In this document: piece by piece, positions 1-64,000 of the stretch
How positions within the stretch are numbered: position 1 is the first letter of the stretch
Layout of the letters: the number at the start of each line of letters is the position of its first letter
NCBI GenBank assembly: GCA_977020255.1
Contig: CDROCS010000122.1
Span: 496,001 to 560,000 of the forward strand
Length of the DNA: 64,000 nt
From: Obrimoposthia wandeli
Taxonomy: Eukaryota
Reading direction: 5' to 3'
Program-made: the position numbers and the translations under genes
Notes under the pieces: generated by a model
What the model saw: the letters and a program-made list of their open reading frames with translations, nothing else
What the model was told of the DNA's origin: nothing
Databases searched by the model: none

Positions 1-70
1 TTGATGTATTTATCCAGTATACTGCGTTGAAAATGTTCTGCGTATACTAAACAAATTAGTCTTCTAGTCT

Positions 71-100
71 AGATGGCGTTAGAATGTCGTGTTTTCAACC
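71..100 (-). promoter_or_regulatory. candidate sigma-32 promoter facing out of the window (towards the expected rlmE-ftsH)
   Basis: Minus strand GGTTGAAA-N14-CGCCATCT. In gammaproteobacteria yhbY is divergent from the heat-shock rlmE-ftsH operon (synteny inference). Confidence 0.55.
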
Positions 101-123
101 CTAATTCACAAAATAGAGTCATC

Positions 124-420
124 ATGAATCTAAGCACCAAACAGAAGCAACACCTTAAAGGCCTTGCTCATAATCTAAAACCTGTTGTTCTTATGGGCTC
201 AAACGGTTTAACTGAAGCAGTAATCGCTGAAATCGAAATTGCGCTTAATCACCATGAGCTAGTCAAAATCAAGGTTGCGACGGAAGACCGCGAAACCAAA
301 ATATTGGTTGTTGATGCAATCATTCGCGAAACGAAAGCGGAAAAAGTTCAAGTCATAGGTAAAACACTCGTTCTTTACCGCCAAACGGAAGAACGAAAAA
401 TCGAACTTCCTCGCAAATAA
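124..420 (+). CDS. yhbY: ribosome assembly RNA-binding protein YhbY (CRM domain)
   Basis: MNLSTKQKQHLKGLAHNLKPVV...HHELVKIK...QVIGKTLVLYR; ATG at 124 gives 98 aa. Confidence 0.95.
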   Translation: MNLSTKQKQHLKGLAHNLKPVVLMGSNGLTEAVIAEIEIALNHHELVKIKVATEDRETKILVVDAIIRETKAEKVQVIGKTLVLYRQTEERKIELPRK

Positions 421-446
421 AAAAGGCCGCCAATGCGGCCTTTTTT
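419..446. terminator. bidirectional intrinsic terminator yhbY/greA
   Basis: AAAAAGGCCGC-caat-GCGGCCTTTTTT. Confidence 0.85.
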
Positions 447-557
447 ACATCTACTCATTTTGAAATTGTAACATCTACGCTATAAATAGCCGTCCGAATG
501 TAACATTTACTAACAGTTAAATTTGATTACAGCCTTTCTTGCTCAAACCACTACCAA

Positions 558-1031
558 TTAAATGTATTGAACTTGCTCGATTTCAAATTCTTTAACGCCA
601 CCCGGTGTATGAATAGACACTTCATCACCTTCAAGCTTACCGATTAACCCACGAGCAATCGGCGAGTTAACGGAAATCAGGTTTTTCTTAATATCGGCTT
701 CATTATCACCAACGATACAATACGTCAATTCATCATCAGTATTAATATCAATAAGTTTAACAGTCGTACCGAAAATTACTTTGCCGGTATTTTCCATTTT
801 AGTGACATCAATAACCTGAGAGACAGAAAGCTTATATTCGATATCTCGAATCTGTGCTTCACAAATACCTTGTTCTTCACGCGCTGCGTGATACTCAGCA
901 TTCTCTTTTAAGTCACCCAATTCACGAGCCTCACCAATCGCCTTAGAAATAATAGGGCGACGCTTTAACAATACATCCAGTTCTTCACGTAGGGTTTGTT
1001 CACCACGCACAGTCATTGGAACCTTTTCCAT
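558..1031 (-). CDS. greA: transcription elongation factor GreA
   Basis: [26 protein letters not shown] motifs; start at 1031 gives 157 aa. Confidence 0.97.
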
Positions 1032-1079
1032 AAATATTACTACCTCAGTACACCCCAAGACGCTCGTCACTCTTAGGGT

Positions 1080-1105
1080 AAAAAAAGCCAGACCAGCATT
1101 GGCTG
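1080..1105 (-). terminator. terminator in the greA 5' leader (attenuator-like)
   Basis: Minus strand AGCCA-atgctggtc-TGGCT followed by a T-run, about 50 nt upstream of the greA start; E. coli greA has an analogous leader terminator. Confidence 0.6.
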
Positions 1106-1229
1106 AACCAGCAGGGTTTAAAGGGTTACTGTCATTTTAAACAAAGATGGCAAAGAGATCACCTTCGAAAATCATTATTATTGAACTCTTACAAAAGTCA
1201 GCCTGTAACACAACCAAGCAGCATAAAGA

Positions 1230-1245
1230 TGTGTTAAACCTCACA
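1230..1245. promoter_or_regulatory. CRP-like site between greA and the porin gene
   Basis: TGTGT-taaacc-TCACA, one mismatch to TGTGA-N6-TCACA. Confidence 0.4.
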
Positions 1246-1516
1246 ATTTAATCAACAGTAGTGATTTAAACATCAGAAAAGATGTCAACAAAACTCTAAA
1301 TACAACTAAATCAACACGATAGCATCGAACTTTTTTACAATTAAATAAAGCACTGAAAAATAAGAAGATAATAACAAATATAACTTTAAAATTATCCTTA
1401 TGTAGTATTTTTCAGTTTTTTTTACTAACAAAAATCAAAATAGACAAGTAAAAAGAACACCATGCATTTGGGATTTAAATGTACATAAATAAAATAATTT
1501 TAAAAAGGATTCGGCA

Positions 1517-2524
1517 ATGAACAAGAAACTGATTGCTTTAGCAGTAGCAGCAGCATCTATCTCTTCTGTAGCAACAGCAGCAGAAGTTTACTCAGACGAA
1601 ACATCTAGCCTAGCAGTTGGCGGTCGTTTTGAAGCACGTGCAGTACTAGCTGATGTAGAAAAAGACAACAGCAACAAAACAAGCAGCGAAGTGTCTGATA
1701 ACAGCCGCGTACGTATTAACGTTGCTGGTAAAACAGACATCACTGACGATTTCTACGGTGTTGGTTTCTTTGAAAAAGAATTCAGCAGCGCTGACAGCGA
1801 CAACGACGAAACTCGTTACGCATACGCAGGTGTTGGCAGCCAATACGGTCAGCTAGTATACGGTAAAGCTGACGGTTCTCTAGGCATGATCACTGACTTT
1901 ACAGATATCATGGCATACCACGGTAACGAAGCGGGTAACAAACTTGCTGCTGCTGACCGTACAGACAACAACCTTAGCTACGTGGGTTCTTTCGACATCA
2001 ATGGCGACAACCTAACAGTTAAAGCGAACTACGTATTTGGCGGTAGCGAAGACACTGAAGGTTACTCTGCTGCAGCAATGTATGCTATGGACATGGGTCT
2101 AGGCTTTGGTGCTGGCTACGGCGAGCAAGACGGTCAAGATGGCCAAGACAAAACTGGTAAGCAAGCATTCGGTGCTATCTCTTACACAATCAGCGATTTC
2201 TACTTCTCTGGTCTTTACCAAGATGGACGTAACACTGTAGTTAACGGTAACCTAATCGATGATTCTACTGGTTACGAATTCGCAGCAGCTTACACATACG
2301 GTAAAGCAGTATTCATTACTACTTACAACTTCTTAGAAGATTCTAACGCGTCAGGCGATGCATCTGACCTTAAAGATTCTATCGCTATTGACGGTACTTA
2401 CTACTTCAACAAGAACTTCCGTACTTACGCATCTTACAAGTTCAACCTACTTGATGCTAATGGCTCAACTACTAAAGCACAAGCTTCAGATGAGTTCGTT
2501 CTTGGTGCACGTTACGACTTCTAA
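1517..2524 (+). CDS. ompL: major outer membrane porin, OmpU/OmpL family
   Basis: Signal peptide, beta-barrel pattern, C-terminal ARYDF; greA-porin-dacB synteny as for Vibrio ompU; resembles P. profundum OmpL as I recall it. Confidence 0.88.
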   Translation: MNKKLIALAVAAASISSVATAAEVYSDETSSLAVGGRFEARAVLADVEKDNSNKTSSEVSDNSRVRINVAGKTDITDDFYGVGFFEKEFSSADSDNDETRYAYAGVGSQYGQLVYGKADGSLGMITDFTDIMAYHGNEAGNKLAAADRTDNNLSYVGSFDINGDNLTVKANYVFGGSEDTEGYSAAAMYAMDMGLGFGAGYGEQDGQDGQDKTGKQAFGAISYTISDFYFSGLYQDGRNTVVNGNLIDDSTGYEFAAAYTYGKAVFITTYNFLEDSNASGDASDLKDSIAIDGTYYFNKNFRTYASYKFNLLDANGSTTKAQASDEFVLGARYDF

Positions 2525-2562
2525 TCCCACTTGGATTAGTTAAGCTTAACGCTGATACTTTT

Positions 2563-2594
2563 AAAAACGCAGATCGTAAGATCTGCGTTTTTTT
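2563..2594 (+). terminator. porin gene terminator
   Basis: AAAAACGCAGATC-gtaa-GATCTGCGTTTTTTT. Confidence 0.9.
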
Positions 2595-2599
2595 ATGTT

Positions 2600-2646
2600 T
2601 ATACCCAAGCTACCTCAATATGCTCATTTACTGTAACTTGGGGATA
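2600..2646. mobile_element. 47-bp collapsed copy of the ERIC-like MITE at 55443
   Basis: TATACCCAAGCTACCTCAATATGCTC matches the left end of the 55443 element at 25/26 nt; ends GTAACTTGGGGATA, resembling its right end GTAGCTTGGGTATA. Confidence 0.75.
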
Positions 2647-2692
2647 TCTACTATATGATTAGCACTATTATTTCAGATAATTGTGCATACTC

Positions 2693-4096
2693 ATGTTTAA
2701 AAAAATCTTATCACTGTCACTGCTTGTTATGAGTCTGCCTTCACTGGCTGCGTTCAATCCCCAAGCTGCCATCAATAAACTGCCTAACGGACACGATTTA
2801 GCGTTAATGATCGCTGATCCTGCAACCAATAAGGTACTTTATTCCCAGCGTACAGAACAATTACAAGCCCCAGCCAGTACACAAAAAATGATCACCGCAC
2901 TTGCGGCTAAACTCTATCTTGATGACAACTACCGTTTTAATACTGATCTGGAGGCGAATGCGAATGATGTGATTATTCGCTTTAATGGCGACCCAACACT
3001 ATCCCGTACTGAGCTAACATCACTGCTAAGAACACTCAAAAAGAATGGCCTTTCAACGATCAAAGGTAACTTATACCTAAATGGTAATGCTTTCTCTGGC
3101 TATGAGCGCGCAGCTGGCTGGCCATGGGATATTCTAGGCGTTTGCTATAGTGCGCCATCAAGCAGCATTACACTTGAACACAACTGTGTACAGGGCGCTT
3201 TATACAGTAATAAAGCTATCGGTCAGCAAACACGTATTAATATTCCCAGTCACCAGCCGATTAAAGCGACAACCAATGCGCTTATCGTGACAAAAGAGCA
3301 GCAAAAACAACAACACTGCGAATTAGAATTAGTTGCAGATTCTAGTAACAATTATCAACTTAGTGGGTGTTTACCACAAAGCCAGAAGCCACTGCCGTTA
3401 AACTTTGCCGTGCAAAATACCGAAGCTTATACCGCAGCAGTGATTCAGCAGGAATTAAAACGTTCGGGGATCCAGCTAAAAGGCACAATTCTTCGTAATG
3501 ACAATATAAAAGGTAAACGCATTGCACGCCATCAATCGGCACCGCTGTCGGAACTGATCGATATTATGCTGAAGAAATCAGACAACTTAATCGCTGATAA
3601 CTTAACCAAAACATTAGGGCGTGAATACTTTAAACAAGCAGGCACATTCAACAATGGCGTGGCAGCAATCAAAGCCATTTTACAGGAACAAGCCAATATC
3701 GACTTAACCGATACTGTTATGGTCGATGGTTCAGGCTTATCACGTAATAACCGCATAAAAGCAAGCTCACTGATGCAAGTGATCACTTACCTCTATAACA
3801 ACCCTTCATTGGGTTTACTGAAAAATATGCCAGTATCAGGAGAAAGTGGCACGTTACTTTACCGACAAAGTCTTCGCCAAGCGCCACTGAAGGGCAATAT
3901 AGTTGCAAAAAGTGGGTCTTTATATGGCAGTTACAATCTCGCAGGCATGATTAATACTCAATCAGGTAAAACATTGTTGTTTGTCCAATTGGTAAATAAC
4001 TATTTTCCACCCGATAAAACGAATGATAAGCCCACGACTCCCCCTATCACTGAATTTGAAAAAGCCTTATACCTCGGTATTTATAACGAATATTAA
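2693..4096 (+). CDS. dacB: D-alanyl-D-alanine carboxypeptidase/endopeptidase PBP4
   Basis: PASTQK (SxxK), KSDN (SxN), AKSGSL (KTG-like) motifs; DGSGLSR; start could be TTG at 2681. Confidence 0.93.
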   Translation: MFKKILSLSLLVMSLPSLAAFNPQAAINKLPNGHDLALMIADPATNKVLYSQRTEQLQAPASTQKMITALAAKLYLDDNYRFNTDLEANANDVIIRFNGDPTLSRTELTSLLRTLKKNGLSTIKGNLYLNGNAFSGYERAAGWPWDILGVCYSAPSSSITLEHNCVQGALYSNKAIGQQTRINIPSHQPIKATTNALIVTKEQQKQQHCELELVADSSNNYQLSGCLPQSQKPLPLNFAVQNTEAYTAAVIQQELKRSGIQLKGTILRNDNIKGKRIARHQSAPLSELIDIMLKKSDNLIADNLTKTLGREYFKQAGTFNNGVAAIKAILQEQANIDLTDTVMVDGSGLSRNNRIKASSLMQVITYLYNNPSLGLLKNMPVSGESGTLLYRQSLRQAPLKGNIVAKSGSLYGSYNLAGMINTQSGKTLLFVQLVNNYFPPDKTNDKPTTPPITEFEKALYLGIYNEY

Positions 4097-4143
4097 GCAA
4101 CCCGAGATAACCTATCGCTTCAGTAACCTACGACTAAAACAAC

Positions 4144-4176
4144 AAAGCCCTAACGTATCGAATACGTTAGGGCTTT
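4144..4176. terminator. bidirectional terminator dacB/mgtE
   Basis: AAAGCCCTAACGTAT-cga-ATACGTTAGGGCTTT perfect inverted repeat. Confidence 0.85.
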
Positions 4177-4198
4177 CGTTATGATTTATAGCTTAAGA

Positions 4199-5047
4199 CT
4201 ACGATAATCCAAGCATCCAATTGACGGTGGTAAAATAAATCATCATACCGGTGATATCGACCACAGAGGCCAATACAGGGCTAACCAATACCGCCGGATC
4301 TAACCGGCATGCCCGTGCCACCATTGGCAGCACACCACCGACACTCGTTGATAATACAACCTGAAGTGATATAGCCATGCCAATTGCCATTGCTATATCT
4401 TCTAGGTTCATACCTGCTGGCAGCGAGGTGCTATCGCTGAACATCATCACACGCCCCATAATCACCGCGGCTAATACGCTAGCCATGATGATTGATACGC
4501 GAAATTCTTTCCACAATACGAGTAGCCAGTCTTTACACCGTATCTCTTCCATCGCGAGCGCCCTTACCACCAAGGTTGCTGCTTGCGATCCGGTATTACC
4601 ACCAGCAGCCGCAATAACGGGCATATAGATGGCGAGTAATACTAATTGGCTTAATGTATCTTCGTAATGAGAGATGATTAAACCGGAAACAATACCAAGT
4701 AAAGCTAACCCTACAATCCAACCAATACGCTCACGTACATGGCTCATTACACTGTTTTTCAGATAATGACCTGCGGGCTCTGCTTCAGAGCACAGTAAAC
4801 CAAGCCCACTCGCTAAGTGACGCATACGTACTTCTTCACCCAGCTCATCCAATCGATCAAGCAGGTTTTGGACATGACGTAGCGGGCACTCATGGAGCAC
4901 AGCAATAGCTTCTGTTATTGGCATCACAACCAATAATTTTGCTTGCTCATCAAAGGTATATTTTAAAAATGCATTTCGTGCAGCCAGAATATCATTCTGA
5001 CCATAGTTTTCCGTTACAGCATCTGCTGCATAGTTCATTACCGCCAT
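4199..5047 (-). CDS. mgtE: short MgtE-family magnesium transporter (membrane domain, no CBS pair)
   Basis: YMPVIAAAGGNTGSQAATLVVRAL and DPAVLVSPVLASVVDITG motifs; GGAG SD before ATG at 5047; only about 85 aa of N-terminal cytosolic sequence. Confidence 0.88.
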   Translation of the reverse strand: MAVMNYAADAVTENYGQNDILAARNAFLKYTFDEQAKLLVVMPITEAIAVLHECPLRHVQNLLDRLDELGEEVRMRHLASGLGLLCSEAEPAGHYLKNSVMSHVRERIGWIVGLALLGIVSGLIISHYEDTLSQLVLLAIYMPVIAAAGGNTGSQAATLVVRALAMEEIRCKDWLLVLWKEFRVSIIMASVLAAVIMGRVMMFSDSTSLPAGMNLEDIAMAIGMAISLQVVLSTSVGGVLPMVARACRLDPAVLVSPVLASVVDITGMMIYFTTVNWMLGLS

Positions 5048-5325
5048 GGCGAATCTCCCGATTGGCATAGTTACAGTAACGACCATCAAAATTTTGCCAC
5101 GATACAAGGTAAACGTGCTTTTTACTCTTTGCTGTAACACTAAATAATAGCGCTACAAACAACAGCAAAATGCCTGTCATTTACTACTTATTGACATAAT
5201 TCAACATTGAGAACTAAGGAAGAAAATCGAGGAAGTATTGTCAGATTGGGTATAAAGCAAATATACAAATAAGGACAAGCTATTCCGAACCCTGGCAGGA
5301 TCGGAAACATAGGAGACCGATACCA

Positions 5326-5379
5326 TTAAAGGGTTTGATTTTCCACCTTCATACTCGGAGGATGGTCGGTATCGTTCAT
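5326..5379 (-). CDS. putative Pro-Pro leader peptide of mgtE, MNDTDHPPSMKVENQTL (17 aa)
   Basis: GGAG SD 6 nt before ATG, CCT-CCG codons, TAA stop; lies downstream of a candidate promoter in the mgtE leader; too short for the ORF track. Confidence 0.65.
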   Translation of the reverse strand: MNDTDHPPSMKVENQTL

Positions 5380-5419
5380 TGAAATCTCCAAAAATTTGCC
5401 GCTTGTTGCGACGTCGGTA

Positions 5420-5447
5420 ATTGTACGCAATTCAATTCTGAGTTCAA
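5420..5447 (-). promoter_or_regulatory. candidate sigma-70 promoter for leader peptide + mgtE
   Basis: TTGAAC-N16-TACAAT. Confidence 0.5.
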
Positions 5448-5519
5448 GATCTATATGAGTTAAAAGTGATACAAATTGTGATGGTTACCACGTCTACCTG
5501 CCTAATTCGTGAATATAAA

Positions 5520-5542
5520 AAACCCACCAAAAGGTGGGTTTC
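5520..5542 (-). terminator. carB terminator
   Basis: AAACCCACC-tttt-GGTGGGTTTTT on minus strand. Confidence 0.75.
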
Positions 5543-5576
5543 TAAAATATAAGCAATATACCGTTAAGATTGCATC

Positions 5577-8500
5577 TTAATAGTGATGATTATCCTTAAT
5601 ACGAGCGTGAAGCTCTTGCAAAGATGTAACATGGCCACGGTCATCGGCAGTGTGAGCCATACACGTTGCAAATGCAGCATTTAGCGTAGTGGTGTAATTT
5701 ACCTTTTCAGCCAATGCGCTACGACGAAGTACTTTAGAGTCTTCAATCGCTTGGCGACCTTCTGCCGTATTCACAATGTAGGAGTATTCATTATTCTTGA
5801 TGCGGTCAAGAATATGAGGACGCCCTTCGTGTACCTTGTTCACTAGACGTGGGTTAATCCCCGCTTCACCTAGAATCACAGCGGTACCGTGTGTGGCATC
5901 TAGCTGGTAACCAAGCTTCACAAGCTTAGAGGCTAAATCGACAACACGTTGCTTGTCATTATTACGTACTGATAATAGTGCGCGACCACCATCTTCATAC
6001 TCTTTACCACAACCAAGCTCTGCTTTAGCAAATGCTTCTGCAAATGTGTCACCAAAGCCCATCACCTCACCTGTTGAGCGCATTTCAGGGCCTAACAGTG
6101 GGTCAACACCTGGGAATTTGTTAAATGGCAGAACCACTTCTTTCACAGAGTAGTAAGGAGGGATAATCTCTTTAGTGAAGCCTTGAGATTCAAGAGATTG
6201 ACCAGCCATTACACGTGCTGCAATTTTCGCTAGCGGTGCACCTGTTGCTTTCGAAACAAATGGGACAGTACGCGCAGCACGAGGGTTAACTTCAATTAAG
6301 TAAACTTCGTTATCTTTCACTGCGAACTGGGTGTTCATCAAACCACGAACACCTAGCTCAAATGCTAGCTTTTTCACTTGCTCACGCATCACATCTTGGA
6401 TTTCTTTGCTTAGCGTGTAAGCAGGCAATGAACATGCTGAATCACCCGAGTGAACACCCGCTTGTTCAATGTGTTCCATGATGCCGCCGATAACAACCTG
6501 TTCACCATCACAAATGGCATCAACATCGACTTCAACTGCATCATCAAGGAAACGGTCAAGCAATACCGGTGATTCGTTAGAAACACTTACCGCTTCATTA
6601 AAGTAACGGCGAAGGTCTTGCTCGTCATAGACGATTTCCATCGCACGACCACCCAATACATACGATGGACGCACAACTAATGGGAAACCAATAATACGTG
6701 ATTTCTCAATCGCCAATTCCATTGTTGTAACAGTGGCATTCTCTGGCTGTAATAGACCTAAACGGTCAACCGCTTGCTGGAAGCGTTCACGGTCTTCTGC
6801 ACGGTCGATAGCATCAGGGCTAGTACCTATAATCGGCACACCAGCGGCTTCAAGTTCACGAGCCAGTTTAAGTGGTGTTTGACCACCGTATTGAACAATA
6901 ACGCCTTTTGGCTTTTCAACACGCACAATAGCCAGCACATCTTCTAGTGTTACTGGTTCAAAGTACAATCGATCTGATGTGTCGAAATCTGTTGAAACCG
7001 TTTCAGGGTTACAGTTAACCATGATTGTTTCATAACCATCTTCACGTAATGCTAATGATGCATGTACACAACAGTAATCAAATTCAATACCTTGACCGAT
7101 ACGGTTAGGACCACCGCCCAGAATCATGATCTTATCATTATCTGTTGGCTGTGCTTCACACTCTTCATCATATGTAGAGTACATGTAAGCCGTATCAGAA
7201 GAGAATTCAGCCGCACAAGTATCAACGCGCTTATAAACGGGATGAATGTCATGCTGGTAACGTAATTTACGAATTTCACTCTGTGCAACACCGAGCAATT
7301 TCGCTAAACGTTCATCAGAGAAACCTTTACGCTTTAGCTTACGTAGTTCAACGGCATTTAGACCCGCAAAACCGTTATCTTTAACTTTTTGCTCATCTTT
7401 AACGATGTCTTCTATTTGCACCAAGAACCAACGGTCAACATTCGTTAAGTTGTGTACACCATCAACCGACATACCTGAACGGAATGCATCGGCAATGTAC
7501 CAAATACGCTCTGCGCCTGGCTCTTTCAGTTCATGACGAATCTTGCTCATGGCATTAGGTTCGTCTAGATCAACCATTTCATCAAAGCCTGTTGCGCCAA
7601 CTTCTAAGCCACGCAATGCTTTCTGTAATGATTCCTGCTGATTACGACCAATCGCCATCACTTCACCCACAGATTTCATCTGTGTTGTTAGACGATCATT
7701 AGCACCAGCAAACTTTTCAAAGTTAAAGCGAGGGATCTTCGTTACAACATAATCGATAGTCGGTTCAAATGATGCTGGTGTCGCACCACCCGTGATGTCG
7801 TTCATTAATTCATCAAGGGTGTAACCAATCGCCAGTTTCGCTGCAATTTTTGCAATTGGGAAACCTGTCGCTTTAGAAGCAAGCGCAGATGAGCGCGATA
7901 CGCGTGGGTTCATTTCGATGATAACCATACGGCCATCTTTCGGGTTGATACCAAACTGGACGTTTGAACCGCCCGTTTCAACACCGATTTCACGCAATAC
8001 TGCTAGCGATGCATTACGCATCAACTGATATTCTTTATCTGTTAGTGTTTGTGCTGGTGCAACCGTGATTGAGTCACCGGTGTGAACACCCATCGCATCA
8101 AAGTTTTCAATCGCACATACGATGATACAGTTGTCGTTTTTGTCACGAACAACTTCCATCTCGTATTCTTTCCAACCAATTAACGATTCATCGATAAGCA
8201 ATTCGTTAGTCGGTGAAAGATCTAAACCACGAGAACAGATTTCTTCAAATTCTTCTTTGTTATAAGCGATACCACCGCCCGTACCACCCATCGTAAACGA
8301 TGGACGAATGATACAAGGGAAACCCACCATATCGAGAACTTTGTAAGCTTCTTCCATGGTTTTCGCTGTATCGGCATTAGGACATTCTAAACCTATAGAT
8401 TTCATTGCCTTGTCGAAACGTGAACGGTTTTCAGCTTTATCAATTGCATCAGCTGTTGCACCAATCATTTCAACATTGAATTCTTTTAGTACACCGCGCG

Positions 8501-8810
8501 TTTCAAGTTCTAGTGCACAGTTAAGTGCAGTCTGGCCACCCATTGTTGGCAATAAAGCATCAGGGCGTTCTTTCGCGATAATGTTACGTACAACTTCCCA
8601 GTGAATTGGCTCGATGTATGTTGCATCGGCCATGTCTGGGTCAGTCATAATAGTGGCAGGGTTCGAGTTAACCAGAATAACTCGGTAACCTTCTTCACGC
8701 AGCGCTTTACAAGCTTGTGCACCTGAATAGTCAAACTCACATGCCTGACCGATAACAATCGGACCAGCACCTATAATCAGAACACTTTTTATGTCAGTAC
8801 GTTTTGGCAT
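5577..8810 (-). CDS. carB: carbamoyl-phosphate synthase large subunit
   Basis: [30 protein letters not shown]; two ATP-grasp domains plus MGS domain; 1077 aa. Confidence 0.99.
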
Positions 8811-8826
8811 TTCTTACTACTCCGGC

Positions 8827-9981
8827 TTAGGCGCTGCATGCTTCATTAACAGAAAGCTTAATTAACTCGATGAAGTGGTCAAACAATGGTGCTGCATCTG
8901 TTGGGCCAGGGCTCGCTTCAGGGTGTCCCTGAAAGCTGAATGCAGGCTTATCTGTTCGGTGGATTCCTTGAAGAGAACCATCGAACAGGGATTTGTGCGT
9001 TGCACGTAATGTATCTGGCAATGTTGCTTCGTCAGCAGCAAAACCGTGGTTCTGGCTAGTAATCATTACAACATCACGGTCGATATCTTTTACCGGGTGG
9101 TTAGCACCGTGGTGACCAAACTTCATTTTTACTGTATTTGCACCACTTGCCAGAGCAAGGATTTGATGACCAAGGCAGATACCAAAAATCGGTAAACCTA
9201 CATCAAGGAATGTTTTCGTAGCTTCAATCGCATACGTACATGGTTCAGGGTCACCAGGGCCATTCGACAAGAATATACCATCTGGATTCATCGCCAGTAC
9301 GTCTTCTGCCGACGTTTGAGCTGGCACAACCGTTAAGCGACAACCACGGTCAACTAACATTCGTAAGATATTCCGCTTAGCACCGAAATCATAAGCAACA
9401 ACATGGTATGGCAGTTCACTGTCATCTTTTGCTTCAGGTAAACCATCTAGCAATGTCCATGAACCTTGCTTCCACTGGTATGTTTCAGCAGTTGTTACCA
9501 CTTTCGCAAGATCCATCCCTTTCAGACCTGGGAATTCTTTTGCTTTTTCTAATGCCAATGCTTCATCAAGGTTATCTCCCGCCATAATGCAGCCATTCTG
9601 AGTACCTTTCTCACGAAGAATACGTGTTAGCTTTCGCGTATCGATCTCGGCAATACCAACAATGTTTTGTGATTTAAGGTAGTCAGAAAGGGAACGTTCA
9701 TTACGGAAGTTTGAAGCGAGGAGAGGTAGGTCACGAATGACCAAGCCTTGCGCATGGATTGAATTAGATTCTTCGTCTTCGGAATTAGTTCCGGTGTTGC
9801 CAATATGGGGATAGGTAAGCGTTACAATCTGTTGGGAATAAGAAGGGTCAGTGAGAATTTCCTGATACCCCGTCATCGAGGTGTTAAAAACAACTTCACC
9901 AACGGCCGAACCATCTGCCCCAATGGATATACCACGGAACACAGTCCCATCTTCAAGGACTAACAGTGCAGATTTGCTCAA
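8827..9981 (-). CDS. carA: carbamoyl-phosphate synthase small subunit
   Basis: [26 protein letters not shown]; TTG start at 9981 after GGAGG. Confidence 0.98.
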
Positions 9982-10090
9982 GACAACCTCCAAAAAAAAT
10001 AAAAATGCAATTAAAACAGATAAACTTGCAACTACCCATTCCATACAAAGTCGAAACCCAAGTCAAACTGAATTTTGACAAATTCCGCGC

Positions 10091-10119
10091 ATTCTATGGA
10101 TCGCTGCTCAAACTGTCAA
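10091..10119 (-). promoter_or_regulatory. sigma-70 promoter of carAB
   Basis: TTGACA-N17-TAGAAT on minus strand. Confidence 0.8.
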
Positions 10120-10172
10120 GAATCAATCTAAAATAAGTATGAAATACATCGTTCTTAGAGAGAAAATGCATC

Positions 10173-10299
10173 CAAACGATAGAAACAGTAAGATTTAAGG
10201 TAAAATACAGGGCTAATTTTATGAGCAAGTCACACTTTATCGTTTGCGCAACCAAAGAAGAATCACGAAACAATTAATACGCGAAGCAAACGATCAGCT
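10173..10299. promoter_or_regulatory. three CAAACGAT PurR-like half-sites upstream of carA
   Basis: CAAACGAT at 10173 (+), 10239 (-) and 10287 (+); E. coli carAB is PurR-regulated. Confidence 0.35.
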
Positions 10300-10426
10300 A
10301 TTACGAGTTTAACCTTACTAATGGAGGGTTTATGTGAATTGCACCTATAAAGCGAAACTATTCACACAAAAGTAGGCAATTGTTAATAAAGAAATGAGAC
10401 GAGAGGGAAGCGTGTATAAAAATCAC

Positions 10427-10465
10427 TGTTTATGCACCAGAGTAAACTTGATGCATAAACATTCA
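10427..10465. promoter_or_regulatory. inverted repeat with ARG-box-like arm (or dapB terminator-like hairpin)
   Basis: TGTTTATGCA-N15-TGCATAAACA; right arm TGCATAAACATTCA fits the ArgR 14-mer core. Confidence 0.4.
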
Positions 10466-10505
10466 ACAATACCTTTAGGGAATAAAGCAAGTTTCAGGCT
10501 AACAA

Positions 10506-11438
<933 letters not shown>

Positions 11439-12380
11439 TTAGATATTCTTTACTTGCAGCTCTCGGGGTACTTCAAAGAACATATTTTCTTCACGCCCAC
11501 TTAGCTCTTCAACATCGCCACCAATCAATGCCTGAATACGAACAATAATCTGATTAACGAGGTCTTCTGGCGCTGATGCGCCTGCCGTCACCCCCACTTT
11601 GGTTTTACCTTCAAACCAAACGGGTTTAACATCTTCAGGGCAATCAGTTAAGAAGCCTGGTGTGCCGAGTTTTTCTGATAATTCACGTAAACGGTTAGAA
11701 TTGGATGAATTCTTTGAGCCCACCACAATCATAACATCAACACTTTCAGCCATTTCACGCACCGCATCTTGACGGTTTTGGGTGGCATAACAGATGTCAT
11801 CTTTACGCGGCCCTTGGATCTCAGGGAACACTTTACGTAATTGATCGATCACATCTGCCGTTTCATCAACTGACAGCGTAGTTTGGCTTACGTAATGCAG
11901 GTTACTTGGATCTTTCACTTGAAGCTTTTCAACATCTTCCGGTTTTTCGACCAAGTACATGCCACCCGTTTGGCTCGCATACTGCCCCATTGTGCCTTCC
12001 ACTTCTGGGTGACCAGCGTGACCAATAAGTACCACTTCCATACTGCGGCGGCTTGCACGTGCGACTTCCATATGAACTTTGGTTACTAATGGGCAAGTTG
12101 CATCAAAAACCGTTAATTGACGCTCTTTCGCTTCATTTCTTACCGCTTGAGAAACACCATGAGCTGAGAAAATCACAATACTGTCATCAGGCACTTCGCT
12201 GAGCTCTTCGACAAAAATAGCACCACGCTGTTTTAGCCCTTCAACAACGAAACGATTGTGAACAACTTCATGACGTACGTAAATCGGCGGTTGGTACATT
12301 TCTAACGCACGCTCTACAATACTGATCGCACGGTCGACACCGGCACAAAAACCACGTGGGTTTGCTAATAAGATTTTCAT
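11439..12380 (-). CDS. ispH: 4-hydroxy-3-methylbut-2-enyl diphosphate reductase
   Basis: [35 protein letters not shown]. Confidence 0.98.
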
Positions 12381-12392
12381 TTCAAACAGCTC

Positions 12393-12827
12393 TTAATCTT
12401 GGATTTCGACAACATCTACTTCAAAAGTAACACGCTGCCCAGCAAGAGGGTGATTAAAGTCGACGGTAACTGAATCACCAACGACACTGGTTATAATTCC
12501 GGGTATATCATGTCCATCGGGACCGGCAAAGCCGATAATCGTCCCAACTTCTGCAGGTGTATCTGCATTGAACTTACTTAAGTCTACATGATGAATATTG
12601 TCTGGGTTAGATAACCCAAATGCATCTGCAGGTTCTAGATCAAACTGGCTTTTTTCGCCAGTAGATAGACCCAGCAAACACTTTTCAAAATTTTCTGTCA
12701 GGCTACCATCGCCCATACGAAACTTGGCTGGCTTACCCATCGCTTGCGTTGAGTCAGCCACAGAACCATCTTCTAATTTAATGGCGAAGTGCATTAGCAC
12801 TTCACTTTTTTCCGTTATTACCGACAT
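12393..12827 (-). CDS. fkpB: FKBP-type peptidyl-prolyl isomerase SlpA
   Basis: VDFNHPLAGQ motif; lspA-fkpB-ispH synteny. Confidence 0.95.
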   Translation of the reverse strand: MSVITEKSEVLMHFAIKLEDGSVADSTQAMGKPAKFRMGDGSLTENFEKCLLGLSTGEKSQFDLEPADAFGLSNPDNIHHVDLSKFNADTPAEVGTIIGFAGPDGHDIPGIITSVVGDSVTVDFNHPLAGQRVTFEVDVVEIQD

Positions 12828-12938
12828 GTAAACATCCTAGTAGTAAGAGGCAAATTTATAGGGCACTTGAGAGAGATAACGCACTTTGTTTTATCTTTTT
12901 GGTGTGATTCTCTAAATGCTTGTCCCCTTTTTACAACA

Positions 12939-12969
12939 AAGCGCCGCCCGTATCAACGGACAGCGCTTA
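12939..12969 (-). terminator. hairpin/terminator between lspA and fkpB
   Basis: AAGCGCTGTCCGT-tgat-ACGGGCGGCGCTT followed by TGTTGT. Confidence 0.5.
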
Positions 12970-12999
12970 AGGTTATTACGTAACTCTGATTTTCAGTGG

Positions 13000-13524
13000 T
13001 TAATTGACTGTTTCTTTCTTATCAGCCATAAAGCCTTCAAGAATGATCAGTGCAGCACCAATACAAATAGCAGTATCTGCGATATTGAATGCTGGCCAAT
13101 GATACGTTCCCGCATAAAAATCAAGAAAATCAACCACAAAACCATGATACAAACGGTCAAACAAATTACCGAGTGCACCACCAATGATCAATGCATAAGC
13201 ACTATTTGCCAATCTATTTTGGCGTGGCGTACGACGCATCCAAAAAGCTAGCAAACCAGACACACCTAATGCAATCGCAGCAAAGAACCACCGCTGCCAA
13301 CCACCAGCATCATTTAAAAAACTAAATGCGGCACCGTAATTATGTACATAAAGTAAATTAAAAAATGGCAGAATTTCAATGCGGTTGGGCCAACCGTAAT
13401 CCATGGTATTCATAACCAAGAATTTACTGCCAATATCAATGATGAACACCAGAACCGCTAGCAATAGCCAGCGAATTCCAGATTGTTTAAGCGATAGCCC
13501 TTGCTTAGACGATTGCTGTGTCAT
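13000..13524 (-). CDS. lspA: lipoprotein signal peptidase
   Basis: [23 protein letters not shown]. Confidence 0.98.
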
Positions 13525-16370
13525 TAGGCAAACTTACGCTCTTCGCCTTCACCGCTAACGTTAGTCACACAACGACCACATACTTCTTCGTGACCTTCGA
13601 TAGTGCCAACATCAGCAACATGGTGCCAACAACGATCACACTTTGCCGCTTCAGATACGTTAACTGTCACAAATAGACCTTCAACGTCAGTCTCTTGCGC
13701 GCCTTCAGGCATGCTGTCTGCGATAGCAACATCAGCTTTAGATGTTAATAATACAAAACGTAGTTCATCTTCAAGCGTATTCAACTTCGCTGCTAATGTT
13801 TCATTTGCATGCAAAGTGATTTCTGCTTGCAAAGAACCACCAATCACTTTGTCTTTACGCGCAAGTTCAAGCAATTTGTTTACCGCACCACGAACTTGCT
13901 GAATTTCAGCCCAGAATTCATCATTCAGTACTTCGTCGTCAGCAAGACCAAATAGACCTTCGAACCATTCGCCAGTAAAGACGAACTTATCACGCTGGCC
14001 TGGCATTTCATTCCAGATTTCATCAGCAGTGAACGACATAATTGGTGCCATCCAACGAACTAATGCTTCAACAATGTAGTAAAGCGCAGTTTGACAGCTA
14101 CGTTGTGCGTGGCCACCTTGTTTTGCAGTGTATTGACGGTCTTTGATTACGTCTAAGTAGAAAGAACCCATCTCAACAGAACAGAATTGCATCAAACGCT
14201 GCGTTACACCGTGTAGGTTGTATTCGTCATACGCTTTAATGATTTCTTCTTGTGCTTCCATTGCACGGCCAACAGCCCAACGATCCAATGCCACCATTTC
14301 TTCTGGTGCAACTAGATCAGTTTCTGGGTTGAAGCCATTCAAGTTAGCTAAGAAGAAACGCGCAGTGTTACGAATACGACGGTATGCATCGGCTGAACGT
14401 TTTAGGATTTCATCAGAAACCGCCACTTCACCAGTGTAATCTGTTGACGCAACCCATAGGCGCAAGATATCGGCACCCAGCTTATTCATTACATCTTTTG
14501 GTGCAACAACATTACCAACAGATTTAGACATCTTACGACCTTGTCCATCAACCACGAAACCGTGTGTTAATACTTGGTTGTAAGGTGCTTTACCTTTCAT
14601 TGCTACTGATGTAATCAATGAAGACTGGAACCAACCTCGGTGTTGATCTGAACCTTCTAGGTATAGATCAGCTGAGTGGCCATTATATTCTTCACGGCTA
14701 TCAATTACAGAGAAGTGTGTAACGCCTGAATCGAACCATACATCCAGTGTATCGAGTACTTTTTCGTAGTTAGCGGCATCAGCTTCGCCCATTAACTCTG
14801 CAGGATCGAGATCCCACCATGCTTGAATGCCTTTCTGCTCAACAAGCTGTGCTACTTTTTCAATCAGTGCACGCGTATCTGGGTGAAGCTCTTGTGTTTC
14901 TTTATGAACGAACAGAGCAATTGGCACACCCCAAGTACGTTGACGAGAGATACACCATTCAGGGCGACCTTCAACCATACCTTCGATGCGGCTTTGACCC
15001 CATTCAGGTAACCACTGAACGTTCTTGATTTCACCTAATGTTTTAGCGCGAAGGCCTGCTTTGTCCATTGAAATGAACCACTGTGGCGTTGCACGGAAGA
15101 TAATAGGTGTTTTATGGCGCCAGCAATGTGGGTAGCTGTGTTCATAAGCATGATGGTGTAATAACGCACCGTGCTCTTTTAATGTTTCAACAACAACGTC
15201 GTTAGCTTTAAATACGTGTTGACCTGCAAACAGCTCAGTATCAGGTAAGTAAACACCGTTACTGCCTACTGGGTTCGCAATTTCAAGGCCGTACTTTTGA
15301 CCTACCACGAAGTCTTCTTGACCATGACCAGGGGCTGTGTGTACACAACCAGTACCGGCTTCAGTTGTAACGTGGTCACCAAGAACGATTGGCACATCAA
15401 AGCTGTAGAATGGGTGATTGAAGCGCATTAGCTCCAAATCTGCACCTTTACAGAAGCCAAGATTATGGAAATGCTCGATACCCGCACGATCCATTACATC
15501 TTTTGCTAGCTCTGCAGCAACAATTAAGCGGTATGCCGCTTTATCATTTGCAGCATCTGCTTCAACTTGAACCAGTACATATTCAAGATCATCACGAACA
15601 GCAACAGCACGGTTAGCTGGCATTGTCCAAGGCGTAGTTGTCCAGATAACAACAGATACATCACCTTGACCTTCGTGACCTTCTGCACAGTTAAATTTAG
15701 CAACGACACCCGCTTCATCAACCGCTTTAAATTTAACGTCGATAGAAGGTGATACTTTATCTTGGTATTCAACTTCAGCTTCAGCCAATGCAGAACCACA
15801 ATCAGTACACCAGTGAACAGGCTTAAAACCTTTCAATAGGTGATCGTTTTCTGCCACTTTGCCCAAAGCACGAATGATGTTCGCCTCTGTTGCAAAATCC
15901 ATTGTACGGTAAGGCTTATCCCATTGACCTAGTACACCTAGGCGAATGAAACTTTCTTTTTGACCTTCCACTTGACCCGCTGCATATTCACGACATTTTT
16001 GTCGGAATTCAGCAGCGGTTAGTTTACGCCCTGGCTTGCCCCACTTCTTCTCTACCATCAATTCGATAGGTAGACCGTGGCAGTCCCAACCGGGAATGTA
16101 AGGAGCATCAAAGCCAGAAAGCGTCTTTGACTTAATAATAATGTCTTTCAGAATTTTATTTAGCGCGTGACCAATGTGAATATCACCGTTGGCGTAAGGA
16201 GGGCCATCGTGCAATATGAAGGATTTCTTCCCCTTCTTAGCTTTACGGATTTCACCGTAAAGATCTTCATCATCCCAACGTTTTAGCATTACTGGCTCAC
16301 GTTGTGCCAGGTTGCCTCGCATCGGAAACCCTGTTTCAGGTAAGTTCAGGGTATCTTTATAGTCACTCAT
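13524..16370 (-). CDS. ileS: isoleucine--tRNA ligase (type 1)
   Basis: [12 protein letters not shown] (HIGH), KMSKS, C-terminal CDRCW...CGRC zinc site. Confidence 0.99.
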
Positions 16371-17338
16371 TGATTCTCGATTCCGTTACTTGGGCGAAGT
16401 TGGACATTATTACGCTCAGACAGCCACACCCGTGCTGTTTGTGCGTCACGCTCGATTTGTGCTTTTAGCGCATCGAATGATTCGAATTTTATTTCATTAC
16501 GTAACTTATGATGTAGTACTACCTCTATCTGACAACCGTATAAATCCGATTGAAAATCAAAGAGGTGAACTTCTAATTGCTGACGTACACCATTGACTGT
16601 TGGTCGATGACCAACATTGGCAACACCCGGTAAAGGTGCGCCATCAACACCGAAGACCTCAACCGCATACACACCAGACACGGGTGATACACGGCGTTTT
16701 AAAGGGACATTCGCTGTTGGAAAACCAATTGTTCGACCAAGCTTTCGGCCGTGGGATACTCGCCCACTGATACTATATAAACGGCCTAACATGGAGGCCG
16801 CCAACGGTAATTGATCATTCACTAAAGCATGGCGAATAGCGGTACTACTGACGCGCTGTTCTAACATACAAAAACTTTGAGTACTGACAACCACAAAACC
16901 GAACTCACGTCCGGCAGCTTCAAGCATTTCAAAATTTCCGCGTCGACCTTTACCAAAGCAGAAGTCATCACCGACTACCAGAAATTTAACACCCAATTGC
17001 TCTACCAACAAGCGACTAACAAAATCTTCTGCCGACATATTGGCAAAGTGAGCATTAAAGTTGACGCAGAGCAAACGTTCAACGCCCGTTTTCTTCAATT
17101 GTATATACTTATCACGAAAACGAGTTAAGCGAGCGGGGGCATTATCTGCCGCAAATAATTCAAGCGGCTGGGGCTCGAAAGTCATCACCATTGCAGGTAA
17201 GCCTAATGATTGCGCTTTTGTGATCACCTGACGTAACACCGCCTGATGCCCTAAATGAACACCATCAAAATTACCAATCGTCAACACGCAATCGTGATGC
17301 TTTGGTTGAATGTTATGTATGCCTCGGATTAATTCCAT
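16367..17338 (-). CDS. ribF: bifunctional riboflavin kinase/FAD synthetase
   Basis: [23 protein letters not shown]; ATGA overlap with ileS. Confidence 0.98.
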
Positions 17339-17401
17339 GCGTCGCTTTTATTATTCGCAATGTGAAAAACTGACGGATTATATACTACTAAAGGCAGTCT
17401 A

Positions 17402-18961
17402 TCAGCTATCAGTACGAAGATGATGAGGTCGAATACCTAAAATCATCACAGAAATAAGATACACAAATGCACCAACAGCAATCAACCCCGCTAACCATGT
17501 TGCACGATTAAGTGTTGACCATTCGCTCCATAAATCGATATTCGGCATTAACCACAACAGAGAAGCGACCATAGCAGCGCCAGCAATCACAAGCCGTAAC
17601 ACGAAGAATAAGGTCTTTTTCGTAATTCGATAGACATTGGTAATGTGTAAGCCTCGATATAGCAGCCCTGCGTTAATCAAAGCAGATAAAGCGGTTGCCA
17701 TCGCCAAGCCAACATAGCTAAAGAAATAGGCAAAAATAGCATTGAAAAACATATTCGATACCATGGCTATAATGCCATAACGTACAGGTGTTTTCGTATC
17801 TTGGCGGGCGTAATAACCTGGGGCGAAAATTTTAATCAACATAAAATTCAGTAGGCCAGCAGATAGAGCCCACAAAGACATCGCAGATTGATTAACATCA
17901 TACAGTGAGAATTCACCACGCATAAACAATACCATCAACATTGGTTTTGCAAGCACTAGCATCCCCAGCATGGCAGGAATGCCCAGAAGCAATACCATGC
18001 GTACTCCCCAATCCATGGTTTCCGCAAACTGCTTGCCTTGTTGGTCTGCATGTTTGCGTGATAACGCCGGAAGGATCACTGTGGCTATGGCAATACCAAA
18101 TAACCCTAATGGAAACTCCAATAGACGATCAGAATAATAGAGCCAGCTAATGGAGCCGGTCATAAGGAAACTGGCAATAAATGTATCAAGCAGTAAATTG
18201 ATCTGGCTAACAGACACCCCAAAAATAGCGGGCAGCATCAATTTACGGATTTTTGTTACGCCAGGGTCATTCCAACCCCACTGTGGTTTTACTAACAGTC
18301 CCGCTTTTGCCAAAAAGGGCAACTGAAAAACAAACTGAATAAAACCACCCAGAAATACACCAATGGCTAAACCAATTTCAGGTTGCTCTAAATTTGGAGA
18401 GATCAACCAAGCACAGCCAATGATCGCGATATTCAAAAACACAGGCGTAAAAGAAGAAACAGCAAATTTTCCGATGGTATTAAGAATTGCCCCAGATAGC
18501 GCAACAAAAGTAATAAACCACAAATAAGGGAAAGTGATCTTCAGTAACAGGCTGGCTAATTCAAACTTTGCACCATCAGGTCCGCCATTTAGCCAATCAA
18601 TAAACCACCCAGCACCAAACATGGCCGTTACGACCCCCGAACATAAAACACCCACTAAAGTGACGAGGGTAACGATGACGCCAAGTGTGCCTGACGCTTT
18701 AGCAATAAGCTGCCGAGTCTTGTCAATATCACCAGATGAGTGATATTCAGTCAATACGGGAACAAAAGCTTGAGAAAAAGCACCTTCAGCAAAAAGGCGA
18801 CGTAAAAAGTTAGGGATCTTGTTGGCAAAGAAGAAAACATCGGCCGCAGCCCCTGCTCCCATAAGGTTTGCCACGACAACATCTCGCACTAAACCGAGCA
18901 CTCGAGAGATCAAAGTCATGCCGCTAACTATCAGTCCAGAACGTAAAAGACGCTTACTCAC
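17402..18961 (-). CDS. murJ: lipid II flippase MurJ (MviN)
   Basis: SRVLGLVRD, RRLFAEGAFSQAFVP, YYSDRLLEFPLG; GTG start at 18961 after GAGG. Confidence 0.96.
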   Translation of the reverse strand: MSKRLLRSGLIVSGMTLISRVLGLVRDVVVANLMGAGAAADVFFFANKIPNFLRRLFAEGAFSQAFVPVLTEYHSSGDIDKTRQLIAKASGTLGVIVTLVTLVGVLCSGVVTAMFGAGWFIDWLNGGPDGAKFELASLLLKITFPYLWFITFVALSGAILNTIGKFAVSSFTPVFLNIAIIGCAWLISPNLEQPEIGLAIGVFLGGFIQFVFQLPFLAKAGLLVKPQWGWNDPGVTKIRKLMLPAIFGVSVSQINLLLDTFIASFLMTGSISWLYYSDRLLEFPLGLFGIAIATVILPALSRKHADQQGKQFAETMDWGVRMVLLLGIPAMLGMLVLAKPMLMVLFMRGEFSLYDVNQSAMSLWALSAGLLNFMLIKIFAPGYYARQDTKTPVRYGIIAMVSNMFFNAIFAYFFSYVGLAMATALSALINAGLLYRGLHITNVYRITKKTLFFVLRLVIAGAAMVASLLWLMPNIDLWSEWSTLNRATWLAGLIAVGAFVYLISVMILGIRPHHLRTDS

Positions 18962-19093
18962 AAAAAAAACCTCATAAAGATGGCTCAGAAAGGTTACTTC
19001 CAGACCAAATGCTGGTAAAATCTGCCGCCATATTAACTGTGTTATTCCGCAAGTGCCAACTAGATTGGTTTGGCGGATATTCACACAAATCAT

Positions 19094-19122
19094 TTGACAA
19101 TTTTTGGTTAAGCAGGCATAGT
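19094..19122 (+). promoter_or_regulatory. rpsT promoter
   Basis: TTGACA-N17-CATAGT followed by a GC-rich discriminator. Confidence 0.65.
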
Positions 19123-19168
19123 CCTCGGCCTAAAATTGTCACCGTACCAAGATTTGGGAGTTACACCC

Positions 19169-19429
19169 TTGGCGAATATCAAATCTGCTAAGAAACGTGC
19201 TATTACTTCAGAAAAACGTCGTCAGCATAATGCTAGCCGTCGTTCTATGATGCGCACTTTCTTCAAAAAAGTTATTGCTGCTATTGAAGCTGGCGAAAAA
19301 GAGAATGCAACTAAAGCATTCGCTGAAATGCAACCTGTTCTAGATCGTATGTCTACTAAAGGCTTGATCCACAAGAACAAAGCTGCACGTCAGAAAGCAC
19401 GTCTAACAGCTAAAATCAAAGCTCTTTAA
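19169..19429 (+). CDS. rpsT: 30S ribosomal protein S20
   Basis: [10 protein letters not shown]...[13 protein letters not shown]; TTG start after GGGAG. Confidence 0.98.
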
Positions 19430-19452
19430 TTTAAAGAGTTGCGAATTAGCAT

Positions 19453-19483
19453 AAAAAAAACCGGCTTATGCCGGTTTTTTTTT
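19453..19483. terminator. bidirectional terminator rpsT/hlyU
   Basis: A8-CCGGC-ttat-GCCGG-T9. Confidence 0.9.
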
Positions 19484-19539
19484 ATCTATTGAAAAGTACT
19501 TCTTATTTACATACTGAATAACATAGATTGACTTGCTGG

Positions 19540-19833
19540 TTAGCCACAGTACATACCATGTAAAAGCTTTATCATCGCTCTGACTTCATCACTTTTTAAA
19601 CGGTAGTACACCGTTTGTGCTTCTTTACGGGTATCAACTAACCCATCACGCCTTAACCATGCCAAATGTTGAGACAATGCAGACTGGCTCAAGCCAAGTT
19701 TCTCACTCATCATCCCTACCGACATTTCTTCTTCTAGTAAATAACAAAGAATAAATAAACGTCGCTCATTGGCCATGGCTTTCAGCAACACTACAGCTTT
19801 GGGCGCATTTTGCTCCATCTGTTGCAGATCCAT
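19540..19833 (-). CDS. hlyU: ArsR/SmtB-family transcriptional activator HlyU
   Basis: LLKAMANERRLFILC, SQSALSQHLAWLRRDGLV; nhaR-hlyU-rpsT synteny of Vibrionaceae. Confidence 0.9.
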   Translation of the reverse strand: MDLQQMEQNAPKAVVLLKAMANERRLFILCYLLEEEMSVGMMSEKLGLSQSALSQHLAWLRRDGLVDTRKEAQTVYYRLKSDEVRAMIKLLHGMYCG

Positions 19834-19929
19834 ACTCTAACCGCCATTAATTTAAGTTATTGCTAATATACTTAATTTTTATAGGGTTTACTAGTTTTAC
19901 GCCTATAAAAAACATCACTTTATGTAACC

Positions 19930-20817
19930 TTATTTAAACAATTTGCTAAAATCTGCTTCGCATATTTTTTTCACTGCTGGGTGCATTATCATGCGTTCAG
20001 CAAAAATTACGTAATATTCTTCTTTTATGTCTTCTACTCGCTTCAATTCGCGAATAGTATTCGACTCTTCAATCTCTTCTGCATAAATCGATGGCGCCAC
20101 AAACATAGAACCGTGATATGAACCAAACGCTTTCATCAACGCGGCATCATCAAACTCACCCAATATATTGGGCGTAATGCCTTGCTGATCAAACCATTGA
20201 TGTAATTTTCTTCCCATGGCAGTTCGACGGCCAGGCACCAACAGTTTGTAATCTTCTATACAAGCAGGGAAATCGACAGGTTTAGCTGGAACAGAACAGA
20301 AGAAGCTCATACTCGACTCCCCTAATTTCTTACTGTAAAGCCCTGGGCTCTTTCCTGAATCTACAGGGCAGTCAGATAGGATCATATCCAGTTTATGCAG
20401 TGACAGTTGCTCTAGGAGCATTTCGTGGGTAGATTCATAGCAACGTAATTGAATTCGCTCATCAGCAGGTACACCTTCCAGTAATACTTTACTGACTAAC
20501 CGTTTTGATAAAGCATCGGCAACTCCAACTTCGAGTAATAGATTCTCTCGCTGAGTGTAATTAACGATATCGAGCATTTCGTAGCTCAAATCAAACATTT
20601 TATCGGCATATTTAAAAACAAGTTGCCCTAATTCTGTCGGTTCGATATTACGACCAACACGCTTGGTTAGTTTGCCTTTTAAACGCTCCTCCAACGCCCT
20701 TACCTGCCCTGTCACCGTTTGAGGGGCAAGAAATAAGGCATCTGCCGCTTTTGTAACAGAGCCCTGTTTACATACCATCCAGAAGTAATACAGATGGTTA
20801 TAATTGAGATGAGACAT
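19930..20817 (-). CDS. nhaR: LysR-family Na+-responsive activator NhaR
   Basis: [38 protein letters not shown]. Confidence 0.96.
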
Positions 20818-20833
20818 CCTGTAACTCATAAAT

Positions 20834-20880
20834 AAAAAAAAACCCCAGATACTCAGCTTACGCTGTGCATCTGGGGGCTT
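20834..20880 (-). terminator. terminator just upstream of nhaR
   Basis: CCCCAGATGC...GTATCTGGGG followed by T9 on minus strand, ending about 17 nt before the nhaR ATG. Confidence 0.75.
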
Positions 20881-20922
20881 CAATATTTATTACAATTCAA
20901 ACAGAGATGAATAAAAAAGTGT

Positions 20923-21192
20923 TTACAGATTATTCACCTGAACGTTTTTTTTATCTGTTTGAACTGTTTTACGGTAACGCTCTCCTACACGTTGTTCTAA
21001 TGCACGAGAACGAAAAGAATCAGCCTGCTCATCCACGGTTGCTATCTCAAAATTCTCTTTACCATGGCTAACACCAGCAAAATAAGCCTGACAGACGTCA
21101 GTCTGAATATTATCAATACAACCTTCATAATCAGAACCAGCAAAGGCTGAAGATGAAGCTAGAACAACAACGCTTAGAAGATAACGTTTCAT
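20923..21192 (-). CDS. small exported protein (89 aa, signal peptide, C-x9-C)
   Basis: MKRYLLSVVVLASSSAFA signal peptide; starts 1 nt after the nhaA stop. Confidence 0.7.
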   Translation of the reverse strand: MKRYLLSVVVLASSSAFAGSDYEGCIDNIQTDVCQAYFAGVSHGKENFEIATVDEQADSFRSRALEQRVGERYRKTVQTDKKNVQVNNL

Positions 21193-21193
21193 T

Positions 21194-22351
21194 TTATGCC
21201 TCCGTTTTAGGCAAAGTCCGACTCAATAAAAAGTAACCCACAACAGCAGCTACCGTTGAACCCATTAAGATACCTAAACGTGAATAGGTATTGAAATCAG
21301 CAGGCGCACCTACAAATGCCAATGAGGAGATAAAGATCGACATCGTAAAGCCGATACCACACAACACAGATACAGCAAAGATGTGCTTCAGGTTAATACC
21401 ATCTGGTAATGTTGCTAACCCCATTTTAACTGCGATATAACTTGCCGTGAAAATCCCCAATGGCTTACCAAGAAATAGTCCAGCAGCGATACCTAGCGGC
21501 AGCATACCTGTGACACTTTCTAGAGATACACCCTCTAAAGAAATACCAGCATTCGCAAATGCAAATAACGGTAAAATTAAGAAAGCGACATAAGGGTGTA
21601 AAACATGCTCTAGGTGCTTCAGGGGAGAATGTTTATCAGAACGTCCATCTTTGCCGGTTAATGGAATAGCAAAACCAAGTACGACACCCGCCAAGGTTGC
21701 GTGTACACCTGACTTCAATACGCTAAACCACAGTATTGCACCCACAATTAAGTACAGAGAAGTCTTGGTAACATTCTTCGCATTCATCACAAACAACGTC
21801 GCAGTTGCAGCAAACGCAACAGCCAGTGCCAATGTTGATAAATCACTGCTGTAAAACAGAGCAATAATCACAATAACGCCCAGATCATCGATAATGGCCA
21901 GCGCTAATAAAAAGACTTTTAAGCTAACAGGTACACGATTACCCAATAACGCCATTACACCCAGTGCAAAAGCAATATCAGTAGCCGCTGGAATTGCCCA
22001 CCCTTGAATCGCAATAGGATCTGCAAAATTAAATGCTACGTAGACTAATGCAGGTGCGACCATGCCACCCACTGCGGCAATAGCAGGGAAAATCGCTTTT
22101 TCTTTTGTATTTAACGCACCTTCAATCAACTCTCTTTTTACTTCAAGTCCAATTAACATGAAGAAAACAGCCATCAGTCCATCATTAATCCAATGCTCAA
22201 CAGATAGACCAGCGATATATGAACTCAATGTACTGCTGTATAGAGATTGTAATGGGGAGTTTGCAATAACCATTGCTACCGCTGCGGCAATAATAAGAAT
22301 GATACCGCCCGCAGACTCTAACTTTAAAAACTTACGTATAGCATCGGTCAT
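21194..22351 (-). CDS. nhaA: Na+/H+ antiporter NhaA
   Basis: [35 protein letters not shown]; ATG at 22351 after AGGAG. Confidence 0.98.
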
Positions 22352-22739
22352 TGACCGTGACTCCTTAAAACAAAACAAAAAATATTACGATTTGTAAATT
22401 TAGTGTAGCCGTCACACTTACTATCTGTGAAATCGTTTGTTCAGCGCTAATTGCTCGGTAAAACCGAGTAATTAGTAGCTTAAGCAAGAAATATCCGCAC
22501 AATTGAATCAATATCGGTGCTCACAGTCATATAAAACATATGCAAATCACTATTTAAATGAAAAAAAGCACTATTTTTTTCATTATTTTTAGCATAGTGA
22601 ACTTGTATAAATAAACCAATAAAAATAAAAGTAAAAACCTAAAAAAACAAAGATTTAAATAAATATTGTAATTGTAAGCCAGCTATTCCCCCCCTACTCC
22701 CCTTCACAAATTAAGCACAAAATCGCTTTATAACAATCA

Positions 22740-22773
22740 GTGTCATATTTCTGAAATATTACAGAACTACCAT
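22740..22773 (+). promoter_or_regulatory. candidate Pho box plus -10 element upstream of nptA
   Basis: GTGTCAT-ATTT-CTGAAAT (3 mismatches to CTGTCATAWAWCTGTMAY), then 10 nt, then TACCAT. Confidence 0.45.
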
Positions 22774-22827
22774 CGCCTCAGATTTCAACAAAATGAAACC
22801 CAAACGACATACTATTGTCATGGAGAT

Positions 22828-23976
22828 ATGATTATGAATACCCAAGCCACTACTGCTGAAACAACAAGCAGCTCTATGCGTTGGGTCCGCTGGGCAAACC
22901 TAGCGTTCATGCTTTACGTTTTACTTGTTGCCGTATCAATGGTGAGCAGCGGCTTTAAATGGTCGGTCGGTGAACAAGCTAAAACGCTATTTGAATTTGC
23001 ATCGCATCCTGTAGCTGGCCTAATGATTGGCTTGATTGCAACAGCTCTTATTCAATCTTCAAGTACAGTAACTTCAATTATTGTTGGCTTAGTTGCAGGC
23101 GGACTACCCGTAGAGACTGCAATTCCAATGGTGATGGGCGCAAATATCGGTACAACGCTAACCAATACAATTGTTAGCCTTGGTCATGCGCGCTGTAAAG
23201 TAGAGTTTCGTCGTGCATTTGCGAGTGCAACCGTACATGACATCTTTAACTTACTTGCCGTTGCTATTTTCCTTCCTTTAGAAATGATGTTTGGTTTACT
23301 GGATAAAATCTCTCAGTGGTTAGTATCGCCAATGCTGGAGGCTGGCGACATGAGCATGAAAGGCTTGAATTTTATGAAGCCATTAACTCAACCAGCAGTC
23401 GACATTGTTAAAGGACCATTAGAAACATTTGGTAACGTCGGTGGTATTGCTCTTATCTTCATCGGTATTGCGTTAATTTTCATGTCTATCACCACAATGG
23501 GCAAATTAATGCGCAGCCTAATGGTTGGGCGTGCGCGTGATATTCTAAAAAGCGCCATTGGTCGCGGTCCTCTACACGGTATTGCTTCTGGTGCAGTTGT
23601 TACCATCCTTGTTCAATCGTCTTCAACAACGACAAGTTTGATGGTACCGCTAGTAGGCACAGGCGTATTAAAAGTGCGTGATGTTTACCCGTTTACGTTA
23701 GGTGCTAACATCGGCACATGTATAACAGCACTACTGGCTGCAACAGCTATCTCTGGTGAGTACGCGGTATTTGCTCTACAGATTGCACTTGTACACTTAG
23801 TCTTTAATATACTGGCGACAGTTGTTATCTTCGGTATTCCGGTGCTACGAGAATTACCATTGAAAGGTGCATTCTTCTTAGGTGACTTAGCGACAAAGAG
23901 TAAAGCGGCAGTGGCTGGTTATATTGCCTTTATATTCTTGATTCTTCCTGGTTCTATCTTAGCGTTTACCGCCTAA
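22828..23976 (+). CDS. nptA: Na+/phosphate cotransporter (SLC34/NptA type)
   Basis: Two QSSS repeats, GANIGT twice; 382 aa; no PhoU domains. Confidence 0.9.
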   Translation: MIMNTQATTAETTSSSMRWVRWANLAFMLYVLLVAVSMVSSGFKWSVGEQAKTLFEFASHPVAGLMIGLIATALIQSSSTVTSIIVGLVAGGLPVETAIPMVMGANIGTTLTNTIVSLGHARCKVEFRRAFASATVHDIFNLLAVAIFLPLEMMFGLLDKISQWLVSPMLEAGDMSMKGLNFMKPLTQPAVDIVKGPLETFGNVGGIALIFIGIALIFMSITTMGKLMRSLMVGRARDILKSAIGRGPLHGIASGAVVTILVQSSSTTTSLMVPLVGTGVLKVRDVYPFTLGANIGTCITALLAATAISGEYAVFALQIALVHLVFNILATVVIFGIPVLRELPLKGAFFLGDLATKSKAAVAGYIAFIFLILPGSILAFTA

Positions 23977-24019
23977 TCGCTTATGTTCTGGTATATCGAT
24001 TAACTGATAATACCGACAT

Positions 24020-24057
24020 AAAAAAGCCCCGCATTGATAATCAATGCGGGGCTTTTT
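24020..24057. terminator. bidirectional terminator nptA/thyA
   Basis: AAAAAGCCCCGCATTGA-taa-TCAATGCGGGGCTTTTT. Confidence 0.9.
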
Positions 24058-24103
24058 GCTGATCTTTACATCACGATTTATCGTAAAAAATACGCCGACA
24101 CTT

Positions 24104-24955
24104 TTAAACCGAAAATGGATATTTTATCGCTTCATGATGCTCGTAGCCGATCACTTCAAAATCATCCATTGTTACCCACGTTTCCAAGTCTTCAAGGCTT
24201 TTAATTTTTGGGTTGATGATAAGTTTAGGTGCCGCAAAAGGGGTACGCGTTAATTGCACATCACGTAGCAAAGGCAGCTGATCTTCATAAACATGTGCAT
24301 TAATGATCTTATGGTAAGCCAGTCCTGGCTTCTTGCCAGTAATCTGTGCCATTAATGCCAGCAATGTATAAACCTGAACTTGGTTGAAGTTAAGCCCTAG
24401 AGGCACGTCACATGAACGTTGGTAGCTTGTTAGGTACAAGGTGTCACCAAGCAGTGAAAACGTGTGTGTGTGCATACAAGGACGCAAACACCCCATGTCA
24501 AACTCACCTGGGTTATAAAATGTCAGAATTTCACCACGGTCATCAATACCTTCAGACAGGTTATCGACAATTTTTCGCAACTGATCGATGGTACTACCAT
24601 CTGATTTCTGCCAGCTACGACCTTGAACGCCGTATACTCGCCCCATGTCATCTTCACCTTTACGGTGCGGATTATTCAACCATGCCAAATTATCATTCGC
24701 ATTCATGTCCCACGTTTTTGTTCCCAAGGCACGAAAATCAGCGGCATTGTCATAACCACGGATGTAACCAAGTAACTCAGCAATAGCCGATTTCCAGAAG
24801 CTTTTACGAGTGGTTATAAGCGGAAACTGATTATTAGCCACATCAAACGTTAAATCGGCATTAACAACGGTAAGGCACCGCTTATTGGTTCGTTTATTTT
24901 CAATCCAAACGCCGTCGTCAACAATACGCTGACAGAGTTCTAAATACTGTTTCAT
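24104..24955 (-). CDS. thyA: thymidylate synthase
   Basis: LRPCMH catalytic Cys, [14 protein letters not shown]. Confidence 0.98.
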
Positions 24956-25054
24956 CGTTTTACTCGCTATTAGCCCGCTTCATTCACAAGTGCTCTTGTG
25001 TTCGATGGTAAGAAGTTTACCAGTTACCCATTACGCGCGACAGGGAATGAAATC

Positions 25055-25090
25055 AAAAAAAAGACAGCACCGTAAGATGCTGCCTCTGTT
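25055..25090 (-). terminator. terminator between lgt and thyA
   Basis: GGCAGCAT-cttacg-GTGCTGTC then T7 on minus strand. Confidence 0.65.
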
Positions 25091-25114
25091 TGTATGTTTT
25101 AAAACGGGGGTCGT

Positions 25115-25915
25115 TTATGCCGTTTTAGGCTGTGCCTTGTAAGCCCATAACATCAGTAATGCACCAAAAATAATCATTGGAGAAGACAATATTTGCCCCA
25201 TACTGATCCAATCACCAAACAAGCCTAACTGCGCATCGGGTTCACGGAAGTATTCAATAATAAAGCGGAAACTACCGTAACCAATCAGGAATAGACCTGA
25301 TACAGCCCCAGCTGGACGTGGCTTACGAATAAAGATATTCAAGATAATAAGTAGCACGAACCCTTCAAGAAACGCTTCATAAAGTTGTGATGGGTGGCGA
25401 GGAAAAGGACCACCAGTAGGGAATACCATTGCCCATGGCACGTCGGTTACTCGTCCCCACAATTCACCATTCATAAAGTTACCCATGCGCCCCATACCTA
25501 AACCAAACGGTACAAGCGGTGCAATAAAGTCGGCAACAGAAAAGAAAGTACGTTTATTACGATGGCCATACCAAAGCATCGCAGTCATTACACCAAGTAA
25601 ACCGCCATGGAACGACATGCCGCCAGTCCATACTTGGAATAGATACAATGGATTTTCGAGGAAGAGTCCAAAGTTATAAAACAACACGTAGCCAATACGA
25701 CCACCTAATACGACACCAAGAAAGCCCGCGAATAACAAGTCACTCACTTGATCGCGAGTCCATCCACTGTTGGGTTTATCTGCTCGACGGTTCGCTAACC
25801 ACATGGCAAAAAGGAAACCCACTAAATACATCAAGCCATACCAGCGAATAGCCAGAGGACCGAGTTGAATTAAAACGGGATCAATTGTCGGAAAGGTTAA
25901 AAAGCCTTGGCTCAT
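25115..25915 (-). CDS. lgt: prolipoprotein diacylglyceryl transferase
   Basis: [34 protein letters not shown]. Confidence 0.98.
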
Positions 25916-25992
25916 TAAAATAATCTCTTAAAAAAGGTAACAATCTAAATAGGAAAACAGGTTACAACACGAGCTTCTCTTGCTCTTTCCAT

Positions 25993-26796
25993 TTATCCCA
26001 AAAACATTTTACTGCCAATCAATAACAGAAAAATGGCAAATATTTTCTTTAATGTCATTGTGGGTAAGCGGTTGACTAATGCAGCACCATAACGAGTGGT
26101 AATCACAGAGGTCGATACAATACCAATCAATGCGGGTAGATAAACATAACCAATACTCATTGGTGGCAAAGCGGCTTCATTCAAGCCTGAAAAAATAAAA
26201 CCAACCATACCCGCAACCGCAATAATTGCACCAGATAGCGATGCGCATCCTATTGCTCGTCGCATCTCAACGCCATGCCAGTTTAAATACGGCACCGTTA
26301 ACGAACCACCACCAATACCCGCAAGACTTGAAATTACCCCAATCACCCCACCACTACAAGCACAAGCAACAGAGCTAGGTATCGGGCGTTGGCTGGTCAT
26401 TCTCATCGATAGCAACATTTGTAGTGCTAGCAATAAAACAATAGTGGCAAATATTTTGGGTAATAACTCAACCGGCACCATTTCAGCAATAACGCTGCCA
26501 CCTAACCCACCAAGCACAATCCCCGGAGCCATGGATTTAACGATTGAAAAATCAACATTGCCCAGTTTAATGTGATTACGAGCCGAAGCGCCAGAGGTCA
26601 AAACAATACTGGCTAATGACGTTGCCAATGCCATGTGCATGACTAAACTGCTGTCGATACCCGCCTGAGGCAATAGCCAAACCAGTGCTGGCACAACTAA
26701 TAACCCTCCACCAATACCTAATAAACCTGCACACAATCCAACCAAAGAACCCAACAACAAACACATAGCAAATAGCCATAACGTGCTTTCTAACAT
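25993..26796 (-). CDS. TSUP (TauE/SafE) family membrane transporter
   Basis: Duplicated GLLGIGGG / SLAGIGGG motifs, multiple TM helices. Confidence 0.88.
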   Translation of the reverse strand: MLESTLWLFAMCLLLGSLVGLCAGLLGIGGGLLVVPALVWLLPQAGIDSSLVMHMALATSLASIVLTSGASARNHIKLGNVDFSIVKSMAPGIVLGGLGGSVIAEMVPVELLPKIFATIVLLLALQMLLSMRMTSQRPIPSSVACACSGGVIGVISSLAGIGGGSLTVPYLNWHGVEMRRAIGCASLSGAIIAVAGMVGFIFSGLNEAALPPMSIGYVYLPALIGIVSTSVITTRYGAALVNRLPTMTLKKIFAIFLLLIGSKMFLG

Positions 26797-26830
26797 CTAG
26801 TAACCTCTTTTATTATGCCTTGCACGCTTA

Positions 26831-29086
26831 TTATTTACCCGCACGGATAAAGCCACCCAACCCACGCTCTTCAACAAAATGGGTGGTCATCGTTCGTACA
26901 TCAACCGCTAGCGCTGCTCCTAAGGCAAACTGCGCTAACGACTCCATTTCTTGCACTGTTATATGGCGTAATATGTACTTTATTTTCGCCACATTACGGG
27001 TATTCATACTTAATGAACGGTATCCCATCCCTACCAGTAACAATACCCCAACAGGGTCACCAGCCAGTTCTCCACATAAACAAACAGGAATACCCATTTG
27101 TTTTCCTGCATCAATAATATGCTTTAACGCATTTAAAACTGCAGGGTGTAATGCATCATAGACATTCGCAACCCGTGCATTGTTCCGATCAACGGCTAAT
27201 AAATATTGTGTCAGATCGTTACTGCCAACCGAAATAAAGTCGACCCGCCCTTTTAGTAGCGGTAACTGATACAAAATAGAAGGCACTTCAATCATGATGC
27301 CAATACGTGGTCGCTGTAGTTCAAATCCTTGTTCTTTCACTTGCTGAGAGACTTCATCAAATGCCCGATCAATCAGCACTTTCGCATCATCTAACTCGGC
27401 AATCCCAGAGATCATTGGCAGCAGTATATCCATATTGTTCAGACCAATACTGGCTTTTAACATGGCACGAACTTGAATGAGAAAGATCTCAGGATGATCC
27501 AATGTAAAGCGAATACCTCGCCACCCCAAAAAAGGATTATCTTCTTCAATCGTCAGATAAGGTAAGGGCTTATCCCCACCAATATCCAATGTCCGCATAA
27601 CGACAGATTTATCAGGATACGTGGCTAGAATAGAATGATATTGCGCTGCCTGCTCTTCTTCTGACGGGAAACTTCGTTGCAATAAGAACGGTACTTCCGT
27701 TCGGTATAAGCCAACACCATCAACACCTCGGTTGACTGCAATATTGGTATCGGCACTCAAACCTGCATTCAAATGAATGTAAATTCGCTGATTATCTTTT
27801 GTGTATGACGCTTTACATAGCTCTCCCTCAACGGTCTTAGTGAGCTCATTTTCTTCATCAAGTAGACGTCGATATTCAGCCAATACATGCACGTTAGGGT
27901 TAATCAGAAAATCGCCGCTATAACCATCAACAATAACTTCACAGTTATGTACTTTCTCAGGGATGAAGTCGACCCCCATAATCGCAGGAATGCCCAAAGC
28001 ACGAGATAAAATTGCAGCATGGGAATTTGACGCACCTTCCTGCGCGACGACGCCAGCTAACATACCAGATGGAATCGTTGCTAACATTGCTGCCGTTAAT
28101 TCTCTCGTTAATAGAACGACGGGCTTATCCCATTTGTACTCCGTTGATTCTTCATTGTGAATGAAAAACAATAAACGCTGACCTAACTCTCGAATATCTT
28201 GAGCGCGCTCTTTTAAGTATTCATCTTTCATGTTGGCAAAGCGCGATGAATACGCTTCAACCACCTGTCGGATTGCCCATTCGGCTTTATCGCCACTTGC
28301 GATCTTGGCAAACAGATCTTTACGTAGCATAGGATCATTCAATAAGTGATTAAACAAATCGAAAATTGCTAAGGTTTCTTTTTGCAGTTCACTGTCAAAT
28401 CGTTTTCTTAAGCGGCGAAACTCTGCACTCGCCAAATCGATAGCGATACTTAATCGCTCTTGTTCTTCATTACGATCTAAACACGATGCGGGGAGTACAT
28501 GCTCCAACAGGGGTTGAGTATCATCCCACCATGCTTGTGCCACAGCCACACCAGGCGAAGCTGGCGAGCCCACTAAATGCATCCCATTATGTTGACCTGG
28601 CCACATACCTTGGGCTTTAGCGTGTGCAAAAACAACCGCTAGCTGTGCAGCCAATGTAACCATAAAAGATTCTTCACTTTCATCAAATTCACGTCGCTGG
28701 CGCTGCTGAATAACCAGCACCCCCAACACTTTACGTTGATGAATAATCGGCGTACCGAAGAAAGAGCCAAATGACTCTTCTCCGATATCAGGAAGGTGCT
28801 TGAAGTGCGGATGGGTACTTGCATCGGCAACATTGATGGGTTCAGCTCTGCTACCCACTAAACCCACTAATCCCTCGCTAAAGCCTAAGCTAACTTGGTG
28901 ATGAGGTTTCGTTAAACCCTGAGTCGCCATTAGGGTATATTCTTGTCTGTCATAATCAGCAATATACACAGAACAACACTCAGTATTCATTGCTTTACAT
29001 GTATTAATGACAAGCTGATCAAGCGCTTCAATTAGGGTTTGAGCGCTTGCGACTTTCTCAACGATCTCTCTAAGCTGTATCAGCAT
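26831..29086 (-). CDS. ptsP: PTS enzyme I-Ntr (GAF + PEP-utilising domains)
   Basis: N-terminal GAF, SNSHAAILSRALGIP phospho-His, GLYRTE, SVGSNDLTQY. Confidence 0.97.
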   Translation of the reverse strand: MLIQLREIVEKVASAQTLIEALDQLVINTCKAMNTECCSVYIADYDRQEYTLMATQGLTKPHHQVSLGFSEGLVGLVGSRAEPINVADASTHPHFKHLPDIGEESFGSFFGTPIIHQRKVLGVLVIQQRQRREFDESEESFMVTLAAQLAVVFAHAKAQGMWPGQHNGMHLVGSPASPGVAVAQAWWDDTQPLLEHVLPASCLDRNEEQERLSIAIDLASAEFRRLRKRFDSELQKETLAIFDLFNHLLNDPMLRKDLFAKIASGDKAEWAIRQVVEAYSSRFANMKDEYLKERAQDIRELGQRLLFFIHNEESTEYKWDKPVVLLTRELTAAMLATIPSGMLAGVVAQEGASNSHAAILSRALGIPAIMGVDFIPEKVHNCEVIVDGYSGDFLINPNVHVLAEYRRLLDEENELTKTVEGELCKASYTKDNQRIYIHLNAGLSADTNIAVNRGVDGVGLYRTEVPFLLQRSFPSEEEQAAQYHSILATYPDKSVVMRTLDIGGDKPLPYLTIEEDNPFLGWRGIRFTLDHPEIFLIQVRAMLKASIGLNNMDILLPMISGIAELDDAKVLIDRAFDEVSQQVKEQGFELQRPRIGIMIEVPSILYQLPLLKGRVDFISVGSNDLTQYLLAVDRNNARVANVYDALHPAVLNALKHIIDAGKQMGIPVCLCGELAGDPVGVLLLVGMGYRSLSMNTRNVAKIKYILRHITVQEMESLAQFALGAALAVDVRTMTTHFVEERGLGGFIRAGK

Positions 29087-29129
29087 AGTTAGTAGCCTTA
29101 CCTGCTATACCATTTAGGATGGTTCCGAT

Positions 29130-29654
29130 TTACCCTCGTTTGCTTTTGTAGCGTTTTAATTTTCTTTCGTTCCGTTCTTTAAACGGCATCGCTATTGCGG
29201 CAAACTCTTTCAAAGCCCGACGGTAAACATCGCGTTTAAAAGAAACAACTTGTCTCACCGGATACCAATAACTGACCCAACGCCAACCATCAAATTCCGG
29301 CGTGCTGCCACGCTGCATATTAACCCTTGACTCATCGCATTCCAGACTGAGCAAAAACCACTTCTGCTTTTGCCCGATACAAACAGGTTTGGAATCCCAC
29401 CTTACAAGACGCTTCGGTAACTTATACCGTAGCCAATGACGGCTAGAAGCTAAAATCCTGACATCTTTCTTGGTAAGTCCCACTTCCTCATACAATTCCC
29501 GGTACATCGCTTGTTCAGGAGTTTCTCCCTCATCAATACCACCTTGTGGAAACTGCCAAGAATGTTGTCCATATCGTCGAGCCCAGAAAACTTGGCCATG
29601 GCTATTACAGATAACTATCCCTACATTAGGGCGGTATCCATCGCCATCTATCAC
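29130..29654 (-). CDS. rppH: RNA pyrophosphohydrolase
   Basis: [15 protein letters not shown], Nudix box [22 protein letters not shown]. Confidence 0.98.
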
Positions 29655-29691
29655 TGGACGACCTCAAGTATAAATATCTATTAACAGTGAT

Positions 29692-30173
29692 TTTTTCACA
29701 GATCGAGGGGGAGGGTAAACAAACATTCTAGTTTATGAACGTTTTTTACTACTTAGCCCCCACTTTATGGATAACTTTTCGACTGTGACCACTTTATGAA
29801 CAGGCTAATGAGACCTACCCCACATTTATTCACTCTTTCTGTGGATAGATTTGTGCAGAAGCGTTGGTAAACGCTTGTTTCATTAATTAATCACCCAATG
29901 CACATATAATAAAAAAACAAAAAAACAAAAAATAAATACTTAATTATCATAAAGATAAATAGTTAACGCTATTAATAAAGACTTTTATTAAACGATCGTA
30001 ATAACGTAAAAAGCAATGCAGGTCAAAGATCCACCAATTATAACTTTATCCACACTATAAATGCATATAACCTAAAATAACCAAACAAAAGCCGCCTAAA
30101 TAACCAACAAAACCCTGTTTGCTTATACAGCACCAATAAAATAAAAATATTTAGTCCATATGCCTGTGGATAT
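29692..30173. other. DnaA-box cluster, DARS2-like element
   Basis: Boxes at 29692-29700 (TTTTTCACA), 29766-74 (-), core triplet 29826-34 (+)/29840-48 (-)/29852-60 (-), perfect TTATCCACA at 30046-54, 30165-73 (-); E. coli DARS2 lies in the same rppH-mutH interval. Confidence 0.75.
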
Positions 30174-30508
30174 CTTTATTAAAGATCATTACATTTCTGT
30201 TTCACTCAATGAAATGTTTCGAAAAGACATCGATGAACATAGCGCAGAAACACAAAAAACACATTAAAATCAATAATAAAGAATGAATGTAACTATATGA
30301 AGCATCGCTATTTCTTCACTAAACACACGAGATCGTGCGAATATATTACATTCTTCTAAGAATTATCACTTCATCTCAGTCAGCAGATGCTTTTCACTTA
30401 CTATGTTAGTATATTCTTAAATAACTTTACCAAATCGTTTATCTTGGTAATTAGGTAACAACCTAGCTATTAACCTAATTTTTCATCAATACTCATTATT
30501 AAAATGTT

Positions 30509-31177
30509 ATGCAACCAACACCTAAATCAGAATCAGAACTGTTATTACGCGCCCAAGATCTCGCAGGATCGACATTAGGAGAACTTGCTGAGCAGGCTGG
30601 AATAATCACACCACCGGATCTTAAACGCGACAAAGGTTGGATTGGTCAATTACTTGAGTGGCATCTTGGTGCAGCGGCTGGCAGCAAACCCATTCCTGAT
30701 TTTCCTGAATTAGGGATCGAACTAAAAACTATTCCAATCGGATACAGTGGAAAGCCACTTGAAACCACATTTGTATGTGTTGCTCCGTTAATTGGCTTAC
30801 ATGGCTTAAATTGGGGTAATAGTCATATTCGCCATAAATTGGCCCGAGTATTGTGGGTGCCTGTTGAAGGTGAACGCGATATTCCACTCGCCGATCGTCA
30901 CGTCGGTTCTCCCTTACTTTGGAGTCCATCTATCGAAGAGGAGCAGCAGCTTCGCCAAGATTGGGAAGAGTTAATGGATATGATCGTATTAGGTCGAGTA
31001 GAACATATCACTGCTCGGCATGGCGAGGTACTCCAACTTCGCCCTAAAGCGGCTAATAGCCGAGCATTAACAGAAGCATATGGCGCAAATGGTCAACCAA
31101 TAAAAACCTTACCGCGTGGTTTTTATTTAAAAACCCACTTTACAGCTGCCATCTTAGCGCGTCATTTTATTCTCTAA
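30509..31177 (+). CDS. mutH: DNA mismatch repair endonuclease MutH
   Basis: [32 protein letters not shown]. Confidence 0.97.
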
Positions 31178-31233
31178 TTCATCAGTAGCAAACCAATATT
31201 CATTGCGCTATCAGATCTATATAGCCAACATAA

Positions 31234-31536
31234 TCAAAGCGAGATAATCATATCTTCACGGCATGTTGATACCTTGCCGTCGAGTGAAAACTCATCGTAC
31301 GGATCAATAATACGCAATACAATCGATGTAATGCCTAGCGGGCGTAATAAGCTTTTAACATGTTCAATTGATTGAAAATTAAGCATTTTATCTTGATTAT
31401 CTTTTAATGGAACCAATTGATGCTTGTATTCTATTTCCATTAAATAACCAGTTTGCCCAGCGTAACTCGTTAATACACATTTAGGTATTTGACCTTCGCT
31501 CGACTTTAACCAATGTTTCAGTTGAGATAGCTTCAT
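31234..31536 (-). CDS. conserved hypothetical protein (DUF6482-like)
   Basis: 100 aa with YLMEI and DPYDEF motifs typical of this Vibrionaceae family (recognition only). Confidence 0.6.
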   Translation of the reverse strand: MKLSQLKHWLKSSEGQIPKCVLTSYAGQTGYLMEIEYKHQLVPLKDNQDKMLNFQSIEHVKSLLRPLGITSIVLRIIDPYDEFSLDGKVSTCREDMIISL

Positions 31537-31710
31537 CGCTATTCCTTAGCTTCGCTTTTAAAGCCTGAGTAATATTTCAGTCAATATAACTATGTGCCAT
31601 GTTTTGAGTGTCGGCAAGTTAGAATTTGACTGAAACTACAAATACATACTTCTCAAGATCTTGCTGCCTTGATATATTGAAATAACAGCACATCAGTCCA
31701 AGGAAGGCTC

Positions 31711-32745
31711 ATGGAATACCATAAAATCCCCTATTCATCCTTAGAAGTCAGTAAAATTTGTTTAGGAACAATGACTTTTGGTGAACAAAATACAGAATCA
31801 GAAGCACATGACCAACTCGATTTTGCTTTTGAGCGTGGTGTGAACTTTATTGATACTGCAGAAATGTACCCTGTTCCCCCTAAGCAAGAAACGCAGGGGC
31901 TCACAGAAACCTACATTGGTAACTGGCTCAAAAAATCAGGGAAACGTGATAAAATCATTTTAGCGACGAAAGTCGCAGGGCCTCGCTCGCTCCCCTATAT
32001 TCGTGATGATATGGCACTTGATCGCCGCAATATCCACGATGCCGTAGAAACCAGTTTAAACCGCTTACAAACAGACTATATCGATCTGTACCAATTACAT
32101 TGGCCGCAACGTGAAACAAACTGCTTTGGTAAATTGAATTACACGTACAGTGAAGATACAGTTGGTGTCACGATCACAGATACACTCGAAGCATTAGCGG
32201 AACTCGTCAATGCGGGGAAAATTCGTTACATCGGCTTATCGAACGAAACACCATGGGGGGTAATGTCATTTCTGAAATTAGCAGAGAAGCACAACCTTCC
32301 ACGTATTATTTCAATCCAAAACCCTTACAACTTATTAAATCGTAGTTTTGAAGTTGGCCTCTCAGAAATAAGCCATCATGAAGGGATTGAGTTACTGGCA
32401 TATTCACCTTTAGCTTTCGGTGCATTAAGCGGAAAATACTTGAACGGAACACGCCCTGATGGTGCTCGATGTACACTGTTCGAACGATTTTCTCGTTATT
32501 TCAATCCACAGGGTCTAGCAGCCACACAAGCTTATATTGATATCGCGAATAAACATGGTCTTGACCCTGCACAAATGGCACTCGCCTTTATTAATCAGCG
32601 TCCTTTTGTCGCTTCCAATATTATTGGCGCAACCAACCTCGAACAACTTGAGTCCAATATCTCAAGTCTAGATGTAACACTGAGTGATGACGTACTTACC
32701 GATCTTGAGTTAGTCGGTGTGACCTACTCAAACCCTTGCCCTTAG
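31711..32745 (+). CDS. tas: NADP(H)-dependent aldo-keto reductase Tas
   Basis: ICLGTMTFGEQN, DTAEMYPVPP, DLYQLHWP, LAYSPLAFG; mutH-tas synteny. Confidence 0.93.
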   Translation: MEYHKIPYSSLEVSKICLGTMTFGEQNTESEAHDQLDFAFERGVNFIDTAEMYPVPPKQETQGLTETYIGNWLKKSGKRDKIILATKVAGPRSLPYIRDDMALDRRNIHDAVETSLNRLQTDYIDLYQLHWPQRETNCFGKLNYTYSEDTVGVTITDTLEALAELVNAGKIRYIGLSNETPWGVMSFLKLAEKHNLPRIISIQNPYNLLNRSFEVGLSEISHHEGIELLAYSPLAFGALSGKYLNGTRPDGARCTLFERFSRYFNPQGLAATQAYIDIANKHGLDPAQMALAFINQRPFVASNIIGATNLEQLESNISSLDVTLSDDVLTDLELVGVTYSNPCP

Positions 32746-32746
32746 G

Positions 32747-32781
32747 AAAAAAATGCCCCTGCTTTTTAAAAAACAGGGGCC
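32747..32781. terminator. bidirectional terminator tas/DUF1127 unit
   Basis: GCCCCTG-ctttttaaaaaa-CAGGGGC with flanking A-run. Confidence 0.7.
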
Positions 32782-33023
32782 AATAACATTAACTCAACCA
32801 GCATGTATCTAGCTATAGTGGTACGTAGGTACATGTCTATATTGATACTGATAACTTTATCGAATTAACCTTTCGATCTCGAGACAGTTTTCGTCGCAAA
32901 ACATTGTAAAGTGTTACAACTCATGTCGTTAGATTAACGCGTTTTGATCTTTCCGATAAAGCCAAAATATGCTGGCTGAGTTATCGCGCCCTATTCTTAG
33001 CGAAATAGAATAAGACGCTAACA

Positions 33024-33269
33024 TTACGTTATAAGTCTAGATTTAAATCTTCGTCTAAGGTTATAGACTTTACGTTCTGCTGGACTAGTCGTTAAGCCTA
33101 CCTTCATTCGACCATCTCTCTCGACACCAATATCTTTTAATACGTGGCGAGATAGGTGAGGTAAATTCGCTAAAATACGACGACGTTCATGACGAAATAC
33201 TTCGTGTTCACGATGGATGTCTAGACGAATAAGTAGAACTGCAAGGTGTAAATAAACTGATTGGCGCAT
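33024..33269 (-). CDS. DUF1127-like small basic protein (81 aa)
   Basis: LPHLSRHVLKDIGV matches the DUF1127 LxxHxLxDIG core; Arg-rich; GGAGAG SD before ATG at 33269. Confidence 0.7.
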   Translation of the reverse strand: MRQSVYLHLAVLLIRLDIHREHEVFRHERRRILANLPHLSRHVLKDIGVERDGRMKVGLTTSPAERKVYNLRRRFKSRLIT

Positions 33270-33384
33270 AAGAATGCTCTCCATTTAATGATATTAAAGG
33301 AGGGATACAGATATGCTGACGAGAATTTGCTTACAACAGCTCACCGCGACAGATATCCGCGGCCCATAGACACAGCGGATGCTG

Positions 33385-33456
33385 TTAGTATTTAGTGAAT
33401 TGCTGAGTGGCATCAACAGCAGGACGCGTACAATTCATCATAGTGATAGTGTTCAT
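33385..33456 (-). CDS. putative leader peptide/uORF MNTITMMNCTRPAVDATQQFTKY (23 aa)
   Basis: CAGGAGG SD 5 nt before ATG; in-frame TAA; downstream of candidate promoter at 33500-33527. Confidence 0.65.
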   Translation of the reverse strand: MNTITMMNCTRPAVDATQQFTKY

Positions 33457-33499
33457 ATGTACCTCCTGAAGTGACGTTATAGTGTTGAAATGAGTGTTA

Positions 33500-33527
33500 A
33501 TTTTAACTAATAACCATTATTTAACAA
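33500..33527 (-). promoter_or_regulatory. candidate sigma-70 promoter for uORF-DUF1127 unit
   Basis: TTGTTA-N16-TAAAAT. Confidence 0.45.
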
Positions 33528-33723
33528 GCATATATTTCATCCAAAATGCATAACAAAGTTATATGCTATAACTCTTTTTTATACCTTTTAAATATATTGC
33601 AAAATTTCTTAATATCCGTGAACTAATAGCATAAGTGACCACTTTTTAATCACCCTGAAATTCACTATTTCCTGTCTTTATATCTGCTTATACTCATACC
33701 GTTCCTATGTTATTAACGAGCAT

Positions 33724-33749
33724 AAAAAACGCTATATAAGCGTTTTTTT
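33724..33749 (-). terminator. vpsR terminator
   Basis: AAAAAACGCT-atata-AGCGTTTTTTT. Confidence 0.7.
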
Positions 33750-33768
33750 ACAACAATGGGTTCATCGA

Positions 33769-35100
33769 TTAGTTACCACGGAAGTGTCTTGGAGAAGGCA
33801 CTAAATCATGTTTGTTCAGCAATCTATACATGGTTGCACGAGAAACCCCTAGCTCACGAGCTGCTGCTGAAATTTGACCTTTATTATTCTCTATCACAGT
33901 CAACAGTGCCCCACGCTCCGATTCTTCTCTGATCGTTTTTAAGCTTTGCTTATCGTCATTTAGCCGCGGTATATCAAGATGATCCGCTTCAATACTTTTA
34001 TCTTCAGCTAACAGTACAGCACGTTTTATTTGGCTAATTAATTCTCGTACATTCCCTGGCCAAGGGTATGTAGTTAACATTTTTTGTGCTTCATCCGAAA
34101 AGTGCTTTGCAACACTATTGTATTGCCTCGCAAATTTCAGTAATAAAAACTCAGCAAGTAAGCTGATATCACTGCCTCGTTCTCGTAATGAAGGCACAAC
34201 CAGCGTAACAACATTTAAACGATATAAAAGATCTTGTCTTAATTTACCCTCTGCGACGAGCTGCTCTATAGGGTAACTGGTTGAAACAATAATCCTAATT
34301 TCTGACGTTATCTTTTCACCCGCAGGGGTCGTAAACGTGTCGTCATTAATAAACTGTAACAGCTCTTGTTGTCTCTGATCTGATAACGCTGAAATTTCAT
34401 CAAGGTATAGCACGCCTTTATCTGCTAAAGCAAAGCAGCAAGGAGAAGAGTGCATATCACAATGTTGTTCATTTACACTGTCACAAAACCAATCAGCTGT
34501 AACCGTTTCACAACTAATTCTAACAAAGGCATTATTGGCTCTCGTCGATGCTTGATGAACAGCACGCGCAACTAGCTCTTTTCCTGTACCCATTTCACCT
34601 TCAATAAAGACAGACACATCATTTGCTGCAATACGCTGTACTTGATGGCGAAGCTTTTTCATGACTTCTGTTGTACCTTGCAAACCTTGTTGGCCGAAGC
34701 GCCCTAAATCAGGCCATACTTTGCGTTCTAGCTGTAACATTCCCAGTTGATGACCAATGGTTTCTTGCAACTGAGCAACAGGCGTAGGTGAAGTGAAGTA
34801 ATCAATACAGAAGCTAGCAATGAATTGGCAAATGGCGTCTGAAGCAAGCTGCTCTTCTCGTACAACAGCTAACCATCGCACTTGTTTATTACGATTAACC
34901 AGCGTTGCGATACCATTGATGCTGAAATCATCTTTACTGAGATCGACAACACCAATGCAAGGACCAATATCCAATAATAAAGACTCAGCGGCTCTTAGGT
35001 CATAACAACAATGACATACCCAGCCAGCTTGCTCTAAAGAGGGCAACCATGATTGAGAACTACCGCCAAAGACCACTAACGCTTCTGACATTACTCCCAT
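33769..35100 (-). CDS. vpsR: atypical NtrC-family regulator, VpsR/CpsR orthologue
   Basis: N-terminus GPCIGVVDLS...DAICQFIASFCIDYFT...IGHQLGML resembles V. cholerae VpsR; no GAFTGA; HTH ELGVSRATMYRLLNKH; lies near lysS and tas; ATG at 35100 after AGGAGG. Confidence 0.85.
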   Translation of the reverse strand: MGVMSEALVVFGGSSQSWLPSLEQAGWVCHCCYDLRAAESLLLDIGPCIGVVDLSKDDFSINGIATLVNRNKQVRWLAVVREEQLASDAICQFIASFCIDYFTSPTPVAQLQETIGHQLGMLQLERKVWPDLGRFGQQGLQGTTEVMKKLRHQVQRIAANDVSVFIEGEMGTGKELVARAVHQASTRANNAFVRISCETVTADWFCDSVNEQHCDMHSSPCCFALADKGVLYLDEISALSDQRQQELLQFINDDTFTTPAGEKITSEIRIIVSTSYPIEQLVAEGKLRQDLLYRLNVVTLVVPSLRERGSDISLLAEFLLLKFARQYNSVAKHFSDEAQKMLTTYPWPGNVRELISQIKRAVLLAEDKSIEADHLDIPRLNDDKQSLKTIREESERGALLTVIENNKGQISAAARELGVSRATMYRLLNKHDLVPSPRHFRGN

Positions 35101-35439
35101 ATTTCCCCCTCCTTTCATCATTAAGCCTTTAAATAATAAACAATAACCATGTAACATAATGGCCAAAATATGGAGCACGAGCGACAATAACATTCAGTTA
35201 TATTGTTTGATGATATATGCCACAACAAACCCATTGCAACTTGTTTACTATAAATATGGATTGTACTCATGTTTTTTCTAAAAAAAGATGCCTCTAAGCC
35301 ATGGATAATGCGGCTAACATAGCAAAAAGAGAAAATAATTTAATCATGAAAGATTCTAATTAATATAAATAAAACCTGATCATTACCAAAAGTAAAATTA
35401 ATAATATAAAGAATTGTAGTAGGTAAAAATCATAAAACG

Positions 35440-35464
35440 AAAAAAGCGCCTTTCGGCGCTTTTT
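35440..35464 (-). terminator. DAACS gene terminator
   Basis: AAAAAAGCGCC-tttc-GGCGCTTTTT. Confidence 0.85.
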
Positions 35465-35493
35465 ATTAATCATGCTATTTTACAATATATTGT

Positions 35494-36768
35494 TTAGCTA
35501 ACGGTTACAGGTGTCGCAGCAACGTCATCAGTTGGTACGCCAATTTCATTTTCACTCTTTGCCACAATTGTATTTACAGCGGTATCACCAACAACGTTTG
35601 AGCTAGTACAGAACATATCGTTAATACGGTCAACCGCGGCAACAATTGCTAGACCTTCTGGCGGTAAACCCAATTGGTGAAGCAATACACCCACCATCAC
35701 TATACCGCCACCAGGAACACCACCAGCACCAATTGATAACAACAAGATAGTTAAACCTAGCGTAAATAAGTCGGCAGTATTAATTGGTTGACCAAATGCG
35801 TTCGCCACGAAAATTGTCGCTAGTGCAATATAAATAGAGACACCAGACATGTTCATTGTTGCACCCAATGGCACACCAAAACCAGCAACTGACTTCGAGA
35901 CGCCAATCTTATCGGTCAACGTACGCATGGTTACTGGAATCGTTGCATTTGAGCTTGCTGTCGATAGTGAGAATAAAATCTGCTCACGGGTATGACGAAG
36001 GAAAGTCGTCGGCTTAATGCCCGTCGTAATGCCAACCATCATTGGATAGAAGAAGAAAATCCAAAAAACCAACATCGCAACGACGAGACCAACATAACCA
36101 GCCACAGACATTAAAGTATTTGCATCTAATGTTGCACCTAGTTGAATCATCAGTGCGAACACACCGAATGGCGCTAAGCTCATAACCAAGCCCACTAGCT
36201 TCATCATGATTTCGTTTGCCATCTTGAACGTTTTGATTGCAGGACCACCACGCTTATCAAGCGCTTGAATCGCAAGGCCTGTCAAAATCGCCATGAAGAT
36301 GATTTGTAGCATATCACCGCTAGCAAAAGCTTGTACTGGGTTGCTTGGTACAATATTAACGATTAGAGAGAAAATATCAGGGGTTTCTGTTGTCGTTAAT
36401 TCAACCGTTTTTTCCACAGTACCCGCTAAATTAGCACCTGCACCTGGTTGGAAAATCATACCAACAGTTAATGCTGCTGCAATCGCGATAATGGTATTAA
36501 TAATGTATAGAGCAAAGGTTTTACCACCTAAGCGACCAAATGCAGTGATATCTTTCAATTCAACGATACCGCAAACAATCGATACGTAGACAAGAGGTAC
36601 TACAAGTAATTTAATCAGTGAGACGAACATACCGCCAGCGCCTTCCGCTAAGCCAAGTACATAGGTATCCATCAACGTTACGCCATTAAATAGGTACTGA
36701 ATTGCTGTACCTATAATCAGACCTAGAAATAGGCCCGTAAATATCTTTCCTGATAACGATTTATTCAT
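35494..36768 (-). CDS. dicarboxylate/amino acid:cation symporter (DAACS)
   Basis: STASSNATIP, PLGATMNMSG, IGAGGVPGGG, DRINDMFCT. Confidence 0.92.
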   Translation of the reverse strand: MNKSLSGKIFTGLFLGLIIGTAIQYLFNGVTLMDTYVLGLAEGAGGMFVSLIKLLVVPLVYVSIVCGIVELKDITAFGRLGGKTFALYIINTIIAIAAALTVGMIFQPGAGANLAGTVEKTVELTTTETPDIFSLIVNIVPSNPVQAFASGDMLQIIFMAILTGLAIQALDKRGGPAIKTFKMANEIMMKLVGLVMSLAPFGVFALMIQLGATLDANTLMSVAGYVGLVVAMLVFWIFFFYPMMVGITTGIKPTTFLRHTREQILFSLSTASSNATIPVTMRTLTDKIGVSKSVAGFGVPLGATMNMSGVSIYIALATIFVANAFGQPINTADLFTLGLTILLLSIGAGGVPGGGIVMVGVLLHQLGLPPEGLAIVAAVDRINDMFCTSSNVVGDTAVNTIVAKSENEIGVPTDDVAATPVTVS

Positions 36769-37047
36769 CGTCCATCTCCAGTTGGTTGTGCTTAGTAATG
36801 TTAGATTTACGTTGCGTTCCCACTGTTCCTCGTGGGTTGAGCGACATTTTACATAGATGATGAAAGGATAAAAGGAGATATTTTACAATGTGGTTACAAA
36901 TAAGAGACAAAATAGAACATTGATAAATCAAATAAATCACAGTACAAAAAACTAAATAATATATAAAACGGTAACTTATAAGCAGTATGAATAGCAGAAT
37001 GTATGGAGAAAAATCAAAAGAACGATCAAATTTTGAATGACGAGTTA

Positions 37048-37063
37048 TGTGAATTGAATCACA
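37048..37063. promoter_or_regulatory. consensus CRP site upstream of the DAACS gene
   Basis: TGTGA-attgaa-TCACA, perfect core. Confidence 0.65.
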
Positions 37064-37177
37064 TCGAGAGTTTCTTTATGAGTCTAATTTACACAAAATT
37101 CCACTATTAGAAACTTTTGTTACTTACAATGATTGGCGAGATTAACTACAAATACCCATCTGGATAAGTGAGTGGCG

Positions 37178-37203
37178 AAAAAAAACCACTCATTGAGTGG
37201 CTT
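37178..37203 (-). terminator. lysS terminator
   Basis: GCCACTC-aat-GAGTGGT then T-run on minus strand. Confidence 0.8.
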
Positions 37204-37254
37204 CTATTTATCCATATTACGCCGAAAAATGGCGTAACTAAACTAAAGCAATAA

Positions 37255-38763
37255 TTATGCTTTGTTTTGTGGACGTAGTGCAGGGAACAAGATTACGTCA
37301 CGAATAGTATGTGTGTTAGTGAACAACATAACTAAACGGTCGATACCAATGCCCTGACCAGCTGTTGGTGGTAAGCCGTGCTCTAGTGCAGTGATGTAGT
37401 CTGCATCGTAGTACATTGCTTCATCATCGCCTGCATCTTTCGCGTTAACCTGCGCTTTAAAGCGCTGATCTTGATCTTGTGCATCGTTAAGCTCAGAGAA
37501 GCCATTCGCTACTTCACGACCACCAATGAAGAATTCAAAACGGTCTGTAATGAAATCATTCGTATCGTTACGGCGTGCCAATGGAGAGATATCTGCTGGG
37601 TATTCAGTAATGAACGTTGGCTGCATTAACTGAGGTTCTGCTGTCTCACCAAAGATTTCTTCAAGAAGCTGACCACACGTCCAGAAGTTTTCAACGTAAA
37701 TATCAAGACCACGTGCGATGTTAGCCATCAGTTCACGATCGGCGACTTGCTCGTAAGTAAGCGCTTGAATTTCAGCGTTATCTGGGTTGTATTGTTTGAT
37801 TGCATTTAGCATGCTGATACGTGGGTATGGACCACCGAAATCAACGGTTGCATCGCCATATGGTAGTTTTGGCGAACCGTGTAGGTCTGTTGCAATGCTG
37901 CTTAGCATTTCTTCCGTCAGATCCATCAGATCGTTGTAATCTGCGTACGCCATGTAGAATTCCATCATGGTGAATTCTGGATTATGACGAGGAGAAAGAC
38001 CTTCGTTACGGAAGTTACGGTTAATTTCGAATACACGCTCAAAACCACCAACCACTAGACGCTTCAAGTAAAGCTCTGGTGCAACACGTAGATACATATC
38101 GATATCTAACGCATTGTGATGAGTAATAAATGGACGTGCCGTTGCACCACCAGGGATAACGTGCATCATTGGTGTTTCAACTTCCATGAAGTCTTTCTTC
38201 ATCATGAAATTACGAATTGCACTTACAACTTTAGAACGCATGATCATCGTGTTACGAGTATCTTCGTTAACAATCAAATCAACATAACGCTGACGGTAAC
38301 GCGTTTCTTGGTCAGTAAGACCGTGGAACTTCTCTGGCAACGGACGAAGTGCTTTAGTTAGCAGTTCGTAGTTATCCATGGTCACGTAAAGATCGCCTTT
38401 ACCTGATAAATGAAGCTGACCTTTAACACCGATGATGTCACCGATATCAAGACCTGAGTACTTCTCTTTCAATTCTTTTTGTACAGTTTTATCAGCATAA
38501 GCTTGAATACGACCCGATACATCTTGAATCGCTAAAAATGGACCACGTTTAGCCATAACACGGCCAGCGATAGCAACGATGTGACCTTCTTCTTCAAGCT
38601 CTGGTTTCGTTTTCTCACCGAAAGTAGCCAGTAGATCGGCAGCTAAGCTGTCGCGACGGAAATCATTTGGGTGACCGTTTGCTTTACAGTTTTCGCGGAT
38701 CATTTCTAGCTTTGCACGGCGCTCAGCAATCAGCTTGTTTTCATCTTGTACTTGATCAGTCAT
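37255..38763 (-). CDS. lysS: lysine--tRNA ligase (class II)
   Basis: [30 protein letters not shown]. Confidence 0.99.
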
Positions 38764-38795
38764 GGGGGGAACCTTTAATTATTAACCCAATTCGG

Positions 38796-39894
38796 TTAGA
38801 GACCTGATTTCAGGCTAGCTTCAATAAAACGGTCTAAATCGCCGTCAAGTACAGCTTGGGTGTTACGATTCTCCACCCCTGTACGTAAATCTTTAATGCG
38901 CGAGTCATCCAATACGTATGAACGAATTTGGCTGCCCCAACCAATGTCAGACTTAGAGTCTTCATTAGCTTGCTTCTCAGCATTTTTCTTTTGCATCTCA
39001 AACTCGAACAGTTTGGCTTTCAACTGTTTCATTGCTTGATCTTTGTTCTTATGCTGAGAACGGTCATTCTGACACTGCACCACAAGGTTGGTTGGAACGT
39101 GCGTAATACGTACCGCAGATTCCGTGGTGTTTACGTGCTGACCACCCGCTCCTGATGCGCGGTATACATCGATACGCAAATCAGAAGGGTTAATATCAAT
39201 AATAATGTTGTCATCAATTTCTGGGTAAACAAACGCAGAAGCAAATGAGGTATGGCGGCGACCACCTGAATCGAACGGTGATTTACGCACTAAACGGTGA
39301 ACACCAGTTTCAGTACGTAGCCAGCCGTAGGCATACTCACCGACAAGGCGAATGGTTGCTGATTTAAGACCCGCAACATCACCAGCAGAGACTTCGATAA
39401 TCTCTGTTTTAAAGCCTTTCGCATCAGCCCAACGTAAATACATACGTAACATCATTGATGTCCAGTCCTGAGCTTCTGTACCGCCCGAACCTGCTTGTAG
39501 GTCGATGTAACAATCTGATGAATCGTATTCACCCGAGAACATGCGGCGGAATTCAAGCTTGGCTAGCTTGGCTTCCAACTCTGCCAGTTCTGGCTCAATT
39601 TCATCAAATGTTTCTTGATCGTCTTCTTCTACCGCTAATTCAAGTAAACCCGCAACGTCTTCTACGCCCAGATCTAGTTGATCGATAGTTTCAACCACGG
39701 CTTCTAATGCTGCGCGTGATTTACCTAGAGCTTGAGCGCGTTCTGGCTCATTCCATACAGCTGGTTGCTCTAGTTCTGCATTGACCTCTTCTAGTTGCTC
39801 TTTCTTAGCATCATAGTCAAAGGTACCCCCTAAGAATGTCAGTACGTACTGATACATCCTCAAGTCGGTTTTTTATTGGATTAATCTCGAACAT
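38796..39894 (-). CDS. prfB: peptide chain release factor 2 with programmed +1 frameshift
   Basis: ATG 39894: [25 protein letters not shown], then CTT-TGA-C (39822-39816) preceded by internal SD AGGGGG; SPF and GGQ motifs in the +1 frame. Confidence 0.98.
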
Positions 39895-40099
39895 TGCCAC
39901 TCTTCATCACCGAAACGGACACAACCGCAAGATTCTATCGAATTGTCTCTAGAATATACAGCGCTGTAATGGGGTTTCTTACCCTAATTGTTGAGAGATA
40001 GCGATCATCTATGTCTCAACTTCAGTATTAAGTCGAAGATGATAAACCTTGAAACCGTTTATCATCTTGTTAAATATCAATTTTATAGCGGTATATTGA

Positions 40100-41824
40100 T
40101 TATTTTGCGACCAAGTGTTCAATCATCAATTGTACACTGCGATTTCCACGAAACTCATTCACATCGAGTCGATAAACAAGATCAACTTGCTGTACAGACG
40201 CATCTGGCCACGATTTAAGATCAACGTTAAAAGCAATGGCATCGATAACGCTGCCCCCATTTATCGGCTCAACCATCATTTTTAAATGCTTACTGCCCAC
40301 CAGCTTCTGATGCAGTAAACGGAACGTGCCATCAAATGATGGTTCAGGGAATTGCTGACCCCAAGGGCCACCATTGCGTAATATTTCTGCAATTTCAATA
40401 TTCAATTCGTTCGCGGCAAGTTCACCGTCGGTCAAAAAGACACCTTTCAATGCATCTTCATCTAACTGGCTACGTACAATGTCATCAAACGCTTTACTAA
40501 AACCGGTCAGTTGGTCTTCAGGTATGGTTAAACCAGCCGCCATCGCGTGACCACCAAACTTTAAGATCATACCGGGATTTCGGGTATCAATAAGATCAAG
40601 TACATCTCGCATATGTAAGCTGGGAATAGAACGGCAAGATCCTTTAATTTCACCCTCTCCCGCATCAGCAAACGCAATAACAGGGCGGTGATATAAATCT
40701 TTAATACGCGATGCCAAAATACCAATCACACCTTGATGCCAATCGCGTTGAAATAGCACTAAACCATAAGGCATATCTTGCTGATTAAATGAGATACGCT
40801 CACAAATAGCCAGCGCTTCTTCTTTCATGCCGTGCTCTATTTCTTTACGTGTTTGGTTTAACCCATCAAGCTCTGATGCCATACGGCGCGCCGCTTGAAT
40901 ATGGTTACATAACAGTAACTCAACACCAAAAGACATGTCGTCTAATCGCCCTGCCGCATTAATACGGGGACCAAGCGCAAACCCCAAATCACTTGTGACT
41001 AAACGAGCAGGATCGCGATTTGCCACTTCAATTAATGCCTGAATACCAGGACGGCACTTACCCGCTCTAATTCGCTGAAGGCCTTGATGCACAAGTATGC
41101 GATTATTCCCATCAAGTGCCACCACATCAGCCACTGTGCCCAGTGCGACTAAATCCAGCAGCTCTGCTAAGTTAGGTACTGGAATACCTTGCTGTTCGAA
41201 CCAATGGATATTTCGTAATTCCGCACGCAATGCCAGCATTAAATAAAAGGCAACGCCCACACCACATAATGCTTTAGAAGGGAACGTACACACATCGAGG
41301 TTAGGGTTCACGATGGCATCTGCAATCGGTAACTCCTTACCCTGCAAGTGGTGATCAGTCACCAGAACTTGCATGCCTTTGGCTTTTGCAGCGGCCACAC
41401 CGGCAATCGACGATACGCCGTTATCTACCGTCATGATCACTTCTGCGCCACGGGCTTCAGCTTGATCAACCACTTCTGGGCTTAAGCCGTAACCATCTTC
41501 AACGCGGTTGGGAATTAAATAATCGACATTGCTACAGCCAAGCATACGTAATGCCAATACCGATAAGGCTGAGCTGGTGGCACCATCAGCATCAAAATCA
41601 CCCACAATAATAATACGTCGGTTATCTGCCAATGCAGTAACCAATAACTGTACTGCAGGCTCGATACCATGCAACTGGTCGTAACTTAATAACCCTTTTG
41701 CACCACGTTCAAGTTCAAGTTCTGATGCAATTCCACGACTCGCGTAAATACGTTGTAATAATGGTGGCGTCGTAGCTGAAAAGCCGGAAATATCGGCAGT
41801 CGGTCGACGTTTAACTTCAATCAT
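40100..41824 (-). CDS. recJ: ssDNA exonuclease RecJ
   Basis: GDFDADG, TVDNG, TDHH, DLVALGTVADV, GGHAMAAG; ATG at 41824. Confidence 0.97.
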   Translation of the reverse strand: MIEVKRRPTADISGFSATTPPLLQRIYASRGIASELELERGAKGLLSYDQLHGIEPAVQLLVTALADNRRIIIVGDFDADGATSSALSVLALRMLGCSNVDYLIPNRVEDGYGLSPEVVDQAEARGAEVIMTVDNGVSSIAGVAAAKAKGMQVLVTDHHLQGKELPIADAIVNPNLDVCTFPSKALCGVGVAFYLMLALRAELRNIHWFEQQGIPVPNLAELLDLVALGTVADVVALDGNNRILVHQGLQRIRAGKCRPGIQALIEVANRDPARLVTSDLGFALGPRINAAGRLDDMSFGVELLLCNHIQAARRMASELDGLNQTRKEIEHGMKEEALAICERISFNQQDMPYGLVLFQRDWHQGVIGILASRIKDLYHRPVIAFADAGEGEIKGSCRSIPSLHMRDVLDLIDTRNPGMILKFGGHAMAAGLTIPEDQLTGFSKAFDDIVRSQLDEDALKGVFLTDGELAANELNIEIAEILRNGGPWGQQFPEPSFDGTFRLLHQKLVGSKHLKMMVEPINGGSVIDAIAFNVDLKSWPDASVQQVDLVYRLDVNEFRGNRSVQLMIEHLVAK

Positions 41825-41898
41825 AATGGGTAATTTCCGGCATATGTAATGTGTGCTGAATGCATCACATTCTATCTCAATTTTTGGTACAAACCATG

Positions 41899-41940
41899 AA
41901 AAAAGCCCGTAATCTGACTGAATCACATTACGGGCTTTCA
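41899..41940 (-). terminator. terminator between dsbC and recJ
   Basis: AAAGCCCGTAAT...ATTACGGGCTTTTTT. Confidence 0.7.
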
Positions 41941-41958
41941 TAAGCAAACCAAGCTATA

Positions 41959-42681
41959 TTAGCTACGGCTATCTAGCATTTTACGCAGCATAGGCGCTGG
42001 CTGATAACCAGGCAGCATTGTGCCATCTTCCAAGATTAATGCAGGCGTACCGCTTACACCCATAGCAACACCTAATTCATACTGCTTACGAACAAGATCT
42101 TCACGTAACTGAATTCCACTGTCGTCAAATGTGCCGCTTTTCGCGTCATTCATTGCTTTTGCTTTATCTTTAGCGCCCCAAATAGCGCTCATTTGCTCGA
42201 AGTTACCAGAACGCTCGCCACCACGTGGAAAAGCAAGATAACGAATAGTGATGCCTGCATCGTTATATGCTTGCATTTCACCGTGTAACTTACGGCAATA
42301 ACCACATGTCGTATCAGTGAAAACCGTCACAACATATTTTTCGTCTTTTGCAGGGTAGATGATCATTTCATCTTCCATGCCTTGCAGTTTGTCTTTGTTA
42401 AGCTTCGCCATTTTCTGTTCGGTAAGATTCACCGGCTCCGCGCCCGTATTCTGATATAAATGACCCGCAATAAAGTAGCTGCCATCATCAGATACGTAAA
42501 CAACGCCACGTTCAGTCACCGCTTCGTTCATACCTGAAATAGGAGAAGGAGAAATCGAACTTGGAGCTAAACCTAGCGCACCCAATTTCGTTTTAATTGC
42601 AGCCTCGTCGGGCTTTGCTGCTGCAGAAAAAGCAGTTAACGCAACCACAGTCGCAAGTAATGTACGGCCAAAAAAGTGCAT
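41959..42681 (-). CDS. dsbC: thiol:disulfide isomerase DsbC
   Basis: Signal peptide, CGYC, GTP cis-Pro loop; xerD-dsbC-recJ synteny. Confidence 0.95.
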   Translation of the reverse strand: MHFFGRTLLATVVALTAFSAAAKPDEAAIKTKLGALGLAPSSISPSPISGMNEAVTERGVVYVSDDGSYFIAGHLYQNTGAEPVNLTEQKMAKLNKDKLQGMEDEMIIYPAKDEKYVVTVFTDTTCGYCRKLHGEMQAYNDAGITIRYLAFPRGGERSGNFEQMSAIWGAKDKAKAMNDAKSGTFDDSGIQLREDLVRKQYELGVAMGVSGTPALILEDGTMLPGYQPAPMLRKMLDSRS

Positions 42682-42831
42682 TCGACTAGATCCTTTAAAA
42701 AAGTAATATAAAGAGTAGACCTGTGAGAGTCCGAAAAACTTTCAAAGTTCATTATACGGGTAGTCATAGAGCTGTTACTAGATGAACTCGATCATCTTTA
42801 TTATTAAAGCGTCTGTCTTGCACTTAAATAA

Positions 42832-43728
42832 TTAAGCACGAGGGTGATGCGTCGCATGAAGTTGTTTTAATCGCTCGGTCGCTACATGAGTATAGATCTG
42901 AGTGGTGGATAAATCACTATGCCCTAGCAGCATTTGTACCACGCGTAAATCAGCACCATGATTCAATAAATGGGTTGCAAATGCATGCCTCATCACGTGG
43001 GGCGACAAGGTATCGGCATCAATACCAGCAATCACCGCATAATACTTAATACGATGCCAAAACGTCTGTCTGGTCATTTGTCTTGCTCGTCTACTGGGAA
43101 ACAAGACATCAGAGCTTTTCTCACCTAATAGCTGTGGACGACCGCTATCAATGAATTCTTCAATCCAATCAATCGCGTTTTCTCCCATCGGCACTAAACG
43201 TTCTTTATCACCCTTACCCGTCACCCTTACCACACCTTGGCGTAAGCTCACCTTTTCCATGGTTAAGCTAACCAGTTCGGTAACACGTAAACCTGTGGCA
43301 TACAGTAACTCTAGCATTGCTTTATCACGCAATTCTATTGGGTTATTGGTATCTGGCGCATCAAGTAAAGCACCAACTTGCTCTTCGGTTAAATCTTTCG
43401 GTAAGCGTTTAGGCAAGCGAGGGCTCACCATCATGCTACTCGGATCATCGTCACGCACTTTTTCACGATATAGGTACTGGTATAAACGGCGAATAGCCGA
43501 CACCATGCGTGCACGCGATGTTTGTTTAAAATCAGCATCAAATAGCCATTGCTGGTATCGCTGTAAATCATCGACAGATAGCGTTACCAAGCGGTAACTT
43601 TTCTCTTCTGCCCACTTTCGTAATTTGGTTAAATCATTACGATAAGACATCAGCGTATTTTCTGATAACCCTCTCTCCATCCACATTGCATCAAGAAAGC
43701 GTTCAATCATATTTTCGTCGTTTTCCAC
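42832..43728 (-). CDS. xerD: site-specific tyrosine recombinase XerD
   Basis: LYATGLRVTEL, GKGDKER, HVMRHAFATHLL, LLGHSDLSTTQIY; GTG start at 43728 gives 298 aa. Confidence 0.97.
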   Translation of the reverse strand: MENDENMIERFLDAMWMERGLSENTLMSYRNDLTKLRKWAEEKSYRLVTLSVDDLQRYQQWLFDADFKQTSRARMVSAIRRLYQYLYREKVRDDDPSSMMVSPRLPKRLPKDLTEEQVGALLDAPDTNNPIELRDKAMLELLYATGLRVTELVSLTMEKVSLRQGVVRVTGKGDKERLVPMGENAIDWIEEFIDSGRPQLLGEKSSDVLFPSRRARQMTRQTFWHRIKYYAVIAGIDADTLSPHVMRHAFATHLLNHGADLRVVQMLLGHSDLSTTQIYTHVATERLKQLHATHHPRA

Positions 43729-43941
43729 AGCAACCTCTAACCCTATATGCAAATACACTGAATGAAATGCATGGGTATAAACACAGTACTTTTGTCATGG
43801 TAGTCTATTTAACCCTAAAAGTAACTTGTCATATCCCAGTCGATAACACTGAAACACGGTAAAGCCGCGAGATAAAACATAGAGGAATAGAAAGAAGCTA
43901 GGTAAACTCTCAGCCATTACATACACCAATGGATTATCAGC

Positions 43942-44463
43942 ATGAAAATTGGCCTATTCTACGGTTCAACAACTTGTTATACAGAAATGGCGGCAGAAAA
44001 AATCCGCGAGTGTATTGGTGATGAACTCGTTGAACTGCACAACATCAAAGACACACCGATCAGTGAAATGAATAACTTTGACATGCTGATCATGGGGATC
44101 TCAACGTGGGATTTCGGTGAATTACAAGAAGATTGGGAAGCAGTATGGGAACAACTCGATGGGTTAGCCCTTGCTGGTAAAACCGTGGCTTTCTTCGGCA
44201 TGGGTGATCAAGAAGGCTACACCGAGTGGTTTTTAGATGCGATGGGCATGCTGCACGACAAACTACTGCCAACAGGCATTAACGTCGTCGGTTATTGGCC
44301 CAATAATGATAGCTACCAATTTGAAGCATCAAAAGCACTAACAGAAGATGAAGAATTCTTTGTTGGCTTAGCCCTTGATGAAGACAGCCAGTTTGAAATG
44401 AGTGATGAACGCATTACTCAATGGTGTGAACAGATATTGACTGAATATAGCGATTCACTCTAA
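43942..44463 (+). CDS. fldB: flavodoxin 2
   Basis: [33 protein letters not shown]; divergent from xerD. Confidence 0.95.
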
Positions 44464-44499
44464 GTCTCTTTGTCTTGCGTTAAATGCGCTTTAGCCAAC

Positions 44500-44537
44500 A
44501 AAAAACGGGATGCCATAATGGCATCCCGTTTTGTTTT
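44500..44537. terminator. bidirectional terminator fldB/brnQ
   Basis: AAAACGGGATGCCA-taa-TGGCATCCCGTTTT. Confidence 0.9.
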
Positions 44538-44566
44538 AATACTATTTGTTTAAATACAAATAATAA

Positions 44567-45874
44567 TTATGCAGTTTGACGCGTTTGCTGAGCGACTTTA
44601 CCACCAATAACACAGGTGATAACGAGAGCAACAGCTGTTGGCAGTAACCAAGCCATACCGTAGTCAAACAGAGGAATAATTCTGAATGCCGACACATCAA
44701 AGCCCGCTACTTTTGCAGCATCAATTAGACTAAACGATAATGCCACAATCATTACTACGCGGTAAGACAATACTGGGTTTGGTAACCAACGACGAATAAA
44801 GGTCAGCATTACCAGTGCCATTGCTATTGGATACAGTGCAAACAACGCAGGTAAAGAAATCGTAATTAACTGATTAAGACCAACGTTTGCGACTACACAA
44901 CAAATTACAGCCAGTAATGTTACCCACTTCTCGTAAGACCAATTAGTCAGTGAAGAGAAGTACTCAGAACACGCTGTTAATAGACCAACAACCGTCGTTA
45001 AACAGGCCAATAAAACAATTAGCGACAAAATCATTTGCCCAGCAGGGCCAAACAATGCGGCCACGTAAATAGCAAGAATATCGCCACCATTAGCAGCACT
45101 GGCAGCAATTACGCCACTTGTTGCGCCTAAGTAAAACAGTGATATATAAACGAAAGCCAGACCCGCAGCAGCGATTAAGCCAGCGCTGATTAAGTATTTA
45201 CGTGTCGCGGCTTCATCTGTAATGCCTTTACTACGTACTGCATCAACAATCACCATACCAAATAGCAATGCTGCTACTGCATCCAGTGTGTTATAGCCTT
45301 CAACGAATCCTTTAAGGAAAGGCATGTCAACGTAATCACCTTTCGCCGCTTCAATCGCATCTTGTGGGTTAACCACAACAGCCACAGCTAATGCCACTAG
45401 CGCAAGGAATAAAATAGGCGTTAAAAACTTACCCACTAAATCAACTAAGTTGCCACGAGAGCGAGAAAGGAACAGAGCAATAGCAAAAAAGACTATAGAG
45501 AAGATTGTTAAGCTAAGCTGTCCAGCATCGGTAATAAAGGGTTTTACGCCCATTTCGTAAGCAACAAGACCAGCACGAGGTGCAGCAAATGCAGGCCCAA
45601 TAACAATAAAGATTAATACTGCTAGCAAAGTAGCCACTTTAGACGGTAAATCTCGAGTAAGCCCTTTCCAACCACCAGCAAGCGCAACGGCAATAATGGC
45701 TATCAGCGGTAAACTCACCCCTGTCGAAAGGAAACCAAGCATGGCTGGTATAAGGTGTTCACCCGCTTGTTGACCCGCTTGAGGTGGGAAAATAATATTA
45801 CCCGCCCCCAAAAAGAATGCGAAGGTCATAAAACCTAACGCTAAGATATCTGTTACTTTCAGTGTTTTCTTCAA
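44567..45874 (-). CDS. brnQ: branched-chain amino acid transporter
   Basis: GFMTFAFFLGAGNIIFPP, GYNTLDA, LACLTT; TTG start at 45874. Confidence 0.95.
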   Translation of the reverse strand: MKKTLKVTDILALGFMTFAFFLGAGNIIFPPQAGQQAGEHLIPAMLGFLSTGVSLPLIAIIAVALAGGWKGLTRDLPSKVATLLAVLIFIVIGPAFAAPRAGLVAYEMGVKPFITDAGQLSLTIFSIVFFAIALFLSRSRGNLVDLVGKFLTPILFLALVALAVAVVVNPQDAIEAAKGDYVDMPFLKGFVEGYNTLDAVAALLFGMVIVDAVRSKGITDEAATRKYLISAGLIAAAGLAFVYISLFYLGATSGVIAASAANGGDILAIYVAALFGPAGQMILSLIVLLACLTTVVGLLTACSEYFSSLTNWSYEKWVTLLAVICCVVANVGLNQLITISLPALFALYPIAMALVMLTFIRRWLPNPVLSYRVVMIVALSFSLIDAAKVAGFDVSAFRIIPLFDYGMAWLLPTAVALVITCVIGGKVAQQTRQTA

Positions 45875-45953
45875 ACTACACCTTCCCACTCGTATTTGTT
45901 TATTAGTTGTGTTTGTTTCTTATAATTTATGTCACGCAATACATGTTGCTAAA

Positions 45954-45969
45954 TGTGACACTTATCGCA
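45954..45969. promoter_or_regulatory. CRP-like site upstream of brnQ
   Basis: TGTGA-cactta-TCGCA, one mismatch. Confidence 0.45.
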
Positions 45970-46254
45970 GCATAATGAAGAAAAAGTTAACAATTAGCAA
46001 CGAGGTAACCAAAAACACCATAATCTTTGGCTACGCGCACTAATAACCAGCACATAACACCAGTTTTTAATTAAAAATAAGAACTACCAACCATCAAAAG
46101 CTTTCAATCTAATTAATGAAAAACAGGATTTACACCTGTGCAACAATAACAGGACAAAATTTAAATATTTATTACAGAATTTATCACTAGGGGCTCTAAT
46201 GATAAAACATTCCCCTAGAGTGGTATTATACTGTTGATAAATAGAGGAGGCAGA

Positions 46255-46977
46255 ATGGCAAAAGGTTTTACATTCAAACAGTTCCACGTCGACGACGGGG
46301 GATGCGGTATGGCAGTCAGCACTGATGGCGTATTACTCGGAGCATGGGCAACACTACCAAAACAAGGAAAGCTTGTTGATATTGGTACTGGCAGCGGGCT
46401 GCTGGCTTTGATGATGGCACAACGTATTGCACCAGCATTATGTTCGATAACTGCGATTGAATTAGATGACTCTGCCGCAGATGCTGCGACTAAAAATTTT
46501 TCGAACTCCCCCTGGTCATCCTCTTTACACTGCGTAAAGCAAGATATCCAGCAGTGGGCCAGTACGCAGTCTAAAAATAATATTGAAAACATTATATGTA
46601 ATCCACCCTATTTTAATTTTGGATTACAAGCCGATAGCCAAACAAGAGCCACAGCGCGGCACACCGATACATTAACCCATGATGCGTTATTGCAATCCAT
46701 AAGCTATTTACTCGCCCCAAAAGGAATCGTAAGTTTAATCTTACCGGAATACGAAGGGCGACAACTTATCCAAGCTGCTGAAAAATATGACTTACATTGT
46801 CAGCGATTATGCGAAGTAAAAAGCACAGAAAGAAAACCAGTTAGCCGGTTATTGATTGAACTTACCCCAAGTCATGTACAAATCCCCCTTCAAAAAGAAG
46901 CGTTATGTATCCATGATAGCGGACAATATTCTGCACAATTTATGACTTTGACTCGTGATTTTTATCTTAAGCTTTGA
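46255..46977 (+). CDS. trmN: tRNA1(Val) adenine(37)-N6 methyltransferase (YfiC)
   Basis: FTFKQF, STDGVLLGAW, DIGTGSG, CNPPYF; GAGGAGG SD; brnQ/srmB neighbourhood. Confidence 0.9.
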   Translation: MAKGFTFKQFHVDDGGCGMAVSTDGVLLGAWATLPKQGKLVDIGTGSGLLALMMAQRIAPALCSITAIELDDSAADAATKNFSNSPWSSSLHCVKQDIQQWASTQSKNNIENIICNPPYFNFGLQADSQTRATARHTDTLTHDALLQSISYLLAPKGIVSLILPEYEGRQLIQAAEKYDLHCQRLCEVKSTERKPVSRLLIELTPSHVQIPLQKEALCIHDSGQYSAQFMTLTRDFYLKL

Positions 46978-47172
46978 TGAATACGTTAGCCAAAGAAGCG
47001 TTGTAAGCGTAATCAATAAAGTTTTTATGCTTTAATCGGTGATACTTGCGGCAATAGCCTCTATAATGCCGCCCCTTATATTAAAACCACTAATGATCGA
47101 TCCATTATCCTGCACCGGAAACGAAGGTGGCGATTGTTATTGGAGTTGGTCTTGTCCGAGGAGAAATAACTG

Positions 47173-48432
47173 GTGAAAGACTTTTCCGAGTTAGAGTTAG
47201 ATAGCGCACTTTTAAACGCGATTGAAGAAATCGGCTACACCCGCCCGACCGAAGTTCAGGCACAGGCTATCCCTCACGCCCTGGACGGTAGAGACGTATT
47301 GGCTTCCGCTCCTACAGGTACCGGAAAAACAGCTGCATTTCTTTTACCGATGATCCAGCACTTACTTGATTTCCCTCGTAAGAAGCCAGGGCCAGCGCGT
47401 GTATTGATTTTAACCCCAACGCGTGAGCTTGCGATTCAAATTGCTGACCATGCCCGTGCATTAGCTAAAAATACTCACCTGAAGATTTTCACGATCACTG
47501 GCGGTATTTCATACGATGATCACGCTGAACTTCTAGGTAAAACACAAGATATCGTTGTGGCAACACCGGGACGTTTAATGGAGTACGTTGAAAGTGAGCG
47601 TTTCGATTGCCGAGCAATTGAATGCTTAATTTTAGATGAAGCTGACCGTATGCTAGATATGGGCTTCACTAAAATTGTTGATCGTATTAACCACGAATGT
47701 CGCTGGCGTCGTCAAAGCCTTCTATTCTCTGCAACCTTAGAAGGTAAAGGCGTTCGTGAGTTTTCAGAAACAATTTTGAAAGAACCTATAGAAATAAACT
47801 CTGCACCTTCGCGCCGCGAACGTAAGAAGATTCATCAGATTTACTTACGTTGTGACGATATGGATCACAAATTAGCATTGCTTGAGCAAATCCTGAAACA
47901 TCAGGCAGAACGCAGCATTGTCTTTGTGAAAACCCGTGACCGTCTGGCGATGTTACGTGATCAGCTTGCATCGATGAACGTGAAATGTAGCTGGATTCAA
48001 GGTGAAATGGCTCAGCAATCTCGTAACAATGCGATTTCTCGTTTCCGTGATGGTGATGTCAACATTCTGATTGCAACCGATGTTGCGGCTCGTGGTATCG
48101 ATTTACCCGACATTAGCCACGTAATCAACTTTGATATGCCACGTACTGCTGACGTATATTTACACCGTATCGGTCGTACTGCACGTGCAGGTAAAAAAGG
48201 TATTGCGGTTTCACTGGTTGAAGCACACGATCAAGCGATGATCGAACGTGTTAGCCGCTACATGGAAGAAGAAGTGCCAGAACGTTTCATCAACGGTTTA
48301 CGCCCAGCAAGTAAAAAAGCCAAAACCGTTAAAAAGAAAAAAGTAAAAATCGATAAGAAACTGAAAGTTGCTAAGCAAAAGAAAGCAGCTAAAAAGCATA
48401 AGAAAGCATCAGAAAGCAAACCTGAAGCTTAA
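47173..48432 (+). CDS. srmB: DEAD-box RNA helicase SrmB
   Basis: APTGTGKT, PTRELA, DEAD, SAT, HRIGRTAR, Lys-rich tail. Confidence 0.96.
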   Translation: MKDFSELELDSALLNAIEEIGYTRPTEVQAQAIPHALDGRDVLASAPTGTGKTAAFLLPMIQHLLDFPRKKPGPARVLILTPTRELAIQIADHARALAKNTHLKIFTITGGISYDDHAELLGKTQDIVVATPGRLMEYVESERFDCRAIECLILDEADRMLDMGFTKIVDRINHECRWRRQSLLFSATLEGKGVREFSETILKEPIEINSAPSRRERKKIHQIYLRCDDMDHKLALLEQILKHQAERSIVFVKTRDRLAMLRDQLASMNVKCSWIQGEMAQQSRNNAISRFRDGDVNILIATDVAARGIDLPDISHVINFDMPRTADVYLHRIGRTARAGKKGIAVSLVEAHDQAMIERVSRYMEEEVPERFINGLRPASKKAKTVKKKKVKIDKKLKVAKQKKAAKKHKKASESKPEA

Positions 48433-48459
48433 TCACTTATCGGTTTATCTCTACAACAG

Positions 48460-48790
48460 AGAAAAGTAGGTGAGGCGAGATACGACGGATCGTATACGGC
48501 TCCTGTAGTCTTCTATTTATCTTACAGGGAGCAAGATCACTATCGCATATAAGCCAATTTCCTTGAACCATATTCGGCATGGCATAGAAACATTTTTCCA
48601 TGAGTCCATCGTCATAAACAATGGCGGCTTATAACCACTGTTTCAATCTCCGATGCAGTTTCATCGGCTTCTTCCACAACTTTAATTGTCGTTCTAGCCT
48701 TATCTCCCGCTAATTGGGTTAACATATTCGTATTGTTACTTCACTTGCACCATCTAAGTCTTTCCACGTTTCGTCGGGTGAACTTTGGCT
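48460..48790 (-). pseudogene. degenerate 3' remnant of a group II intron (maturase domain X + domains V/VI)
   Basis: Frameshifted blocks QLKLWKKPMKLHRRLKQ (48688-48638), GYKPPLFMTMDSWKN, YAMPN, WFKEIGLY; then GGAGCCGTATACGA (domain V start, AGC triad) and CCTCACCTACT (domain VI-like end). Confidence 0.75.
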
Positions 48791-49546
48791 TTAAACCAAC
48801 TCTTTACTGGTCGATTCTGCTGGCACAAAGTAGTAACCCGCCACATCAAATTGCTTCAGTTCATCAACCGACTTAATGCGGTTATCAATAATGTAACGTG
48901 CCATCATGCCACGGGCCTTTTTAGCGTAAAAACTGATCACTTTATAATTACCGTTCTTACAATCTTTAAAAACCGGCGTGATGAGCTGTGCATCTAATGA
49001 TTTTGGCTTCACCGATTTGAAATATTCATTTGACGCCAAGTTGATCAAGATATTATCACCCTGCTCGGAAAGCGCAGCATTGAGCTTTTCAGTGATCACA
49101 CTCCCCCAGAACTGATACAAGTTAGCACCACGTGGATTAACAAGCTTTGTACCCATCTCTAAGCGATAAGGTTGCATTAAATCAAGCGGGCGTAGTAAAC
49201 CATATAAACCAGACAACATACGAAGGTGCTGCTGAGTATAGGCAAAGTCTTCGTCCGTCATGGTTTCTGCGGCTAGGCCGGTATACACATCGCCTTTGAA
49301 GGCCAAAATAGCCTGACGCGCATTCTCTGTCGTAAATTCTGGCTGCCACTCAGCAAATCGGGCCGCATTTAAACCCGCAATTTTATCGCTCACCTTCATC
49401 AGGCTAGCAATATCCATTGGTGTTAACTTGCGGCACACTTCCATCAACTCAGAAGAGTGATCCGTTAGCTCTGGTAACGTATAAGTTTGCGTTGCTAAGG
49501 GAGAGTCATAATCAAGTGTTTTTGCTGGTGAAACCACAATTAACAT
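48791..49546 (-). CDS. yaaA: peroxide stress protein YaaA (UPF0246), C-terminus apparently shortened
   Basis: [39 protein letters not shown]; ends KELV* with no FKR-type tail. Confidence 0.93.
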
Positions 49547-49593
49547 AAGGCATTATCCATTAAGGTTGATAACGGAAGATTATCATTATTAAC

Positions 49594-49623
49594 AAAAAAA
49601 ACCACGCGATTGTCGCGTGGCTT
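49594..49623 (-). terminator. AgcS gene terminator
   Basis: AGCCACGCGA-caa-TCGCGTGGTT then T-run. Confidence 0.85.
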
Positions 49624-49651
49624 AATAGATTTATCTAATAGGTAATACCTA

Positions 49652-51085
49652 TTACTCTTTCGATTTAGGTTGATCCCAAATCCCTTCTTCTAGCTGAGCA
49701 TGAAGCTCTGGATAATCTTTACTGTCAAATGTCGGTACCTTACCTTGCGAAAGTTGCTTGTTGTAATCTTTCGCCAGTTTCACCGCCGTGCCAGATAAAA
49801 GCACAATCGCAATCAAGTTAATGATCGCCATCATCCCCATCGACACATCAGCCATCGCCCACACCGTAGGTAAATCAGCGATTGAACCAAACATCACCAT
49901 GCCGAGTACCACAAGGCGGAATACGTTCAATCCCGCTTTGTTGTTGTGCTCTAAAAAGATCAAATTCGTTTCTGCATAGGAGTAATTTGCCACCAGAGAA
50001 GTAAACGCAAAAAAGAAAATAGCCACAGCAATGAAGATTGAACCCCAGCTACCAACTTGGGCACTTAGCGCACGTTGCGTCAGCTCAATACCCGTCACCT
50101 CACCATGGGGGACATATTCACCTGACATCAAAATAATCGCTACAGTAGCCGAACAAATAACAATCGTATCCATAAAGACACCCAGCATTTGCACATAGCC
50201 CTGAGAAGCAGGATGAGGAGGATAAGGTGTCGCAGATGCCGCAGCATTCGGCGCAGAGCCCATACCAGCTTCATTGGAAAATAAGCCACGTTTTAGGCCA
50301 TTAATCATACCTTGTGCAATGGTATAACCTAAAGCGCCTGACGCCGCCTCTTCTAAACCAAATGCACTGCGGAAGATCAGTGAGATAACCCCCGGTAATT
50401 TTTCCATATTGGTAAACATGATAAATAACGCTAACAACAAGTAACACAGCGCCATTGCCGGTACTAAAATTTCGGCGGTACGTGCTATTGCCCGTAATCC
50501 ACCAAAAATAATAATGCCCGTCATTACCACCAACACCATGCCGACGTACGTTGGATTAAAACCAAATGCGACATTCATTGCTTGCGAAATAGAGTTCGCT
50601 TGCACGGCATTAAATACCAAGCCAAAGGCAATAATAAGGAAAATAGAAAACACCACGCCCATCCAGCGCATGCCTAAGCCTTTTTCCATATAATACGCAG
50701 GGCCACCACGATAATTACCGTCTGCATCACGGGTTTTATACAACTGAGCAAGCGCACTTTCAGCAAAAGCGGTTGCCATTCCTAACATGGCGATTAACCA
50801 CATCCAGAAAATAGCACCAGGGCCACCTAAGGTCAGAGCAACGGCTACACCGGCCATATTGCCCGTACCGACACGCGCAGCCAAGCTGGTACAAAGTGCC
50901 TGAAAAGACGAAATGCCTGCTTTATCCGATTTTCGACTATTTCGCATCACACTGAACATATGCCCAAAATGTTTAAATTGAATAAAGCCTAAACGGTAAG
51001 TAAAAAAGATACCGACACCGACCAATAGATAAATGAGCACTGAGCCCCATAACAGATCGTTTAAAAAATTAATCTGACTAGTCAC
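49652..51085 (-). CDS. yaaJ: alanine/glycine:cation symporter (AgcS/YaaJ)
   Basis: ARVGTGNMAGVA, GGPAYYM, GLFSNEAGMGSAP; upstream of yaaA as in E. coli; GTG start at 51085. Confidence 0.88.
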   Translation of the reverse strand: MTSQINFLNDLLWGSVLIYLLVGVGIFFTYRLGFIQFKHFGHMFSVMRNSRKSDKAGISSFQALCTSLAARVGTGNMAGVAVALTLGGPGAIFWMWLIAMLGMATAFAESALAQLYKTRDADGNYRGGPAYYMEKGLGMRWMGVVFSIFLIIAFGLVFNAVQANSISQAMNVAFGFNPTYVGMVLVVMTGIIIFGGLRAIARTAEILVPAMALCYLLLALFIMFTNMEKLPGVISLIFRSAFGLEEAASGALGYTIAQGMINGLKRGLFSNEAGMGSAPNAAASATPYPPHPASQGYVQMLGVFMDTIVICSATVAIILMSGEYVPHGEVTGIELTQRALSAQVGSWGSIFIAVAIFFFAFTSLVANYSYAETNLIFLEHNNKAGLNVFRLVVLGMVMFGSIADLPTVWAMADVSMGMMAIINLIAIVLLSGTAVKLAKDYNKQLSQGKVPTFDSKDYPELHAQLEEGIWDQPKSKE

Positions 51086-51729
51086 GCCCGATACCTCATA
51101 CACATTAAAAAGAATAAATACTCACTTAAAAAAACATGAGTGAAACACGATAAAATAATAATAGTTGTTTACTAACAACCTTCATTGTTCTTATTGAGTT
51201 ACGACAGAAATAGAGCGTCAAACAATGGCTATCACTCTTCATTTACGCCTATCGTACTTAGTTTATGAATCTAAGAAGCAATAAAGCCAAAAGGCATTGA
51301 AACTAAAAACATTATAGAAGGGACATGATCATGCAAAGATATATAGCAAAAAGCAATACCACATACCTTAAACTTAACCTTGAAAGCATATTTTTACTTC
51401 TTTAGTATCGTGTGACTTAACGACTGAAAACAATTTTTATCGCGTGAATGCACCAAAATCTTCAAATTAAATACAAATATCCATTAAATTAATCGAATCA
51501 TGATCAGAGAAACTCATCAGTTATAGCCCATTAATTCACGTCATTTTTTCTCATCTCTGCATCAATGGTCTTTTGAATGTGCTCGCTTTTCATTCAGCCA
51601 GCTTGTGATCATACGAGCACTCACATAAAAAATTCATAAAAAATCAACATTTACGAAACACATTAATTTTATTTTAAAGCTATATATGCTATTAAACTTA
51701 TATAGCCATGTAAGAACTAGAGGTGCTTT

Positions 51730-51912
51730 ATGGATAGCTTTGCATTCGATGACATTCTTGCAACACAACAGCCAGCTCGGGGTTCACGTAGTAAACCGGT
51801 AAAACGGAAATGGCGTGAAATTGAGGCGATAAAGGACAGGCAAAGGCTGCGTAAAGAATTACAAGATCTTGATATGCTCCAAGACCTTTCAGATGAACAT
51901 ATTGATTTTTAA
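51730..51912 (+). CDS. DUF3545-family small protein (60 aa)
   Basis: KRKWREIEAIKDRQRLRKEL core; GAGG SD. Confidence 0.8.
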   Translation: MDSFAFDDILATQQPARGSRSKPVKRKWREIEAIKDRQRLRKELQDLDMLQDLSDEHIDF

Positions 51913-51938
51913 TCAACCTACATACTAAACAGTATAAA

Positions 51939-51967
51939 CAGCGCCAATCTGATTGGCGCTTTCTTTT
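51939..51967. terminator. terminator DUF3545/hemerythrin
   Basis: AGCGCCAATC-t-GATTGGCGCT then TTCTTTT. Confidence 0.7.
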
Positions 51968-52012
51968 AATTATCCGTAACGACGATTAAACACGATAGCC
52001 CAGCAATAATGA

Positions 52013-52546
52013 TTACTTTGATATATGTTCAGATAACTGTTGATAACGTGGATCAACATGATCACCAAAAAGTGGATCATCCTGATAAACTTGCAGTTCT
52101 TTCGATACTGCCACCCAATCTTCTGCAGTAAAATCACGACGTATTAGCGGGAATATATTTTTTTCTTCAAACTCTAAATGCGCTTTCTGACGCGCCACAA
52201 ATACATTCAACTTTTCAGCAAAGATATCGAGTGGAATAACGGCATCCATTAGTACCATTTCAACCGTATCAGCAAACTCAGCAGTAAGTTGTGCTAACTG
52301 ATGATGCTCTTGCTCGAGGCTTTGCATATCGCCATTTTTTGCATAATGCAATTGATAATAATGGTATAGAATATCTTCCTTGGGATGATGGCAGTGTTCA
52401 GTGTACTGTTGAAGGTATTCCACAATATCTTTAATCAAGCTGTAATTAACCGTACGTCCATTTTCAATAGCATCTAGCTTCTGCTGCAGAATATTCAACA
52501 AGCGGTTAATATAACCATGCTCGGTATGAATACTATCTAACATCAT
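52013..52546 (-). CDS. hemerythrin (HHE) domain protein
   Basis: EH, HHPKED, EH and HLEFEE metal-ligand pattern. Confidence 0.85.
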   Translation of the reverse strand: MMLDSIHTEHGYINRLLNILQQKLDAIENGRTVNYSLIKDIVEYLQQYTEHCHHPKEDILYHYYQLHYAKNGDMQSLEQEHHQLAQLTAEFADTVEMVLMDAVIPLDIFAEKLNVFVARQKAHLEFEEKNIFPLIRRDFTAEDWVAVSKELQVYQDDPLFGDHVDPRYQQLSEHISK

Positions 52547-52698
52547 AATCCTCTCCTTGATTGCTTACCTTAAATTCATTTATTTAAGTGTAATTCATCA
52601 AAGAAAAGTACACATTGATCCCGAATACTAATTGTTCACATTTTTACAATTTTTCATTAACACTTAATATTATCAAATAGTTAAAACCAGCCAACCAC

Positions 52699-53385
52699 CT
52701 AATCCTGAATCATTGTCGGCTGCCAATCAATTGGCAATTTCTTCATGTCACACAATAGCTGGTTCACTTGAGAGAAATGCTTACAACCAAAGAAACCTCG
52801 ATATGCCGACAGTGGTGATGGGTGAGCCGATTTTAAGATATGATGCTTTTCGGTATTAATCTTTTTACCTTTTTTCTGCGCATGTGCCCCCCACAATACG
52901 AACACAATGCCAGCACTTTGTTGATCAAGCACATCGATGATTTTATCCGTAAATGTTTCCCAACCAATTTTGGCATGTGAATGCGCTTTACTTTGTTCGA
53001 CAGTCAACACCGTATTTAATAGCAGAACGCCTTGATCTGCCCAGCTTTGAAGGTAACCATGCTGAGGAATTTGAAACTCCGGGATATCTGTGGCTAATTC
53101 TTTGTACATATTTGCAAGTGATGGGGGTGTTTTAATACCAGGCAAAACAGAAAAGCTCAAACCATGTGCTTGATTAGCGCCATGGTAGGGATCTTGGCCT
53201 AATATGACGACTTTTACTTGATCGAGCGGGGTTGAATTAAACGCATTAAAGACATCTTGTTCAGAAGGGAAAATGACTTTGCCATTAGAACGGGCTGCAG
53301 ACACAAATTGTTCAATTTCCTGAAAATAAGGCTGTTGTTTTTCTTGATTGATAATGTCTTGCCAAGTATTTGTGTGGCTCATCAT
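52699..53385 (-). CDS. ung: uracil-DNA glycosylase
   Basis: GQDPYHG, GVLLLN, HPSPLS. Confidence 0.98.
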
Positions 53386-53477
53386 ATTGATCCTGATTCG
53401 ATGTAATGCCTTTATTCTAACGATTTCAGCATTAAAATCAGAAGTAATTATTCAAAGCCACCACAAAATTAACTACC

Positions 53478-53612
53478 TTAAGTCCTGCCGAATTGATCTT
53501 TATGATGTGGCGTAACAGGTGAGCGCCAATGCCCACGACCTTGAATTGGGCGATTTGCTTGAGGTAATCGAGCGGCATAAATTGCGGTTTGAGAAATCAT
53601 TGTCATGTTCAT
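53478..53612 (-). CDS. putative 44-aa small protein between nfo and ung
   Basis: GGAG SD before ATG 53612; MNMTMISQTAIYAARLPQANRPIQGRGHWRSPVTPHHKDQFGRT. Confidence 0.4.
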   Translation of the reverse strand: MNMTMISQTAIYAARLPQANRPIQGRGHWRSPVTPHHKDQFGRT

Positions 53613-53784
53613 AATCTTAACTCCAAGAAGAATAAAACCTACTATGAATAAGGATATGGAAGAAGAATGCCAACTTTTCAAAAAAATAAATAAACACCAA
53701 AGATACAGAGACTTATATTTTGATGTTTATATTATTGAAAAGTAACAAGCATCATTTCAACGCATCCTTCCCCACCGAAGTGCT

Positions 53785-54633
53785 TTATTCGCTTGCCACA
53801 AATGAGCGTAACGTCATGATTTCTTGTTGCCAAATATCAGGGTTGATCGTTTCTAAAACCAAAGGGATATTATCGAAACGACTATCTTGCATCAGATAGC
53901 GAAAGCAATCCCAGCCAATCTCACCTTCCCCTAGACTATGATGTCGATCTAAATGGCTTCCTAACTTACCCTTTGAGTCATTTAAATGCATGCCGCGTAA
54001 AAAAGACATTCCCACCACCTGATCAAATTCACTAAATGTTGCCTCTGTAGCGGCTTCAGAACGTAAATCATAACCCGCAGCGAAGGTATGGCATGTATCA
54101 AGACACACACCCACTCGGCTTTTATCTTCAATCTGGTCGATAATTTCAGCTAGATGTTCAAATCGCCAACCTACATTCGATCCCTGCCCTGCGGTATTTT
54201 CAATCACCGCCACGACATCTGGTACTTCGTGGTGCGCCATGTTTATCGATTCAGCAATCAATCTTAAGCAGTCTGATTCACTGATCTTTTTCAAATGGCT
54301 ACCAGGGTGGAAATTTAGCAAAGTAAGCCCGAGTTGATTACAACGCTGCATTTCATCGATAAAAGCCGCACGCGATTTATCAAGCTTTTCAGTCTCAGGG
54401 TTGCCCAAATTGATCAAGTAAGAATCATGCGGCAAAATTGCCTCGCTCTTAAATCCATACTGCTGACAACGTGCTTTAAAAGCAGTAATAACATCTTGTT
54501 CTAATGGTTTAGCCACCCACTGTCTTTGATTCTTAGTGAATAATGCAAAAGCGTTAGCACCAATTTTGGCTGCATTTTCCGGAGCGTTAAACACCCCACC
54601 AGCGGCAGAAACATGCGCACCTATTAACTTCAT
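53785..54633 (-). CDS. nfo: endonuclease IV
   Basis: [43 protein letters not shown]. Confidence 0.97.
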
Positions 54634-54739
54634 TTTTGATCCTGTTAGTTACGTTATTTTTCCACATGAATTACAACAAAATTCGCCAGTTCATGGCCTA
54701 TTTTCCGCTTAAAACAAGGGATGTGCCTTTTATTTATGT

Positions 54740-54754
54740 TGTAATTTTACTACA
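54740..54754. promoter_or_regulatory. HexR-like palindrome upstream of grcA
   Basis: TGTAATTTTACTACA resembles TGTAAT-N3-ATTACA. Confidence 0.4.
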
Positions 54755-54821
54755 AATGATCACATAAACTATTTTTTAAACTTTAAACTCACTACCGAGT
54801 TGTAGGTAAAGTAAGGTTAAC

Positions 54822-54888
54822 TTGACCTAGCTCAAAAAAACAGCCGTATCGAAAATAAGGTTTTTTGTTGTAATTTGATCTACATCAA
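54822..54888 (+). promoter_or_regulatory. tandem FNR sites of the grcA promoter
   Basis: TTGAC-ctag-CTCAA (54822-35) and perfect TTGAT-ctac-ATCAA (54875-88), centres 53 bp apart; TATAAT at 54913. Confidence 0.8.
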
Positions 54889-54974
54889 TACCAATTTTCC
54901 ATTACTGAGGTATATAATACGCAGCTCAATAAAAAAATTTAAAAACTAACTACATTTCTTCGGAGAATAAAGTC

Positions 54975-55352
54975 ATGATCACAGGCATTCAAATTACAAA
55001 ATCAGCGAACGATGATCTACTAAATAGCATCTGGTTACTAGACAGCGAAACAAATGAAGCTCGCTGTGTTGTAGCAAAAACTGGCTTTGAAGAAGATCAA
55101 GTTATCGCAGCAGCAGACCTAGGTGAATACGAGTCACGTGACGTTGCTATCGAAGTTCCAGCTAAGATCGAAGGTGGTCAGCACCTTAACGTTAACGTTC
55201 TTAAGCGCGAGACTCTTCTGGACGCTATTGAACACCCAGAAAAATACCCACAGCTAACAATCCGTGTATCGGGTTACGCTGTACGTTTTAACTCTCTAAC
55301 TACAGAGCAGCAAAAAGACGTTGTAGCGCGTACTTTCACTAGCAGCCTATAA
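54975..55352 (+). CDS. grcA: autonomous glycyl radical cofactor GrcA
   Basis: [24 protein letters not shown]. Confidence 0.98.
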
Positions 55353-55380
55353 TTTAGCTGTTCGATAAAAGTATAAATAA

Positions 55381-55406
55381 GACGGTGCCTAAGGTGCCGT
55401 TTTTTT
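55381..55406 (+). terminator. grcA terminator
   Basis: ACGGTGCC-taa-GGTGCCGT then T-run. Confidence 0.75.
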
Positions 55407-55442
55407 ATGCTTGTCATTCATCAAACTATTCCTATTGAATCT

Positions 55443-55708
55443 TATACCCAAGCTACCTCAAGATGCTCGTTTCAGCGAGAATTTGTTGGGCTCTAGGCAA
55501 GGCATTTATTTATAGACCTAGTCGTTCTACGTTGAAAATAAGTAACACCGCATAGAGCCCAACAAAACTCGCCTTTCGGGAGTGATTCGGCGTATCTACT
55601 TCTGTGTCAAATGTGTTTGAAAGGGAAAGCCATTCCTACACACATTTTCCTTGAATTAAACACGCTGAGATCACTCTGAATCCTGCATCTTGAGGTAGCT
55701 TGGGTATA
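55443..55708. mobile_element. 266-bp non-autonomous MITE-like element with ERIC-type termini
   Basis: Perfect 24-bp terminal inverted repeats TATACCCAAGCTACCTCAAGATGC / GCATCTTGAGGTAGCTTGGGTATA; TA ends; two internal hairpin arms; no transposase. Confidence 0.88.
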
Positions 55709-55920
55709 TCCTCTTCTTTAATATCACCTTATTTATCAGTATGGCATTCATATCACAAATATAAACATTACTGACATTCACCTCTCAATATCGACCAAAT
55801 AACAGACAATATCACTAATTTTAGCGTACCTTGCCAGCATTGTTGTTTGTATGAGTAATTAGACAGATAACAATGTTCAGCATGAATTTCTTAAATTATT
55901 CCCTTTCAGGAGCCAGCTTT

Positions 55921-57105
55921 ATGAAGTTAATACTAAAATTGATCTCTGGTATTTTGGTCGGCATCCTACTCGGCTTTTTTGCGCCGGATAGCATAATTCG
56001 AACACTACTGACAATAAAACAACTCGGTGGACAATTAATCGGGTTTACCATTCCTCTGATTATTCTTTTTTACATTACGAGCGGTATTGCCAGCTTACCT
56101 AAAAATTCAGGTTCGTTATTAGGTAAAACCGTCGCACTCTCTTACGGTTCAACGATTATTGCAGGCAGTCTCGCCTTTCTTGTTGCCAGCGTTGTCATCG
56201 CTGGATTACCAGAATCAACGGTTACCGTCGCTAGCAGTTCTGATAAATTAACAAGCTTTCTAACATTAGAAATACCGCCATTATTTGGTGTAATGACAGC
56301 ACTCGCGACAGCCTTTTTATTTGGATTAGGCATCAGTATTACTGATAGCCAAAATTTAAGAAAAATTGCAGATGAAGGGCGCAATGTTATTGACCTTTTA
56401 TTGGCAAAAGTCATTATTCCATTTTTACCGCTATATATTGCTGGCGTGTTTGCTGAAATGTCAGCAGAAGGAACGGTTTTTACCACATTAAAAACATTCG
56501 GTGTAGTCTTAACCCTAGCTATCATCATGCATTGGGTATGGATTACCATTCAGTACACAATAACGGGGTTGGTACTTCGTCAGTCACCAATAAAATTAAT
56601 CAAAAACATGCTACCGGCCTACTTCACCGCCGTTGGAACCATGTCGTCAGCTGCCACCATTCCAGTTACCCTGCGCCAAACCAAAAAGAACGGTGTGGAT
56701 GATTCGATTGCAAACTTTACTATTCCTTTATGTGCCACGATCCACCTTTCAGGTTCAACCATCACACTCGTCACTTGCTCGACTGCTGTTATGGCATTAA
56801 GCCAACACATTGCCATCCCATCATTACTTGAGATGTTACCTTTCATTATGATGCTTGGTATTACAATGATTGCCGCACCCGGTGCTCCAGGTGGTGCAGT
56901 AATGGCAGCGCTAGGGTTAATGGCTTCTATGCTCGGTTTTGGCGAGGCTGAACTCGCTCTCATGATCGCACTGTATATGGCACAAGATAGCTTTGGTACA
57001 GCCTGCAATATTACTGGAGATGGTGCTATCGCATTGTGGGTTAATAAGTTTTCTAAAGAAGAAGAAAAACAACAGCCTGCGATTGAGGCTCAACAAGAAA
57101 GTTAA
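55921..57105 (+). CDS. second DAACS-family symporter (Ser/Thr or dicarboxylate-like)
   Basis: GTMSSAATIP, PLCATIHLSG, AAPGAPGG, QDSFGTACNITGD; AGGAG SD. Confidence 0.9.
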   Translation: MKLILKLISGILVGILLGFFAPDSIIRTLLTIKQLGGQLIGFTIPLIILFYITSGIASLPKNSGSLLGKTVALSYGSTIIAGSLAFLVASVVIAGLPESTVTVASSSDKLTSFLTLEIPPLFGVMTALATAFLFGLGISITDSQNLRKIADEGRNVIDLLLAKVIIPFLPLYIAGVFAEMSAEGTVFTTLKTFGVVLTLAIIMHWVWITIQYTITGLVLRQSPIKLIKNMLPAYFTAVGTMSSAATIPVTLRQTKKNGVDDSIANFTIPLCATIHLSGSTITLVTCSTAVMALSQHIAIPSLLEMLPFIMMLGITMIAAPGAPGGAVMAALGLMASMLGFGEAELALMIALYMAQDSFGTACNITGDGAIALWVNKFSKEEEKQQPAIEAQQES

Positions 57106-57110
57106 CGCAT

Positions 57111-57142
57111 AAAAAAACGGTAGCCATTACGGCTACCGTTTT
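57111..57142. terminator. bidirectional terminator DAACS/thrC
   Basis: AAAACGGTAGCC-atta-CGGCTACCGTTTT. Confidence 0.9.
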
Positions 57143-57170
57143 CAATTTAAGAAATACATGTTAGAACATG

Positions 57171-58457
57171 TTAATTTTGAACACTTCGTAACACCGCTTT
57201 TAACTGCTCAAAATCGTTATCGCGCTCTAGTGATAACAGCTCCATTGCGCCATGTTTCGCAAGCGGAGCGGGCAGATCGATATCCAGTTCTAAGATCTCA
57301 TCAACCACTTCTTTAAACTTCGCTGGGTGCGCGGTGCATAAGAACAAGCCAGTTTCGCCATCTTGTAGCTGCTCGTTAAGCACACGGTAAGCAATCGCCC
57401 CATGGGGTTCACATAAGTAACCATCTGCATTCATTTCACGCAACGTTTCAGCCGTTTGCTCATCTGTTACTGCACCGTAGCCAAGCTCGTTAAGCCCCCA
57501 ACCTTTCAACTGGCATAACTCTTCGATACGTGGCCAGTTATTCGGCTCACTGACATCCATCGCATTAGAAATGGTTGGAATTGTTGGTGTTGGTGCCCAC
57601 TCACCCGTTTGCAGGTAACGTGGCACAGTATCATTCGCATTCGTTGCAACAATAAAACGCTTCACTGGCAAACCCAGTGATTTAGCCAACAAACCTGCCG
57701 TTAAGTTACCAAAGTTACCACTTGGTACTGAAATCACTAAATTTTCACGTTGCACTTTAGGCAGCTGAGAAACAGCTTCAAAATAGTAACAAATCTGTGC
57801 CATCAAACGACTGATGTTAATTGAGTTTGCTGAGTTTAAACCAACATCTTGGCGTAATTGAGCATCATCAAACGAGGCTTTAACCAGCGCCTGACAATCA
57901 TCAAATGTGCCTTCAACAGCAACGGTGGTAATGTTGCGACCCAATGTACAAAATAATTTTTCTTGTAACGGGCTGATTTTGCCTTTCGGATATAAGATCA
58001 CAACTTTGATGTTATCCATGCCATAAAAAGCATGGGCAACAGCAGCGCCCGTATCACCCGACGTTGCCGTCAGAATCGTAACTTTGCCACCTTTCTCTGA
58101 CACCGCAGTTAAAGATTGCGCCATGAATCGGCCACCGAAATCTTTAAAAGCTAATGTAGGGCCATGAAATAACTCTAGTGCATAAACACCGTCTTTCACT
58201 TTGGCTAAAGGGGCTGGGAATTGGAACGCGTTATCCACCATTTGGTTAACGGTTTCTGAAGTAAGCTCTTCACCAATAAAGGCTGAAAGAATTTTGCTAC
58301 TGCGGCTAACAAAATCCATTTCTAATAATGCATCGACATCGCCCAAATCAGGTAACTCTGATGGGAAAAATAGACCTTGATTACGCCCTAATCCCTGACG
58401 TACTGCCTGACCAAAGGAAACCTGTTCTTGATGATCTTTTAAATTATACAGCTTCAT
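57171..58457 (-). CDS. thrC: threonine synthase
   Basis: ELFHGPTLAFKDFG, TSGDTG, NSANSIN, PSGNFGN, TAHPAKF. Confidence 0.98.
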   Translation of the reverse strand: MKLYNLKDHQEQVSFGQAVRQGLGRNQGLFFPSELPDLGDVDALLEMDFVSRSSKILSAFIGEELTSETVNQMVDNAFQFPAPLAKVKDGVYALELFHGPTLAFKDFGGRFMAQSLTAVSEKGGKVTILTATSGDTGAAVAHAFYGMDNIKVVILYPKGKISPLQEKLFCTLGRNITTVAVEGTFDDCQALVKASFDDAQLRQDVGLNSANSINISRLMAQICYYFEAVSQLPKVQRENLVISVPSGNFGNLTAGLLAKSLGLPVKRFIVATNANDTVPRYLQTGEWAPTPTIPTISNAMDVSEPNNWPRIEELCQLKGWGLNELGYGAVTDEQTAETLREMNADGYLCEPHGAIAYRVLNEQLQDGETGLFLCTAHPAKFKEVVDEILELDIDLPAPLAKHGAMELLSLERDNDFEQLKAVLRSVQN

Positions 58458-58459
58458 AG

Positions 58460-59416
58460 TTATAGCTCACTTCCTGTTACTTTCGATCCCGTGCTGTCTA
58501 AACGACAGACATGGACAAATCCTTCATCATTCTGAACATAATTGTCTTCGAGCCAACGTGCAATACGTTTTGCTACTTCTAGATCATTACATACACTAAA
58601 CATGGTTGGTCCCGAGCCAGATATTCCACTCGCTAGCGCCCCTGCTTCCAGTGCATATTGTCGTGCATTTGAAAACCCAGGTAATAATCGTTCGCGATAA
58701 GGTTCTGCAACCACATCTTTAATCATTTTTGCCGCGAGCTCTGGTTGCTGAGAATGGCAGGCATGAATGAACCCGCCAAGGTAACGACCATGTGCAATCA
58801 CATCTTGTCGGCGGTACTGAGATGGCAAGATGGCACGTGCTTCTGCTGTTGGTACTTTTATGCCAGGGTAAGCCATTACCCAATACCAATCATCAAAACA
58901 AGGCAACGACTGGCTAATAATACCCAGCTCTTGAACCATAAATTGCAGCCCGCCTAAATAACACGGTGCCACATTATCGTAATGTAAACTGCCTGATATT
59001 TTTGCTTCCATTTCGCCCATCAAAGTCAGTAATTCAACGTCATTTAACGGCATATCATGAAAACGGTTTAGTGCATCTAATGCTGCAACAACTGAACATG
59101 CACTCGAGCCCAAGCCCGAGCCAATTGGCATATTCTTTTCAAGCGTCATCGATACAGGTTTTAATTCGATACTCTTCTTATCTAACTCACGAGCAAACAC
59201 TAACCAGCAATGGTAAACAATGTTCTCTTCTTGTTCTGCTGGCAGTTTTGTAACGAAATCACCGACGCATTTTAAGGTAAAAGGCTGATCACCAGCGGCA
59301 ACTTCAACGCGATCGCCTAACAAGGATCCATCAATCGGTGATACCGCAGCACCCAGTACATCAAACCCAACACTTACATTGCCAATTGATGCTGGCGCAT
59401 AAACAACAACACTCAT
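58460..59416 (-). CDS. thrB: homoserine kinase
   Basis: [38 protein letters not shown]. Confidence 0.98.
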
Positions 59417-59418
59417 CT

Positions 59419-61878
59419 TTATACTCCCAACTTCCAGCCTAATGTACGCATTAAATCAGCAAACACGCCTGCCGCTGTCACTTCTGTACCAGCACCGTAA
59501 CCACGTAACACTAATGGAATCGGTTGATAATAACGGCTGTAGAATGCCAAAGCATTTTCGCCATCTTTAATTTTAAACATTGGATCATCAGGGTTTACTG
59601 CTGCAATCTTAACGAAGCATTTACCTTGATCAATTTCACCCACGTAACGTAATACTTTATCTTCTTTCGCCGCATCTGCCGATAACTGCTCAAAATAAGC
59701 ATTCGCTTCAGGCAAGCGTGCCATGAAATCATCAATAGAGCCTTCTGCATCAAAGCCTGGTGGCAATGCCTGCTCGACGACAACATCTTCCAGTTCTAGT
59801 GCTAAGCCCGTTTCACGCGCCAAAATAAGCAGTTTACGTGCGACATCCATACCCGATAAATCATCACGTGGATCTGGCTCAGTAAATCCATTTTCACGAG
59901 CAACCGTGGTGGCATCACTAAAGCTCATCCCTTCATCTAACTTACCGAAAATATAAGATAATGAACCCGATAAAATGCCAGAGAAACGCGAAAGTTCGTC
60001 ACCTGCAGACAGCAAATTCTGTAAATTTTCAATAACCGGCAAACCAGCACCAACCGTTGTGTCGTACATAAATTTACGACGAGTAGAACGTGCCGCCTGA
60101 CGTAACTGATGGTAATACGCCATGCTCGCGGTATTGGCCTTCTTGTTTGGTGTAATAACGTGGAAACCTGCCGCTAGATAGTCAACGTACTGCTCTGCAA
60201 TACCTTGATCAGACGTACAATCAATCACAACAGGGTTAATAATATGGTGACGCTGAACCAATTGGATCATTCGTGCCAGTGTTAATGGCTCATTTACCAC
60301 TCCCATCTGGTCACGCCAGTTTTCAAGTGGAATGCCATCGTTATTAAGTAGCAAACCTTTACTGTTTGCTAAACCACAAACACGGATAACAATGCCTTTG
60401 TCTGCAAGTTTTACTTGCTGACGACGAATTTGTTCAACCAATTCACCGCCAACACCACCAACACCTATCACAAACACATCAAGGAAGTGCTTACTGTTAA
60501 ACAGGTTTTCATGACATGCCTTCACCGCTTCAGCGACTTTCGTTGCTGGGATGACCGCAGAGATTGCACGTTCAGAAGAGCCTTGAGCTATCGCAATAAT
60601 ATTCACGTTTACTTCGGCTAAAGAGGTAAAGAAGCGTGAGGCAACCCCTTGCGATGTACGCATACCGTCACCCACTAATGTCACAATGGCGGAATCATCG
60701 ACAAACTCGATAGGCTCTAAGAGGCCTTCTTTTAACTCTAATTCGAAGTTGTTTTGTAACGCTTGTTGCGCTAAAACTTTATCATCACTATCGATACAAA
60801 AACTAATACTGTATTCAGATGATGATTGTGTAATCAGTACAATCGATACACCAGAAATCGACATCGCACCAAAGACACGCGCAGCCATGCCAACCATGCC
60901 TTTCATTCCAGGACCCGATACGTTGACCATGGTCAGGTTTTTCAGCGTAGTAATGCCTTTTATCGCCAAGTTATCTTCACCGGTATCAAGACCGATTAAT
61001 GTACCAGCACCTTGTGGCTTAAAACTGTTTTTGATTAAGCAAGGAATATGGAACTGGGCAATAGGGGCGATTGTTTTCGGGTGTAGAACCGATGCACCGA
61101 AATAAGATAGTTCCATTGCTTCTTGGTAACTTAAGGATTTAAGTAAGCGAGCATCAGGCACAATGCGAGGATCGCAACTGTAGACACCATCAACATCAGT
61201 CCAGATTTCACAACATTCAGCACGAAGACAAGCCGCTAATACTGCTGCAGAATAATCGGAACCATTACGCCCTAGTGTGACTAATTCACCATCACTGTTA
61301 CCCGCCGTAAAGCCAGGCATAATATTAACGTGACCTTCAGGTAGCGGGTTTCGTTTGAAATTTTGCGTCGACACTTCAATATCAACGTGGGCTTCAAGGT
61401 AATCACCGTGGGCAAGCAAGTAGGCGATAGGGTCAATTAAGCTCGCGGGTTGGCCTTTCGCTTCAAGCAGGGCTTTCATCGTAACAATAGATAAACGCTC
61501 ACCTTTACTGATGATTTTGGCGTATACATTGTCTGGGCATAAACCTAATAACTTCATGCCGTGTACATACTGCTTAAGTTGACCTAACGAACTCGCCAGC
61601 TTTGCATCAACCAAAACTTTATCAAAGGCTGGCTCTAATGCTTTAAGACCAGTAAATAATTCATTAAATACAGCTTCTAAATCAGCAAGCTGTAGATCCG
61701 CTTCGCCCGTCTTTACTGTACTATCTATCACAGAAACTAATTTATTTGTTACTTTGCCTGGTGCTGAAAGCACAACAGACACATCACCTTGCTGAGCATT
61801 ATTGGCAATAATATCTGCCGCTCGTAAAAATCGTTCTGCATCTGATAAAGATGAACCACCAAACTTAAATACCCGCAT
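59419..61878 (-). CDS. thrA: bifunctional aspartokinase I/homoserine dehydrogenase I
   Basis: [18 protein letters not shown] domains, [18 protein letters not shown]. Confidence 0.99.
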
Positions 61879-61964
61879 TCCCTACTCCCAACTTCCTTAA
61901 TTATCCATTAACTAACTGTTTAATTTCAGCAGTAATATTCAAATCTATTTCATTTAAAAAGGTT

Positions 61965-62008
61965 AAAAAAAAAGCCCGCATCTAATTAAGAAGTGCGGGC
62001 TTTTTTTT
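61965..62008 (-). terminator. thr operon attenuator terminator
   Basis: GCCCGCAC...ATGCGGGC then T9; the GTGCGGGC segment in thrL provides the antiterminator pairing. Confidence 0.92.
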
Positions 62009-62024
62009 AAGAATCTTATGCGTA

Positions 62025-62096
62025 TCAGCCCGCACCAACACGAATAATCGTGCCGGTAATAATAATGGTTGTGGTTGCGCTGATAACGTTAAACAT
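62025..62096 (-). CDS. thrL: thr operon leader peptide MFNVISATTTIIITGTIIRVGAG
   Basis: 23 aa with 5 Thr + 6 Ile, ending GAG-stop, immediately before the attenuator. Confidence 0.95.
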   Translation of the reverse strand: MFNVISATTTIIITGTIIRVGAG

Positions 62097-62134
62097 AATG
62101 TGTTTTGAATTACTCAATTCTCTCAATTACTTTA

Positions 62135-62163
62135 GATTTACCTTACCCCACATCGAGAGTCAA
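62135..62163 (-). promoter_or_regulatory. candidate thrL promoter
   Basis: TTGACT-N17-TAAATC. Confidence 0.4.
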
Positions 62164-62330
62164 CAAGGTTTTAACTTTATCCTTGAAATAGTTTGAAAAC
62201 ACGAGCTTGAATACATATTGATGCGTTATACCGAAAAAGTATAAAAAACAGACAGAATTAATTGCAGTTCGTGTCTCTCCGTTGCATAGTTAATCTAATA
62301 CAGGAACAATAATGATTCGGAGGGAACCGG

Positions 62331-64000
62331 ATGACAGCAGCAATGGAACAGCTTGTAGCCCATACTATTTTGCAGGGCTTTGATGCTATGTACGGTCGAT
62401 TTCTTGACGTGACAGCAGGTGCTCAAGAGCGATTTGAACAACAAGATTGGTCTTCCGTTCATTTGGCTTTAAAGAAGCGAATTAGTTTTTATGACCATCA
62501 TGTAGGATTAGTCACTAGCCAAATCCAAATAATGCTTGGTGAACGCTACGCTAACCGCTCGTTTTTAATGGCGGTTAAATCATCGTATGAAAACTTACTG
62601 TTAGATTATCCGCGGTACGAAATTGCAGAGAGTTTTTTCAACTCCGTTTATTGTCGTATTTTTGAGCATCGCAATATCAACCGAGATAAACTCTTCGTTC
62701 ATAGCTCTCAAGAAAACCGGATCCCCACTTACCCCACACAGTTAACCCGTATTTATCATGCTCACTCAGGTTTATCGTCTTTATTCGATCGTATTTTAGA
62801 CGACACCCCTTTTACTCAAGCATGGGAAGATAAACAACGCGATACCCAGTTAATCATCAATCACCTGAAGCAAGAATTTGGGACCGCATTTAATGATGAC
62901 ACCTCGTTAGAGCTCATCCGCGAGCCATTTTATAGAAATAAAGCGGCTTATTTGATCGGAAAAATAACACTACACCATGATGGGCAATACCAAATCATTC
63001 CTTTGGTATTGCCAATACTCAATAACAGTAATAAACAATTATATGTCGATGCCTGCGTCTGCCATGTAAACGATGCGAGTATTATCTTTGGCTTTGCGCG
63101 CTCTTATTTCATGGTATATGCACCTGCGCCAGGTGCACTTGTTCGCTTCTTATCGAACCTTATTCCCAATAAAACAAATGCTGAACTATATACGGCAATA
63201 GGGTGCCAGAAGCACGGTAAAACAGAACTATATCGTGAGTTCTTAACCCATTTAGACAATTCTGATGATCAATTTGTTACCGCCCCGGGCATCAAAGGAA
63301 TGGTCATGTCAGTCTTTACGCTACCGTCTTACGATTTTGTTTTTAAAATAATTAAAGATAAGTTTGCGCCACAAAAAGACATTAGTCATGCCACGGTTAG
63401 AGAGAAATATAAACTTGTAAAAGAACATGATCGTGTTGGCCGTATGGCTGATACTCAGGAATATCGAAATTTTACATTTGAGCGCCATCGCTTTAATGAT
63501 GAGTTATTAGCAGAACTATTGGCTGTTGCTCCCTCGATAATCAAAGTAACGTCAGATCAAATCATTATTAGCCATCTATATATGGAACGTAGAATGATCC
63601 CACTCAATATCTATGTCGAACAAGCTAATGATGATGACCTCCGCTATGCCGTTGATGAGTATGGTAAAGCCATTAAACAACTCGCCGCGGCTAATATTTT
63701 CCCTGGCGATATGCTATTCAAAAACTTTGGGGTAACCCGTCATAAGCGTGTCGTGTTTTATGATTATGATGAAATCAGCTATATGACGGAAATGAATTTC
63801 CGTAAAATTCCAGAGCCTCGAACGCCTGAAGATGAGATGTCTGCTGAACCTTGGTATAGCGTGGGTATTTACGACGTATTCCCAGAAGAGTTCCGTACTT
63901 TTTTACTGATTAACCCCAAAGTGAAAGCCTTATTTGATGAGTTACACAGTGATTTATTTGAGGCTAAATATTGGCAACATTTGCAGAAAAATATAACGCA
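62331..64000 (+). CDS. aceK: isocitrate dehydrogenase kinase/phosphatase (3' end outside the window)
   Basis: Read by hand: [40 protein letters not shown]..., [26 protein letters not shown]; GGAGG SD; missing from the ORF track because no stop lies in the window. Confidence 0.95.

Follow-up and report, generated by a model that had tools for sequence, protein, structure and literature searches.

A Pro-Pro leader ORF in the structured leader of a CBS-less mgtE gene, a putative translation-sensing attenuator of Vibrionaceae

Leader-based control of Mg2+ transporters

The control of Mg2+ transporters by leader peptides is established in enterobacteria for MgtA/MgtB and CorA, and the known control of mgtE is exerted by M-box (ykoK) riboswitches, its usual regulators, and by the CBS sensor of the protein itself. 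In the case of mgtA and corA, the translation of an upstream ORF (uORF) is inversely related to the expression of the transporter, and the stems of the ON state sequester pyrimidine-rich rut sites (PMC11552253). In addition, peptides with N-terminal DE/P residues abort translation at low Mg2+ (bioRxiv 10.1101/2021.02.02.429294) and, in the Salmonella mgtCBR leader, consecutive proline codons reportedly link the EF-P and Pro-tRNA status to the expression of a Mg2+ transporter (PMC3641672).

The window analyzed in this work (the whole stretch of DNA, 64 kb in length), a Photobacterium profundum SS9 sequence, harbors on its minus strand a leader of about 370 nt preceding the CDS of a CBS-less MgtE (5047-4199). 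As in the mgtL/mgtA system of Salmonella and E. coli, the 5' region of a long Mg2+-transporter leader contains a short ORF with proline and acidic codons, a pyrimidine-rich tract offers a potential site for Rho, and alternative RNA pairings are predicted by modelling to depend on the position of the ribosome. However, the two leaders share no homology in sequence or structure, and the new one has no match in Rfam; its peptide, MN-x-TDHPPS with consecutive prolines, is indeed unrelated in sequence to MgtL (MEPDPTPLP), as the initial annotation had maintained; mgtA codes for a P-type ATPase, whereas the gene studied here codes for a channel of the MgtE family (PF01769); and the stem-loops A/B versus C of the mgtA leader have their counterpart in a pseudoknot-like P1/P3 arrangement. 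Moreover, we know of no PhoPQ context for the new leader.

The corL/corA system of the same two bacteria is purely leader-based, with uORF translation inverse to expression and rut-sequestering ON stems (PMC11552253), and is the closest known parallel to the polarity put forward below, even though transporter family, peptide and RNA are different and corL contains few proline or acidic residues. Leader ORFs with prolines encoded in a row also include mgtP/mgtM of the Salmonella mgtCBR leader, which is unrelated to the new one, combines tandem ORFs with hairpin attenuators and precedes different genes. With the M-box the new leader would share the control of mgtE-family genes from the 5' leader by Mg2+ (here a putative input), but the M-box has no leader peptide, its RNA acting as a metabolite-style sensor, and it is absent from this leader. 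Lastly, SecM, VemP and the RAPP-type ApdA/ApdP possess a conserved motif ending in Pro-Pro, and their paused ribosome remodels the downstream mRNA, as might also happen in the present case; these peptides are longer, carry C-terminal proline motifs, sense protein export and directly unmask the adjacent RBS, whereas in the new leader the 8-9 conserved residues occupy the extreme N terminus, with the start presumed to be regulated 200-380 nt away.

The leader is previously undescribed, as initially supposed, having neither an Rfam family nor a published description. The search of Rfam 15 over positions 4000-6000 returned no Mg-related family at E values up to 10, no match at the gathering score was obtained in four related loci, and the M-box covariance model did not match the window leader even at E values up to 10; in the full-text literature no paper describing the leader was retrieved, and the motif string TDHPPS occurred in none. 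The V. cholerae sRNA Vcr084/CarZ was considered as a possible form of the leader and rejected, since it is the carAB 3'-UTR sRNA.

The short mgtE gene and its leader ORF

The product of the downstream gene (282 aa) contains the MgtE membrane domain PF01769 (E 1.3e-30) and aligns with residues 307-469 of the 473-aa Thermus MgtE, that is, with the whole membrane domain (E 2.6e-25); the domain search gave no CBS match, and MgtE_N was found only at E 0.13, below the cut-off. The gene is thus the CBS-less mgtE of the initial annotation. Its initiation region and CDS occupy positions 5059-4199, with the Shine-Dalgarno (SD) sequence GGGAGA at 5059-5054 and the ATG at 5047. This start was adopted because most orthologues are 281-284 aa long; in many records, SS9 included, the start codon of this gene has probably been placed too far upstream.

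At the other end of the leader, a sigma-70-like promoter candidate lies at the position first assigned to it (5447-5420), with TTGAAC as the -35 (5447-5442) and TACAAT as the -10 (5425-5420) hexamer and a spacer of 16 nt. A match of this quality (9/12) is no less frequent in shuffled sequences; what is kept in the relatives is the position of the -10-like hexamer, at a fixed distance 5' of the P0 hairpin in the 81 aligned leaders. Further downstream, GGAGA (5389-5385), the leader-ORF SD with its conserved GGAG, precedes an ORF of 17 codons plus stop, MNDTDHPPSMKVENQTL, running from the ATG at 5379 to the TAA at 5326 exactly as annotated. All of the 83 loci examined (81 plus two further Endozoicomonadaceae loci) possess an ORF of the type M-x-x-x-D-[HQY]-P-P-S 5' of the short mgtE; they were sampled from Photobacterium, Vibrio (including V. 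cholerae), Enterovibrio, Grimontia, Endozoicomonas, Spongorhabdus and Shewanella; these sequences suggest that nearly every Vibrio and Photobacterium species carries the ORF, with a length of 14-19 codons. The expectation that both the uORF and its Pro-Pro codons would be conserved upstream of short mgtE genes is thus borne out, D-x-P-P being invariant (83/83). The consensus reads M-N-x-[TI]-D-H-P-P-S..., and the conserved part of the peptide corresponds to the 8-9 N-terminal residues. In the window, where the D-H-P-P-S pattern has a single match, the five codons GAC CAT CCT CCG AGT (5367-5353) represent the presumed pause or abortion site.

The comparative analysis gives strong support to a Pro-Pro ORF that is conserved, and almost certainly translated, inside the structured leader of the CBS-less mgtE. 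One could imagine an element acting as RNA only (a riboswitch or a protein-binding leader), the ORF arising incidentally from constraints on the structure and having no functional translation; indeed, many ORF positions (the SD, codons 2-7 and 10-14) are embedded in conserved helices, and for this reason nucleotide conservation alone is no proof of translation. Nevertheless, none of the proposed helices explains the start codons of the 81 tabulated loci (79 ATG, two GTG), the optimal spacing of 6 nt between GGAG and the start codon (79/81), the replacement of stop by stop (62 TAA, 13 TAG and six TGA), or the pattern of variation at nt 19-27, which, in 79 leaders (Endozoicomonas being excluded for register), is almost confined to the third positions of the proline codons (nt 21 and 24). 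Similarly, the ATG and CC.CC.AGT, unexplained by any helix, are almost never changed, while the proline wobble bases vary; a single leader (L054), carrying a 1-nt deletion 3' of the proline codons, departs at nt 25-26. In the Endozoicomonadaceae, the amino-acid motif survives nucleotide changes such as GAC to GAT and CAT to CAA, and we consider the RNA-only explanation very improbable. Even less credible appears the idea that the 5' part is a gene in its own right, encoding a small RNA or a small protein and working in trans as a dual-function transcript. A stable species of ~130 nt might well be formed by the region from P0 to P2 plus the U-rich stretch, but the peptide is hydrophilic, 11-19 aa long and variable in its C-terminal half across the loci, and P3, together with element X in the Vibrionaceae, physically ties the element to the mgtE leader. 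Furthermore, the element is always directly upstream of the short mgtE, the ORF accompanying it also at loci with a gene other than carB upstream, and this is also true after transfer to Shewanella; the Shewanella copies look horizontally acquired, because a protein search started from the Shewanella MgtE for wider taxonomic reach yielded Vibrio matches again.

A second ORF of the window leader (5180-4992, 62 aa, starting with MTGILLLF) was discarded, its counterparts in close relatives being 13 aa or 4 aa long or absent; the conserved part of this region is a Photobacterium-specific hairpin.

Covarying helices and long-range pairings

The stems of the orthologous leaders do covary, as was to be expected under the initial annotation: four covarying helices, P0, P1, P2 and the long-range P3, were recognized in clade-specific alignments. 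RNAalifold applied to the all-genus alignment recovered only an ACCG/CGGT core, since the registers of the helices vary from genus to genus, and clade-specific alignments and duplex tests were therefore used. In Vibrio, 90.2% of the helix cells are paired versus about 50% for slid partners, and the double-sided cells are 86 versus 23.7 in shuffles, a value matched by 0/500 shuffles; in Photobacterium, 88.8% of the cells are paired versus 37-52% after sliding.

P0 (5412-5398), the hairpin at the 5' end (GTCGC/GCGGC), has a U-run after it; all of its five pairs covary within Vibrio (96.9% paired), and the paired fraction in Photobacterium is 97%. P1 is formed by the segment following the ORF stop (strand b'a', GGTATCG-G-TCTCC, 5324-5312), whose complementarity to the SD and to the 5' codons of the ORF had been noticed at the outset and turns out to be kept and covarying in the relatives: it pairs with codons 2-4 (CGATACC, 5374-5368) and with the SD GGAGA, which is strand a of the helix. 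Cognate P1 duplexes are more stable than cross-clade ones (-18.9 vs -15.9 kcal/mol, p 6.5e-14), 95-96% of the b:b' cells are paired in Vibrio and Photobacterium, and compensatory changes are exemplified by GAT/ATCG vs AAT/ATTG, by GAGAT/ATCTC vs GAGAC/GTCTC and, in E. montiporae, by AAACCG/CGGTTT. The stand-alone hairpin P2 (TTCCGA...TCGGAA, 5306-5283), also recognized from the beginning, is present in all leaders with a mean energy of -11 kcal/mol and covaries in Vibrio and Photobacterium. In P3, the 3' half of the ORF (strand c, AAGG-T-GGAAAATC, 5349-5337) pairs with the end of the pyrimidine-rich tract (strand c', GATTTTCT-T-CCTT, 5228-5216), located 80-150 nt downstream. The complementary pairs are clade-specific (cognate -15.1 vs cross-clade -12.2 kcal/mol, p 1e-18), P3 is present in both the MFE and the centroid folds of the window leader, and compensatory pairs extend to other families (GGGAGGC/GCCTCCC, AGTAAGGAGTGA/TCACTTCTTACT and GGGAAGCGAA/TTTGCTTCCC). 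P1 and P3 cross each other, giving a pseudoknot-like fold, and every 5' strand of the conserved helices P1 and P3, plus the X pairing in the Vibrionaceae, lies within the leader ORF.

The tract ending in c' (5282-5216) is a candidate rut site and has a constant location, 40-55 nt after the ORF stop, in the 81 leaders. A C-rich, rut-like tract had been proposed here; the G-poor tract is present, but pyrimidine-rich describes it better than C-rich, its mean composition being C 0.29, G 0.10 and T 0.40 in the 81 leaders, and that of the best 60-nt stretch of the window C 0.25, G 0.07 and T 0.48.

Less support was found for the alternative pairings of P2. The proposed annealing of its 3' arm to TCCGA over the Pro-Pro-Ser codons does exist as 5 bp in the window and in the clades whose second proline codon is CCG, but was rejected as a switch: it is lost uncompensated in two leaders (L015 and L016), is absent in most Vibrio and shows no covariation. 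A trp-like 2:3 antiterminator, in which the post-stop segment would pair with the P2 5' arm as it does in the MFE fold of the window, was likewise rejected, the cognate pairing (-5.05 kcal/mol) being hardly different from the cross-clade one (-4.57 kcal/mol; p 0.13, z -0.77). Nor does P2 qualify as an intrinsic terminator, since it was not flagged by terminator prediction and its tail is moderately U-rich with no contiguous U-tract. With a P2 lacking a terminator U-tract and an unsupported 2:3 pairing, the leader does not conform to the classical hairpin attenuators of the trp/his/pheA type.

An unbiased column scan revealed a further element, X (GATGGTCGTTAC, 5087-5076), which is near-invariant in the Vibrionaceae and lies immediately 5' to the RBS of mgtE. 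The 5' 8 nt of X are complementary to ORF codons 4-7 (5368-5361; P4) and its 3' 7-8 nt to mgtE codons 2-5 (5042-5035; P5, found in the window MFE fold), the two pairings sharing 3 nt of X. P4 and P5 show almost no covariation, apart from one compensatory pair in P. kishitanii-type leaders, and their energies are not outliers with respect to shuffles (z -1.3 and -0.9); X, P4 and P5 are not evident in the Endozoicomonadaceae Spongorhabdus and E. montiporae.

Ribosome occupancy as a possible switch of mgtE

We suggest that this leader is probably a translation-sensing attenuator, analogous to mgtL/mgtA and corL/corA though not homologous with them, in which the ORF would act as a sensor of ribosome occupancy. 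An attenuator of this kind on a Vibrionaceae mgtE was already put forward in the initial annotation; the conserved ORF within a covarying leader is in agreement with it, but the P2/Pro-Pro switch then invoked is not conserved. According to our model, the ORF RNA would be a hub, its SD and codons 2-4 being engaged in P1 and its 3' half in P3, with codons 4-7 additionally able, in the Vibrionaceae, to pair with X. A ribosome held on the ORF by D-x-P-P-S would break the P1, P3 and P4 contacts, so that the SD of the ORF would stay open, the pyrimidine-rich tract would be left naked as a plausible Rho entry site, and X would be freed to pair with mgtE codons 2-5, closing the mgtE start and turning mgtE OFF. 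If, on the contrary, the ribosome failed or left early, possibly by a Mg2+-sensitive abortion as for peptides with N-terminal Asp/Glu/Pro such as MgtL, the leader would fold and mgtE would be ON.

This polarity, in which ribosome occupancy of the ORF turns mgtE off, appears a little more likely than not. P1, P3 and P4 are all predicted to need a ribosome-free ORF, and a ribosome footprint modelled at Pro-Pro abolishes P4 and raises the ensemble probability of P5 from 0.43 to 0.66. The same footprint lowers the accessibility of the mgtE start site in 76 out of 77 leaders; the drop is modest (from 0.44 to 0.35), and in 55/81 leaders accessibility also fell with an irrelevant control block. By analogy with the enterobacterial systems, Mg2+ could be the input signal, a proposal that falls a little short of probable, the participation of Rho is conceivable with somewhat less confidence, and the leader may be sensitive to EF-P.

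The opposite polarity, which follows the classic mgtL logic, appears rather unlikely. In this case a Pro-Pro stall at low levels of Mg2+, proline or EF-P would prevent P1 and favor the read-through or translation of mgtE (ON), and completed translation would turn it OFF. Such a behavior would be homeostatically sensible for a Mg2+ importer and is in line with the induction of mgtA by stalling at proline codons in Salmonella and E. coli (PMC11552253), and the post-stop/P2 5' arm pairing of the window MFE fold is the kind of alternative pairing that it requires. Nevertheless, that 2:3-type pairing is no better in cognate than in cross-clade combinations, P2 has no canonical terminator U-tract, all the covariation-supported helices require a ribosome-free ORF, and the modelled Pro-Pro footprint closes, rather than opens, the mgtE start. 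A different question concerns the input. It is possible, if on the whole doubtful, that what the leader registers is not Mg2+ but the capacity for translation, the availability of proline, the status of EF-P or a different cation, and that this MgtE paralogue is perhaps no Mg2+ importer, given that pausing at Pro-Pro depends generically on EF-P and Pro-tRNA, that the short MgtE lacks the Mg2+-sensing CBS module, and that the canonical mgtE of V. cholerae is a different gene, VCA0818 (PMC10127744). On the other hand, the membrane domain is that of a clear MgtE homologue, its alignment covering the membrane domain of the Thermus channel in full, and two other classes of Mg2+ transporters use the same uORF principle.

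Two observations speak against the attenuator in which occupancy means OFF. If the ribosome were stalled at Pro-Pro, and not lost, at low Mg2+, mgtE would be OFF, the reverse of what an importer calls for and also contrary to the classic mgtL stalling model. As for abortion, IRD-prone N termini are those with "more than three" D/E/P residues; these are three in 58 loci and four in 23 loci, including the window, at residues 2-10, and most Vibrio peptides, having only three, fall below this criterion.

More speculatively, and with more doubt than conviction, we can imagine that a bistable ribosome-occupancy toggle has replaced the lost CBS Mg2+ sensor of MgtE throughout the Vibrionaceae, including V. 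cholerae and V. parahaemolyticus, with three parts of the ORF pairing with three downstream segments and the ribosome being destabilized at the N-terminal D-x-P-P in a Mg2+-dependent manner. Pausing at Pro-Pro would keep the SD of the ORF open, and the loss of the ribosome would let P1 shut and lock the ON fold. If this were true, regulation would have moved from the MgtE protein to its mRNA.

Should the attenuator be real, MgtE would be the third major class of Mg2+ transporters under proline-containing leader ORFs, and its occurrence in another family of bacteria, where neither the peptide nor the RNA fold is related to the known ones, would argue for a convergent use of the "ribosome as Mg2+ sensor". 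The system might also represent a good model, in that its RNA partners are defined at the nucleotide level, Vibrio hosts are tractable and fast-growing, and natural compensatory variants exist.

Organization of the short mgtE locus

On the minus strand of the window, carB ends at 5577, ahead of a strong terminator (~5542-5519). Next come a promoter-like sequence (-35, 5447-5442; -10, 5425-5420), a small 5' hairpin, P0 (5412-5398), the SD GGAGA (5389-5385) and a leader ORF that runs from an ATG at 5379 to a TAA at 5326, its product being MNDTDHPPSMKVENQTL. Between this ORF and the ribosome-binding site of mgtE (GGGAGA, 5059-5054; ATG at 5047) lie, in order, the post-stop segment (5324-5312), another hairpin, P2 (5306-5283), a tract rich in pyrimidines and poor in G, about 130 nt of variable sequence and the motif X (GATGGTCGTTAC, 5087-5076); the features listed in the initial annotation were all recovered at this locus.

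The encoded MgtE is 100% identical to a Photobacterium profundum SS9 database entry. The MgtE membrane domain (PF01769, E 1e-30) is its sole domain, aligning with residues 307-469 of Thermus MgtE; in the domain search the CBS pair was absent and the N domain appeared at E 0.13 only. The start was placed at 5047 because most orthologues are 281-284 aa long, so that the SS9 entry (302 aa) is probably some 20 codons over-long; many V. parahaemolyticus entries have 314 aa. Since the longer SS9-type start (5047-5107, minus strand) would put X and the conserved GGGAGA site inside the coding sequence, these N-terminal extensions are probably mis-annotations. Downstream, a 471-aa ORF (2681-4096, plus strand), perhaps a DacB/PBP4-type carboxypeptidase, is convergent with mgtE, with a bidirectional terminator-like hairpin (4144-4176) between the two, and is kept in this position in 76/80 loci. 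The canonical mgtE of V. cholerae is a separate gene, VCA0818 (PMC10127744), and short MgtE is therefore a paralogue, one that lacks the protein-level Mg2+ sensor and has an mRNA-level device in its place.

As to the upstream neighbour, the carB 3' UTR (5515-5576, minus strand) closes with a strong intrinsic terminator and has no significant Rfam family. It may represent the Photobacterium counterpart of CarZ (Vcr084), the Hfq-dependent autoregulatory sRNA that arises from the V. cholerae carAB 3' UTR (PMC7398697).

Conservation and probable translation of the leader ORF

The analysis of 80 loci encoding relatives of short MgtE, to which two were later added, revealed a single ORF of the leader type in every locus fetched, 202-377 nt upstream of mgtE. 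These loci belong to Photobacterium, Vibrio (including V. cholerae, V. harveyi and V. splendidus), Enterovibrio, Grimontia, Parasalinivibrio, Endozoicomonas, Spongorhabdus and one Shewanella. The gene upstream of the leader is carB in just 30 of the 80, and the leader travels with mgtE. The nearest relatives of the Shewanella copy are Vibrio proteins, which suggests that the gene was acquired by transfer along with its leader. The peptide most often begins MNNTDHPPS (31 loci), MNDTDHPPS (16) or MNNIDHPPS (13), less often MNVIDHPPS, MDTDQPPS, MKTTDYPPS, VNDTDQPPS, METDQPPS and others; its C-terminal part is variable and, one stop-loss species excepted, it comprises 11-19 codons. In Vibrio aestivus a 1-nt deletion directly after the Pro-Pro codons yields MNNTDHPPVAG-stop; the reading frame is lost from the Ser9 codon through the normal 3' half of the ORF, with the nucleotides of c (the 5' strand of helix P3) retained.

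Several signatures of coding are unexplained by any proposed RNA helix. Of the start codons, 79 are ATG and two GTG; a GGAG ends exactly 6 nt ahead of the start in 79/81 loci; the stops TAA (62), TAG (13) and TGA (6) interchange, and the stop was lost once only. Over 79 leaders, both Pro codons within nt 19-27 (CC. CC. AGT) vary at the third base, the first between T and C and the second among all four bases, and the remaining seven positions are fixed in 78-79/79, the sole exception having a 1-nt deletion. Moreover, Endozoicomonadaceae keep the peptide motif despite GAC to GAT and CAT to CAA changes. Thus, the Pro-Pro leader peptide proposed in the initial annotation is conserved upstream of the short mgtE orthologues, and we are highly confident that the ORF is both conserved and translated, with covarying RNA partners. 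The Ser codon after Pro-Pro (window 5353-5355) is AGT in 82/83 loci, with AGC and TCN absent throughout; no conserved partner with which it pairs was identified, and it may be relevant as the A-site codon of a paused ribosome.

Covarying helices and the X motif

An unbiased all-genus alignment recovered little structure because helix registers differ among genera; clade-specific alignments and "cognate versus cross-clade" duplex energies were therefore used. In 45 distinct Vibrio leaders, 90.2% of the cells of the proposed helices are paired, versus 40-53% with partners slid, and double-sided changes occur at 16 pairs (86 double-sided cells versus 23.7 in shuffles, a value reached by 0/500). 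In Photobacterium the corresponding figures are 88.8% versus 37-52%, with seven double-sided pairs, as many as 2/500 shuffles reach. Cognate duplexes are more stable than cross-clade ones for both P1 (p 6.5e-14) and P3 (p 1e-18). The stem covariation expected upstream of short mgtE is hence found within Vibrio, within Photobacterium and between clades.

The 5'-terminal hairpin P0 covaries at all pairs, and P2 is a stable local hairpin. P1 joins the post-stop segment to the SD and codons 2-4 of the ORF, with compensatory changes (GAT...ATCG versus AAT...ATTG; GAGAT/ATCTC versus GAGAC/GTCTC; AAACCG/CGGTTT in E. montiporae), and in Spongorhabdus it becomes a near-continuous helix of ~20 bp over the SD, GUG start and codons 2-4. 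P3 joins the 3' half of the ORF (c) to the 3' end of the pyrimidine tract (c'), with strongly clade-dependent sequences: GGAAAATC and GATTTTCT in the window, GGGAGAAAAA and TTTTTCTCC in most Vibrio, ATGGAGAAGAAT and ATTCTTTTCCA in the V. splendidus group, GGGAGGC or GGGAAGC and GCCTCCC or GCTTCCC in Enterovibrio, AGTAAGGAGTGA and TCACTTCTTACT in Endozoicomonas, and GGGAAGCGAA and TTTGCTTCCC in Spongorhabdus. Since c lies within the P1 loop and c' past P1 and P2, the two helices cross and the folded leader is pseudoknot-like. The tract (C 0.29, G 0.10, U 0.40) lies a constant 40-55 nt after the ORF stop. The ORF, the helices P1 to P3 and the pyrimidine tract are taken here as the core element. 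In the variable mid-leader, at ~5155-5180 (minus strand), is a conserved hairpin specific to Photobacterium (GACAGGC...GCTGTC type); an overlapping 62-aa ORF is unconserved as such and was dismissed as a chance ORF.

A column-pair scan of all leaders gave two complementarities for the near-invariant X, sharing 3 nt of it: the initial 8 nt are complementary to ORF nt 12-19 (P4; CGACCATC), which accounts for the frozen wobble bases of codons 4-6, and the final 8 nt to mgtE codons 2-5 (P5; GGTAATGA). The MFE and centroid folds of the window leader (-105.8 kcal/mol, z -2.48) contain P0, P3 and P5. In ensemble modelling of 77 Vibrionaceae leaders with P1 engaged, mean pair probabilities were 0.76 for P4 and 0.43 for P5; a 31-nt ribosome footprint centred on Pro-Pro brought P4 to 0 and P5 to 0.66. 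With the same footprint, the probability that the mgtE start region is unpaired dropped from 0.44 to 0.35 and was lower in 76/77 leaders, a modest effect that was smaller in an earlier, cruder run, where the control was partly similar. Because, in addition, P4 and P5 are no energetic outliers against shuffles, their covariation amounts by eye to a single compensatory pair (P. kishitanii group), and X is not evident in the Spongorhabdus and E. montiporae leaders, X, P4 and P5 seem to be an addition to the core element that is specific to Vibrionaceae.

Possible mode of control and known systems

All the comparatively supported helices have their 5' strands in the initiation region or coding sequence of the ORF, so a ribosome on the ORF must unfold the leader. 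Control of mgtE by ORF translation appears likely. With the Pro-Pro codons in its P and A sites, a ribosome would span approximately ORF nt 7-37, a stretch that includes strand b of P1 (codons 2-4), the ORF side of P4 and the 5' half of c. P1 closure would then be blocked and the SD left open, the pyrimidine-rich tract would be single-stranded, as Rho needs, and X would be free, so that the mgtE start is closed. On an empty ORF, P1 would shut the ORF off, P3 would tie up the end of the tract and P4 would hold X off the mgtE start. Taken as a whole, this mechanism is one that we favour on balance.

The polarity proposed, with mgtE off when the ORF is translated, agrees with the one established for corL/corA and mgtL/mgtA, where transporter expression goes down as uORF translation goes up and stems of the ON state sequester pyrimidine-rich rut sites (PMC11552253); we lean slightly towards it. 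The main rival is the opposite, classic polarity, in which a stall gives ON; it requires an antiterminator-type pairing, which is unsupported. Of the mgtL-like attenuator initially suggested, the conserved ORF and covarying leader stand. In its presumed working the leader resembles mgtL/mgtA, corL/corA and mgtP/mgtCBR but belongs to none of these families: neither its RNA nor its peptide is homologous to theirs, in keeping with the earlier view of a peptide unlike MgtL, it regulates another transporter class and its helix architecture is different. Nor is it the M-box, the normal controller of mgtE, as no Rfam family, M-box included, matched the leader at E up to 10. Full-text literature searches, in which the motif string TDHPPS occurred in no paper, found no description of the element, as the initial annotation had supposed.

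Mg2+ is a plausible signal, at slightly less than even chances, and the involvement of Rho is more tentative still. Intrinsic ribosome destabilisation could supply a homeostatic input: nascent chains with N termini rich in Asp/Glu/Pro, like the EPDP of MgtL, cause translation to abort, an effect that is stronger at low Mg2+ (bioRxiv 10.1101/2021.02.02.429294). Residues 2-10 of the leader peptide contain four Asp/Glu/Pro in Photobacterium and Endozoicomonas and three in most Vibrio. A natural "stop-loss" variant that could inform the mechanism occurs in Grimontia sedimenti, where the stop TAA has become TAT and the leader ORF reads on to 68 codons.

Follow-up and report, generated by a model that had tools for sequence, protein, structure and literature searches.

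A real, conserved, and unannotated RNA leader, which is not in Rfam, precedes the DUF1127-type gene analyzed in this study. The leader contains a short upstream open reading frame (uORF) with its own Shine-Dalgarno sequence (SD1), a structured spacer, and a hairpin that sequesters the Shine-Dalgarno sequence of the downstream gene (SD2). The conserved uORF beside a conserved structured spacer and a sequestered SD makes a cis-regulatory leader of the DUF1127-type gene the best reading of these sequences. Judged from the sequences, the leader is a genus-restricted (Photobacterium) form of uORF-dependent leader control. The uORF would either raise or lower expression of the DUF1127-type gene, and sensing of translation status is the most likely function of the leader, at about even odds. 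The window is the whole 64-kb stretch that was analyzed (Obrimoposthia wandeli assembly GCA_977020255.1, contig CDROCS010000122.1, 496,001-560,000). All features are carried on its minus strand, with the uORF at 33456-33385, the 115-nt spacer, and an 81-aa ORF at 33269-33024. The initial annotation of the window had described this region as a uORF-coupled switch, and every motif that it listed was found in place on the minus strand.

DUF1127 proteins are widespread, small, and basic, and links have been reported to RNA binding, to phosphate signalling, and, for a Vibrio, to biofilm formation. The 81-aa basic protein of the window (33024-33269, minus strand) was assigned, from a weak Pfam match and family matches, as a probable divergent member of DUF1127 (YjiS-like). 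It scores 21.3 bits against the DUF1127 Pfam model (PF06568), for which the gathering score is 23.3, and 9 of the 22 members of its family match DUF1127 at E<=0.01, the best at 1.7e-6. A profile word search gave 21 clusters of 81-82 aa, and every cluster with a named source is from Photobacterium. No match was found by tblastn of the protein against plasmids or by a profile search against the PDB. The AlphaFold model of the protein has a mean pLDDT of 63 and is too poor for a fold search.

Upstream of the leader, a gene for a VpsR-type regulator (Pfam VpsR domain, 2.4e-50) ends at 33769 on the minus strand. It is followed by a terminator-like hairpin, a 300-nt intergenic region, and then the uORF. 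The longest vpsR ORF (33769-35193, minus strand) has 474 codons, but the homologues have 442-445 residues, and translation probably starts at the Met near 35100 or 35091. Judged by VpsR (94-95% identity), the closest genomes are those of Photobacterium frigidiphilum, P. indicum, and P. profundum. In the loci fetched, the uORF-DUF1127 unit is always convergent to an aldo/keto reductase-DUF6482-mutH block. The upstream neighbor differs: some clades have vpsR at this place, the halotolerans clade has a LysR gene, and P. lipolyticum has hyp genes. In the halotolerans clade (L004, L007, and L013), vpsR and the uORF are separated by an inserted BTP-domain gene and the LysR-family regulator gene, and in P. 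lipolyticum (L009) the unit comes after hypD, hypE, and hupE. These varying neighbors indicate that the unit is linked to the aldo/keto reductase side and not to vpsR.

Copies of the leader were gathered in three ways: via VpsR, by exact protein look-ups, and by a metagenome pattern scan for the invariant RNA core. In total, 27 full copies from about a dozen clades were recovered, and the main protein in them is 50-60% identical to that of the window. The uORF, the RNA core, and the SD2 hairpin recur in every locus fetched, so the conservation of uORF and hairpins on which the initial annotation had staked its reading is borne out. The uORF is absent from the gene-caller output in these loci. 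The fold energy of the whole leader is unremarkable when the single sequence of the window is compared with shuffles (z -0.65), and the case therefore rests on comparison. When the window is compared with P. frigidiphilum, 2.6% of spacer sites and 18.5% of the third codon positions of the gene differ; conservation of the spacer RNA exceeds that of the synonymous sites of the gene about 7 times. A covariance model (R1) was built from 22 sequences. It gives one match per locus and a single match in the 64-kb window, with 105.6 bits, which delimits the conserved spacer RNA at 33264-33390 (minus strand). A 20-base core pattern matches 41 metagenome contigs; 4 are genuine, all with uORF and gene, and the remaining 37 are high-GC chance matches. 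Across the metagenome scan, the 64-kb window, and the loci, the RNA core was always found with the uORF and the DUF1127 gene and never elsewhere. An Rfam scan (E<=10) returned only chance-level matches (E 2.5-6), all outside the leader. In two metagenome contigs (L028 and L055), the DUF1127-type ORF ends after 40 codons with the uORF and spacer intact; these are either an assembly error or a decaying copy.

The spacer begins with hairpin P1 (ACAGC-atcc-GCTGT, 33372-33385, minus strand), whose first base is the last base of the uORF stop. P1 is supported by covariation: 99% of cells are paired, and the stem is closed by C-G in 16 sequences but by U-A in 6 others, across two clades. The initial annotation had given the AACAGC at the uORF stop three possible partners. 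The partner just downstream is conserved as P1, and the other two are not generally kept. The distal GCTGTTG reads GCAGTTG in the nearest relatives and is thus specific to the window. The GCTGTT within the uORF can form 6 bp only in the clade of the window and in P. lipolyticum, and 4 bp elsewhere.

P1 is followed by a long rod, P3. Its nearly invariant 5' strand (33349-33365) also serves as the 5' arm and loop of an alternative hairpin, P2, whose 3' arm (CGCGGT) lies at 33343-33348. The apical part of the rod (33320-33342) is variable in length, is shorter in the clade of the window, and contains a GGCU/AGCC helix (P4) in most clades. The 3' strand of P3, TCAGCATATCTGTATCCC, lies at 33302-33319, and its last bases overlap the anti-SD2 block (33299-33304); all of these elements are on the minus strand. 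In the single-sequence folds from which P3 was derived, GGGCCGCGGAUAY-CUGU pairs with the block just 5' of the anti-SD. P3 and the short GC hairpin P2 are mutually exclusive. The CCGCG/CGCGG hairpin of the initial annotation, around 33362-33343, is present, and P2 is possible in every sequence. The capture of TATCC by GGATA, also proposed there, turned out to be part of the extended helix P3, which shows compensatory changes. In 15 of 17 sequences, P3 is the more stable state, with a margin of 2-9 kcal/mol over P2.

The pairs of the spacer differ in how informative they are. P2 is 100% paired in 22 sequences with 6 of its 7 pairs never varying; as a proven helix it was dropped, since this variation is uninformative. 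P4 is 86% paired and shows one-sided changes only. In the closest clade, one P3 pair is A-U in the window, G-U in L001, and G-C in L002, L003, and L020, and this clade has almost no other change in the leader. Three further P3 pairs alternate between GU and GC. When P1, P3, P4, and the SD2 hairpin are taken jointly, 93% of cells pair, against 38-60% with slid partners, in an alignment for pair counts that was fitted to the structure and has the clade of the window off register by two columns. The joint covariation score is 0.171 against 0.138 +/- 0.005, and none of 500 shuffles reaches 0.171. Two-sided changes occur at 3 pairs, a number not separable from chance (138 of 500 shuffles). The rod 5' strand and the blocks CUGUCGCGG and GUCCCUCC are invariant beyond what pairing requires. 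Binding sites for CsrA were considered and rejected, the GGA of the P2 loop being GGG in the nearest relatives.

Contiguous with the P3 rod is the SD2 hairpin (33279-33302, minus strand), in which the anti-SD CTCC (33302-33299) pairs with the GGAG (33282-33279) of the DUF1127-type gene. This hairpin had been recognized in the initial annotation, and it is kept in all clades. It is 98-99% paired across clades, with variable inner AU-rich pairs, and its dG is -4 to -7 kcal/mol at 37 C. An RNA thermometer was rejected: at 37 C, the cold-adapted clade has one of the most stable SD2 hairpins (-6.8 kcal/mol), exceeded only by that of L016.

These features of the spacer bear on a different explanation, in which a protein or a small ligand would recognize the rod as a sequence-specific operator and the uORF would be accessory, for example as ribosome cover or for stability. 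The invariance of the rod 5' strand, CUGUCGCGG, and GUCCCUCC well past the needs of pairing speaks for such an operator, as do the constant availability of both P2 and P3, the contiguity of SD2 with the rod, and the occurrence of the RNA only with a DUF1127-type gene. The most attractive candidate ligand is the arginine-rich DUF1127 protein itself, which is presumably RNA-binding and would act by autoregulation; a Rhodobacter DUF1127 protein is reported to bind RNA (PMC8034643). However, no known riboswitch matches, and an operator leaves the strict keeping of the uORF, the strong SD, and the stop position unexplained. We consider this explanation unlikely. A narrower version, in which the rod with its exclusive P2 and P3 folds is the cognate RNA operator of the DUF1127 protein and the uORF sets the folding co-transcriptionally, is quite improbable. 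If it were true, a DUF1127 protein would for the first time have a defined RNA target through which it regulates itself, and the leader would represent a novel type of kinetic switch timed by ribosomes. Control by uORFs might then be a general theme of DUF1127 genes that evolved independently in alpha- and gammaproteobacteria.

In the uORF of the window, SD1 (CAGGAGG, 33462-33468, minus strand) is followed by 23 codons at 33385-33456, and the TAA stop overlaps the first base of P1. The pair of a CAGGAGG SD and a 23-codon ORF had been noted in the initial annotation. A uORF of 21-26 codons with an ATG and an invariant GGAGG, placed 5-8 nt before the ATG, is present in 27/27 full copies, which encode 21 distinct peptides. 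There are four or more length classes, differing by whole codons. Despite these differences, the stop (TAA or TGA) falls on the first P1 base in nine clades, and the keeping of this position across four uORF lengths indicates that the indels are in frame. In the halotolerans clade, an insertion of 26-41 nt parts the stop from P1, and a hairpin specific to this clade has the stop within its 5' arm or directly beside it. The SD, the frame conservation, and the in-frame indels strongly suggest that the uORF is translated. A second mini-ORF, starting from the invariant ATG of AAATGGG (MGRG...), was rejected, as loop indels of -1/+2 nt break its frame and one clade has ACG.

The peptide appears to be weakly constrained. 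Over pooled independent pairs, the uORF has a pN/pS of 0.69 and the gene one of 0.36, and the changes in the uORF within clades are mostly non-synonymous, so this test of coding constraint went against the peptide sensing that the initial annotation had envisaged. The N- and C-terminal thirds vary freely between clades. The middle reads Cys-x-Arg-Pro-Ala-Gly/Val-Asp in several clades, and Cys-Thr-Cys-Ser-Ser/Ala-Gly-Asp or Tyr/His-Thr-Ser/Cys-Ser-Phe-Gly-Asp/Glu in others. The CGT CCT GCT codons show zero synonymous changes across seven clades. This invariance, even at synonymous sites, points to a constraint on the RNA.

A partner for this stretch is SD1 itself. The anti-SD1 block in uORF codons 11-15 (CGT CCT GCT GTT G, 33414-33426, minus strand) is predicted to form a duplex with SD1 and its 5' flank, named hairpin P0, at -8 to -15 kcal/mol. 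The P0 duplex has a mean z of -2.4 against shuffled blocks, and in most clades the block takes rank 2-4 when about 80 windows of the transcript are compared. The pairing is kept by differing sequences in two clade groups: CAGGA with UCCUG, and ACCGGA with UUCGGU or UCCGGU. Its register shifts between the clade groups, and the pairing was judged by duplex energies. A long-range pairing of SD1 with anti-SD2, proposed by RNAalifold, was discarded; it has almost no ensemble probability in 12/13 sequences, and its flanking complementarity is not conserved.

P0 also bears on whether the uORF encodes a functional micro-protein that is co-expressed with DUF1127, with the spacer as a processing or stability element of a small operon. 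Such a role would fit the length kept at 21-26 residues, the strong translation signals, and the full bicistronic contig in RNA libraries. The mostly conserved Cys, the Gly-Asp/Glu pair, and the C-terminal His or Gln that recur across clades would also fit. These residues have to be set against a pN/pS of 0.69, within-clade changes that mostly alter residues, and terminal thirds that differ freely between clades. The conserved middle is explained by RNA constraint because it is synonymously invariant and pairs with SD1. A micro-protein is a distinctly improbable account of the uORF.

The coupling of the uORF to SD2 in the preferred cis-regulatory reading was modelled, at equilibrium only, by masking ribosome-sized stretches at the initiation site, with the P site at codons 8-19, or at the stop codon, and by masking the entire uORF. 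The initial annotation had assumed refolding that depends on ribosome position. In this equilibrium modelling, no ribosome position released SD2, which stays 0.77-1.0 paired in all clades. A kinetic, co-transcriptional coupling of the uORF to SD2 is possible. An amino-acid- or peptide-specific stalling sensor (e.g., for sulfur amino acids), whose stalled ribosome refolds the spacer and frees SD2, would suit the Met-Met, Cys, and several Thr of the window peptide, the Cys-x-Arg-Pro-Ala-Gly/Val common to several clades, and the alternative pairings around the uORF stop, but it is very doubtful: SD2 is paired at every modelled ribosome position, the Met/Cys/Thr bias that had suggested sulfur limitation is not conserved across clades (neither the Met-Met pair nor the Thr pattern), four clades swap Arg-Pro-Ala for Cys-Ser-Ser/Ala or Ser-Ser-Phe, the leader has no regulatory-codon run and no terminator, and the partner GCTGTTG is not conserved.

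The promoter proposed in the initial annotation is of sigma-70 type (33500-33527, minus strand), with a -35 TTGTTA, a 16-nt spacer, and a -10 TAAAAT, and it was recovered by a scan at 33527-33500. Both hexamers are conserved across all clades. The transcription start site would lie near 33493. It would be followed by a pyrimidine-rich, G-poor 5' UTR before SD1 (33469-33493, minus strand), whose composition (C 0.19-0.42, G 0-0.13) is maintained in 15/15 representatives while the sequence itself is variable. No intrinsic terminator was found in the leader by a scan of the minus strand.

The uORF, the spacer, and the gene occur as one contig in RNA libraries. A 507-nt contig in a 5-megabase sediment metatranscriptome spans exactly 32974-33480, from just before SD1 to just past the 3' hairpin that follows the gene. 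RNA-library contigs start at 33480 and 33500; they show presence and not RNA ends or strand, and DNA carry-over is possible. In the same library, the promoter region is bare, and vpsR lies on a separate, thinner contig. The marine-sediment metatranscriptomes X1-X4, which are very small (2-8 million letters), cover a third of 32900-33800. These contigs suggest that the leader-DUF1127 transcript can be abundant in situ.

In the proposed mechanism, a two-cistron transcript of about 520 nt would be made from the conserved sigma-70 promoter, beginning with the G-poor 5' UTR. The very strong SD1 would load the uORF, and its translation would count more than its peptide. SD1 would be either occupied by a ribosome or shut by codons 11-15 through P0. 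The uORF stop sits at the foot of P1, ahead of the P3 rod, whose 5' strand can refold into P2, and the weak hairpin stacked on the rod would hold SD2. The leader would then report the translation status of the cell, and uORF translation would decide the yield of the downstream gene product. The structured leader may be terminated early or degraded when free of ribosomes, access to SD2 may be altered, or both routes may operate. For sORF26-duf1127_1 of Sinorhizobium meliloti, a logic of this kind has been demonstrated by experiment.

To our knowledge, the regulation of DUF1127 genes is known in one case only. The initial annotation had called the switch undescribed, and here it is overtaken by the uORF-dependent DUF1127 leader of Sinorhizobium meliloti, published in 2025 (PMC12218461), although the RNA differs. 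This system, sORF26-duf1127_1, is the closest known to the Photobacterium leader. The S. meliloti DUF1127 gene most induced by tetracycline is controlled by a 29-aa uORF (sORF26) in a 279-nt leader (PMC12218461). Attenuation requires translation of the uORF, and the RNA of codons 3-10 matters, not the peptide (PMC12218461). The element is masked by a hairpin of the uORF ribosome binding site with codons 3-10, attenuation further requires a C-rich stretch beyond the stop, and termination is presumed to be Rho-dependent (PMC12218461). The leader was proposed to sense how efficiently translation runs and how available ribosomes are (Kothe et al. 2025, RNA Biol, PMC12218461).

The two systems have in common a short uORF with strong translation signals about 30 nt from the transcription start site, a long leader, and a DUF1127 gene of the larger type. 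In both, the RNA of the uORF would count for more than the peptide, and a translation-sensing role is proposed. As in S. meliloti, the uORF and the DUF1127 gene would share one transcript; both are present in all copies and on one RNA-library contig, with translation of the uORF as the expected step. Similarly, the hairpin of the ribosome binding site with uORF codons has its counterpart in P0, at -8 to -15 kcal/mol. The differences lie in the host, an alphaproteobacterium with a leader of 279 nt, and in the composition of the RNA. In S. meliloti, codons 3-10 and the 45 nt that follow the stop are both C-rich and are taken as a split Rho site. In the Photobacterium leader, the early codons are not C-rich and G-poor (C 0.10-0.30 and G 0.17-0.23 in the first ten codons), and the 45 nt after the uORF stop are not C-rich (C 0.22-0.31, G 0.27-0.38), except in the halotolerans clade. 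Unlike S. meliloti, Photobacterium has a highly conserved, GC-balanced rod and a sequestered downstream SD. The likeness is one of architecture.

Other uORF-controlled systems were also considered. In the Rho-dependent E. coli toiL-topAI and tnaC-tnaA systems, a short uORF likewise lies in a long leader, and its ribosome occupancy decides downstream expression. These systems use defined stalling (by antibiotics or tryptophan) together with rut sites or exposure of the ribosome binding site by refolding. In the Photobacterium leader, no conserved arrest motif, no rut-like tract after the uORF, and no SD2-exposing refolding were found. Nascent-peptide arrest of the SecM, TnaC, or RAPP type is not indicated, as the central motif is not universal and pN/pS is 0.69. 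Translation attenuation of the erm/cat type likewise combines a leader ORF with a subsequent hairpin in which the regulated gene's SD is sequestered, and there the stalled ribosome physically melts the SD-holding helix. The Photobacterium SD2 hairpin, in contrast, lies about 85 nt past the uORF stop and is unaffected by the modelled ribosome. The trpL, hisL, and thrL attenuators similarly encode a short leader peptide behind a strong SD, with hairpins downstream. Unlike these, the Photobacterium leader has no regulatory-codon run, no terminator with a U tract, and no downstream biosynthetic operon.

A second uORF leader, apparently unrelated in sequence, in another proteobacterial class would suggest that the coupling of DUF1127 to translation status is a recurrent solution. 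The leader also offers a compact 130-nt RNA with clear mutational targets for studying how uORF translation is coupled to folding.

Two further elements lie beyond the promoter and beyond the gene. A near-palindrome, AGCATATAAC-ttt-GTTATGCAT, occupies 33546-33567 (minus strand), some 20-40 nt ahead of the -35. Other clades have GCATAAA-N5-TTTATGC or at least a TTTTTAT tract at this position. The near-palindrome is a candidate regulator site or UP element. At the other end, a conserved, GC-rich hairpin of 12 bp without a U tract (32986-33018, minus strand) lies 5 nt past the DUF1127 stop. It is found in all clades with many compensatory changes, the 507-nt contig ends 12 nt beyond it, and it may be a 3' stabilizer or a protein-binding site. 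Beyond it, a second, weaker hairpin with a U-rich tail lies at 32960-32977. Alphaproteobacterial sRNAs encoded beside DUF1127 genes carry a CCUCCUCCC motif. In the L016 and L018 clades, the stem of the 3' hairpin consists of CCUCCCUCC or CUUCCCCCC paired with its complement, and these stem sequences recall the motif of those sRNAs.

What the first reader, a model, noticed from the sequence alone, without database searches (positions are those of the whole stretch)
48460..48790. Fossil group II intron hidden between srmB and yaaA
Seen: minus-strand frameshifted blocks TRRN..., MLTQLAG-IR-, QLKLWKKPMKLHRRLKQ, GYKPPLFMTMDSWKN, YAMPN and WFKEIGLY. They are followed by GGAGCCGTATACGA (domain V 5' arm with AGC triad, 3' arm deleted) and CCTCACCTACT (domain VI-like end). 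Known: this block order matches the maturase/domain X C-terminus of bacterial group II intron RTs, and class C introns insert after intrinsic terminators. Inference: an intron inserted at the srmB/yaaA terminator and later lost its 5' part. No terminator remains between these convergent genes.
Basis: partly seen in the sequence, partly recalled or inferred. Interest (0 to 1): 0.7.

Follow-up and report, generated by a model that had tools for sequence, protein, structure and literature searches.

The report
Garbled class C intron remnant
The spacer between srmB and yaaA holds the tail of a terminator-seeking (class C) group II intron, but it is not an ancient fossil: its odd deletion-only damage recurs around other mobile elements in this assembly and is most likely a sequence-consensus error over a recent insertion.

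Summary
Observation confirmed. Window 48466-48795 (minus strand) derives from the 3' end of a group II intron. It matches about ten copies elsewhere in the assembly (79-80% identity counting gaps, E 1e-68). An intact intron RT matches it with tblastn E 1.6e-14.

The family is class C (IIC). Its 421-aa RT has no endonuclease domain, and its best solved relatives are all IIC RTs. Eight of nine independent 5' ends sit right after a hairpin plus T-run.

The four closest Photobacterium genomes (P. profundum SS9, P. frigidiphilum and two others) and four public runs have an empty site. There the spacer is about 131 nt, with a perfect 15-bp bidirectional terminator. The intron's 3' end abuts the T-tract after it, in yaaA sense.

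The "fossil" reading does not hold:
- Against the family consensus the remnant has 3 substitutions, 31 deletions without microhomology and no insertions.
- An exact 19-nt piece of the native yaaA tail is embedded inside it.
- A run with 100%-identical flanks carries the native tail.
- The same deletion-only damage hits an unrelated IS family and unique flanking DNA in this assembly, but not intron fragments in the finished SS9 genome.

Most likely this is a recent or polymorphic insertion garbled by the assembly consensus. The biology is ordinary; interest is low.

The parts
47173..48432 (+). srmB (ATP-dependent RNA helicase SrmB), intact, stop at 48430-48432
   Evidence: NCBIfam NF008394, E 2e-206. 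The exact protein is in the public collection, and its cluster members are named P. frigidiphilum / P. profundum SrmB.
48433..48465 (-). Native spacer kept on the srmB side: this is the 3' exon of the intron insertion (TTTCTCTGTTGTAGAGATAAACCGATAAGTGA on the yaaA-sense strand). The insertion point lies within 48461-48466.
   Evidence: Collinear with the empty sites of four sister genomes up to 48464 (92-96% identity over 48100-48464). The X1 contig has 0 differences up to 48464.
48466..48477 (-). Domain VI 3' strand remnant CGCCTCACCTAC. It lacks one C and the last 3-4 nt (TCGA) of the intron end CCTCACCCTACTCGAT.
   Evidence: Alignment A1. All eight aligned full-length copies end ...CCTCACCCTACTCGAT, and the RF00029 model ends there.
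48481..48503 (-). Domain V 5' arm with the AGC triad (GGAGCCGTATACGA) plus the loop and upper-stem remnant (TCCGTCGTA). The DV 3' arm and DVI 5' strand (about 30 nt) are absent.
   Evidence: There is no RF00029 hit in the window, against 46.4 bits in intact copies.
48517..48729 (-). Intron piece B: the end of the RT/maturase ORF (domain X C-terminus, ...QLKLWKKPMKLHRRLKQ..GYKPP..WFKEIGLY..ILLPVR*), broken into three frames by deletions.
   Evidence: tblastn E 1.6e-14; DNA alignments.
48730..48748 (-). Embedded native sequence: GCAAGTGAAGTAACAATAC, i.e. the natural last codons, stop codon and 7 following nt of yaaA, misplaced inside the intron-derived stretch.
   Evidence: Exact 19/19 match at the syntenic position in the empty-site contig of run X4. 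The binned depth values of X1-X3 are consistent with the same piece. A 14-mer of it is in the SS9 and G022 native sites. It is absent from the intron consensus.
48749..48795 (-). Intron piece A: the start of RT domain X (TTTAAAGCCAAAGT..TCACCCGACGAAAC..GTGGAAAG..ACTTAG..ATGGTG = FKAKV..TRRN), with 4 small deletions. Its first bases supply yaaA's premature TAA stop.
   Evidence: Junction analysis.
48791..49546 (-). yaaA (peroxide stress protein YaaA), 251 aa as assembled. It ends ...KELV* instead of ...ELVFKREEQ(VK)*.
   Evidence: NCBIfam NF002541 matches profile positions 1-251 of 258. All 18 relatives examined are 256-259 aa. The native tail is seen in runs X1-X4. The exact 251-aa protein is not in the 15-billion-protein collection.

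Best explanation
Shown: window 48466-48795 (minus strand) comes from the 3' end of a bacterial class C (IIC) group II intron. The same family has full-length, roughly 2.1-kb copies elsewhere in this assembly and in Photobacterium profundum SS9. It lies at the kind of site IIC introns target: its 3' end abuts the T-tract that follows the strong bidirectional terminator shared by the convergent yaaA and srmB genes, in yaaA orientation. The sister genomes show that site empty, so the insertion is specific to this lineage. Inferred: it is not an old, slowly decayed fossil. Its differences from active copies are almost purely deletions (31 events, 3 substitutions), the deletions lack microhomology, and a native 19-mer is interleaved collinearly with the intron pieces. 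The same deletion-only damage surrounds other mobile-element insertions in this invertebrate long-read assembly, including unique flanking DNA. The fine structure therefore most likely reflects a faulty consensus. That covers the frameshifts, the lost DV arm and the embedded native piece, and possibly also the 5' truncation, the missing terminator and the shortened yaaA. The likely cause is a site where the intron insertion is recent and perhaps present in only part of the bacterial population. Either way the element as written is dead: it has no 5' ribozyme domains, no intact RT and no complete domain V.
For: Intron origin: blastn E 3e-68 to about ten copies; tblastn E 1.6e-14; the copies carry RVT_1+GIIM, TIGR04416 at 413 bits, RF02001 (64.6 bits) and RF00029 (46.4 bits). 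Class C: the best solved-structure hits are all IIC RTs (7uim 2.8e-80, GsI-IIC 6ar1 7.9e-79, 5hhj/5hhl 2e-67), against LtrA 1e-41 and 6me0 1e-39; the RT is 421 aa with no endonuclease domain; 8 of 9 independent 5' ends follow a hairpin (dG -16.6 to -20.2) plus T-run. This matches the published IIC rule that splice sites lie 3-11 nt downstream of a terminator stem-loop (PMC1702495). Empty site: four sister genomes have about 131 nt with a 15-pair terminator on both strands. Not a fossil / probable artefact: 3 mismatches, 31 deletions (137 nt), 0 insertions versus the consensus; in 20 kb of neighbouring DNA, substitutions outnumber indels about 40:1; mean microhomology is 0.26 against 0.65 for random placement; native 19-mer at 48730-48748; X1 contigs are 0/671 different in the flanks yet carry the native yaaA tail at depth 10.6 of 16, and no contig of four runs covers 48474-48711; X1's word share of 0.47 equals my own estimate for flanks only, 0.46. 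The same syndrome appears in other intron copies (C5499: 11 mismatches / 76 deletions; C1688b: 10 / 52), in an unrelated IS family (C2105: 1 mismatch / 7 deletions in 472 nt; C3840: 12 / 29), and in unique DNA beside the C5499 copy, where a stretch identical in three other species carries 10-50-nt deletions. SS9 fragments of this intron family have 7-8 mismatches and 0 gaps.
Against: I could not see the raw reads behind this assembly. X1 may be a different though near-identical strain, and the tool warns that a hole in contig coverage proves nothing. A simple mixture of a native allele and a full-length-intron allele does not by itself explain why the spacer and terminator, which both alleles share, are missing. 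So a truly truncated allele may exist. Unique DNA immediately flanking the remnant is clean (0 differences to X1), so the damage is sharply local. I could not identify the assembler or polisher responsible.
Confidence: 0.7

Rival explanations
1. First reader's model. An intron inserted behind the srmB/yaaA terminator long ago, a later deletion removed its 5' part together with the terminator, and the rest decayed slowly as a neutral pseudo-element (a true fossil).
For: The sequence is intron-derived and at a IIC target. Fragments of group II introns are common in bacteria (PMC3522654). SS9 has genuine 5'-truncated 3' fragments of this family.
Against: Only 3 substitutions versus the consensus, fewer than most full-length copies. 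The four nearest species lack it, and contigs with identical flanks have the native tail. Deletions outnumber substitutions about 10:1, the reverse of the local norm. A native 19-mer sits inside it. Real old fragments in SS9 show substitutions and no gaps.
Confidence: 0.07
2. A real but very recent one-step messy integration. Abortive retrotransposition of the endonuclease-less IIC intron gave a 5'-truncated cDNA. This was joined to upstream DNA by illegitimate or template-switch repair, which deleted the terminator, the spacer and the last codons of yaaA. The cell really has a truncated YaaA and no terminator.
For: The 3' junction lies where retromobility would put it. The 5' junction falls at a TTTAAA shared by yaaA (F-K) and the RT (F-K), a plausible microhomology. 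5'-truncated fragments exist in SS9. A truncated allele would explain why the shared spacer and terminator are missing.
Against: It does not explain 31 internal deletions without microhomology, nor the same syndrome in IS copies and in unique DNA at another locus. The collinear interleaving of the native 19-mer would need several extra switches. No run shows the allele.
Confidence: 0.18
3. A genuine, unknown local hyper-deletion process that riddles mobile-element insertions and their immediate flanks with small blunt deletions in this Photobacterium.
For: The syndrome is confined to zones at mobile elements (introns, IS) and their flanks, while ordinary DNA is clean.
Against: I know of no such mechanism. 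It would have destroyed a small ORF that is 100% conserved in three other species. It is absent from the finished SS9 genome and unsupported by any run. Long-read consensus error is the simpler account.
Confidence: 0.04
4. Chance resemblance: an ordinary intergenic spacer with no intron ancestry.
For: None beyond the short length of the individual peptide blocks.
Against: E 3e-68 at DNA level and 1.6e-14 at protein level. The spacer is not shared by any of the 67 Photobacterium genomes searched.
Confidence: 0.01

Closest known systems
Bacterial class C (IIC) group II introns, e.g. B.h.I1 of Bacillus halodurans, GsI-IIC, and the Eubacterium rectale / Roseburia intestinalis IIC introns
   Same: The parent family has a compact RT (421 aa) with RVT_1 and maturase X domains and no endonuclease domain. 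Its closest solved structures are the IIC RTs. It has canonical DV/DVI (RF00029). It inserts a few nt after Rho-independent terminator hairpins in the sense orientation (PMC1702495, PMC4748821).
   Different: The window copy holds only about 330 nt, corresponding to the last approx. 470 nt of the intron. It has no DI-DIV, the RT tail is broken into three frames, domain V lacks its 3' arm, and the target terminator itself is missing.
Full-length and fragmentary copies of the same family in Photobacterium profundum SS9 (e.g. G040:C2:936583-938687; 3' fragments at C2:953558-953715 and C2:371243-371333)
   Same: Same intron family: 94% identity for the full-length copy. SS9 also has 5'-truncated 3'-terminal fragments.
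   Different: The SS9 fragments differ from the consensus by substitutions only (7-8 mismatches, 0 gaps). The window remnant differs by deletions only (3 mismatches, 31 deletions).
Group II intron fragments catalogued in Enterobacteriales (So.gl.I1, Di.ze.I1 and others; PMC3522654)
   Same: Inactivated partial copies of class C introns located behind terminators, often without a full-length partner at the same site.
   Different: The paper treats those as ordinary inactivated copies. The present one carries an embedded piece of host sequence and a deletion pattern that matches an assembly-wide artefact.

Membership tests
Group II intron (any class) | Intron-encoded RT/maturase with RT (RVT_1) and maturase X (GIIM) domains | tested here: met
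   Met as ancestry only. Full-length relatives have RVT_1 (1e-39), GIIM (7e-18) and TIGR04416 at 413 bits. The window keeps only the last approx. 90 residues, in three frames (tblastn E 1.6e-14). The separate pieces give no Pfam hit.
Group II intron (any class) | Catalytic domain V hairpin and domain VI with bulged branch-point A (Rfam RF00029) | tested here: not met
   No RF00029 hit in the window at E<=10. Only the DV 5' arm and DVI 3' strand remain. Intact copies score 46.4 bits.
Group II intron (any class) | 5' end and domains I-IV of the ribozyme | tested here: not met
   Homology to the 2107-nt consensus covers only positions about 1636-2102. RF02001 (D1-D4) is found in the intact copy but not in the window.
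Bacterial class C (IIC) introns | RT of the IIC lineage, without a DNA endonuclease domain | tested here: met
   The parent-family RT is 421 aa. The top PDB hits are all IIC RTs (7uim, 6ar1, 5hhj, 5hhl; E 1e-80 to 1e-67), against IIA LtrA at 1e-41 and 6me0 at 1e-39. That these entries are IIC (and that 6me0 is a IIB maturase) rests on my own knowledge of them plus the name 'GsI-IIC RT' in the table.
Bacterial class C (IIC) introns | Insertion a few nt downstream of a Rho-independent terminator stem-loop, sense orientation, with a short T-rich IBS1 | tested here: met
   8 of 9 independent 5' ends follow a hairpin (dG -16.6 to -20.2) plus T-run. At the window's own site the sister genomes have a 15-pair terminator, and the intron 3' end lies in the T-tract after it (TTTCTTG|TTTCTCTG, +/-3 nt). 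The published range is 3-11 nt (PMC1702495).
Bacterial class C (IIC) introns | Ability to splice and retromobilise | not testable with these tools
   Predicted dead from the missing parts.
Ancient neutral pseudo-element ('fossil') | Substitutions accumulated at least at the local neutral rate, and presence shared by related lineages | tested here: not met
   3 substitutions in about 330 nt versus the consensus. Absent from the four nearest genomes and from four runs, including one with identical flanks.

The most novel reading that the evidence does not exclude
The deletion-only scarring is real. In this Photobacterium, insertions of retroelements and IS elements, together with a few hundred bases of their flanks, would be riddled with small blunt deletions by an unknown host process. 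That would amount to a deletion-based way of inactivating mobile DNA. Here it would have removed a shared terminator and clipped yaaA.
Probability: 0.04. Interest if true: 0.75.

Novelty: already known. Interest (0 to 1): 0.15.

Why it matters
If taken at face value, the site would be a neat case of a class C intron destroying the terminator it targeted and truncating a neighbouring gene. The evidence says the intron ancestry and the target site are real but ordinary, and that the decay, and probably the gene damage, should not be trusted. The practical value is a warning. In this invertebrate assembly the bacterial contigs carry zones of deletion-only consensus damage at mobile elements. I saw these in intron copies, in IS copies and in adjacent unique DNA. 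Other 'fossil' intron or IS findings from this genome (several are listed in the scan's notes) should be checked for the same signature before they are interpreted.

Tried and rejected
- Rfam on the window at E<=10 gave no intron family. This is explained by the missing DV 3' arm.
- Pfam on the three separate ORF pieces gave nothing; they are too short.
- The microhomology test for slippage or MMEJ-type deletions came out below random, so natural slippage is rejected.
- I looked for further native k-mers interleaved in the remnant. Four collinear 7-14-mers were found, but the 7-mers are not above chance, so only the 19-mer is used.
- A scan of metagenome contigs with the native 19-mer returned six unrelated chance hits.
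Exact look-up shows it is absent from the protein collection.
- I tried to decide whether the contigs carrying intact copies belong to the same bacterium. A flank of C2331 is 97-100% identical to P. frigidiphilum G015, and the assembly holds only one srmB-yaaA locus of this clade. So they probably belong to the same bacterium, but this is not proven; the C3840 flank gave no match.
- The exact 5' boundary (GTGTTTG or GTTTG) and the exact insertion point (+/-3 nt) remain ambiguous.

Full report
**What is at the site.** srmB (47173-48432, + strand) and yaaA (48791-49546, - strand) converge on a 358-nt spacer. Rfam finds no group II intron model here, even at E<=10.

**Intron ancestry.** A DNA search of the window's own assembly with 48433-48795 hit about ten places on other contigs at 79-80% identity counting gaps (E down to 3e-68). 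Those places also carry the maturase domain GIIM and RF00029 domain V/VI at 46.4 bits.
- Aligning eight full-length copies defines an element of about 2.1 kb (consensus 2107 nt) that ends ...CCTCACCCTACTCGAT.
- One copy (L117:2037-3302, minus) encodes an intact 421-aa protein with RVT_1 and GIIM and scores 413 bits on TIGR04416, group II intron RT/maturase.
- That protein finds only this stretch of the 64-kb window by tblastn (E 1.6e-14; QLKLWKKPMKLHRRLKQ is 17/17).
- GGAGCCGTATACGA (48503-48490) is the DV 5' arm. CGCCTCACCTAC (48477-48466) is the DVI 3' strand. About 30 nt between them is missing, which explains the Rfam blank.

**Class.** The RT's best matches among solved structures are all IIC enzymes: 7uim at 2.8e-80, GsI-IIC RT 6ar1 at 7.9e-79, and 5hhj/5hhl at about 2e-67. 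LtrA (IIA) scores 1e-41 and 6me0 scores 1e-39. That these entries are IIC is my own knowledge, apart from the name 'GsI-IIC RT' in the table. The protein has no endonuclease domain.

Eight of nine independent 5' ends, including the one in P. profundum SS9, sit directly after a strong hairpin (dG -16.6 to -20.2 kcal/mol) plus a T-run. This is the published hallmark of IIC introns: they lie downstream of terminator motifs, use an IBS1 of only 3-4 nt, and have splice sites 3-11 nt past the stem-loop (PMC1702495; also PMC4748821, PMC3522654).

**Host and empty site.** YaaA is 84% identical to Photobacterium proteins. The exact SrmB sequence clusters with P. frigidiphilum and P. profundum SrmB. Notes from the scan indicate that the 1.35-Gb assembly is an invertebrate genome with bacterial by-catch, and it holds several other yaaA orthologues at 66-72% identity.

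All four have about 131 nt where the window has 325.

Their spacer reads: yaaA ...GTCTTTAAACGTGAAGAGCAAxTGAAGTAA, then about 75 nt, then AAGAAAGGCAGAGAT-TTT-ATCTCTGCCTTTCTT, then G|TTTCTCTGTTGTAGAGATAAACCGATAAGTGA, then the srmB stop. The hairpin is a perfect 15-pair terminator detected on both strands (dG -22.9).

In the window the intron's last bases abut TTTCTCTG... directly. So the insertion point is in the T-tract behind the terminator, in yaaA sense, within +/-3 nt.

**yaaA is clipped.** All 18 relatives examined end ...ELVFKREEQ(N)* at 256-259 aa. The window's YaaA ends ...KELV* at 251 aa and covers profile positions 1-251 of 258. The premature TAA lies in TTTAAAGCC, where yaaA's own TTTAAA (F-K) meets the RT's TTTAAA (F-K).

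**Why it is not a fossil.**
1. Against the family consensus the remnant has 3 mismatches, 31 separate deletions (1-21 nt, 137 nt in all) and no insertion. In 20 kb of surrounding DNA compared with SS9 and P. frigidiphilum, substitutions outnumber indels about 40:1.
2. The deletions have less microhomology than random placement (0.26 vs 0.65), so they are not slippage or MMEJ products.
3. Laying the contigs of four public runs on 48100-49100 gives four results:
   - No contig covers 48474-48711.
   - Run X1 has 0 differences in 365 + 306 nt of flank, yet carries the native yaaA tail (GAGTTGGTTTTTAAACGTGAAGAGCAAGTGAAGTAACAATAC, depth 10.6 against a flank depth of 16).
   - X4 has an empty-site contig and X3 a joint that skips the stretch; X2 and X3 carry the native tail.
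   - All four hold an exact copy of window 48730-48748.
4. That 19-mer is the natural end of yaaA (last codons, stop and 7 nt). It is absent from the intron consensus. In the window it sits between two intron pieces, collinear with both.
5. X1's share of the query's 31-mers (0.47) equals what the flanks alone would give by my own count (0.46).

**The same damage elsewhere in this assembly.**
- Other intron copies: C5499 has 11 mismatches and 76 deletions (477 nt). C1688b has 10 mismatches and 52 deletions. C2331a/b have none, and the SS9 copy has 115 mismatches with 1 deletion and 1 insertion.
- An unrelated DDE-transposase IS family shows it too. C2105 has 1 mismatch and 7 deletions in 472 nt. 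C3840 has 12 mismatches and 29 deletions. A fragment on the window's own contig at C122:279767 is also affected.
- Beside the C5499 copy the damage runs about 230 nt into unique DNA. A stretch that is identical in SS9, G015 and G022 carries deletions of 10, 11, 50, 13 and 11 nt in this assembly.
- By contrast, genuine fragments of this intron family in the finished SS9 genome (158 nt and 91 nt of the 3' end) differ by 7-8 substitutions and no gap.

**Reading.** The intron ancestry, the class and the target site are shown. The 'decay' is best explained as a consensus error of the long-read assembly. The likely setting is a site where a IIC intron insertion is recent and possibly heterogeneous in the bacterial population.

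I cannot tell whether the true allele is a full-length insertion or a cleanly truncated one. A truncated allele would better explain why the spacer and terminator, which any insertion allele should share with the native one, are missing. The claims 'no terminator remains' and 'YaaA is shortened' hold for the sequence as written, but they should not be taken as biology until reads confirm them.

**Limits.**
- The source reads were not available.
- The metagenome scan gave only chance hits.
- The tool states that a hole in contig coverage proves nothing.
- The scan's notes list other 'group II intron fossil' findings on other pieces of this genome. I did not examine them, and they may show the same signature.

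Noticed in passing
L117 (G000:C2331:25500-33500), introns at locus 1949-4053 and 4054-6134, minus strand: Two full-length copies of the intron lie head to tail. The downstream copy starts right after the domain VI hairpin and the ...CTCGAT end of the upstream copy (dG -24.3), as if DVI served as the stem-loop target. Its start reads AT|GTTTGC instead of GT|GTTTGC. The upstream copy lacks its first approx. 28 nt, and a 41-nt intron 5' end preceded by a terminator lies about 1.25 kb further upstream.
   Followed up: partly
L123 (G000:C5499:76500-82500), locus 3823-4100: Unique DNA next to a garbled intron copy carries 10-50-nt deletions and almost no substitutions. In SS9, G015 and G022 this DNA is nearly identical and appears to encode a small protein of roughly 100 aa. 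This looks like consensus damage reaching beyond the repeat.
   Followed up: partly
L142, L143, L145, L147 (G000:C1209:105078-106406; C3840:222646-223936; C2105:271141-271818; C122:279767-279998): Copies of a DDE-transposase IS (reference copy C122:230999-233199, 444-aa ORF) show the same pattern of few substitutions and many deletions.
   Followed up: partly
L139 (G000:C3840:6000-11500), locus 1723-2598 and 2601-3475: An approx. 876-nt direct tandem duplication lies inside an IS4/IS5-type transposase region (95% identity, 29 mismatches, 7 gaps). The second unit is full of stop codons.
   Followed up: no
P. profundum SS9: G040:C1:4072758-4073605, C1:2140805-2141650, C2:881444-882287, C2:929089-931170: A second, related intron lineage (77% identity to positions 1-504, 90-95% to the last 82 nt). 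It includes about 850-nt ORF-less derivatives made of the 5' ribozyme part plus the DV/DVI end.
   Followed up: no
window 49594-49624: A strong GC-rich hairpin with A/T runs on both sides (AAAAAAAACCACGCGATTGTCGCGTGGCTT) lies upstream of yaaA, between yaaA and the next gene on the minus strand. It gives only weak, sub-threshold Rfam hits (isrJ, Trp_leader, Hrs1) and is probably just a bidirectional terminator.
   Followed up: no
window 48392: Run X4's contig has a 10-nt insertion (AAAGCATAAG) in the lysine-rich tail of srmB relative to the window. This is a repeat-length polymorphism in the SrmB C-terminal tail.
   Followed up: no
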